Source of the DNA: Bifidobacterium longum subsp. longum JCM 1217
GTDB taxonomy: Bacteria > Actinomycetota > Actinomycetes > Actinomycetales > Bifidobacteriaceae
Length of the DNA: 32,000 nt
Reading direction: 5' to 3'
Assembly (NCBI RefSeq): GCF_000196555.1
Contig: NC_015067.1
Location: forward strand, 2,340,001-2,372,000
Shown here: positions 1 through 32,000 of the stretch, piece after piece
Layout of the letters: each line of letters starts with the position of its first letter
Position numbering within the stretch: the first letter of the stretch is position 1
Notes under the pieces: model-generated
Told to the model about the DNA's origin: nothing
The model's database searches: none
What the model saw: only the letters and a program-made list of their open reading frames with translations
Position numbers and translations under genes: made by a program

Positions 1-3000
1 CGTGCCCGCACCTCCCGTATCCGGAAGCAACGCCGCATTGGTAACAATGGCCACGCGTTCCTTGGTGTTGTAGGAGACCGATACTTGGTATCCGGCCTCC
101 GCGGGCTTGATGGTCTTGGTGGTATCGCCGTCCTTATAGGTCACGGCGGTTTCTTTCACGGTGTACGTGTAGTAACGCACGATGTCCTTGCCGTTGGCAT
201 CCTGTCCATCCACGAATGCGACCGGCAGTCCTTGAATCACCTTGCGCCAGGTGTTGCTCCAGGAAGAGGCATCGGAGGAGTCCAACGTCACCGTCCATGG
301 ATTCTTCTGCGTCACGGTTGTGCAATCCGCGCCGAAGCATTGAATCGTCTGCGGCGTCACCGTATTGCCACTGCCATCGGTATAGTGCGCGGCGATCTTC
401 AGCTCGACCGACTGCGGCCGTTCGAGGTTGCCGTCCTTCCATACCTTCTGGACGGTCAGGTCAATGGTTCGGCAACCGTCCTTGCCGCACGGGTCCTGGC
501 CGTCGTCCGGTTCGGGGGTGAGTCCGCCGTTGTTGTCGGTCACGGTCGCGTCGAGCATGAGCACGGCCTTGGCCGGGGACTGGTAGGCATCGAGCTTTGT
601 GCTGCTGCCACCAGCCACAGTCACGGCGTCCTTGATGCCGACCCATGTGGTGCCCGCGTCGCCGGATGCACCACTGTGCACAGCGCCGCTGTCGTATGTG
701 TTGACCACGTCGAACAGCTTCACTTCCCAACGATCGAGTCCGGTGTTCAGCGCATCGTCTGCCGTGTTCTTCTGCGAGAAGATCTTGTTGCCGTCCTGTG
801 CGGAGGTGCGGGCCTCACCGGCGTTCGCGGCCGCCTTGCGGTAGATGCGATAGGTGTTGTATGCCTTGCCGCCGTTGCCTTCATCGACCGGTCCGAGGAT
901 GTCGCTCATGGTGTTGAAGTCCCATACGGACTTGAGTTTGGTGTTCGAGAACGGGTCGACCAGTCCGCTGGTGCCGCGGATCGTGTCGGCGTAGACCATG
1001 TGGTCGTCTGCCAGCACGCCCTCGTCGTTCAGTCCGGCGAAACCGCCCGCGTAGCCTGTGGAAAGGTCTTTCATGCCGTCGGTATCCTGAGTCGCTCCAC
1101 CACCGAACACGTCATAGCCGCTGGCGATGCCCGTCACGGTGGACTGTTCCACGCGGGTGCGGTTGCCCTTGATGAGTTGGACGGTCAGGTTGCTACCTGA
1201 CCCATCCATGTCGATGCCGTCCTTGCTGCAGGGCAGTTTGATGACGCTGTCGCCGATGGTGACGATCGCCACGTCGGTCTGCTGCTGGTTTTCGGCGTCG
1301 GCCTTGGACAGGGCGACGCTCACCTTCAGCCCGAACAGGTTCACGTACAGCACATCGCCTTCCGAGAGCACCTTGAGGTCGAATACCTTGCCGAAGATAG
1401 TCGGGAACCACTTGCCCAAGTCGATGACGCCGACCTGCTGCGCCTTGTCGAGGTACAGGAGCTTGACCAGCGCGTTCACTACTTGCAGGAGCAGTTCCAC
1501 GAGTACCGAGTTGACCTGCGTATCGACCAGATAGGCGCGGCTGGTTTCGCCGACGAATCCGCCGGCGATCTCGCCGCTGGTGACCTTCTTGAGATTGCCG
1601 GCCGTGCAGCCCTTCACTCGGGCCAGGTCCGCGTAGCCGACGAATCCGCCCGCGACCTCGCGCCCGGTGGCCTTGTCGGTGGCTTTGCCGTAATCGTCGC
1701 CATGGTGTGTGGCGGTGACGGTGTAGCCGTCCGGGATGCCGGTGACATGCGAATCACCGACATGCGAGCCCCAGATGTCAAGTACGCCGGCCGTGGCACC
1801 GAGCAGATTGAGCGCATCCGTGCCGAGCTGTGCATTGTCGGCGGCGACCGTGTCGGATTTGCCGAGGTGCCCGATGAAGCCGCCCACGTAGTTCACGCCG
1901 GTCACACTGTTGAGGTTGGTGACGTTGGACTGCTTGACGGAGCCATTGATCAGTCCACCGCCGAAGCCACCGGCCGCACCGGTGTAACGCTTCGAGTCGA
2001 GCATGCCCTTCGTGGTGGAATCATGGGCGACGACTTGGATGCCGTCGTTCACGCCGTTGACCTGACCGTCGTAGATGAAGGTGCGGAACGCTTCGAGCAC
2101 GCCCACGTTGCCGACCTTGAGCAGTTTGAGCAGCAGGTTGGTGTCCTGCTTATCGCCGGCCTCGCCGCCGCCGACGGAAGCGACGCTGGACACATCGGCA
2201 AGGCCGAAGAAGCCGCCCGCGTATTGCCCGCCTTCAACGGCACGCAGCCCGGTGACTGTAAGTGCGGCTGGGTCATTGTTCGGATCCGCTTCACTGCCGG
2301 TGCCTTTGGCGGAATCCTTGTCACCGAGGATCGAGGCCTGCAGCGAGCCGGCGAAACCGCCGGCGTTCAGGGCATACTTGGTTGTGGTGTTACCCTTATC
2401 GTCCTTGGTCTCATATGCGCCGTCGACCGTGTATCCCCATGCCGGGTCATCCGAGCTCACATGCGCACCGCGAATCGTCGTAACCGTGGCCTGCAATACG
2501 CTGACCAGACTTGCCGGGGTCGAGACCAGCGAGTCGAGGATTCCTTGCAGGAATCCCTCGGATGCGTTGGTGTCCACATCCGCGACCGCGCCGGCAGTGG
2601 CCACGCCGATGAATCCGCCGACGTTGTTGCGGCCTTCCACCTTGCGCAGGTTGGAGACGTTGGCACCGGCCGCCTTGTCAGCAGTGGCCCCATCGGCAAG
2701 CTTCTGGCCGTTCTGGTCGAGATCGCCCCAGATCTGGCCGCCGACCGCGAGACCCACGTAGCCACCGGCGTTGCCGGTGCCGTGCGTGATGTCTTCGCCG
2801 GTGGCCACGACCTTCATACCCTTGCGGTAGCCGGCCACGCTCGAGGATTTGATGACTGGCACGAATACCTGTGCCACGTCGAGCATCTGACCCAGATCAA
2901 GTTTGATGCCTTTGTCGCCGAATAGTTGGATGGAGCCGAACGAGGATGCCGAGCCGGATTCCATCGTGCCCGCGTAGCCACCTGCCGCACGCATGGCGGA

Positions 3001-6000
3001 GACGGTCTTGACGTCCATCGACTGGCCATCGGTGATCGTGCCGGTGCGCATCAGGCCGACGTGTCCGCCGGCGACGCCGGAATCATGCAGGTTCGCGCCG
3101 GTCCGATACTCCGCACGTCCTGCGACGACGTTGAATCCGAAGATGTAGGATTCGAGGAACTTGTCCAGGGAATCCTGGTCGGTAACAGAGCCCGCACCAT
3201 CAGCCGTGGTCACATCGGTGAATTCCTTGCCATACGCACCGTACTTGCCGATGTTGTCGACCCACGTCTTCCACTGGTCGTAGCTCATATTGCGCAGCGG
3301 ACCGGTGACCTTCGTGTGCTCCTCAGTCGGGTAGACCACGGACAGCACGCCGGCGAGGTTGCCGGCCTTGATGAGACCGCCGAGCAAGGAGAGCGAACCG
3401 CCTTCAGCGGTATCGGCCGCTTCCATGAAGCCGGTGTAGCCGCCGGCGATTTCGGCACCGTATACGCTGCGGATGCGCGCGGCATAGGCTACGCGTTGCG
3501 GCCCGTTGTATTTGCCGTCGGTGTTCTCCTGCTTCCATGCTGCGGTGTTGTTGCCCCAGATATGGCCGCCGCGGTTACGTCCCGCATAGCCGCCGGCCAT
3601 GCCGCGGCGTGTGGTCGTATCCGATGCCGCCTGTGCGCGCACCGCGCCGCCGCACACTGTGGCATCGGTCGAGCTGTTGCGAATCGTCGGCACGAAGTCC
3701 TGCACGAGCGAGAGCAGGTTGTCGAGGTTGACGAGCTTCTTGAGCACGCTGCCGTCGCCGAGTACGTTTGCCACGGCTCCCGGCTGCATGGTGCCCACGT
3801 AGCCGCCGGCCGAAACCTGGCCGATGATGTATACGAACTCATGCGAGCTGGAGTCCTGGATATGGCCGCCTTCGATGTCTCCGGCGAAGCCGCCGGCCAT
3901 ACCCAGTGGATCGGGCTTGTTGTTGGCGTTCCTATGGTCTGCCGTGCCGGCCAGCACGGAGTATCCGCCGATGCCGCCGGTCACATCGGAATGTTCAATC
4001 GTCGAGACGACGACATCCAGCACACTGAGTACATCGTTGAGATTGACGTTCTGGTCGAGCAGGCTCAAGCCGCCGCCCACGGCCGCCGCCGAGCCGATGT
4101 CCATTTTGCCGATGTAGCCGCCGGCATACCGAGCGGCGGTGACTGCATACGAGCTGTCTTTGCTCAGATAGGTGTCGTCGATGGATCCGGTGGTTTCCAG
4201 ATTCTTCGGTGCCTTGACGTCGGTGTGGCGCAGTTGGGTCACGCTGGAATGGGATACCTGCACGCCGGAACCGTAGCCGATGTAGCCGCCGGCGGAACCG
4301 GATTGCGTATCGGATTGGTCAAGTCGGGTGGCGGAGACGGTGAAGCCGGGATCGTCCGGGTCGGAAATCTTGTTGCCGCTGGTGGTCTCCACGGTGGTGG
4401 CATCGGAATGCACGCCCGCGTAGGAGATGAACGGCACATAGCCCTGCACCACCTGCAGCAGGTTGGCGAGATCCACCGTACCGAATTTGCCGAGCAGGCT
4501 CAGGCCGCCGTTGCCAGCCGAAGCGAGTGCGCCGGAAACGACCTTGCCGCCGAAACCGCCTGCGTATGCGCCGCCGGTCACATGGTCGAGGTTGACAACG
4601 GCCACGGGGTTGGCTTGAACGCGGGACTGCACGTCTGCCAGCGTTGAGTCGTTCTCGAGATCAGTTTCGGAGAACTGATTGACTTTGCCGCTTTGGAAGT
4701 TTCCCGCATAGCCTCCCGCGATATCCCCTTCGACGTAACCGCCGTTGACGTACGTCACGGTGGTATACGTATAGCTTGGAATCAGATACGGCATGGCACC
4801 GAGCAGGTCGTTCACGGACAGCAGTCCGCCCTTGATGAGGTTGTCCAACACGCTGGAATCATCGGCGTTGCTAAGTGCGTCAGCGAGGCCACCGGTGGTG
4901 GAGAAGCCCACGAAGCCACCCGCGATGCCATCGGATGTGCTGGTATCGGCCGCGACCGACTTGAGGTTCGTCACATGGCTTTCGCGGGTCTTGGTGCTGT
5001 TGGCCTGACCGTAGAAACCGCCCGCAGCGTAATCGGTGGTCTCGTTGTTCTCGTTCTTGCCGGTCGCCTTGACCGTGAATCCGTTGGCGATGCCGTTCAC
5101 ATTCGATGAAGTGACTGCAACCGAAGAATATTGGGCAACCGATAGCAGACCGGAAAGCTTGATAAGCCCAAGCACATTGAGCCCGCCGGCACCAACGGCG
5201 TCGCCTGGTCCGGAGAAGCCGATGAAACCGCCGGCTTCTCCCTTGGCCGTGACCGTGGCCAGATTGGTAAGGTTCGTGTTGGTCACGTCACCACCGGTGG
5301 CGCATCCGATGGCACCGCCCGCATAGTATGAACCGGCCTTCACCGTCAAACCGGATGCCGGAGCGGTGACAGACATGTTCTCCACGGTGAACGCGGCAAA
5401 CTGGTCGAACTTCTTGAGCGTGGCGATATCGCCAATTTTCACCACACTGTTGAGCAACCCAGCTACCGTTGTCGGTTGCAGATTGCCGGCGATGCCACCC
5501 GCGTAGGAGCCCGTGGCCGTGACCGATTCAAGGCCTTCTATGGTGGTGGAGCGCTGCTGGGGGAAGTCACGAGGATTGTTGTACTTCCAGAACGTAAGGT
5601 TCTTGAGATGATCCTGTGAGGAGTCGCCGATCACCGTGCCCGAACCTTCGCCCACGAGACCGCCCGCGTAATCGCCACCAGCCTTAACGGTGAGGGAGCC
5701 CTTCATCTGCGTGCCGAGAATCACGGAGGGATTCACACCGACGATGGACAGCAGTTCTCCCGCACCACTACCGCTGCCGCTCAGCAATTTGGCCACAGCC
5801 TTGGTGAGTTGTTTCAGCAGCGATGCGTTCGCGGCATCGTCCGTGCCGAGTTCCAGGCCCCATCCCACGGAGGCAAATCCGGTGAATCCGCCGGCATGGG
5901 ATTTATCAGTAGACACGGCAGCCGTGGCTGAAATCGTATTATTGACCGCGTAGGCATTGGCCATCGCGCCGCTAAATCCACCGGCATAGTCCGTGGCAGA

Positions 6001-7914
6001 TACAGTGACCTTGCCATCGCCGTCGACGGTCAGGTTGCTGTTCTCGATGAGGCTCTGCGGACGCAGCGCAGACAGCAAATCAATACCAAGCGAATCGAGC
6101 AGACCACCCACGTTGCCGTTGCGGCTTACTCCGGCGAAGCCACCGGCGTATTGCGTTGCCTGCACGGTGAAACCATTCGTGCTCGTCACCGAAGAGTTCT
6201 CAATGATTGCACCAATCTGCGCACCGACGAAGCCGCCGGCCTGCGGGTTGTCCTTGTTGCCGATCACCACGTTCTTTTTGAACCCGTTCACCGAACTGTT
6301 CGAGATAACCGGGTTGTAGTAGCCAACCGGAATCAAGGCATTCAGCCCGAGCGTGCCGGACAGCAACCAGTCCACCAGATCGCCCAGCCCGAGGAATGGG
6401 ATGACACCCAAGATCTTCGAGAGTACATTGGTGAGCGTTCCCACGATGCCGGAGACCGCATCGTATCGGGTTGCGCCCTCAACATATCCCACGAAACCAC
6501 CGGTCATACGGCTTACGCTGGATACCGAAACATCCGCCACTTCACAATCCGTGACCTTGGCATCGCCGTAAATACGGCCGGCGAACGCACCCGTGGCGAG
6601 ATTGGAGGGATTGTCTTTGTGCAGGGTGAGCAGACCTCGAAGATTGAGGCCAAGATCTACTTGTCCGAATGTCAGCAGTTTCAACGCCTTAAGCAGAAGA
6701 TCCAAAAGTCCACCCACTGCCGAAGTGAGCATACCGAGCAAGGTCGCCGGAATATACGATTCACTCGTATGATTCGCCACCGACACATCCTGCAGCTTGA
6801 GGTTCGACACCACGGCCGTACCGGCGCTGCCCAGACTGTTGCTGTTCATCACGGTCTTGTTCGTGATCGAGGCGAAGAAGCCGATGCCCTGCTGCTTGCT
6901 GACATCCAGCTGGTCGCCTTTGACATTAGAGACCATATCTTTCTGATTGACGACCACATGGCTGATGACCGGCCGAGCTGCGGTAGCGTGAACCACGCTT
7001 GCGCCATCGGCACCAACAGCCTTCCACAGGCTGGCTGCGGTGTCGCCGTCATTGGAGACCGCACCGAGCATAGTGCCGGAGAACATGAGCGGAGTCCACT
7101 CGGTGTTGTTGGTATCTGCCGCGTTCTTGGACAGGTCGATGTCACGGAAGATCAGGTAGTTGGCGTCTGCGGAATAGGTCAGGCCGGTGTTGGCAGCGGA
7201 GTAGTCCGTTTGCGTGCCATCAGCACCCACGCCGTAATACTTGATGCGGGTATTACCAGCGTCCACTTTCGTACGACATATCGCCAGCGAATTGTCATAG
7301 TCGGAGGCATCAGCATCGCGCAAAGTATCTGAATCGGAGAGATCGGCGTCACCGGCGTATTCGGAAGACGGCGTGCCGTCCACCCACTGATAATTGGGTC
7401 CTTGTCGCATGCAAGTCTGCGTGACCTTGTTGATGCGGCCAATAACCTTCTTGCCGGAACCAATCGCACGCAGCTGCTGCTCGTTACCAATCAGGATGTA
7501 GGTCTTGCCGTTGATCTCCTTGGTGACCTGACCCTCAAAGTCACGGCCGCCAAGCGCCGTCGCGGCGACCTGCACATTGGCCTTCGCCGGCGATTGATCC
7601 GTCGCATTTGAGGAATCGTTCTTGGCATCTTGAGAAGAAGCATCGTTTGGAGCCTGCGTTTGGGCTCCATCATTGGCGGAATTGCCAGCGGCAGCTTCTG
7701 CTGAGTCGTCCGCCTTATTGTCTGTCGCACCATTTGAGGATTCGGAAGAATCACCAGTAGTAGAAGATGAAGGAGATGAATCCTGCTGTGCGTCTTGATT
7801 CGTTTCGGAAGGTGTTGGCGCACCGTTTGATGTATTGGCCTCTTCTGACGTCTTATCGTCAACGTTGACATTGCGAGCAGAAGGAGCAGCTACGACAGTA
7901 TTACCCCCCCCTCC
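1..7914 (-). CDS. Giant secreted surface repeat protein, main body (GLUG-like GG[FLIY][AVSI]G repeats). The C-terminus lies beyond the window. A frameshift at 7904-7911 separates it from its signal-peptide segment.
   Basis: The minus-strand frame with codon first bases at coordinates divisible by 3 is open from the TGA at 7915-7917 down to position 1 (2,638 codons). I hand-translated 7914 down to about 4860 without meeting a stop. The ORF track lists no minus-strand ORF in this frame, as expected if it ends outside the window. The product starts GGGGNTVVAAPSARNVNVDDKTSEEANTS and has a Ser/Asp/Asn/Thr-rich linker. It then carries many units such as QAGGFVGAQIGAIIENSSV, QYAGGFAGVSRNGNVGGLLDSLGIDLLSAL, DYAGGFSGAMANAYAVNNT, SHAGGFTGFAS, DYAGGLVGEGSGTVIGDS, SYAGGIAGNL, YYAGGAIGCATGGDV, EAGGFIGFSGPG, DYAAGGFYGQ, IAGGFVGFSTTG and IAGGYAGNFQSGKV. 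Confidence 0.8.
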
Positions 7915-8111
7915 TCAGAAATTACGGCATTAGGAGAGCTACTCACATCGTCTATATTCTGAGCATATGCTGCAGGCACCATGCACACGATGGACAAGGA
8001 AACAGCAATAACCGAAGCAAGGCAACGCTTCAAGGCATGGCTCTGCCGTCCAGATTCCTGTTCTGTTCCTCCGTTAAACCCGCAACGGACGAACTTCAAT
8101 TTCGAGCTCAC
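7890..8111 (-). pseudogene. N-terminal signal-peptide fragment of the giant surface-protein gene, terminated by the frameshift
   Basis: The ORF reads MSSKLKFVRCGFNGGTEQESGRQSHALKRCLASVIAVSLSIVCMVPAAYAQNIDDVSSSPNAVISEEGGVILS*. It has a basic n-region, a hydrophobic core ASVIAVSLSIVCMVPAA and an AYA|QN cleavage-type site. The frame hits TAG (7890-7892) four codons after the G8 tract. The body continues in the frame offset by one nucleotide. Confidence 0.7.
7904..7911 (-). repeat. Homopolymeric G8 tract (C8 on the plus strand) at the signal-peptide/body junction
   Basis: Plus strand 7901-7920 is ttaccccccc ctcctcagaa. With 8 G the leader frame reads GAG GAG GGG GGG GTA ATA CTG TCG TAG. With 9 G (or 6 G) it reads ...GGG GGG GGT AAT ACT GTC GTA GCT..., which is the long open frame. 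Confidence 0.9.
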
Positions 8112-8244
8112 TGTTTCCCCTCATAGATTCGCAATCCTCTTTTCGGGGGTTACTGCATATAATCATACCCCCTTTCTAGGAAAAAGTTGTCGAAAAACTA
8201 GAAAATGTTCATTTGCGGGGCCAGTTAGCGTACGTTTTCTAGGC

Positions 8245-8274
8245 AAAAAGAAAAGCCCCGCAGCTATGCAGGGC
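8245..8274 (-). terminator. Rho-independent terminator downstream of the ABC ATPase gene
   Basis: 8255-8262 (gccccgca) pairs with 8267-8274 (tgcagggc) at 7 of 8 bp with a 4-nt loop. On the minus strand it is followed by TTTTCTTTTT (complement of 8245-8254). It lies about 80 nt after the stop at 8356. Confidence 0.6.
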
Positions 8275-8355
8275 TTTTCCAACGAGGTCATAAGAGAGGA
8301 AGAGAATAACCTCGTTTAATGGTTGACGAAGCGATTAGACCTCGCCAAGTATCTA

Positions 8356-9483
8356 TTAGTTCAGACGCAGCTCAGTCGACGGAGCGAACAGGTGCATCTT
8401 GGCCGGGTCGATCTTGATCTTGACGGTCGCGCCAACCTTCGGCAGCGCACGCGGATTCACACGAATCGTGGTGAGCTTGTTCTGGTCGGACATGACCTGG
8501 GCAGCCTCAGCTGCGGAGCCATCGGTGATGATGTTGCCGTAGATGTAGCCATCGGAGCCCAGATCCTCGACGTTCACAACCTTCAGGGAGAAGGCGTTCG
8601 GGTCGTCAGCCGGGGCCAGACCAGCGTCCTCAGGACGGAAGCCGACCACGATCTGGCCGTTGTCTTCGGCGGTGAGCTTGTTGACGGCCTCAGCCGGCAG
8701 GTCCACGGTGTCCTCACCGATCTTCGCCTTGCCGTTGACCACCGGGTGGGTGTTCAGGTTCATCGACGGGGAGCCGATGAAGCCGGCGACGAAGACGTTG
8801 GCCGGACGATCGTACAGCTCAGTCGGGGCGCCGACCTGCTGCAGGATACCGAGCTTGATGACGGCGATGCGATCGCCCATCGTCAGGGCCTCGGTCTGAT
8901 CGTGGGTCACGTACAGGGTGGTGACACCCAGCTGGCGCTGCAGAGCAGCGATCTGGGTACGGGTCTGGACACGGAGCTTGGCGTCGAGGTTGGACAGCGG
9001 CTCATCCATGAGGAAGACCTTCGGCTCACGGACGATTGCACGACCCATGGCCACACGCTGACGCTGACCACCGGACAGAGCCTTCGGCTTGCGGTCGAGG
9101 TACTCGGTCAGGTCGAGAATCTCAGCGGCCTTCTCGACGCGCTTGCGAATCTCGTCCTTCGGAGTGCCGGCGATCTTCAGGGCGAAGCCCATGTTGTCGG
9201 CAACGGTCATGTGCGGGTACAGAGCGTAGTTCTGGAACACCATTGCGATGTCGCGGTCCTTCGGCTGCATCGTGGTGACATCCTTGCCACCAATGAGGAT
9301 GCGGCCCTTGTTGACCTCTTCCAGGCCGGCGAGCATACGAAGGGTCGTAGACTTACCACAGCCAGAAGGGCCGACGAGGACGAGGAACTCGCCATCCTTG
9401 ATATCAAGATTCAGATCATCCACGGAGGGCTTATCGTTGCCCGGGTAGATACGAGTGACGTGGTCGAAAACGACTTCTGCCAT
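8356..9483 (-). CDS. Sugar ABC transporter ATP-binding protein, MsiK/MalK/UgpC family (orphan ATPase, no adjacent permease genes)
   Basis: 375 aa. It has Walker A GPSGCGKST, signature LSGGQRQR, Walker B VFLMDEP and H-loop YVTHDQ, plus a C-terminal MalK-type regulatory/TOBE-like region. An AAAGGA SD lies upstream of the ATG. Confidence 0.93.
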   Translation of the reverse strand: MAEVVFDHVTRIYPGNDKPSVDDLNLDIKDGEFLVLVGPSGCGKSTTLRMLAGLEEVNKGRILIGGKDVTTMQPKDRDIAMVFQNYALYPHMTVADNMGFALKIAGTPKDEIRKRVEKAAEILDLTEYLDRKPKALSGGQRQRVAMGRAIVREPKVFLMDEPLSNLDAKLRVQTRTQIAALQRQLGVTTLYVTHDQTEALTMGDRIAVIKLGILQQVGAPTELYDRPANVFVAGFIGSPSMNLNTHPVVNGKAKIGEDTVDLPAEAVNKLTAEDNGQIVVGFRPEDAGLAPADDPNAFSLKVVNVEDLGSDGYIYGNIITDGSAAEAAQVMSDQNKLTTIRVNPRALPKVGATVKIKIDPAKMHLFAPSTELRLN

Positions 9484-9841
9484 AATTACTAATCCTTTCA
9501 GAGGCAGGTACGTGCCTCACGATCCGTTGTAAAGGGATTTGTTCTTTACTGTGCTTCCGCCCTCGCCACCGACGTACAACTTTGCTTTCGGAAACTGCAA
9601 GCTTCAGCGTTTACTTTTTTCCGGTTCAGTGAAGGTTCTCTTCGTTGAGCCGAGAACTACTATACACGGACCGTGGACCAAGGCAAGTGGCGTGTCTGAA
9701 ATGTAGTTAACTTTATGGACGTTTCTGGGGGTGTTGTGTGGTTCGGCCCATGACACGCCTGTTTCTCGAACGTGCGAACCGGCACGCCCGACGTAGAGCA
9801 GGTCTGCTCTTCCCGGACTGATGGATTCCATCAGTCGCCGA

Positions 9842-11017
9842 CTAATGCGACACAGACTCGAAGGTGACGCCGTTGCGGGCGGCTTTGCGCTCGGCCTTGC
9901 GCTCCTCGGCGTCTTCGATGCGCTGGATGCGCAGCTGGCGCCAGTCCTCGCGCATGTCGCGGAAACGGTCGGCCAGCGTTACGTCATCGTTCTCGGCATC
10001 GCCATCAGTACTGCTGCCATCGGCCTTACCGAACGTGCCATCGGCCACCTTGGCGATGCCCAGCTTGAGCAGTCCGAGCAACTCACGCAACGTTTCCGGT
10101 ACGGGCTCATCGCCCTCATCGGCGGACTTGGTCAGGCCCTCGATGCGGCGACGAAGCGCGTCGGCGTCCTCGGGATCGATCTTGAGCCCGGCGATCAGCG
10201 ACTGGCGCATGGTCTCGTAATCGAGGTTGGCAAAAAAATTCAGCTGTTGCAGCGTCATGAAGCCCTTGAGCTCGGGGAATCGGTGGACGATGTATTCCTC
10301 GCGGTCGTCGGCGGCGCGGGTCCAGTCGCGGGTGAGCTGCGGATCCCAGCTGGCGGTAATCGACCCCTCGCGCATGCGGTAGTGGTACAGCGCCTTGGGC
10401 AGACGGACCACGCGCGTGGCCTCGCCGATCACGTTGCAGATACGGGAGAGATCCTCGATTTTGCGACCCACCGGGAAGGAGAATCCGGTGCCCTGATAGG
10501 TGGAGGCGGGTGCCAGGAAGGCCCAGAAATAGCCGTCAATCTCAGCCTTGACTTGCTTTTTGATGACCTCGACCGGGGTCAGGACCTGCACCTCGGTGAA
10601 GTCGTTGTGGCGATAGTTGGACAGCAGCGGCTTGTTGTTCTCGGAGATGGTGTCGAACTGGAACATCACGAGGTCGGCGTCATACTCGCGCATGGCGTTC
10701 AGGCAGTCCTCCACCAACGTGGGTGCCACGGTGTCGTCGGAATCGGCGAAGTATATGTACGCGCCGATAGCCTCAGCGATACCGGAGTTGCGGGCGTCGG
10801 ACAGGCCGCCGTTGGGCTTGTGAATCACGCGTATGCGCGGGTCGCGGGCGGCCCAGGCGTCGCACATGGCCGGGCAATTGTCGGGCGAGCCGTCGTCGAC
10901 CAGCAGAATCTCCAGATTGGCGTACGTCTGCGCGGCAACAGACGCCACGCATTCGTCGAGGAACTTCTCGACCTTATATACCGGGATGATGATGCTGACC
11001 AACGGCTCCTGTTCCAT
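9842..11017 (-). CDS. Family 2 glycosyltransferase (GT-A fold) with a charged C-terminal tail
   Basis: 391 aa. The N-terminus is SIIIPVYKVEKFLDECVASVAAQTY...LLVDDGSPD...GGLSDARN...FADSDD (DxD). A GGAGAT SD precedes the ATG at 11017. Confidence 0.88.
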   Translation of the reverse strand: MEQEPLVSIIIPVYKVEKFLDECVASVAAQTYANLEILLVDDGSPDNCPAMCDAWAARDPRIRVIHKPNGGLSDARNSGIAEAIGAYIYFADSDDTVAPTLVEDCLNAMREYDADLVMFQFDTISENNKPLLSNYRHNDFTEVQVLTPVEVIKKQVKAEIDGYFWAFLAPASTYQGTGFSFPVGRKIEDLSRICNVIGEATRVVRLPKALYHYRMREGSITASWDPQLTRDWTRAADDREEYIVHRFPELKGFMTLQQLNFFANLDYETMRQSLIAGLKIDPEDADALRRRIEGLTKSADEGDEPVPETLRELLGLLKLGIAKVADGTFGKADGSSTDGDAENDDVTLADRFRDMREDWRQLRIQRIEDAEERKAERKAARNGVTFESVSH

Positions 11018-11029
11018 ATCTCCAGCGTA

Positions 11030-11080
11030 GCGCCGCCGTGCGAACGCGGCGGCGCTGCGGGTTCGCGGACCGCGAAACCC
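11030..11080 (-). other. Two GC-rich stem-loops between the nrdF stop and the GT2 start
   Basis: 11059-11068 (gggttcgcgg) pairs with 11070-11080 (ccgcgaaaccc) with one bulge. 11030-11038 (gcgccgccg) pairs perfectly with 11047-11055 (cggcggcgc). There is no T tract, so this is an attenuator or mRNA-stability element rather than a clean terminator. Confidence 0.4.
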
Positions 11081-12177
<1,097 letters not shown>

Positions 12178-12200
12178 TGTTGGTTCCTTAGATGGTGGAG

Positions 12201-12270
12201 CCCCCCTCAGTCCGCTTCGCGGCCAGCTCCCCTCTCTGAGGGGAGCTGTCGGCGTTAGCCGAGTGAGGGG
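12201..12270. repeat. Palindromic intergenic repeat element, copy A (two about 32-bp units in inverted orientation)
   Basis: The sequence is CCCCTCAGTCCGCTTCGCGGCCAGCTCCCCTC-TCT-GAGGGGAGCTGTCGGCGTTAGCCGAGTGAGGGG. The inner 11-bp stem is perfect (12224-12234 with 12238-12248). The outer CCCCTCA/TGAGGGG ends are also complementary. The same unit recurs at 14625-14687 and its core at 20421-20455. Confidence 0.8.
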
Positions 12271-12383
12271 AGTAACAACGGCTCTCTGGTTGTTCAATGC
12301 GTGCGGAGACCGCCGTCTGAGGCCGAAGGCGTACGAAGGTACGTCGAGTGCCGAAGAAAGGCGGTATACGCTCCCTCGAACGA

Positions 12384-14579
12384 TCAGAGCATGCAGGAGA
12401 CGCAGCCTTGGACCTCAGTGCCTTCCAGGGCTTGCTGGCGGATGCGGATGTAGTAGAGGGTTTTGATGCCCTTGCGCCAGGCGTAGATCTGGGCCTTATT
12501 GAGGTCGCGGGTGGTGGCGGTGTCCGGGAAGAACAGCGTCAGCGACAGTCCCTGATCCACGTGCTGGGTGGCCTCGGCGTACGTGTCGACGATGGCCTTC
12601 CAGCCGATCTCGTAGGCGTCCTTGTAGTACCCGAGGTTGTCGTTGGTCATGTAGGCGGCCGGGTAGTACACGCGCCCGATCTTGCCTTCCTTGCGAATCT
12701 CGATCTTGGAGGCGATCGGGTGAATCGAGCTCGTGGAATGGTTGATGTACGAGATCGAGCCGGTGGGCGGCACGGCCTGCAGGTTCTGGTTGTAGATGCC
12801 GTCCTTCAGAATCGCGTCGCGCAGGGCCTCCCAGTCGGCCGCAGTCGGGATCGCGATGCCGTACTGTTCGAACAGCGCACGGACCCGTTCGGTGCGCGGA
12901 GTGAGCGAACGACGACCATCGGTGTACTTGTCGAAGTAGTTGCCCTGGCCGGCCGGCTTGGCGTAGTCGCTCGTAGCGAAGCTGGCGAACGTGCGGCCAT
13001 GCTCCACGGCGAGCGCGTGCGAGGCACGGTAGGCGTGGTAGGCCACGGTCATGAAGTACATGTCGGTGAAGTCGAGGCCCTCTTCAGAACCGTACTGGAT
13101 GCCTTCGCGGGCCAGGAAGCCGTGCAGGTTCATCTGGCCGAGACCGATGGCGTGGCCCTCCTCATTGGCGCGGCGAATCGAAGGCACCGCGTTGATGCTG
13201 GTGTGCTCGGCCACCGAGGTGAGTGCGCGGATCGCCGTCTCCACCGTGTGGCCCAAGCCGCCATCCATCGCCTTAGCGATGTTGAGCGAACCTAGATTGC
13301 AGGAGATGTCGCGGCCGACATGCGCATACGTGAGGTCCTCGTTGTATGCGCTCGGCTCCTGAACCTGCAGGATTTCCGAGCACAGGTTGGACATGGTCAC
13401 GCGACCTTCGATCGGGTTCGCGCGGTTGACCGTGTCCTCGAACACGATGTACGGGTAGCCGGATTCGAACTGCAGTTCGGCGATGGTGGTGAAGAACTTA
13501 CGGGCGTCGATGTAGGTCTTCTTGATGCGGTCGTCGGCCACCATCTCGTCATAATGCTCGGTAACGGAGATGTCGGCGAACGGCTTGCCGTACACGCGCT
13601 CCACGTCGTACGGGCTGAACAGGGCCATCTGGGCCTTCTGTTTGGCCAGTTCGAACGTGATGTCCGGAATCACCACGCCAAGAGCCAGCGACTTGATGCG
13701 GATCTTCTCGTCCGCGTTCTCTCGCTTGGTATCCAGGAAGCGCAGGATATCAGGGTGGTGGGCGTTGAGGTACACCGCGCCCGCGCCCTGACGTGCGCCG
13801 AGCTGGTTGGCATAGGAGAAGGAGTCCTCCAGCAGCTTCATGACCGGAATCACGCCGCTGGACTGGTTCTCGATGTGCTTGATCGGGGCGCCGAGCTCGC
13901 GCAGGTTGCTCAGCAGCAGGGCCACGCCACCGCCGCGCTTGGAGAGCTGGAGGGCCGCGTTGATGCCGCGCGAAATCGACTCCATGTTGTCTTCGATGCG
14001 CACCAGGAAGCAGCTGACCGGTTCGCCACGCTGGGCCTTGCCGAGATTCAGGAAGGTCGGGGTGGCGGGCTGGAAGCGGCCGGCAAGCATTTCGTCGGCG
14101 TATTCGATGGCCTGCTGCTCATTGCCGGCGGCGAGCTCCAGGGCCACAGCGGCGCAACGCTGCGGGAAGTCCTCAAGATAGAGGCGACCATCGAACGTCT
14201 TGAGCGCGTAGGACGTGTAGAACTTGAACGCACCAAGGAAAGTGCCGAACTCAAAGCCGGCGGATTCCACGTGCTCGTAGATGCGGTCGAGGAATTCAGC
14301 GGAGTACTGGTTGAAGACCGCAGGGTTGTAGTACTGGTTGCTGATCAGGTATTCGAGACGCTCGGCGGCGGAGGCGAACCGCTTGCTGTTGGTGGCCACG
14401 TGCCCTGTCACGTATTCGCGTTCGGCGGCCTTGTCTTTGTCGAACTGGATCTTGCCGTCGGCGTCATAGAGGTTGAGCATCGCGTTGAGCGCGTGGTAAT
14501 CGTGCGCCGGGTCGTACTGTTCCGCTGCGGTGTCGGCAGTATTGTCGAGCGGCAGGCCGGTGGCGGTGAGGTCAGTCAT
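12384..14579 (-). CDS. nrdE: Class Ib ribonucleotide reductase alpha subunit
   Basis: It has the catalytic-site motif NLCSEI and the C-terminal redox pair CVSCML, and its length is typical of the family. The track ORF starts at 14639. The ATG at 14579 ([11 protein letters not shown]...) is preceded by AAGGA at about 8 nt and is the likelier start. Confidence 0.93.
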
Positions 14580-14624
14580 TGGAAATCCTTGGAATATGGC
14601 AGAAGTGTGTTTACTCAGACAGTT

Positions 14625-14687
14625 GCTCCCCTCAGTCAACTTCGTTGACAGCTCCCCTCGGAGAGGGGAGCCAATACCTCGAGGGGG
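14625..14687. repeat. Palindromic intergenic repeat element, copy B (inside the nrdI-nrdE spacer)
   Basis: The sequence is GCTCCCCTCAGTCAACTTCGTTGACAGCTCCCCTC-GGA-GAGGGGAGCC...CTCGAGGGGG. It has nested palindromes GTCAAC-TTC-GTTGAC and GCTCCCCTC (14651-14659) / GAGGGGAGC (14663-14671). The unit CCCCTCAGTC-N10-12-CAGCTCCCCTC is shared with copy A. Confidence 0.8.
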
Positions 14688-14694
14688 TCAAGAT

Positions 14695-15153
14695 TTACTG
14701 TTCGGTGAAGAAGCGGACGAGGCCGTTTCGCACGGCGGCAGTGTCTTCCGGGGTGCCCATGAGTTCGTAACGGTAGAGGTAGGGCACCTTGCATTTGGCG
14801 GCGATGATGTCTCCGGCGGCACAGTAGGCCTCACCGAAATTGGTGTTGCCTGAGGCGATGACGCCGCGAATCCACTCGCGGTTGGCTGGATCGTTGAGGA
14901 AGCGTTTGACCTGAATCGGCACTGCTTTCTTGACCACGCCGCCGCCATAGGTGGGCACCATGATGACGTACGGTTCGCGGACGTTTAGCGCCGGGGCGGC
15001 GGCCCGCAACGGGATGCGGTAGACGTTGATGCCTTCGTCCTGCAAACGGCATCCGGCCACGAACCGTGCGGTGTTTTCGGAGGCCGACGAGAAGTAGACC
15101 AATGCGCCGATCGTCTTGCCTTCGGCCGCGAATTCGGGCTGGCTCAGACTCAC
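14695..15153 (-). CDS. nrdI: Flavodoxin-like ribonucleotide reductase stimulatory protein
   Basis: 152 aa with [15 protein letters not shown]...PTYGGG. The GTG start overlaps the nrdH TGA (GTGA, 15150-15153). The start is somewhat uncertain because a TTG just before LVYFSS is an alternative. Confidence 0.88.
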
Positions 15154-15416
15154 GCGGACACCGTGGCGGCGGCGCGGTTGTCGGCGGCCACCTGCTGGGC
15201 GACTTCGCGAATCAGGTCGGGGCGGTAGCCGGTCCAGGAGTTGTCCGGCGTGATGACCACCGGAGCCTGCTGGAAACCGGCGGCCTGCAGCTGCTCAAGG
15301 GTGGAGGGGTTCTGCGTCAGGTCCACGGTTTCAAACGGCACACCCAGCTTGGTGAGCTGGCGCTTGGTGGCATCGCACTGCGGGCAATGCGGCTTGGTGA
15401 ACACGGTGACGGTCAT
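15150..15416 (-). CDS. nrdH: Glutaredoxin-like electron donor for class Ib RNR
   Basis: The product is [21 protein letters not shown]..., with a CPQC redox motif. The ATG at 15416 is preceded by AAGGGGAG at 6 nt. The track start at 15464 adds 16 unlikely residues. Confidence 0.9.
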
Positions 15417-15462
15417 GGCGACTCCCCTTGATGTGGTTCTGATGAACAGTGAAGCGAAGGCC

Positions 15463-15490
15463 ATATTACAGCGGTGTGATTTGAAATCAA
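15463..15490 (-). promoter_or_regulatory. Putative sigma-70-type promoter of nrdHIEF
   Basis: The minus strand reads TTGATT (complement of 15485-15490), a 16-nt spacer, then TAATAT (complement of 15463-15468). This is about 45 nt upstream of the nrdH ATG. Confidence 0.45.
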
Positions 15491-15492
15491 GG

Positions 15493-15506
15493 CACTATAT
15501 GTAGTG
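15493..15506. promoter_or_regulatory. NrdR box 1 (candidate)
   Basis: cactatatgtagtg is 12 of 14 palindromic. It fits the NrdR-box pattern (CAC-w-AT-AT-AT-w-GTG) as I remember it and abuts the -35. Confidence 0.55.
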
Positions 15507-15525
15507 GCGCGTGTCACATAACAAA

Positions 15526-15539
15526 CCTAGATATAGGGT
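15526..15539. promoter_or_regulatory. NrdR box 2 (candidate, weaker)
   Basis: cctagatatagggt lies within the near-palindrome aacctagatatagggtt. Its centre is 33 bp from box 1, about three helical turns, which is the usual tandem arrangement. Confidence 0.4.
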
Positions 15540-15679
15540 TTTTCATTGATATTCCGCCATTCCCATGCACCCCCGAAAATCGGCGTGCAGCGACCCGCCC
15601 AATCACATGTGGCATTGTTCACATTTGCGTTTGAACCGCTCTTCGACTGATCCTCAACCGCCCTGCAACCGCCATCTTG

Positions 15680-15872
15680 AGTTTCGAGGGGCTGTTTTGA
15701 CCCTTTCCGGAGATCTATCTCCGTTTCGAGGGGCTGGTACTCAAGTAAGCGCATCCCCAAAATGGCGGAATGACGGTGGGGCGAAGCCGTTTATACCCGT
15801 GTTCTAGCGGGCCACCAGCCCCTCGAAACGGGAGTAAACCTCTACGGAAGGCCAAATCAGCCCCTCGAAGCG
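15680..15872. repeat. About 195-bp imperfect palindrome carrying four copies of TTTCGAGGGGCTG (2 direct, 2 inverted)
   Basis: The motif occurs at 15682-15694 and 15724-15736 and, inverted, at 15817-15829 and 15858-15870 (the last with 1 mismatch). The left arm 15680-15738 aligns with the reverse complement of 15814-15872 over about 57-60 bp at roughly 85 percent by eye. The spacer is 75 bp. Confidence 0.75.
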
Positions 15873-15909
15873 GAGAACGGATACCTCGGCACCCCGTGTG
15901 GAGCCAGAA

Positions 15910-15947
15910 GGCCCGGCCGGATGTCCAAACGAGCATCCGGCCAGGCC
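15910..15947 (-). terminator. Stem-loop downstream of the HTH gene (probable terminator, weak T tract)
   Basis: ggcccggccggatg (15910-15923) pairs with catccggccaggcc (15934-15947) at 13 of 14 bp with a 10-nt loop. On the minus strand it is followed by TTCT only. Confidence 0.45.
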
Positions 15948-16003
15948 TTAAAAGTAGTTGTTCAGTTATCAGAATCGATGCGGCGCGATACTACTCCGCG
16001 TCT

Positions 16004-16654
16004 TTACGGCTCCAACAGATCTTCGATGCGGCAGCCAAGCGTGCGGGCCAAAGCGAGCACGGTGGAGACGGCAGCTTTGCCAAGGTCTTTGCGGCGCTGC
16101 TCGTACATTTGGATGGAGCGCAGGGTAACGCCGGAGCGGCGGGCCAGCCCGGATTGGCTGAGTCCGGCGCGCACGCGGATCGTGTGCAGCCGGGAGTCGC
16201 CCTCGGTGCGATTATGGGCGGCCCGCTCGTCGTACACGTCGACGAATCGGCTTTCGTCGGCTTCGTGCAAAGCCGGGTAAAGTCGCACGATATCGCCGAG
16301 CGACAGCACATCGAGAATGTCCGAGAACCGCACTCCCCTGGCCCATTGGCAGTATGCGAGTACCCATCCGGCCCAGTATTCGGGTGTTGAGCCGGCGCGC
16401 AGTGCGGCTGGCGGCATATCGAGAATGCGCGCCCAACCGGTTTGCCGCATGATTTCGGCCACCAGCTCCTCGCCGGACATGCCACACACGTATTTGGGCG
16501 TGCCTCGCCCGAAAAGCGCGGCCGCCTCGGAGGTGGCGAAGAAGTCCATGAATAGGCCGACCGGCAACCCGCAATCGTTCAGCGCATAATCGAAGGCGCC
16601 GGCCAAGTTGGCCATGGCGTCCGGCAAGTATGTCTCATCGTAGGCGGTGATCAT
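16004..16654 (-). CDS. Two-domain protein: N-terminal DUF3791-like region plus C-terminal XRE-family helix-turn-helix
   Basis: 216 aa. The C-terminus LHTIRVRAGLSQSGLARRSGVTLRSIQMYEQRRKDLGKAAVSTVLALARTLGCRIEDLL is a classic Cro/C1 HTH. The ATG lies inside the last codons of the upstream gene, a 20-nt overlap. Confidence 0.8.
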   Translation of the reverse strand: MITAYDETYLPDAMANLAGAFDYALNDCGLPVGLFMDFFATSEAAALFGRGTPKYVCGMSGEELVAEIMRQTGWARILDMPPAALRAGSTPEYWAGWVLAYCQWARGVRFSDILDVLSLGDIVRLYPALHEADESRFVDVYDERAAHNRTEGDSRLHTIRVRAGLSQSGLARRSGVTLRSIQMYEQRRKDLGKAAVSTVLALARTLGCRIEDLLEP

Positions 16655-17318
16655 CGTTGGTCACTTTCTCACGGATGATGTCGCGCATGAACAGGCCGTC
16701 GAGATCGGCTTCAGCGCTGTTGCGACGGTAAGCTTCACGAGCCGTGCGGTCGCGCTCGTTGCGCAATACGTGGTAGGTCGAAGCGCGGGCGATTTCGCAG
16801 CCTTGGAACCGCAGCGCCGCGAATGCCTGAGGACTGGTGAGTACGATCTGCTTGCCGAGCTCACCCAACCGCATCGCCTCGGCGAGTTGGTCGAGGGAAA
16901 TCGCGTTATTGACAAAAGCGCGGGCGAACGAGAAATACGAATCGTCGGCACGATATCCGACGATGACGTCAGACTGACTGGTATCCGGCAGAGACACTTG
17001 TTTCAGATATTCGATGCCTTGCGCGGCGACGGTGGTGGTCGGCTGGAAACGACGGTTTTCGACCAGCAGGGCCAACCAGTTCAGGATGGTGTAGGGCAAC
17101 TGGGACAGGTCCAGGAAGGTGAGCCCGTTGGTGGCCAATGTGTACCGATTCGCGAAACCGTCATCCAGTCCCGCGCACGCCCATTCCTTGGCCAGCTCGA
17201 CGCTGCGCGTGCAATAGAATCCGCGGCCATAATCGTTGTTCGGCTTGACCAGCCCGTATTCAGGATGCTTGATGACATGCGAAGAGCCATGCCACAGTTC
17301 GATCGATGCGGTCTCCAT
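16635..17318 (-). CDS. DUF3990-like protein (possible ADP-ribosyltransferase-fold enzyme)
   Basis: 227 aa starting METASIELWHGSSHVIKHPEYGLVKPNNDYGRGFYCTRSVELAKEWA. It shows the WHGS and GxGFY signatures. A strong SD GAAGGAG precedes the ATG. Confidence 0.75.
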   Translation of the reverse strand: METASIELWHGSSHVIKHPEYGLVKPNNDYGRGFYCTRSVELAKEWACAGLDDGFANRYTLATNGLTFLDLSQLPYTILNWLALLVENRRFQPTTTVAAQGIEYLKQVSLPDTSQSDVIVGYRADDSYFSFARAFVNNAISLDQLAEAMRLGELGKQIVLTSPQAFAALRFQGCEIARASTYHVLRNERDRTAREAYRRNSAEADLDGLFMRDIIREKVTNDDHRLR

Positions 17319-17354
17319 TGGCCGGCTCCTTCTCTCTCTCCTTACATATTCTTG

Positions 17355-17374
17355 ATTATATCACTGTGGTGATA
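17355..17374 (-). promoter_or_regulatory. Extended -10 promoter (TGaTATAAT) of the DUF3990 operon, overlapped by a 6-4-6 palindrome
   Basis: The minus strand reads gTGaTATAATcaag, where TATAAT is the complement of 17355-17360. The palindrome is tatcac-tgtg-gtgata (17359-17364 with 17369-17374). The start codon is at 17318. Confidence 0.5.
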
Positions 17375-17408
17375 GTCATAAGGGAAATACGAGATGAAAA
17401 ATACCGCT

Positions 17409-17450
17409 GTATACGTTCGTACACAACGTGAAATGTATACGAACGTATAC
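17409..17450. promoter_or_regulatory. 17-bp inverted repeat with 8-bp spacer in the divergent DUF3990 / K+ channel intergenic region (candidate operator)
   Basis: gtatacgttcgtacaca (17409-17425) pairs with tgtgtatacgaacgtatac-type arm 17434-17450 at 16 of 17 positions. It is AT-rich with no T tract, so it does not look like a terminator. Confidence 0.5.
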
Positions 17451-17479
17451 AACACTGATGTCCGGAGTCATGCTCCGCA

Positions 17480-18280
17480 GTGGCGCAGCGGACGCGCCAC
17501 TGCAATCGGAATATGGGACTGAAGACGTGGAAGAAGTGGACGGACTGGCCGCTGATGGTGCTGTCCGTGGTGTTTCTGGTGGTGTATTCGTGGGAAATTC
17601 TCTCCCGCACGCATATCGCGCTGTGTGAAACCGTCATCAACGTGATCTGGGTGGTGTTCGTCGTCGATTATGTGGTCTCGCTGTGGTTGGCCGACGATCG
17701 CTGGCGGTGGTTCAAGCACAACCTGTTCACGCTGCTGACCATCGCGCTGCCGATGCTCCGGCCCTTGCGACTGTTGCGTTTGCTGACCGTGCTGCACGTG
17801 CTGAACCGCACCTCCGGCATGGCGGTGCGCGGGCGCATCACCGTATACGCGGTCGGCGCGGTGGGAATGCTCATGTACGTGGGCGCGCTGGCCGTGTATT
17901 CCGTGGAGCGCGGGGCGTCCGGATCCACGATCACCGACTTCGGCACGGCGTTGTGGTGGGCGTTCGTGACCGTGACCACCGTGGGATATGGCGACTTCTC
18001 GCCGGTCACCTTCCAAGGCAAGATCATTGCGGTGGTGCTGATGTTCACCGGCATCGCGTTGATCGGTATTGTGACGGCCACGCTGGCCTCGTGGATCGTG
18101 GATCAGGTCAATCTGGAGACGGATCGGCGCGAGGACGCTCGGGAGAAGGAAGTGGCCAAGGAAGCCGCGCAAGAGGCTATTGCGACATCAGCCAATCCCG
18201 AAATCGACCTATTGCGCGAGGAAGTGCGTGAGCTGACCGCTACGGTAGCCGGTCTGCGCACCGAACTTGAGCGACGTTGA
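17480..18280 (+). CDS. Voltage-gated-type (6-TM) potassium channel
   Basis: It has the selectivity filter TVGYGD and an S4-like LRPLRLLRLLTVLHVLNR, with hydrophobic S1-S6 segments and a charged coiled C-terminal tail. The start is uncertain (GTG 17480 or ATG 17513). Confidence 0.88.
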   Translation: MAQRTRHCNRNMGLKTWKKWTDWPLMVLSVVFLVVYSWEILSRTHIALCETVINVIWVVFVVDYVVSLWLADDRWRWFKHNLFTLLTIALPMLRPLRLLRLLTVLHVLNRTSGMAVRGRITVYAVGAVGMLMYVGALAVYSVERGASGSTITDFGTALWWAFVTVTTVGYGDFSPVTFQGKIIAVVLMFTGIALIGIVTATLASWIVDQVNLETDRREDAREKEVAKEAAQEAIATSANPEIDLLREEVRELTATVAGLRTELERR

Positions 18281-18297
18281 TTGGCGAAGCGGGACAA

Positions 18298-18362
18298 ACA
18301 ACGATTCTGCCAAGAAGGTCCGCGTCAGTTGTTGTCACCGCGGATTGCGGCAGAATCATTGT
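18298..18362 (+). terminator. Nested hairpin downstream of the K+ channel gene (probable terminator)
   Basis: acaacgattctgcc (18298-18311) pairs with ggcagaatcattgt (18349-18362) at 13 of 14 bp. An inner tccgcg/cgcgga stem is present. TTTTCTTC follows about 10 nt later. Confidence 0.35.
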
Positions 18363-18398
18363 CGCCACGGCTGTTTTCTTCAGTCGGCTCAACCCAAC

Positions 18399-18444
18399 TT
18401 TTGATAATTTTTATTTTTTTGATATTTTTGATAATTTTTATTTT
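18399..18444 (+). repeat. Extremely AT-rich 27-bp tandem direct repeat (2 copies of TTTTGATAATTTTTATTTT; TTTGATA occurs 3 times)
   Basis: The copies are 18399-18417 and 18426-18444. A possible promoter is TTGATA (18401-18406), a 16-nt spacer, then TATTTT (18423-18428). It sits 28 nt upstream of the ATPase ATG and its GAGGAGG SD. Confidence 0.85.
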
Positions 18445-18472
18445 AGGTTGATTCAGCGAGGAGGCGGTCCAC

Positions 18473-19579
18473 ATGAAGGCAAAGGAAAACCCATTCAAGC
18501 CAACGGCAGGAGGGGAACCGCCCCTGCTCATCGGCCGAGGCAAAGTTATCCGCGATTTCGAGAAAGGTCTCGATAACGGAGTCGGTGCCCCAGGGCGCAT
18601 TATGCTCGTCACCGGCGCTCGTGGAACCGGAAAAACCGTGATGCTCACTGTGTTCGGAGACCGGGCCAAAGCGCGCAGATGGGATGTCATCGAAGAAACG
18701 GCCTCTGCCGGACTATGCGAACGCCTTGTTGATGCCTTACGAACCGGGCGAGGGGCCCTTGACCACCTCACTATCCGACCATCGTTGACTTTTGCTGGAG
18801 CGGGCATCGGCCTCGGAGAAGCCGAACTATCCCCGAAGCGTATGCCCGAAACGTTGAGAAGTGCCATTGCCGGACGGTTGGATGCGCTTGAGAAGCGCCA
18901 TGCTGGGTTGCTTATCACCATTGATGAGACTCAAGCGGCTGAGCGATCCGACATGATTGCCATCGCCACTGCCATACAGCATCAAATCAGGGAACGACGC
19001 AATATCGCCATCGTGTTCGCCGGTCTCCCACAGATGATTTCTGATTTGTTCAATGACGAAGTCATCACGTTCCTACGTCGCGCGAAAACGAACATACTCA
19101 CAGATATTCCTCTTGATGAAGTGCGCGATGCTTTCGCCACAACATTCCGCGCCTCCGGCATGTCCATCACCGACGCTCAATTAAGCACTGCAGCCAATGT
19201 GACAGCCGGATACCCCTATATGATTCAACTGGTTGGCTACCATATCTGGGATGCCGCAGACATGCGGGACTCGGATACCATCATCGACGCTGATGTTACG
19301 GCAGGTATCGAGGAAGCACGTATTGACCTTGATAACGCCGTGTGCATCCCGGAGTTGCAAGGCTTATCCAAAAACGACCGTGAGTATCTCGAAGCCATGG
19401 CAGCGTCAGATGGTCCCTCTCCCACCGTGAATGTTGCACAGCGCATGGGCAAAACGCCTAACTATGCCGCCACCTACCGCAAACGCCTCCTTGACGCCTT
19501 CGTTATCCGCGAAACAGAACGAGGCGAAGTCGATTTTGCCGTGCCCTTCCTGCGCGAATACTTGCGTCGGAATCAGTAA
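18473..19579 (+). CDS. Orphan AAA+ ATPase (Orc1/Cdc6-like or STAND-like N-terminus) with a C-terminal winged-helix domain
   Basis: 368 aa starting NPFKPTAGGEPPLLIGRGKVIRDFEKGL...LVTGARGTGKTVML (Walker A), with Walker B LLITIDE. The C-terminal LSKNDREYLEAMAASDGPSPTVNVAQRMGKTPNYAATYRKRLLDAFVI looks like a wHTH. It has many A/T-ending codons relative to its neighbours. Confidence 0.8.
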   Translation: MKAKENPFKPTAGGEPPLLIGRGKVIRDFEKGLDNGVGAPGRIMLVTGARGTGKTVMLTVFGDRAKARRWDVIEETASAGLCERLVDALRTGRGALDHLTIRPSLTFAGAGIGLGEAELSPKRMPETLRSAIAGRLDALEKRHAGLLITIDETQAAERSDMIAIATAIQHQIRERRNIAIVFAGLPQMISDLFNDEVITFLRRAKTNILTDIPLDEVRDAFATTFRASGMSITDAQLSTAANVTAGYPYMIQLVGYHIWDAADMRDSDTIIDADVTAGIEEARIDLDNAVCIPELQGLSKNDREYLEAMAASDGPSPTVNVAQRMGKTPNYAATYRKRLLDAFVIRETERGEVDFAVPFLREYLRRNQ

Positions 19580-19644
19580 TCGGCACAATGCACAGTATCG
19601 ATATATTCCGTTCCATATAATGACTTTTCGCATTCAGATACACA

Positions 19645-19690
19645 ATGGACGGCCTGTTGAGTAGCACTCAGCAGGCCGTCCATTCTATTT
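19645..19690 (+). terminator. Terminator between the convergent ATPase gene and the GH3 remnant
   Basis: atggacggcctg (19645-19656) pairs perfectly with caggccgtccat (19672-19683). The inner tgagt/actca extends the stem. TCTATTT follows. Confidence 0.65.
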
Positions 19691-19716
19691 AGCTATTCAG
19701 TTATCGGAGACACACC

Positions 19717-20184
19717 TCAGGCCTTGACCGGAGCGTCAGCGGGAGCCGATGCCGCCGCGGCCAGTTTGCGGCGCTTGAGGTACTTCATGATGGTCAGGAC
19801 CATGCCGCGGAAGCCCCACTCGCCACGCAGGACAGTGTTGAGCAGTCCGGAGTGGGAACCGCCCCACTCCATACCGATGTAGTTGAAGGCGCTCATCACG
19901 GCACCCGCGCCGCCCTGCTTGACGCTCATCTCGAAGGGCTTCAGGTAGATCTCGCGAATCGACTGCTCGTTGGCCCAGGTGGCGAGCTCGCTCAGTCGGT
20001 TGGTCTCCTGGTCGTTCAGCGCGAAGTGCTTCATGAAGGCGTACACGCCCTTGGCCTGAGCGCCAGCGACCTGCTGGGAGGCCATCACGCCGAACAGGTA
20101 GCCGTCTTCGGAGAAGTATTCGAAGGTACGACCGGCGAAGTCGCGGCATTCGAATCTGATATCGTTATCGATTCGATCAGCGGC
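19717..20184 (-). pseudogene. Internal fragment of a glycoside hydrolase family 3 (beta-glucosidase-like) gene
   Basis: The frame is open from the TGA at 20185-20187. The translation GRTFEYFSEDGYLFGVMASQQVAGAQAKGVYAFMKHFALNDQETNR...REIYLKPFE...VLRGEWGFRGMVLT matches the GH3 N-terminal domain. It breaks off exactly where the SDW nucleophile motif should be and continues IMKYLKRRKLAAAASAPADAPVKA*. The N-terminal and C-terminal domains are absent. Confidence 0.75.
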
Positions 20185-20420
20185 TCACGATACTGCCCTT
20201 GCATCGCTGTGCCACTGTTGAATGTGCCCGGCTGGCTCACCTTTGGGTCACCGCCGACACATCCTTGATGCCAATGGTTATAGAGTCGCAAATTCACGAC
20301 TGGCGCACCTGCCCACGCACCTATCCTGTCATTTCGAGCGCATAATTTGCTACCACATCCGGTCAGGGCAATCGACCTTAATGGCGTAAACGGCACTTCT
20401 CAATACGTAAACGGCATTTA

Positions 20421-20455
20421 TTCTTGGCTCCCCTCTCAGAGAGGGGAGCCAAGAA
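20421..20455. repeat. Palindromic repeat element core, copy C (perfect 17-bp stem, 1-nt loop)
   Basis: TTCTTGGCTCCCCTCTC-A-GAGAGGGGAGCCAAGAA shares the GCTCCCCTC/GAGGGGAGC core with copies A and B. It lies 37 nt upstream of the kinase start. Confidence 0.8.
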
Positions 20456-20491
20456 ATATCAAGCTCGGCCTCCCAGGAGAGAGCCAGAATA

Positions 20492-22732
20492 ATGCACCAG
20501 CAAGGCATTAGGATGGAGGGCATGAGCGATTTGAACGCGTTGAATCTTGAGCCCGGCGAAGTGGTTGGTGGGTATACGCTGATCTCCCGGCTCGGCTCAG
20601 GAGCTATGGGGTCGGTGTGGCGGGTGCGCGACGACGGCGGCACCACCTATGCCATGAAGATTCTGCGCGACTCCCTGACCGACGAGTCAGTGGCAGGCTC
20701 CGGCTCTGCGTCCACGGCCCTGCACGACCCCGACCTCAAGCCCGATGTCACGCCGCGCGAGCGCCTGCGGCGCGAGGCCATGGCCTTGAAGAAGATCAAT
20801 CATCCGGGTGTGTGCGGCATCGTGGATATGGAACTCGACGATACGTTGGCGTTCATCGTCACTGAACTCATCGAGGGCAAGAATCTTAAGGATGATGTGG
20901 CCGCCAATGGCCGGTATGTGGGCGACGATCTGGAACGCTTGGCCCGCAAGCTCATCGAAGCCACCAAAGCCGTACATGCGGCCGGCATCGTCCATCGCGA
21001 CATCAAACCCACCAATGTGATGGTGTCGGCCGCCGGACCGGTATTGGTCGATTTCGGTATCGCGATGGGCGAGGGCGAAAGTCACGTGACCCGCACCGGC
21101 CTAGTGATGGGTACACCCGGATTCATCGCACCCGAGATTATTGACGGTGCCGAATCCGACGACGCCACCGATTGGTGGTCGGTGGCGTCCGTGCTCGCTT
21201 TTGCCGCAACCGGCGCGCCTGTGTTCGGCACCAAGCCGATGATGGCGGTACTTGAGCGCGAGGCCTCGGGCAACGCGAATCTTTCCGGACTACCGGCCGG
21301 CACATTGGCTGCCTTCCGTTCTGCACTGGACCCGGATCGCAGGGATCGTTGCACGCCGGATCAATTGCTGAATGCCATCGCCTTGGATGCGTTGAATCCC
21401 AACGCTTGGCAGGGCGAGCAGGCGGGACCGTTCGCCGCGGGAGCCGTGGCTGGACAACCGGCTGCGATCGTTGCCGAAGCCGCGGAGGCGATGCCCCCTT
21501 TTGGCGCGGCCGGCGGCGTTGACCGCAATAATCCCCGAACCATCTGGCGCGCGGCCGAGGAAGCCGCTGAGGCTCCCACCATGGCCGTGTTCTCCGGCAA
21601 TAAGGGCGATAACGGCGATGGCGAAACCGCCGTATTCTCGCCGGCTGGCGCCGCTACCGCCACGCTGCCCTTAGCCGATATGCCGCCACGTCCGCCGGCC
21701 GGTGCGGAGCAGGCCACGCAACTGTTGCCCGACGCTGCTGCCGATTTCACCGACGACGCCGGCACGCAGGTACTCACCGGCGCGACCACACCGATGCCGG
21801 ACCAAACCACGCCGCTGGCCGAGCGCACCACCGTACTCCCCACGCCGCAGCCGTCATCATTCCCCCCGTCCGGCACCGCCCAGAGCAGCTGGGATCCCGC
21901 AAGCAACCAGCCCACAGCGGTGGACCCCGCCATTCGCCCGGCATTGCAGCGCATCATCGACCAAACCGCCCAAGCGGCCCCCACCGAAACCATGGTCCAA
22001 AATCCTCCCATGCCCAATCCGGTGGACGTGAAGCGAGGGGAATATCTGCAGCGCGGCACCCTGCCATTGATCCTGCTGGCGGCGCCGCTGGCGGCACTGG
22101 CGGCAAATGCTCCGCTCGTGGCCATCATCGCGGCCACTGCGTTGTTGTGGCTACTGCTCACCCTGGCCTATAACACCGAACCCCAGCTTGAGCGCGAGGG
22201 CAAACGCGGCGGCGAGCGCAAAAACTCCGATTCGTGGATTCGCGTGGCGACTTTTCCTTGGCATCTGGTCAAAGCCCTGCTGCTGGCCATTCCCCGCATA
22301 CTGCTGCTAGTCATCATCTATATGGCGGGAACCGCCGTGGCCACCGCGGCTCTGGCACTGCCCGTTCACACCATCTCCTGGTATTTCACCGCGGATTGGG
22401 GTATTCCGGTGCCGTTGCTCAATGATGTGCCGTTCTCCGCTTCCGGGCTGGCGCTGGGCGGTTTCATGGCCATCGGCTGGCTGGTCACTGTGTTCGCCCC
22501 ACAGTCGATGATGATTCGGCTGGGGGGCGGCGTACTGCGCGGGCTCAAACACAGTCGCCCGGCGGGCGCCCCATCCACCGAAGTGGGTGGGGCTCCACCT
22601 GCTCCAGTGGCGCCGGCGCCCAAGGGCGGCGGGCGCGGCACCGTGCTGTTCACCATATGGGCCATCATCACCGTGGCCTTGTGCGCGATGCCGATTCTGG
22701 GCATGCCGATCAACTGGATGCCGTTCGCCTAG
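20492..22732 (+). CDS. Hanks-type Ser/Thr protein kinase with a Pro/Ala/Thr-rich linker and a multi-pass membrane C-terminus
   Basis: 746 aa with LGSGAMGSVW, YAMK, HRDIKPTNVMV, DFGIA and GTPGFIAPE. There are several hydrophobic segments after about residue 520 and no PASTA repeats. ATGs at 20513 and 20522 are alternative starts. Confidence 0.9.
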   Translation: MHQQGIRMEGMSDLNALNLEPGEVVGGYTLISRLGSGAMGSVWRVRDDGGTTYAMKILRDSLTDESVAGSGSASTALHDPDLKPDVTPRERLRREAMALKKINHPGVCGIVDMELDDTLAFIVTELIEGKNLKDDVAANGRYVGDDLERLARKLIEATKAVHAAGIVHRDIKPTNVMVSAAGPVLVDFGIAMGEGESHVTRTGLVMGTPGFIAPEIIDGAESDDATDWWSVASVLAFAATGAPVFGTKPMMAVLEREASGNANLSGLPAGTLAAFRSALDPDRRDRCTPDQLLNAIALDALNPNAWQGEQAGPFAAGAVAGQPAAIVAEAAEAMPPFGAAGGVDRNNPRTIWRAAEEAAEAPTMAVFSGNKGDNGDGETAVFSPAGAATATLPLADMPPRPPAGAEQATQLLPDAAADFTDDAGTQVLTGATTPMPDQTTPLAERTTVLPTPQPSSFPPSGTAQSSWDPASNQPTAVDPAIRPALQRIIDQTAQAAPTETMVQNPPMPNPVDVKRGEYLQRGTLPLILLAAPLAALAANAPLVAIIAATALLWLLLTLAYNTEPQLEREGKRGGERKNSDSWIRVATFPWHLVKALLLAIPRILLLVIIYMAGTAVATAALALPVHTISWYFTADWGIPVPLLNDVPFSASGLALGGFMAIGWLVTVFAPQSMMIRLGGGVLRGLKHSRPAGAPSTEVGGAPPAPVAPAPKGGGRGTVLFTIWAIITVALCAMPILGMPINWMPFA

Positions 22733-22909
22733 AGCGGGGCGGAATCTCACACATCAGCCATCCGCACACATGGCCGTTGTGTATCCGATACGTTCGTTCC
22801 GTCACACTTTTACAGGGAATTCACCTCAGATCAGCTCTGGGCGCAGTCCTCCTCAGGCCCGGTCATTATGATGGGGCCCAAACATTGAAGCGATTGCAAG
22901 GGGATAGCT

Positions 22910-23887
22910 ATGTCAGATCCGAAGCGTCAGGCCAAGCGTGCCACACGCGCTGAGCGCCGAGCGGCCGAGGAGGCCGCCCAGCAGGCACGGGCCGAGCAGG
23001 CAGCCAAGGAGCGTAAGCAGCAGACCATCATCGGCTGCATTGTGGTGGCCATTATTGTGGTGCTGGTGGCCATCGCTGGATTCGCCGTATACAAGGCTAT
23101 GCGGCCGTCCAACACCAGCAGCAGTAGCCAGCAAAGCAACATGACCGCGGACGAGGCCTATAGCAAGCTCAAGAAAGTCAGTACCCAGCCGGCTAACGCC
23201 GACGACAAGGCCGGCTTCGTAATCTCCAACAAAGGGTATGGCCAGAAAGCCGAGGGGGCTCCCACCGTATCCATCTACATGGAACCGCTGTGCCCCGGCT
23301 GCGCCTCGGTGAACCGCCAACTCGACCCGACGCTCGTCAAGCTGATGAACGCAGGCCAGCTCAACATCGATTTGCACTTCCTCAATTTCCAGAACAACAA
23401 GAGCTCCGACAACTACTCCAACCGCGTGTTCAACGGTGCCATCTACATTGCCGAGCATGATGACGATCCCGACCACCTCATGAGCTACCTCTCCAACATC
23501 TACGCTGAGGATTTCCAGCCGGGCGAATTGTCCAATTACGAGCCGGTAAACAACGCCAAGCTGGAGAAGCAGGCCGTCAAGGCCGGCGTGAGCGAGGATG
23601 TGGCCGCCGCGGCGTTCAGCGGCAAGAACGAATACCTCGACTGGCTCACCGCCTCCAACAACTACACGATCCTGCGCCCCGAACTGTTCAACAGCTCCGG
23701 CGCCTTCTCCTCCCCCACACTCACCATCAACGGCGAATACTGGGATCTGAAGCAGCTCACGCTGGCGGACACGAATATGGTGGACGGCTTCCTCAAGTCC
23801 ATTGGGCTGGATGCTGACCAGGTAGGCGTGGAAGGCAAAATGCCATCCATCGGTGCCAGCGGAAAGCCGATTTCGGTCGCCTCCTGA
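22910..23887 (+). CDS. Membrane-anchored DsbA-like thiol:disulfide oxidoreductase
   Basis: 325 aa with a basic N-terminus, one TM segment (IIGCIVVAIIVVLVAIAGFAVY) and a thioredoxin-fold CPGC motif (MEPLCPGCASV). An AAGGGGA SD is present. Confidence 0.85.
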   Translation: MSDPKRQAKRATRAERRAAEEAAQQARAEQAAKERKQQTIIGCIVVAIIVVLVAIAGFAVYKAMRPSNTSSSSQQSNMTADEAYSKLKKVSTQPANADDKAGFVISNKGYGQKAEGAPTVSIYMEPLCPGCASVNRQLDPTLVKLMNAGQLNIDLHFLNFQNNKSSDNYSNRVFNGAIYIAEHDDDPDHLMSYLSNIYAEDFQPGELSNYEPVNNAKLEKQAVKAGVSEDVAAAAFSGKNEYLDWLTASNNYTILRPELFNSSGAFSSPTLTINGEYWDLKQLTLADTNMVDGFLKSIGLDADQVGVEGKMPSIGASGKPISVAS

Positions 23888-23950
23888 TGCTGCGTGGCCG
23901 AATAAGTTGACGCCGCGACATATGCAATACCGCCTGCGGCTCGGCTTAAA

Positions 23951-23978
23951 TTGACCACTCGGGAAGTACCGGTATACT
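23951..23978 (+). promoter_or_regulatory. Putative promoter of tRNA-Thr
   Basis: TTGACC (23951-23956), a 16-nt spacer, then TATACT (23973-23978). It lies 40 nt upstream of the tRNA 5' end. Confidence 0.5.
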
Positions 23979-24017
23979 AGTCATTTGTTCGCAACGATTT
24001 ACGCGTTAAGAACAATC

Positions 24018-24091
24018 GCCTCTTTAGCTCAGATGGCCAGAGCGGCCGCCTTGTAAGCGGCAGGTCGTCGGTTCGATCCCGACAAGAGGCT
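24018..24091 (+). tRNA. tRNA-Thr, anticodon UGU
   Basis: The manual cloverleaf is: acceptor GCCTCTT/AAGAGGC, D arm GCTC-AGATGGCCA-GAGC, anticodon arm GCCGC-CTTGTAA-GCGGC, variable loop AGGTC, T arm GTCGG-TTCGATC-CCGAC, discriminator T. It is 74 nt and CCA is not encoded. Confidence 0.95.
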
Positions 24092-24242
24092 CGTCGCGCA
24101 GAAAAAATGGCGTATTATGTGATACGTAGACTTTTCTACGCATATAATTCTTACCTTGGGTAAGTACTCCAGGAGCCTTCCCCCAATTATGGGCTTCCTG
24201 GAATGAGGGCGGAGCGTCCCCCAACCAGCTCCGCGCCTTCAA

Positions 24243-24294
24243 GGGGGCGGGAACATCCCCTTCTCTCCCGCCCCCCCTTTTCTTTTCTTTTTTT
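24243..24294 (+). terminator. Strong rho-independent terminator
   Basis: gggggcggga (24243-24252) pairs perfectly with tcccgccccc (24266-24275) with a 13-nt loop acatccccttctc. It is followed by TTTTCTTTTCTTTTTTT (24278-24294). Confidence 0.8.
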
Positions 24295-24407
24295 GAGCTC
24301 AGAACAATCTGACGAGCAGGAATGGTGACGGTGGCCGGTGAAACCGCAGTACGGGCCGGAACAACCGTTACGATGGGTGGCGTAATCGTTCACCCAGCAG
24401 GAAGAGT

Positions 24408-25904
24408 ATGGCAATGGCACGGCGTTGGACCCCGCAGCGGTTTGTTACACTGCGTCGCATCCGCGTAATCGCCTGTATCGCGGCGACCAGTATCGCGCTG
24501 GCTGGATCATTCGCGTTCACCGCGCGTAAATCCGTGGCCCTGAACATCAACGGGCAAACCACCCAAGTCACCACATATGCGATGACGGCCACCCGTCTTC
24601 TGGAGGAACAAGGGGTGGATATCAAGACCCACGATATCGTCACTACCTCGTCCGGCGACCAGCTCGCCAATCATGCCGTGGTCACCGTACAGTCCGCCTA
24701 CCAGACCACTATCAACATCGACGGCACGTCCGTTCCCTTCTGGACCGTGGCCACCAGTGCCGACCAGCTACTGGGATTTTTCGAGGAAAACCAGAACAAC
24801 GCCGCGAAGATCACCGTCGACATCGACAATGTGTACAACCAGCTCACCGGCGGACTGGTCATCAATCAGGATGGCCCGGTCACCGTCATTGCGGACGGCA
24901 AGACTTCCGTGGCCCCCAACGGCAAACTGCCTGCGGCCTCCATTCTTGACTCCAAAGGCATCGTGCTGAACAAAGAGGACCGTGTGAGCGTCGAAAAGGA
25001 CGGCGATACCACTATCCTGCGCGTACGGCGCGTGACGCATGGCGAGGAAACGCGCACAGCCGTAGTGCCATACTCCACACAAACCATCATCGACTCCAAT
25101 CTTCCTGAAGGCCAGTCGGAGATCCGCCAGCAAGGCGTCAATGGCGAGAAAACCCAGGTGTATAACGTCACGTATGTCGATGGCGTGGCCGAATCGGAGA
25201 CGCTGAAATCCGAAACCGTCACCACGATGGCCATCGACCAGATCATCGCCGTAGGCGCCGCCAAGTCTGATACCGATAAAGGTTCCGACAAAAAATCCGA
25301 CTCCGCCGATAACGGCAAGGCCGATTCCGGTTTCAACAATCAGCACGAGTCGTCCGGTAACAATGCCAACAACACAGGCGACAAGAACAACAGCAGCTCT
25401 GGCAACAACACGAACACCGATACCAACAACAATGCCGGCAACACCGGCGGCAACAACTCCGGTAACTCCGGTAACACCGGCAATTCCGGTAACACTGGTA
25501 ATTCCGGTAACACCGGCGGCGGTACGAACAACAATTCCGGCTCTTCTGGCTCCGATTCAGGCACAACCACCACGCCCTCCGGCCGCCTGTGGCACGCCAC
25601 CGTAGCCCAGGCTCAGGCCTATGCCGCCGGTGCCGCCGCGCAGCGCGGGTGGACAGGCAACGACTGGGATTGTCTGGTCAAACTATGGACCCGCGAGTCC
25701 AGTTGGCTGTGGTATGCCGAAAACGCGAGCTCCGGTGCCTACGGCATTCCTCAGTCGCTACCAGCAGACAAAATGGCTGCGTTCGGTGCCAATTACCGTG
25801 ACGATGCCGCCGTACAGATCGATTGGGGTCTGTGGTACATCGCACAAGCCTACGGCAGCCCGTCCAAGGCATGGCAACATTCCGAACAAGTCGGTTGGTA
25901 CTGA
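24408..25904 (+). CDS. RpfB-like secreted muralytic protein: signal/TM anchor, DUF348 repeats, G5 domain, Asn/Ser/Gly/Thr-rich linker, C-terminal lysozyme-like (SLT/Apf-type) domain
   Basis: 498 aa. There are three DUF348-like repeats, then a G5-like segment (RRVTHGEETRTAVVPYSTQTIIDSNLPEGQSEIRQQGVNGEKTQVYNVTYVDG). The C-terminus is WDCLVKLWTRESSWLWYAENASSGAYGIPQS...YGSPSKAWQHSEQVGWY. An AGGAAG SD is present. Confidence 0.85.
   Translation: MAMARRWTPQRFVTLRRIRVIACIAATSIALAGSFAFTARKSVALNINGQTTQVTTYAMTATRLLEEQGVDIKTHDIVTTSSGDQLANHAVVTVQSAYQTTINIDGTSVPFWTVATSADQLLGFFEENQNNAAKITVDIDNVYNQLTGGLVINQDGPVTVIADGKTSVAPNGKLPAASILDSKGIVLNKEDRVSVEKDGDTTILRVRRVTHGEETRTAVVPYSTQTIIDSNLPEGQSEIRQQGVNGEKTQVYNVTYVDGVAESETLKSETVTTMAIDQIIAVGAAKSDTDKGSDKKSDSADNGKADSGFNNQHESSGNNANNTGDKNNSSSGNNTNTDTNNNAGNTGGNNSGNSGNTGNSGNTGNSGNTGGGTNNNSGSSGSDSGTTTTPSGRLWHATVAQAQAYAAGAAAQRGWTGNDWDCLVKLWTRESSWLWYAENASSGAYGIPQSLPADKMAAFGANYRDDAAVQIDWGLWYIAQAYGSPSKAWQHSEQVGWY
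25461..25514 (+). repeat. Coding 18-bp tandem repeat x3 (GNSGNT hexapeptide) within the low-complexity linker
   Basis: The repeat is ggtaactccggtaacacc / ggcaattccggtaacact / ggtaattccggtaacacc. The flanking about 230 bp is an AAC/GGC/ACC-rich low-complexity coding sequence. Confidence 0.85.
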
Positions 25905-25936
25905 TCGGTTACGAAGCCCACAAGGAACACACGCTT

Positions 25937-26860
25937 ATGAACGACACCATTCCCGCCACTGGTCACCTGTTAGGTGCCGCCGATATCCGTCGTATCGCGG
26001 CCGATGCCGGCATCAGCCCCACCAAGAAATTCGGGCAGAACTTCGTCATCGACCCCGGCACGGTCCGTCGTATCGTACGCGAGGCGGGAGTGACCGCTGC
26101 CGATCATGTCATGGAAGTCGGCCCCGGCCTGGGATCGTTGACGCTGGCGATTTTGGAAACCGGCGCCACCATGACCGCAGTCGAAATCGATCCGCCGCTG
26201 GCCGAACGACTGCCGGGCACAGTCGCCGAATTCATGCCCGAAGCCACGTCACGACTCACCGTCGTCAATCGGGATGCCTTAACCGTCACCCCGGAGAACG
26301 TGCCTGATTTCAGCGATGACGCATCGTTTACGCTGGTCGCCAATCTGCCGTACAACGTGGCCACGCCGATTCTGCTCACGCTGTTGGAGCGTTTCGACAA
26401 CCTCGGCTCGTTCTTGGTGATGGTGCAAAAAGAGGTGGCCGACAGACTCGCCGCCAAGCCCGGTTCCAAGATCTACGGCACGCCGAGCGTGAAGCTCGCC
26501 TGGTATGGCACCGCCGAACGGGTGGGCACCATCGGCCGCAATGTGTTCTGGCCGGCTCCCAATGTGGATTCCGCGCTCGTCAAATTCACCCGGTATCAGG
26601 CCGATGACCCGGCTGCCCCGGGAACTGCGAACAGCACAGACGACGGCACACAACGGGAACTCGTATTTCGTCTGATCGATGCGGCATTCGGTCAGCGTCG
26701 CAAGACCCTGCACGCGGCATTGAAGACCATTGCGCCCTCCGAGGCATTCTCCATCGCCGGCATCGATCCGACCCGTCGAGGAGAGACGCTCACCATCGCC
26801 GAATTCACCGCTCTGGCCAAGGCCATCGAATCGTGTGGAGAGGGAGATGAGGCACAATGA
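25937..26860 (+). CDS. rsmA: 16S rRNA (adenine1518/1519-N6)-dimethyltransferase
   Basis: The product starts MNDTIPATGHLLG... and carries KKFGQNFVID, EVGPGLGSLT (SAM site) and ANLPYNVATP. An AAGGAA SD lies 10 nt upstream of the ATG at 25937. The track start at 25823 overlaps the rpf gene and is rejected. Confidence 0.93.
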   Translation: MNDTIPATGHLLGAADIRRIAADAGISPTKKFGQNFVIDPGTVRRIVREAGVTAADHVMEVGPGLGSLTLAILETGATMTAVEIDPPLAERLPGTVAEFMPEATSRLTVVNRDALTVTPENVPDFSDDASFTLVANLPYNVATPILLTLLERFDNLGSFLVMVQKEVADRLAAKPGSKIYGTPSVKLAWYGTAERVGTIGRNVFWPAPNVDSALVKFTRYQADDPAAPGTANSTDDGTQRELVFRLIDAAFGQRRKTLHAALKTIAPSEAFSIAGIDPTRRGETLTIAEFTALAKAIESCGEGDEAQ

Positions 26861-27807
26861 GTCCGGTAATCTCACATCCACGCTCAGCCGCTGCCCGACA
26901 TCAGTCCGATGAGCTCTCCCCCATCACCATTACGGTGGATTGCCCGGCGAAAACCAATCTCACCTTGGAAGTGGGACCTGCTCACGACGAATGGGGCGGA
27001 CGCCACGAACTGGACACCATCTACTGCGCAATCGGCGTATACGACACCGTCACCGCAACCGCCAAGCAACCCGGAGCAGGATTCTCTCTGGAGCTCGAAG
27101 GCGCTTATTTGGGCGACTTGGCCTCCTCACGCAGCGACATGCGCCGCAACCATGCGGTACTGGCCCTCTTCGCCATGGCCCAGGCGGCCGAGCGCGAGCC
27201 GGATGTGGCGTTGACCATCACCAAGCGCATTCCCGTGGGTGCCGGACTAGGCGGCGGTTCAGCCGACGCCGCGGCGACCATGCTGGCGGTCAATCGTCTC
27301 TGGGAGCTGAACTGGCCCATAGAGCGCCTGCGCACCATTGCTGCCACGTTGGGCGCGGACATGCCGTTCTGCCTGACCGGTGGCCTTGCATACGGCACCG
27401 GTTTCGGCGAACGCATCACGGATATCGCCCCCGGCAGCCGCGATGAGCTGGCGCTGATAGAACAGGGATTCAGCGGCGAAGTATTGGTCGGCGCATACCA
27501 GTCGCAACTCAGCACTCCTGAGGTCTACCACACCTTTGACATCGTGGGAGCCGCAGAAGGCGACCGCAATCATCTGCAGGCTGCGGCAATCAGCCTGCAT
27601 CCCCGCAGCGGGCAGGCCATCGACGCCGCCACGCAGGCGGGTGCCAGCCATGCATTCGTCTCCGGATCCGGCCCCTCAGTGGTCGCTTTCGCCGCCGACG
27701 AGGCAGCGGCACAACGCATTATCGAGGTGTGGCGCGATACAGCTGTGGTCGATCGTATTATTCGAGCCAAATCTCCCGAACACCCCAATATCAGCGTCAG
27801 ACAGTGA
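26857..27807 (+). CDS. ispE: 4-diphosphocytidyl-2-C-methyl-D-erythritol kinase
   Basis: 316 aa with PAKTNLTLEVGP and the GHMP kinase motif KRIPVGAGLGGGSADAAA. Its ATGA overlaps the rsmA stop. The rsmA-ispE pairing is conserved in Actinobacteria. Confidence 0.92.
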   Translation: MSPVISHPRSAAARHQSDELSPITITVDCPAKTNLTLEVGPAHDEWGGRHELDTIYCAIGVYDTVTATAKQPGAGFSLELEGAYLGDLASSRSDMRRNHAVLALFAMAQAAEREPDVALTITKRIPVGAGLGGGSADAAATMLAVNRLWELNWPIERLRTIAATLGADMPFCLTGGLAYGTGFGERITDIAPGSRDELALIEQGFSGEVLVGAYQSQLSTPEVYHTFDIVGAAEGDRNHLQAAAISLHPRSGQAIDAATQAGASHAFVSGSGPSVVAFAADEAAAQRIIEVWRDTAVVDRIIRAKSPEHPNISVRQ

Positions 27808-27853
27808 CGCTAAGGTAGCAACCAGCCACCCGACCCATGAAAGAAGTCCACCG

Positions 27854-28483
27854 ATGACGTATCAGGTTGATGAACGTGAAGCCCGCAAGGCGTACGTGCG
27901 CCGCCGCCAGACCATCGTCTTTTCCATCAGCGGCGCGGTATTGGCAGTAGTGCTGGTCATAGCCCTACTGTTCAATTTCCACGTTTTCGGCCTCGGCGAA
28001 GTGGAGACTCCGGCCAGCCAGCCGAATTACGGCAACGCGGCGCCGTGCGCGGTCAAGGACAGCAGCGGCAAAGCGCAATACGTGTCCAACGCTTCGGTCG
28101 GCATTCGCGTGATGAACGGCACCTCTCACGGCCAATTCGCCAAGGCCGTGGGTGAAGCTTTGGCCAATCGTGGATTCAGCGTGCAGAAAATCGATAACTA
28201 TTCCAGCACCGACGTTGAACGCACCACCATCTACTTCGGCAAGAACGCCATTAATCAGGCGTATACGCTGATCGGCAATTTCACCGACGCCACCATGATC
28301 ATGACGGCTCGCGAGGATCAGCTCATCGATGTGGTCATCGGCGCCACGTTCAACGATCTGCAGGACACCAACTCCTCCCCGCAATCCGGTAAGACCATCA
28401 CCAATATCGAGGGTTGCAAGGCCGCCGATAGCATGACCAAGCTGCCCGCCGACACCAAACACGACGCATACACGGCGCAGTAA
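27854..28483 (+). CDS. LytR_C domain membrane protein
   Basis: The product starts MTYQVDEREARKAYVRRRQTIVFSISGAVLAVVLVIALLF (N-terminal TM). It continues VGIRVMNGTSHGQFAKAVGEALANRGFSV...TTIYFG...IDVVIGATF, typical of LytR_C. The track start at 27536 lies inside ispE and is rejected. Confidence 0.8.
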   Translation: MTYQVDEREARKAYVRRRQTIVFSISGAVLAVVLVIALLFNFHVFGLGEVETPASQPNYGNAAPCAVKDSSGKAQYVSNASVGIRVMNGTSHGQFAKAVGEALANRGFSVQKIDNYSSTDVERTTIYFGKNAINQAYTLIGNFTDATMIMTAREDQLIDVVIGATFNDLQDTNSSPQSGKTITNIEGCKAADSMTKLPADTKHDAYTAQ

Positions 28484-28507
28484 GGCGCATACAGCTTCAT
28501 CTTCGCG

Positions 28508-28547
28508 AAAAACCGTACGCTGACACGTATTCAGCGTACGGTTTTTT
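28508..28547. terminator. Bidirectional rho-independent terminator between convergent genes
   Basis: AAAAA-ccgtacgctga (28513-28523), loop cacgtat, tcagcgtacgg (28531-28541), then TTTTTT. The stem is a perfect 11 bp. Confidence 0.85.
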
Positions 28548-28567
28548 GGTATCGGACTAGTATCGGA

Positions 28568-29983
28568 CTACTGAATCTCGGCGTACCAGCGCTTGAGTTC
28601 TTCGACGGCCACATCGTGGTCCACCGGACCGTTATCCAAGCGGTATTCCAGCATGTGCTTGTAGGCGCGGCCGATCATCGGGCCGGGCTCCAGGCCCAGC
28701 AACTCCATAATTTCGTTGCCGTCCAGATCCGGGCGGATCGCGTCGAAGTCCTCTTTCTTCTTGAGTTCGCGGACGCGCTCCTCCATCTCATCCATGGCCT
28801 GGGAGAAGATCATCGCCTTGCGTTTGTTTTGTGTGGTGGCATCCGCACGCGTGAGCCTGTTCAGCCGCTCATAGAGGTGCCCGGCATCCTTGACATACCG
28901 GCGTACGGCCGAATCGGTCCACGGCTCGTCCACATAGCCGTGGAAGCGCAGGTGCATATTCACCAGTTCCGAGACGTCCTCGACCAGATGGTGGTCAAAA
29001 CGCAGCGCCTTCAAACGCTTGCGGGTCATTTTGGCACCCACCGCGTCATGGTGGTGGAAGCTCACCTTGCCGCCCGACTCGAACCGGCGGGTCTTCGGCT
29101 TGCCGATATCGTGCATCACGGCGGCCAAGCGCAGCGTCAGGTCGGGGGCGGGCACCGGGCCGTCCGGGCCGGTTTCCAGGGCGATAGCACGTTCGAGCAC
29201 AATCATCGTGTGCTCGAAGACGTCCTTGTGGCGGTGGTGTTCGTCGATCTGCAATTGCAGGGCCGGAATTTCCGGGAAGACGATGTCCGCAAGACCGGAT
29301 TCGACCAACGCCTCAAGGCCGGCGCGCGGACGGTCGGAGAGCAGCAGTTTGGTCAGTTCGTCGCGCACACGCTCGGCGGATACGATGTCGATGCGGTCGC
29401 GCATCGAGGTAATCGCCTCGGCCGCGTCCGGCGCGATACGGAAGCCCAGCTGGGCCACGAATCGCACGGCGCGCATCATACGCAACGGATCGTCGTCAAA
29501 GGACTGTCGCGGATCCACCGGCGTGCGCAACACGCCCTTGGACAGATCACTGGCACCACCGAACGGGTCCACGAATTGCAGGTCGGGCACGCGCAGAGCC
29601 ATCGCGTTGACGGTGAAGTCGCGGCGGGACAGGTCGCCCTCAAGCGTGTCGCCATAATTGACCTCGGGCTTACGCGAGTCCGGATCGTACGTGTCAGAGC
29701 GATAGGTGGTGACCTCCACCTTGACCTCGGTGCCGTCCGGGCGGCGGCGCATGGCACCCAGCGTGCCGAACTTGCGCCCCATGTCCCAGAAGCCGTCATG
29801 CCCCCACCGGCGCAGTATCGGCTCGAACTGCTCAGGCCGTGCGGATGAGCAGAAGTCCAAATCGTGGCTCTTTCTATGGAGCAGCAAATCCCTGACCGGG
29901 CCGCCGACCAATGCCAGCTCGTAACCCTGTTCGGCGAACAGTCGACCAAGTTCGATGGCTTCAGGCCATACTTCGAAATCCAA
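28568..29983 (-). CDS. cca: CCA-adding tRNA nucleotidyltransferase / poly(A) polymerase family protein with HD domain
   Basis: 471 aa with LVGGPVRDLLL, DLDF, RRDFTVNA and an HD region (MHDIGK). The TTG start is preceded by GGAAGGTG. Confidence 0.9.
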   Translation of the reverse strand: MDFEVWPEAIELGRLFAEQGYELALVGGPVRDLLLHRKSHDLDFCSSARPEQFEPILRRWGHDGFWDMGRKFGTLGAMRRRPDGTEVKVEVTTYRSDTYDPDSRKPEVNYGDTLEGDLSRRDFTVNAMALRVPDLQFVDPFGGASDLSKGVLRTPVDPRQSFDDDPLRMMRAVRFVAQLGFRIAPDAAEAITSMRDRIDIVSAERVRDELTKLLLSDRPRAGLEALVESGLADIVFPEIPALQLQIDEHHRHKDVFEHTMIVLERAIALETGPDGPVPAPDLTLRLAAVMHDIGKPKTRRFESGGKVSFHHHDAVGAKMTRKRLKALRFDHHLVEDVSELVNMHLRFHGYVDEPWTDSAVRRYVKDAGHLYERLNRLTRADATTQNKRKAMIFSQAMDEMEERVRELKKKEDFDAIRPDLDGNEIMELLGLEPGPMIGRAYKHMLEYRLDNGPVDHDVAVEELKRWYAEIQ

Positions 29984-30069
29984 TGGGCACCTTCCCGCGT
30001 GCGACGTTTTTCTGCCCTACCAGCATACCGTTACCCCACCTGCACACGGGGTTGAGTAAGGTGGAGAAT

Positions 30070-31362
30070 ATGATTACGCCCGCCGACCTTGCCCGCATGC
30101 TGGGGCAAACACCAGATTCGGCGGATAGCCATACCCAAGACCACCTGCTGTATACGTCCGAAACTCCGCATCATTCCGCCGATTCGGGCGATTCTTCCGA
30201 TGTCGGCGGCACCGCGAGCCACTCCACCAATCAGGCCGTTCATCAAGACGAAGTAGACGCAGTACCGACTGCGCAACATTCCGGTGTGCCTGGCACACCC
30301 GCAACGCCCGCCACACCCGAACCATCCGAATCCGAAATATCGGACGCCACCAGCGACATGCCCGCACCGAAGCCGATGATGCCCACACCGGCCACCGTCT
30401 TCGGCATGCATGCCACCGTCACCATCGCCACTACCAGCGGCACTATCGAGGGGCAGGCTGATGGTATCGCCGGCGAGGCCGGTGCCGAGACGATTGCCGA
30501 GGTCGAGCCGATTATCGCCACAGCACAAACGTCCGTAACCATCGTCACGAACGATCCCGCGGCGACCGCTCACGCGGCCGTAGATGCTGCCGTTGCGGTC
30601 GCCAAGGCCGCCGCCGCGCACACCACAGCGATACCGACTCCGCGCGACGTGCTGATGCCGCCTGCGGCACGTACCGCACCGGCCGCAACGCCGGTCACCA
30701 TGCCGGTCTCAGCGCCGTCTGCAGCACCAGTGAGGCCCGCAACGTCAGCGCATCCCACGCCGGCCACGGTCTTCGGCCGGCACCCGTCCGGAGATGTTGC
30801 CTCGCCGGAACCGGCAGTGCCGGTAGAACCGGTGACACCATCCGGCCCGACTCCGGCCATGATGCCGCAACGCCGTACGTCGGACGGTCCGACCACATTC
30901 GCTTCACTGGATGCCCAGGAACTGCCGGTCGTACGCGAATATTCGGCAGGCGGTCTGATTTTCGATGACCAGAACCGCGTGGCCATTATCGCCCGTCATT
31001 CCCGCTCCGGCCATCTCGAATGGTGCTTGCCGAAGGGGCATATCGAAAAAGGCGAGACCCCGCAGCAGACCGCTGTGCGCGAAGTGCATGAAGAGACCGG
31101 CATCCTGGGCGAGGTGATCGATTCCATCGCCACCATCGACTACTGGTTCACCGGTACCACGCAGCGCGTGCACAAGCTGGTCCATCACTTCGCGCTCAAA
31201 CAGACCGGCGGTGAACTGACGGTGGAAGGAGACCCGGATCATGAGGCGGAAGACGCCATCTGGGTGCGTTTTGAAGATTTGGATGACGTGTTGAGCTATC
31301 CCAACGAACGCAAAATCGCGTGGCTCTACGCCAGGAAGAAGAACAGGCAGGCAAACGAGTGA
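30070..31362 (+). CDS. NUDIX hydrolase with an about 290-aa Ala/Pro/Thr-rich N-terminal extension
   Basis: The Nudix box is GHIEKGETPQQTAVREVHEETGI. The ATG at 30070 is preceded by AAGGTGGAG. The track start at 29911 overlaps the divergent cca start region and is rejected. Confidence 0.88.
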   Translation: MITPADLARMLGQTPDSADSHTQDHLLYTSETPHHSADSGDSSDVGGTASHSTNQAVHQDEVDAVPTAQHSGVPGTPATPATPEPSESEISDATSDMPAPKPMMPTPATVFGMHATVTIATTSGTIEGQADGIAGEAGAETIAEVEPIIATAQTSVTIVTNDPAATAHAAVDAAVAVAKAAAAHTTAIPTPRDVLMPPAARTAPAATPVTMPVSAPSAAPVRPATSAHPTPATVFGRHPSGDVASPEPAVPVEPVTPSGPTPAMMPQRRTSDGPTTFASLDAQELPVVREYSAGGLIFDDQNRVAIIARHSRSGHLEWCLPKGHIEKGETPQQTAVREVHEETGILGEVIDSIATIDYWFTGTTQRVHKLVHHFALKQTGGELTVEGDPDHEAEDAIWVRFEDLDDVLSYPNERKIAWLYARKKNRQANE

Positions 31363-32000
31363 ACCTACCCGGAGTCTTACGACATTGCACACGTCTGGCA
31401 CACGCACTGGCGGCTGGCGTCGCCGTTGTGGCGATGCTGGCCGCTCCATTGACCGTCTACGCGAACGATACGACGGACACGACTGATTCATCCGATACGA
31501 CGGACGCAACGGGCAATCAGACCGAGAATCAGCCCAAGCAGAGCATTGCCATCACGCAAAGCACCCCCATCGTCACCTCCAAATCGGGCTATCGTGTCAC
31601 CGCGGTCATCAGCAATACGGACAGCACGGCCACGTCAAGCGGCACACTGCACCTGACCACCAATGCGTTGTTCACCTTTGTCTCGCGCACCGATATTCAG
31701 AATTGGGCCGAGAACAACGCCCCCATCCCAACCCCCAACGAGTTGGGTTCCGTTGACGTGCCATCGATTCCCGCCGGCGGCACTGCCACCGTCACCATCG
31801 AGGTGAACGCCAATCAGCAGACCCTTGCCTCCATAGGGAGTTGGGGACCGAAACCGCTGATGCTGTCGTATATCGTTGGCAATCAGATACTCGCCGATTT
31901 GCCGAGTTTTCTGACCCGATCTTCGGATGGGCTCAACACCGCGACAACACCGGCCATGAACCTGACCGTGGCCATGCCCTACACCGCCAGCGGCTGGCAG
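31359..32000 (+). CDS. Secreted hypothetical protein, 5' part. By its position between the NUDIX gene and the expected murJ/mviN it may correspond to the mycobacterial Rv3909-like family.
   Basis: The GTG at 31359 overlaps the NUDIX TGA (GTGA). The frame is open to the window end (214 codons). The N-terminus VNLPGVLRHCTRLAHALAAGVAVVAMLAAPLTVYA|NDTTD looks like a signal peptide. It is absent from the track because it has no stop in the window. The family assignment rests on synteny only. Confidence 0.7.
   Translation, partial: MNLPGVLRHCTRLAHALAAGVAVVAMLAAPLTVYANDTTDTTDSSDTTDATGNQTENQPKQSIAITQSTPIVTSKSGYRVTAVISNTDSTATSSGTLHLTTNALFTFVSRTDIQNWAENNAPIPTPNELGSVDVPSIPAGGTATVTIEVNANQQTLASIGSWGPKPLMLSYIVGNQILADLPSFLTRSSDGLNTATTPAMNLTVAMPYTASGWQ

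Follow-up and report, generated by a model that had tools for sequence, protein, structure and literature searches.

The window, i.e., the whole stretch of 32 kb analyzed here, very probably carries the OFF allele of a poly-G contingency switch that governs the single sortase-dependent pilus operon of B. longum, an operon of the BL0674-BL0676 type. The first gene of this operon would encode a surface protein of approximately 2,700 aa, whose Sec signal and LPXTG body come to lie in different reading frames across a G tract. Direct support comes from the anatomy of the locus, from the identification of the species, from the operon as found in relatives, from the hypermutability of the tract between strains and from the signature of purifying selection in the body. 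The mechanism is already published, with experiments in B. breve and with the B. longum BL0674-76 locus among those listed (PMC9187656); the point specific to the window is an interrupted and shorter tract, which may switch slowly.

Anatomy of the locus

The features of the pilus gene are listed below; all of them are encoded on the minus strand.

8249..8280 (-): intrinsic terminator belonging to the malK/ugpC-like ABC ATPase gene upstream; its 14-bp stem contains 7 GC pairs and is followed by a T tail
8112..8248 (-): region with the promoter and 5' leader of the pilus gene, including TATGAT at about 8167-8162; the promoter position is a prediction from the sequence
7890..8111 (-): leader ORF as encoded with 8 G, consisting of 73 codons and a TAG stop; its exact 73-aa product occurs in 36 blocks of a public collection
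8111-8109 (-): GTG start of the leader, with the Shine-Dalgarno motif GAGGGG 5' of it at 8122-8117
8111-7962 (-): signal peptide, residues 1-50, with an h-region and cleavage at AYA|QN after residue 50
7915..7917 (-): TGA closing the body frame upstream of the tract, read from the sequence
7904..7916 (-): imperfect G tract GAGGAGGGGGGGG, the putative slippage site, with a pure G8 run at 7904-7911 (C8 on the plus strand)
7901..7903 (-): TAA of the second out-of-frame register, immediately after the run; the frame translation of contig L001 has the same layout
7573..7575 (-): GTG at codon 114, the earliest possible start in the body frame among ATG, GTG and TTG
1..7914 (-): ORF encoding the body of the giant LPXTG surface protein, open over 2,638 codons and running past the window edge

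The initial annotation had described a leader ORF from 8111 down to 7890 with a signal peptide, and both its coordinates and its translation agree with our reading. The signal peptide is of the typical Sec type, composed of a basic segment ending in ALKR, the hydrophobic core CLASVIAVSLSIVCMVPAA and the cleavage site. Across the tract the leader codons read TCT GAG GAG GGG GGG GTA ATA CTG TCG, followed by TAG at 7892-7890, and hence the leader in the 8-G state stops soon after the tract, as had been stated. The G8 run and the TGA that was said to close the body frame are likewise present in the sequence. The window allele, GAGGAG-G8-T, comprises 14 nt and is out of frame (OFF). Both OFF frames end at most five codons past the tract, one at the TAA and the other at the TAG. 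When one G is added or two are removed in silico (G9 or G6), leader and body join in a single ORF free of stops, just as the initial annotation had predicted. Within 2,711 visible codons the gene shows this one lesion.

A body of more than 2,600 codons without a secretion signal of its own had also been claimed, and this holds: 2,638 codons are open, the TGA lies upstream, and the GTG at codon 114 is followed by QVAATALGG, without a hydrophobic leader and thus without a signal peptide at this start. On out-of-frame contigs, gene callers begin the body ORF at the equivalent GTG (P0007 and others). The part of the C terminus that lies in the window reads ..LPDTGGAGT, with the sorting motif LPDTG at 27-13, and is interrupted by the window edge; the last approximately 45 codons of the gene lie beyond base 1. 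The body protein contains a linker rich in Ser, Thr and Asp and many GLUG-like repeats of the form AGGF.G, visible by eye only. Pfam Glug (PF07581) scored 19.3 bits against the body, under the gathering cut-off of 20.5, and an NCBIfam search of the giant protein returned no match; a domain assignment was rejected on these grounds. The giant LPXTG protein is a probable pilus tip or minor subunit.

Upstream of the leader, a scan for the sigma-70 consensus gave no match. The strong predicted terminator at 8249..8280 lies between the ATPase gene and the leader and sets the pilus gene off as a transcription unit of its own.

The G8 run is not improbable in itself. Under a simple composition model with 60% G+C, about 2.9 G/C runs of at least 8 are expected by chance in 32 kb, and we dropped the argument from run length. 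The evidence consists of the position of the tract and of its behavior across strains. Three features are non-random: the G8 run is the sole run longer than 5 within the 7.9-kb gene, it is located exactly at the junction of signal peptide and body, and the tract is extremely polymorphic between strains. Elsewhere in the window, a C7 run at 24271-24277 is part of a GC stem that resembles a terminator and is followed by a T tail; it was rejected as a candidate switch.

Species and operon context

Three of the proteins encoded in the window match B. longum subsp. longum JCM 1217 entries letter for letter: the MalK/UgpC-like ABC ATPase (8356-9483, minus strand; BAJ67566), NrdF (11081-12073; BAJ67568), next to which come NrdE and NrdI, and a DsbA-like protein (22910-23887; BAJ67578). 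A Collinsella origin, considered in view of contig L001, the best genome match, with its label of an uncultured Collinsella MAG, and of weak matches to proteins named after Collinsella or Slackia, was rejected, since the exact protein matches are those of B. longum. The 3.6-kb contig L001 is probably mis-binned. Besides this contig, homologues of the body in the genome scan were restricted to B. jacchi, B. hapali and B. miconis, with 54-64% identity.

The pilin and sortase genes of the window genome lie beyond base 1, and the operon context was read from syntenic contigs. In three of these (L005, L009, L010) the giant gene is followed by a major pilin and then by a class C sortase. The pilin belongs to the SpaH/EbpB family of LPXTG major pilins (530-564 aa; 136 bits versus an NCBIfam cut-off of 95), and the sortase has 327 aa and scores 287 bits versus a cut-off of 160. 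This three-gene arrangement is the sortase-dependent pilus cluster of B. longum, represented by bl0674-bl0676 in NCC2705 (PMC4735030; PMC4618763). From the species, from synteny and from the uniqueness of the cluster in B. longum, we infer that the gene in the window corresponds to BL0674.

Variation of the G tract among metagenomic copies

Public metagenome contigs were scanned at the DNA level with exact flanks, the tract being defined between GCCGTAATTTCT and AATRCTGTCG. At least 118 human-gut contigs were retrieved; adding 8 contigs found by look-ups of proteins and genomes, and the window as well, at least 127 copies were compared. Matches from protein search were all shorter than 740 aa, i.e., fragments, and frequencies of ON and OFF states were therefore taken from the DNA pattern scan and not from protein search.

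The comparison of tract length in other strains revealed pronounced heterogeneity between samples. Among 127 copies there are at least 38 distinct tract strings, with G runs from 5 to 13 and frequent A interruptions near the 5' end. In-frame tracts account for 29 of the 118 unbiased scan matches listed (25%), which is near or slightly under the one third expected if length is free. Among the matches listed, 356 pairs of copies are identical over 150 bp on either side of the tract, and 306 of them have different tract strings; of 40 pairs that are identical over 300 bp, 34 do so. Different tracts are thus found in 85-86% of flank-identical pairs. At the other 5-7 nt homopolymers of these contigs, 90-100% of the copies share a single length. 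Since flank-identical pairs mostly differ while the other homopolymers are stable, the tract changes much more rapidly by mutation than the sequence around it, and its variability is beyond that of a general homopolymer artefact. Consensus lengths of G10-G13 from short-read metagenome assemblies are somewhat error-prone, and some contigs have low coverage.

Constraint on the body and lesions in other alleles

Among the matches listed, 23 copies have an intact body, 20 of them with the tract out of frame and three in frame. All 20 out-of-frame intact bodies reach the normal basic C-terminal tail, and 19 of them span 2,650-2,690 codons; the shorter one (L127) has an in-frame 942-bp deletion. Pairwise comparison of bodies yielded dN/dS values of 0.12-0.27 at dS 0.16-0.41, OFF-OFF pairs included. 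For the window body against 11 other alleles the values are 0.12-0.25, and for a near-identical pair (L013/L025; dS 0.03) the value is 0.44. These ratios show that the body is under purifying selection. A body that is constrained though mostly out of frame in the consensus sequences is what a reversible switch predicts, unlike a dead gene. The plain, old pseudogene that the initial annotation had named as an alternative is accordingly disfavored: the window gene has a single lesion, and its dN/dS is not near 1.

The gene is broken in a number of other strains. Six contigs share a truncation at the equivalent of window position 7502, beside an rve-family transposase, and unrelated sugar-transport genes come after it. 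The gene of another strain has lost 49 bp between short direct repeats. At a poly-A that is present in some alleles at the equivalent of about 6620, A6 occurs instead of A7; the window carries AAAGACAAT at this position. Assorted 1-nt deletions occur in other contigs, several of which are losses in 2-nt runs of low-coverage assemblies and are possible errors; 1-nt frameshifts in low-coverage contigs were treated as unreliable. Two apparent stops (L079, L113) consist of Nextera adapter sequence at contig ends and were set aside as unreliable as well. Taken together, the IS-associated truncations, the 49-bp deletion and the frameshifts elsewhere clearly indicate that the pilus gene is dispensable in B. 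longum.

Broken and intact genes stand at 13:3 for in-frame tracts and at 12:20 for out-of-frame tracts (Fisher p = 0.006, a value that ignores shared ancestry). Every judgeable G5/G6 allele among the matches listed is broken, G5 being the locked-ON form. We regard this association of in-frame tracts with broken genes as a lead only.

The allele of the window

An OFF allele could arise trivially if the G8 were a homopolymer error of sequencing or assembly and the true genome carried G9 with an ordinary intact gene, as the initial annotation had considered. Several sequencing platforms are prone to errors in homopolymeric G runs, and the published work on B. breve cautions that G-tract lengths in annotations may be incorrect (PMC9187656). 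However, the identical string GAGGAG-G8-T was recovered in at least three unbiased scan contigs (L012, L017, L074), and the 36 collection blocks with the exact 73-aa OFF leader derive from several studies that used different assemblers; the ten contigs retrieved from among them (L130-L139) all have the identical string. In total, at least 13 independent assemblies from different samples carry the exact allele of the window. As the same allele occurs in many independent assemblies, an error peculiar to the window assembly is ruled out. Moreover, the other window proteins match reference proteins letter for letter, and approximately three quarters of the natural copies listed are out of frame anyway. 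We thus consider an error extremely unlikely.

The simplest origin of the allele would be a GAG11T tract and one G-to-A change, which leaves a G8 run. The 150-bp flanks of the window are common to contigs with GAG7T and GAG10T. The interrupted G8, at the low end of the published tract span of 8-12, may switch slowly or may be locked OFF. In the latter case it would be an incipient pseudogene: the G-to-A change cut G11 to an out-of-frame G8, slippage has become too rare, and the gene is silent and in early decay. In line with this, all 14 copies of the allele have exactly G8, ten of which come from the leader look-up and are G8 by construction. No in-frame variant (GAGGAG-G9 or GAGGAG-G6) was seen among the four unbiased copies, i.e., the three scan contigs and the window, or among the protein matches. 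One copy of the same allele (L074) has a nonsense codon at body codon 2506, near the C terminus, which hints at decay in this lineage, and the gene is dispensable in the species. Against a locked allele, the window body is open across all of its visible codons, and its differences from other alleles are mostly synonymous; the low dN/dS of the window body implies that any silencing is recent. Furthermore, a G8 tract is counted as a switch tract in B. bifidum HN002 (PMC9187656, Table 1), and the contigs with GAG7T and GAG10T between the same flanks indicate that this haplotype background has changed its tract length. On this evidence, permanent silencing of the window allele is unlikely.

The proposed switch

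The initial annotation had read the tract as a phase-variable ON/OFF switch operated by slipped-strand mispairing. This reading is borne out by the hypervariable tract, the constrained body, the precedent in B. breve, and the pilin and sortase in syntenic contigs. The G-tract slippage in bifidobacterial sortase-dependent pilus genes to which it referred is published: replication slippage was shown experimentally in B. breve, and the B. longum locus is listed in the same paper (PMC9187656).

In the proposed switch, DNA polymerase would slip on the tract during replication, as in B. breve, and produce heritable changes of length. At an in-frame length, the giant protein would be secreted and processed by sortase, and the downstream pilin and sortase would be expressed through coupling of translation and transcription. 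At other lengths, translation would end 1-5 codons past the tract, and polarity would silence the operon. The window allele would need +1 or -2 G for the ON state, and its interrupted G8 should change state at a lower rate than the tracts of G10-G12 that are frequent in B. longum. Both replication slippage as the mechanism and pilus production from in-frame tracts are here presumed by analogy.

Expression could also be restored without any change of the DNA, by RNA polymerase slippage or ribosomal frameshifting on the G8, which would make the tract a dimmer that could act alongside replication slippage. Transcriptional slippage was proposed by Foroni et al. 2011 for the G9 frameshift of ORF1822 in B. 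bifidum PRL2010 (PMC3231923), and the finding that most intact-body copies are out of frame is easier to understand if the OFF state is leaky. A fold of the 87 nt ending at the run, however, revealed no stimulatory hairpin 5' of it in the nascent RNA; with z = +1.39 it is less stable than shuffled sequences. Neither of the features of programmed transcriptional slippage, a 5' hairpin or a long A/T run, is present at this site, where the run is G8. In B. breve, the out-of-frame parent has no pili and shows polarity downstream of the short ORF, whereas strains engineered to be in frame produce pili (PMC9187656), and the tract length plainly varies at the DNA level. We hence judge expression without DNA change to be quite unlikely.

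Implications

B. longum is among the commonest bifidobacteria of humans, and its pilus is a candidate factor of adhesion in the gut, the production of which would be decided by the tract. Annotation pipelines will label the gene a pseudogene or split it in two, and neither description is right. Tract phase is a property of the strain, but one that may shift during culture or within the host, and this is of relevance to probiotic strains. To the published model our survey adds a population view from approximately 120 human gut metagenomes, in which tract lengths lie between G5 and G13, three quarters of the copies are OFF and the body is nevertheless conserved; this fits a working contingency locus and supports that model.

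It is a tentative idea, and on the whole a doubtful one, that the switch is mostly held OFF in the human gut because constitutive expression is counter-selected. It draws on the 20 out-of-frame tracts among 23 intact-body copies, on the 13:3 excess of broken genes with in-frame tracts and on the broken G5/G6 alleles. If so, humans would differ from mice, in which enrichment of ON forms was reported (PMC9187656); pressure on the pilus from immunity or phages would be suggested for the human host, and the interrupted G8 of the window would be a selected, slow-switching OFF variant.

Comparison with known systems

The closest described counterpart in another species is the pair bbr_1889a/bbr_1889b of B. 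breve UCC2003, analyzed by Penno et al. 2022 (Sci Rep 12:9576; PMC9187656). As in the window, the first gene of a sortase-dependent pilus cluster consists of a short ORF with a Sec signal peptide (65 aa versus 73 aa here) and a giant LPXTG ORF (2,674 aa versus more than 2,638 aa here), with a homopolymeric G tract between them, and the giant ORF lacks its own signal peptide. In a second B. breve locus, bbr_0113a/b, the two ORFs are separated by G11 (PMC9187656). Variation of tract length at the DNA level is common to both species: error-corrected (duplex-type) deep sequencing of B. breve detected mixed tract lengths within a single-colony culture, and productive lengths rise 2- to 10-fold in the mouse gut (PMC9187656). 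The tract of bbr_1889 is a pure G10, whereas that of the window is a G8 with two A interruptions, and the productive change is mainly -1 in B. breve versus +1 or -2 here. The likeness is one of layout, and for the strain of the window the switch is a prediction from sequence.

Within the species, BL0674-BL0676, BLD_1467-69, B8809_1829-31 and BBMN68_1404-06 represent the same single poly-G sortase-dependent cluster (Schell 2002; PMC4735030; PMC4618763; PMC9187656), composed of a giant protein, a polymorphic FimA-type pilin and a sortase. The length polymorphism of the pilin in our syntenic contigs (530-564 aa) agrees with the published types of BL0675. The strains differ from the window in their tracts, which are G12 in NCIMB8809, G11 in NCC2705 (BL0674-76), and G10 in DJO10A and BBMN68 (PMC9187656, Table 1), in contrast to the interrupted G8.

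In B. bifidum PRL2010, BBPR_1822 (fimB) likewise shows a frameshift in a G run (G9) of a minor or tip pilin gene within a pilus cluster (PMC3231923). It was called a pseudogene with possible rescue by transcriptional slippage, and belongs to another species and another cluster (PMC3231923).

On a broader scale, the locus resembles the classical simple-sequence contingency loci of Neisseria, Haemophilus and Campylobacter, in which the 5' coding region of a surface-protein gene contains a homopolymer close behind the signal sequence, roughly one in three lengths is in frame, and the tract mutates far faster than its flanks. The difference is given by the organism, a Gram-positive commensal actinobacterium, and by the reach of the switch, which here would control a whole pilus operon through polarity.

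Reading Frame of the G Tract and Lesions Elsewhere in the Gene

Among the matches listed for the human-gut metagenome contigs recovered by exact-flank DNA scan (L012-L129), an in-frame G tract tends to accompany a giant pilus gene that is broken at another place. Thirteen in-frame tracts belong to genes broken elsewhere and three to intact ones, whereas out-of-frame tracts are divided into 12 broken and 20 intact genes (Fisher p = 0.006, uncorrected for phylogeny or coverage). In the same set, again among the matches listed, all G5 and G6 alleles that can be judged are broken.

A Second Homopolymer in the Body

Window-equivalent ~6615-6625 (L005:~11420, L009:~1530): poly-A run, A7 and in frame in some alleles

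At this position the window itself has AAAGACAAT. Three of the 28 copies with exact flanks, among the matches listed, carry A6 instead of A7, and contig L009 has lost 1 nt adjoining the run; each of these changes divides the gene into ORFs of ~500 aa and ~2,200 aa. The poly-A site is a second place prone to frameshift within the giant pilus gene.

Deletions, Truncations and Length Variants

L071:7098-8519, junction at window-equivalent 7502: end of the gene beside an rve-family transposase (also in L032, L035, L040, L056 and L092)
L010:~2300 and L011:~2230 (window-equivalent ~5905-5860): 49-bp deletion between the short direct repeats CGATTAcgg / GGATTCACCGG
L127, window-equivalent ~5230-4290: in-frame 942-bp deletion of repeat units, the rest of the gene being intact
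Window ~7820-7760: 63-bp indel, an in-frame length polymorphism of the Ser/Thr/Asp-rich linker (L032, L111, L113)

In the six contigs with the transposase, among the matches listed, the gene stops after ~135-156 codons and is followed by unrelated LacI and sugar ABC transporter genes. Most of the pilus gene, and probably the entire cluster, seems to have been lost here in an IS-associated event. The 49-bp deletion puts the body out of frame; the G tract of the same lineage is out of frame as well.

Assembly and Probable Binning Artefacts

At the contig ends of L079 and L113, Nextera adapter sequence (CTGTCTCTTATACACATCT) is joined onto the gene and produces false ORF ends, translated as ..SLIHISEPTR..; protein P0002 ends in the same adapter-derived tail. 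In the 3.6-kb contig L001 (CALHJP010000019.1), recorded as an uncultured Collinsella MAG, the leader of the B. longum pilus gene and the beginning of its body are present with a protein identity of 88%; the contig is therefore probably mis-binned. In 35 of the 36 public-collection blocks with the exact leader ORF, the longest contig carrying it is shorter than 2 kb. Assemblies from short reads seem to break near the pilus locus, which may conceal the locus from MAG-based surveys.

Other Features of the Window and the Upstream Region

24271-24277: C7 run, the sole other long run of the window, forming the 3' arm of a hairpin rich in G and C, GGGGGCGGGA...TCCCGCCCCC, with T-rich sequence after it (region 24243-24292)
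24408-25904: gene of a G5/DUF348 protein with a long Asn/Gly/Ser/Thr low-complexity stretch
16004-17318 (minus strand) and 18473-19579 (plus strand): DUF3990 protein gene overlapping an HTH_3 protein gene, with a stand-alone AAA_16 ATPase adjoining
In many contigs, L008 and L014 among them, ~80 nt 5' of the leader start: T6 run of the promoter region, CAAATGAACG-T6-GTTCTTTTGTCA

The hairpin looks like a terminator upstream of the G5/DUF348 protein gene, and the overlapping DUF3990 and HTH_3 genes form a toxin-antitoxin-like pair. The T6 run has rare T5, T7 and T9 variants; the window sequence differs at that place.

G Tracts in Other Bifidobacterial Species

B. hapali (L003) and B. miconis (L004) encode leader and body of the homologous giant gene in a single reading frame.

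L003:2475-2483 (B. hapali) and L004:2134-2143 (B. miconis): G9 or G10 tract, ~100-150 nt 5' of the start codon

In B. miconis, a TTGTCA hexamer immediately precedes the tract. These upstream tracts may represent a promoter-spacer form of the pilus G-tract switch.

Follow-up and report, generated by a model that had tools for sequence, protein, structure and literature searches.

The window analysed here, 32,000 nt of the Bifidobacterium longum subsp. longum JCM 1217 chromosome (NC_015067.1, positions 2,340,001 to 2,372,000), contains two small overlapping genes on its minus strand, the first encoding a protein of the DUF3990 family and the second a partner protein that ends in a helix-turn-helix (HTH) domain. 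The features of the locus are collected in Table 1. Both open reading frames lie where a previous sequence-only reading had put them, with the lengths and the overlap that it gave, and the 20-nt overlap would allow translational coupling of the partner to the gene before it. The hairpin beyond the partner gene is assigned as a terminator only tentatively because no T-run follows it. An Rfam scan of positions 15300-17700 found no RNA element.

Table 1. Features of the DUF3990/partner locus (coordinates are those of the window)
Feature	Position	Strand	Basis
Hairpin, 16-nt arms, 55 nt past the partner stop codon; probable operon terminator	15908..15949	-	
Partner gene, putative neutraliser and repressor, 216 aa	16004..16654	-	ORF; directly downstream of DUF3990 gene
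Partner C-terminal XRE/Cro-C1-type HTH, residues 155-213	16016..16192	-	Pfam HTH_3, HTH_31, HTH_26; Foldseek
Partner N-terminal all-helical domain, residues ~1-140	16235..16654	-	PADLOC PDC-M42B; no Pfam family
20-nt out-of-frame overlap, DUF3990 stop / partner start	16635..16654	-	sequence
DUF3990 gene, putative effector/toxin, 227 aa	16635..17318	-	ORF; Pfam PF13151; PADLOC PDC-M42A; AF2; Foldseek
Asp117 codon, directly before strand beta5 (residues 118-122)	16968..16970	-	invariant; AF2 strands
Trp46 codon	17181-17183	-	invariant
Tyr35 codon, GxGFYxT motif, strand beta2	17214..17216	-	invariant; AF2 secondary structure
His10 codon, LWHGS motif, strand beta1	17289..17291	-	invariant; same motif as PARP1 LLWHGS
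Ribosome-binding site AAGGAG, 7 nt 5' of DUF3990 ATG	17326..17331	-	sequence
Extended -10 element TGaTATAAT	17355..17363	-	read from sequence and homologues
Predicted operator, perfect 6-N4-6 palindrome TATCAC-CACA-GTGATA, 16 bp	17359..17374	.	sequence; homologue upstream regions
Stem-loop, 18-nt arms (TGTATACG..CGTATACA type), then GGTATTTTTC on minus strand	17406..17453	-	

The DUF3990 signature that the sequence-only reading had noticed is borne out by Pfam. Residues 7-171 match DUF3990 (PF13151) with an E-value of 2.1e-40 (138.3 bits against a cut-off of 32.2) over profile positions 2-152 of 152, and the protein also matches the PADLOC model PDC-M42A (E 1.9e-37). This core is followed by an Arg-rich helical extension, residues ~172-227, that is specific to the subfamily. 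The family is large: when sequences were clustered at 90% identity, the query matched over 7,800 clusters; our search of the searchable literature found no experiment on any DUF3990 protein. The motifs ELWHGS (with H10), GRGFYCT (with Y35) and AKEWA are present as had been described, and the PARP1 motifs to which the first two had been likened, LLWHGS...GKGIYFA, were quoted exactly. The accompanying belief that Pfam places DUF3990 in its ADP-ribosyltransferase (ART) clan is also correct (PMC7955679).

The fold points in the same direction. With the AF2 model of the protein (pLDDT 89.7) as the Foldseek query, nearly all of the 50 PDB matches listed are H-Y-E ARTs, and the matches include PARP1, PARP2, PARP4, diphtheria toxin, and the pseudo-PARP of TASOR. 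These matches are marginal, with TM-scores of 0.30-0.36 and a best PDB E-value of 2.6e-3, which belongs to PARP1 (probability 0.97-0.98). A second structure library, BFVD, returned ART-PolyVal, NAD+ ADP-ribosyltransferase, and viral PARP-like proteins (E 2e-4 to 1e-2). By sequence the similarity is weaker: 5 of 32 DUF3990 members have weak Pfam matches to ART-PolyVal (best E 0.006), the sole recurrent second family, and a profile search of PDB sequences with DUF3990 detected no relative. At these modest scores, the two libraries together suggest that the DUF3990 protein carries an ADP-ribosyltransferase fold of the H-Y-[EDQ] clade.

Invariant residues of the family are arranged in a manner that would suit an NAD+ site. 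H10, G11, S12, G33, Y35, T37, W46, Y59, D117, D126, and Q157 are retained in every member down to 25% identity, and we propose His10 as the NAD+-binding, catalytic histidine. Trp46 lies 11 residues past Tyr35, the same spacing as that of the second Tyr in the PARP1 fragment GKGIYFADMVSKSANY. Asp117 probably occupies the position of the catalytic Glu of H-Y-E ARTs, an equivalence based on its location before beta5 and not on superposition, and the triad would then be H-Y-D. The third residue is Asp rather than Glu, which the definition of the H-Y-[EDQ] clade permits (PMC8661411). The spacing between His and Tyr is 25 residues, the same as that between H8 and Y33 of the ART-HYD1 toxin Tre23, both of which are required for its toxicity (PMC8661411). 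DUF3990 has also been described as the C-terminal toxin domain of Serratia Rhs5, where an immunity gene lies downstream (PMC4524185).

In the partner protein (AF2 pLDDT 92.4), the Cro/C1-type HTH that had been noticed at the C terminus is recognized by Pfam HTH_3 (E 3.8e-7, 30.5 bits against a cut-off of 23), with HTH_31 and HTH_26 also above cut-off, and Foldseek matches it to 434 Cro, P22 C2, SinR, and HipB with rmsd values of 1.1-2.4 A. Its recognition helix reads ...LRSIQMYEQ.... The N-terminal domain has no Pfam family, and the PDB matches of the protein, both those of a sequence profile and the 50 listed by Foldseek, are to the HTH alone. It does match PADLOC PDC-M42B, more weakly than the upstream protein matches its model (E 1.4e-6).

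The DUF3791-like identity that had been suggested for this domain is not supported. Pfam gave no match at E<=1, and profile-profile comparison gave E-values of 0.36 and 0.15. In the latter, done with hhalign using a 16-sequence DUF3791 alignment against 34- and 112-sequence partner profiles, a short LHxxD motif alone was aligned. An hhalign comparison with a single DUF3791 protein and a local HMM search were likewise non-significant, and sub-threshold DUF3791 matches occur in 4 of 112 partner relatives (best E 0.0035). Because five tests gave no significance, we have dropped the label; homology between the two is not demonstrable by sequence comparison, although they may be very remotely related. 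The related statement that DUF3791 is the usual partner of DUF3990 does hold, for short DUF3990 genes on plasmids.

The partner N-terminal domain belongs to a family of 1901 representatives that includes forms with and without the HTH; a stand-alone protein of ~150 aa, lacking the HTH, adjoins a second DUF3990 gene in one locus (L071). Among 112 representatives of the partner clustered at 50% identity, A4, Y5, G58, S60, G61, E63, W94, G96, Q103, W104, H130, and E131 are near-invariant, and F110 and Y126 are also near-invariant in the domain. Many of the invariant positions in this domain are polar, which is unusual for an antitoxin that simply binds.

A consensus promoter scan found no full -35/-10 promoter at the operon. 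Reading the sequence beside its homologues, we infer that transcription starts from the extended -10 element; the -35 is degenerate in B. longum, and a perfect TTGACA stands at the equivalent position in Firmicutes homologues. The adjacent palindrome and the -10 box share a TA, the last of the former and the first of the latter, and several observations make this palindrome a credible operator. Palindromes of the form TAxxxx-N4-xxxxTA are found in 67 of 71 unique upstream regions as against 7% of shuffles, and two copies, with a modal spacing of 27 nt, in 28 of 71 as against 0.4%. Equivalent palindromes lie at the same place in other phyla. Moreover, half-site and HTH recognition helix vary together: RSxQM goes with TATCAC, RTLQQ with TACTTC or TACGCC, RMIQQ with TAACTC, and xIQL with TATCGC or TATCAA. 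Position over the -10 box, positional conservation, and covariation strengthen the earlier suggestion of a DNA-binding, autoregulatory partner, and together they give strong, if indirect, support from comparative sequence to autorepression of the operon by the partner HTH through the palindrome.

The same suggestion had pointed to operator-like palindromes at the promoter in the plural. These are real and non-random, but the most conspicuous of them, at 17406-17453, is more likely a terminator. It forms a 20-pair stem followed by a T-run in the direction of the operon, and its distance from the pair is unchanged in 18 of 18 B. longum-type loci, even in one (L100) with a GH3 gene upstream in the same orientation. 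Other taxa lack it but conserve the TATCAC-type palindrome. Because of the T-run, the retention behind GH3, and the absence elsewhere, we rejected this element as an HTH operator; an intrinsic terminator or insulator that precedes the operon is the most likely reading.

The two genes travel together. Every assessable locus, 79 of 79 from five phyla (Actinomycetota, Bacillota, Pseudomonadota, Spirochaetota, and Bacteroidota), has the partner directly after the DUF3990 gene. Of 73 loci from five phyla, 65 show an overlap of exactly 20 nt; both counts come from phylogenetically non-independent loci, ~30 of them from Collinsella. By tblastn, 588 candidate stretches with DUF3990 and partner were confirmed. 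The pair is frequent in Collinsella and in Clostridia, and its identity between phyla is 50-60%. Two small adjacent genes that always occur together are what is expected of a type II toxin-antitoxin system. The strict pairing, the conserved 20-nt overlap, the operator over the -10 box, and the covariation of half-site and recognition helix are new here.

Homologues occur in prophages, on plasmids, and beside restriction and ABC-ATPase genes of defense type, rather than mainly in housekeeping contexts. The pair lies between TerL and portal genes in one prophage and after TerL in Christensenella; some relatives adjoin HsdR, a ResIII restriction enzyme, or an OLD/TOPRIM ATPase. Counted per protein and without a matched control, neighbors include AAA_21 six times, ResIII four times, PDC-S01 three times, and Septu- or Gabija-like genes twice. 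Plasmid records with short DUF3990 forms number 78; small C. botulinum plasmids are among them, as is pBF9343, where such a form lies beside a zeta toxin gene. We also considered whether the pair is mainly a phage gene. PHROG has no DUF3990 family, matches are found in 6 of 50,697 phage records, and, in a jackhmmer search with prophage genes, TerL stands beside the pair in just 2 context groups, the 27 distinct contexts being mostly non-prophage; on these counts it does not belong mainly to phages.

In B. longum itself the picture is more settled. The accessory context that had been described is apparent in the flanks, which vary among B. longum-type genomes, but the locus is fixed in the species beside nrdHIEF and is not accessory: the pair is present in all 10 places listed with an identical NrdI and in 8 of 8 places with an identical DUF3990 protein. 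It is syntenic in B. rousetti, again with nrdHIEF and a Ser/Thr kinase gene as neighbors, and dN/dS values relative to that species are 0.15 and 0.22 for the two genes, both of which are under purifying selection and functional. Among the neighbors of the pair in the window, PADLOC recognizes neither the AAA_16 ATPase nor the ion channel as defense. Fixation beside nrdHIEF would also fit a domesticated, non-conflict function.

We consider it reasonably probable, with a rough probability of 0.6, that the locus is an autorepressed two-gene conflict module of toxin-antitoxin type with an ART-fold effector. The reading of the locus as such a module, first made from sequence, has kept its ART fold and its genomic context and lost the DUF3791 label and the accessory status. 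It withstands the two computational checks that had been set to refute it, namely a lack of ART-fold similarity and a mainly housekeeping setting of the homologues. In the mechanism we propose, the DUF3990 enzyme would use NAD+ to ADP-ribosylate an essential macromolecule, or would consume NAD+, and so cause growth arrest; its NAD+ site would comprise H10 (LWHGS) and Y35 (GFYxT), a second aromatic residue, W46, and D117 ahead of beta5. We favor nucleic acid as the target on the model of Tre23 and DarT, both H-Y-[EDQ] toxins. The partner, translated by coupling through the overlap, would neutralize the enzyme through its N-terminal helical domain, either by binding it or by reversing its product; this role is read from context because the domain is without a recognized fold or family. 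The C-terminal HTH, presumably dimeric, would bind TATCACCACAGTGATA (TATCAC-N4-GTGATA) over the -10 box and repress the operon, so that the partner probably has two functions, neutralizing the enzyme and shutting the operon down. If the partner were lost or titrated, through phage infection, element loss, or proteolysis, the enzyme might be freed, giving the module a plausible part in phage defense or addiction. The toxin-first gene order and the C-terminal HTH are unlike most type II systems.

The evidence can be arranged differently. The nearest rival keeps the module and its repression by the HTH but makes the partner an antitoxin with enzymatic activity, DarG- or NADAR-like, which would remove the ADP-ribose mark or destroy the product of the ART. 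The N-terminal domain is unusually conserved, across its 112 representatives, for a binding antitoxin; it also exists as the stand-alone form without the HTH; and the toxin-first order is that of DarTG. Yet the domain, small (~140 aa) and all-helical, matches no macrodomain, ARH, or NADAR protein in sequence or structure, and no metal- or nucleotide-binding motif was recognized in it, which together make an enzymatic antitoxin somewhat unlikely. A more distant alternative removes the toxin altogether, with DUF3990 as a non-toxic, NAD+-dependent modifying or repair enzyme (acting, for example, in Tpt1-like removal of RNA 2'-phosphates or in regulatory ADP-ribosylation) and the partner as a ligand-sensing transcription factor. 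Many XRE regulators bear ligand-sensing domains, and a benign enzyme would account well for the fixation of the locus in B. longum-type genomes, for its synteny in B. rousetti next to nrdHIEF and the kinase gene, and for purifying selection on both genes. It would account poorly for a pair that has spread horizontally over five phyla at 50-60% identity, that is found as a moron flanked by TerL and portal and elsewhere adjoins restriction or ABC-ATPase genes, and that keeps a strict 20-nt overlap typical of stoichiometric pairs, or for DUF3990 as the tip of an Rhs toxin and on small plasmids by other toxin-antitoxin genes; we therefore regard it as improbable.

Two further readings concern the effector. 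Were DUF3990 an offensive or counter-defense factor of mobile elements, its ART would modify host or rival targets on entry, as modeled by ART-PolyVal of phage polyvalent proteins and by T4 Alt/Mod, and chromosomal copies would be remnants. Its closest relatives outside the family, by structure and by weak sequence similarity, are indeed phage ART-PolyVal domains, and some copies lie within the structural-gene region of prophages. But the context and phage-record counts given above run the other way, no phage genes flank the B. longum locus, and a dedicated autorepressor whose operator overlies the -10 box suits a self-contained cassette that is silent in its host, such that an offensive role seems very improbable. 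Alternatively, DUF3990 could be a catalytically dead ART fold, like TASOR, that binds NAD+, ADP-ribose, or nucleic acid as a sensor or scaffold. Asp in place of the canonical Glu, and the TASOR pseudo-PARP among the structural matches, are what such a protein would show; the full NAD+-site signature is nonetheless invariant in very divergent members, and we give this reading scarcely any credence, as H-Y-[EDQ] toxins that bear Asp are active, for example the ART-HYD1 toxin Tre23 (PMC8661411).

The conflict-module reading can be extended, tentatively, to the family as a whole. In this extension, which we consider possible but less than probable, the pairs would form a widespread abortive-infection or addiction family in which an H-Y-D ART acts on RNA or DNA, the partner N terminus is a new kind of ADP-ribosylation antagonist, an enzymatic eraser or a plug of the active site, and the operator code is family-specific, so that many orthogonal copies could live side by side. 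The module would then be a fixed part of the B. longum genome within a family that spans gut bacteria. Since B. longum-type genomes carry the pair as a fixed locus and Collinsella and Clostridia carry it often, its activity may affect how gut commensals resist phages or how stably they keep mobile DNA. A partner N terminus that did erase or inhibit ADP-ribosylation would represent a new fold for that job. The ADP-ribosylating toxin/antidote pairs DarTG, RES-Xre, CmdTAC, and Tre23 have each yielded a new target or chemistry, and the locus here offers a compact entry to a large ART family, with three candidate catalytic residues, a separable partner domain, and a 16-bp predicted operator with a predicted recognition code.

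Comparison with known systems helps to place the pair. It had been called an uncharacterized family pair; it is not wholly unnoticed, since it matches the PADLOC candidate PDC-M42. PDC-M42 comes from the "guilt-by-embedding" analysis of Payne et al. (2024 bioRxiv) as a phage-defense candidate, its family set having been found within BREX, DISARM, or type I RM loci. As a candidate it is therefore a label, not a mechanism. The likeness lies in the matches of the DUF3990 protein to its A model and of the partner N terminus to its B model. The difference is that PDC-M42 consists of three families (FAM_00403>>FAM_03189>>FAM_00360), whereas here there are two genes, with the B-like domain fused to an XRE HTH; the fusion may replace the third gene, which is absent.

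The DUF3791-DUF3990 pairs on plasmids of Bacteroides and Clostridium (pBF9343, pCLI) share the DUF3990 core with identical invariant residues and are likewise tightly overlapping small operons on mobile DNA, near replication or other toxin-antitoxin genes. In contrast to our locus, DUF3791 comes first in these pairs with a 4-nt overlap, their DUF3990 protein has ~160 aa and no C-terminal extension, the partner is without an HTH, and a third small gene follows. When this third gene was compared with the C-terminal extension as a possible counterpart, no resemblance was seen. The third small gene of C. botulinum resembles the N-terminal half of a long Bacteroides DUF3791 protein.

Among toxin-antitoxin systems, RES-Xre (ParST, MbcTA), like the module proposed here, combines an NAD+-using toxin of the ART superfamily with an XRE-HTH antitoxin in an autoregulated two-gene operon. 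There, however, the antitoxin comes first and has an N-terminal HTH followed by a DUF2384-type toxin-binding domain, whereas here the putative toxin comes first and the HTH is C-terminal; Pfam scans found no RES domain, and the triad is H-Y-D rather than R-E-S, which sets the pair outside RES-Xre. DarTG is likewise a toxin-first two-gene module with a toxin of the H-Y-E clade, implicated in phage defense, but DarG is without the HTH that the partner has. The earlier description of the pair as DarTG-like does not extend to components, as Pfam and PADLOC scans found neither DarT (DUF4433) nor a macrodomain.

Tre23/Tri23 of Photorhabdus (Rhs-ART-HYD1) shares the H-Y-[EDQ] clade and the His-to-Tyr spacing, and Tre23 is neutralized by a cognate downstream protein (PMC8661411). 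It differs in being a secreted T6SS effector and not part of a cytoplasmic cassette, its Pfam family (PF15633) has no match here, and its target, 23S rRNA helix 44, is not transferable to DUF3990 by analogy. ART-PolyVal (PF18760) is the nearest family outside DUF3990 (BFVD E 2e-4 to 9e-4). Whereas it is a domain of giant multi-domain polyvalent proteins of phages and conjugative elements that enter with DNA, DUF3990 stands alone with a dedicated repressor as its partner.

The reading that joins what we observed of the pair (family membership, the direction of the fold matches, the invariant site, the pairing and gene overlap, the logic of the operator, mobility and selection) is a self-contained, autorepressed toxin–antitoxin-like cassette with an ADP-ribosyltransferase (ART)-fold effector, to which we give a probability of roughly 0.6. 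The effector would be the DUF3990 protein, with presumed NAD+ chemistry and toxicity, and the coupled partner, which combines a conserved N-terminal domain with a putatively operator-binding helix-turn-helix (HTH) in one protein, would neutralise it; a trigger and a biological role for the cassette are likewise presumed. As an idea, pairing an ART toxin with an antidote that carries an HTH is unsurprising. The main new result is regulation, a conserved putative operator that tracks the recognition helix of the partner.

As the sequence-only reading had it, the ORF list and the minus-strand sequence give two overlapping genes, the partner starting 20 nt before the end of the DUF3990 gene. They are flanked on one side by nrdH-nrdI-nrdE and on the other by genes for an ion channel, an AAA_16 ATPase and a Ser/Thr kinase. 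These flanking genes and the source names of near-identical proteins point to a Bifidobacterium of the longum group as the origin of the window. When one genome per species was scanned, 80 loci came up at 50–79% identity, in Bifidobacterium, Collinsella, many Clostridia, Parasutterella, Oxalobacter, Treponema, Prevotellaceae and others. The partner lies directly downstream of the DUF3990 gene in all 79 assessable loci, and 65 of 73 loci share an overlap of exactly 20 nt. Between the window and B. rousetti, dN/dS is 0.15 and 0.22 for the two genes, and purifying selection acts on both.

Features of the pair and its surroundings in the window
Feature	Position	Strand	Description
DUF3990 gene	16635–17318	-	227 aa; ORF list and minus-strand sequence
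Partner gene	16004–16654	-	216 aa; ORF list and minus-strand sequence
Ribosome-binding site	7 nt upstream of DUF3990 ATG	-	AAGGAG; sequence
Perfect palindrome	17359–17374		TATCAC-CACA-GTGATA, directly upstream of DUF3990 gene; sequence
Inverted repeat	17406–17453		18-nt arms; 20-pair stem, then T-run on minus strand (operon direction)
Inverted repeat	15681–15876		Between pair and nrdH; 56-nt arms, 77% complementarity
GC-rich inverted repeat	17477–17503		Perfect, 10 nt; at annotated ion-channel gene start
Ion-channel and AAA_16 genes	17480–19579	+	Two-gene cassette
Ser/Thr kinase gene	20492–22732	+	PD-T4-6 kinase-model matches

Within the species, dS is ~0.09–0.10 for the DUF3990 gene and ~0.013 for the adjacent partner (window 16004–17318 against homologous loci L093–L102), and the protein databases hold many hybrid or frameshifted variants of the pair (P0020, P0024, P0044, P0169, P0194). 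Taken together, these sequences suggest that the pair has undergone internal recombination and is now and then inactivated, with assembly errors a possible alternative source of the variants.

The DUF3990 identity proposed earlier is borne out by a full-length match to Pfam PF13151 (E 2.1e-40, 138 bits against a cut-off of 32), and its supposed membership of the ADP-ribosyl clan agrees with the Pfam placement in the ADP-ribosyltransferase clan (PMC7955679). Because sequence search revealed no solved structure for this protein, its structure was predicted from a 32-sequence alignment (pLDDT 89.7, pTM 0.85). Among the 50 PDB matches listed, Foldseek paired the model almost exclusively with H-Y-E-clade ARTs, with PARP1 at the top (E 2.6e-3, probability 0.97–0.98) and PARP2, PARP4, the diphtheria toxin catalytic domain, tankyrase and the TASOR pseudo-PARP among further matches. 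In a viral library an unnamed 202-aa protein came first (E 5e-8), followed by ART-PolyVal domains, an 'NAD(+) ADP-ribosyltransferase' and viral PARP-like proteins. Although modest in score (TM 0.30–0.36), the matches point uniformly to ARTs, as the earlier likening to PARPs had anticipated; independently, ART-PolyVal is the sole recurrent second Pfam family, with weak matches in 5 of the 32 family members.

The motifs first noticed in the sequence are present: the N-terminus, METASIELWHGS, contains His10 and is followed by GRGFYCT (Tyr35) and ELAKEWA (Trp46). Down to 25% identity, and with ~160-aa plasmid forms included, H10-G11-S12, G33, Y35, T37, W46, Y59, W81, R89, D117, G121, D126 and Q157 are invariant. 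In the predicted structure H10 ends strand β1, Y35 lies on β2 and D117 directly precedes β5, where H-Y-E enzymes carry their catalytic Glu; from these strand positions we therefore read the site as a putative H-Y-D triad, with D117 at the catalytic-Glu position. W46 lies 11 residues past Y35, just as far as the second Tyr lies from GIY in a PARP1 fragment verified against the PDB. In Tre23, a characterised Rhs toxin of the ART-HYD1 group (H-Y-[EDQ] clade), H8 and Y33 are both required for toxicity (PMC8661411), and their spacing of 25 residues equals that of H10 and Y35. Residues ~172–227 form an Arg-rich helical extension, without which the short plasmid forms occur. Our literature search found no experimental work on DUF3990; in Serratia Rhs5, the C-terminal toxin domain is DUF3990 and an immunity gene lies downstream (PMC4524185).

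The Cro/C1-type HTH ascribed to the partner occupies its C-terminal 60 residues (Pfam HTH_3, HTH_31, HTH_26; Foldseek rmsd 1.1–2.4 Å to 434 Cro, P22 C2, SinR and HipB). Residues 1–~145 are confidently predicted as an all-helical domain (pLDDT 92); it belongs to no Pfam family, has no relative in the PDB and shares its fold with none of the matches listed. The DUF3791-like label that the sequence-only reading gave this domain found no support: Pfam returned zero DUF3791 matches at E<=1, profile–profile comparison with genuine DUF3791 proteins from Bacteroides and Clostridium aligned only a Y-x-x-L-H-x-x-D stretch (E 0.15–0.36), and 4 of 112 diverse relatives gave sub-threshold matches. A very distant kinship is possible. 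An exhaustive profile search yielded 1901 representatives of the domain in two size classes, ~215 aa with the HTH and ~150 aa without it, with A4, Y5, G58, S60, G61, E63, W94, G96, Q103, W104, H130 and E131 invariant. At homologous locus L071 (446–1583), on a contig already bearing the pair, a second, divergent DUF3990 gene (238 aa) is followed by a 142-aa HTH-less homologue of this domain (hhalign probability 95%), set among pieces of a broken PD-(D/E)XK/AAA-like gene; the two related cassettes lie within 8 kb.

Of the operator-like palindromes said to lie over the promoter, the TATCAC palindrome held up: it overlaps the -10, its last TA starting the extended element TGaTATAAT. Clostridial homologues share the layout, TTGACA-AAC-TATCAC-N4-GTGATATAAT, in which the palindrome occupies the spacer of what is, by its sequence, a textbook promoter. 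Among 71 distinct upstream regions, where shared descent inflates palindrome and half-site counts alike, a TAxxxx-N4-xxxxTA palindrome (<=1 mismatch, within 100 nt upstream) occurs in 67 versus 7% of shuffled controls, a second copy, in most cases 27 nt from the first, in 28 versus 0.4% of shuffles, and a run into a TATAAT-like hexamer in 37. The half-site varies by lineage and tracks the recognition helix: R-S-x-Q-M goes with TATCAC, R-T-L-Q-Q with TACTTC or TACGCC, R-M-I-Q-Q with TAACTC, and x-I-Q-L with TATCGC or TATCAA. The R-S-x-Q-M/TATCAC class spans Bifidobacterium and Clostridia, two groups with otherwise unrelated upstream DNA. Such a pattern would be expected if the partner represses its own operon.

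The more conspicuous repeat at 17406–17453, each arm of which is itself nearly palindromic (TGTATACG-NN-CGTATACA), is probably not an operator. It has a stem and T-run, stays put where the upstream neighbour is a co-oriented GH3 glycosidase gene, and is confined to B. longum-type loci, all 18 of which carry it. Most probably it terminated a GH3 gene that once lay upstream, or it serves as an insulator; a binding site for a second regulator is at most possible.

The pair is fixed in this species, being present in all 8 places with an identical DUF3990 protein and in all 10 identical-NrdI places among those listed; its B. longum-type position is between nrdH and a variable segment. Outside this species it behaves as mobile cargo and has reached prophages, plasmids and the neighbourhoods of defence genes by horizontal spread. 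In one prophage the genes for the terminase large subunit (TerL) and the portal enclose it; other copies lie just past TerL in Christensenella, beside type I HsdR at one locus, and at another with a ResIII restriction enzyme on one side and an OLD/TOPRIM ABC-ATPase on the other. Among 143 neighbours in 27 distinct contexts, counted per protein and with no matched control, the commonest families are AAA_21 (6), ResIII (4), DUF4143/AAA_14, which is PDC-S01 (3), TerL (2) and DNA methylases (2), with glycosidases and ABC transporters present too. Short DUF3990 genes are found on 78 plasmid records, and DUF3990 is rare in catalogued phages.

Beside the pair, the ion-channel (Ion_trans_2) and AAA_16 genes have a lower GC (0.51–0.54). 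Some strains carry an intact GH3 gene in their place (locus L100), and in cassette-bearing strains all that is left of GH3 is a 122-aa fragment (L003). PADLOC recognises neither protein, the ATPase matches phrog_6841 weakly, and the two genes may be an inserted accessory module in their own right. Should the ion-channel gene really begin with the ATG at 17513, the repeat at its annotated start (GCAGTGGCGC-N7-GCGCCACTGC) could form a hairpin in the 5' leader. The complex repeat next to nrdH holds four copies of GTTTCGAGGGGCTG and looks like a MITE- or REP-like intergenic element; at L093 a GH3 gene lies between the pair and nrdH. The kinase matches its PADLOC models strongly (E 3e-49); since Bifidobacterium loci share the gene in conserved synteny, the match is probably generic kinase-domain similarity only.

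In the main variant of our reading, the partner's N-terminal domain would be an enzyme reversing the modification, as DarG and NADAR do; the high conservation of the domain speaks for this, and we hold it possible but unlikely. The main true rival, a non-toxic enzyme with a dedicated regulator, fits the fixed B. longum locus but not the wider distribution of the pair, and we regard it as quite improbable. The DUF3990 family is large, and concrete, inexpensive experiments on it are now within reach.

Classic DUF3791–DUF3990 plasmid pairs differ from this one in gene order, C-terminal extension and partner: on pBF9343 and C. botulinum pCLI, DUF3791 precedes DUF3990 with a 4-nt overlap, and the DUF3990 genes adjoin a zeta-toxin or replication gene. 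On pCLI, a 75-aa gene downstream of DUF3990 (L092 2774–3709) is similar to the N-terminal half of the 149-aa DUF3791 protein encoded on Bacteroides pBF9343 (L091 2555–3004; shared motif TKLWY...LY.ELE.EK), and a 74-aa upstream gene matches its C-terminal half, a layout that looks like one protein split or permuted around the DUF3990 gene. The pair would work like RES-Xre and DarTG modules but is a member of neither, having no RES, DarT or macrodomain, a toxin-first order and a C-terminal HTH. Its closest counterpart in PADLOC is the phage-defence candidate PDC-M42: the DUF3990 protein matches PDC-M42A (E 1.9e-37) and the partner N-terminal domain PDC-M42B (E 1.4e-6). PDC systems are 'guilt-by-embedding' candidates from within BREX, DISARM and type I RM loci; three families are listed for PDC-M42, whereas the pair would correspond to a two-gene, fused form of it.
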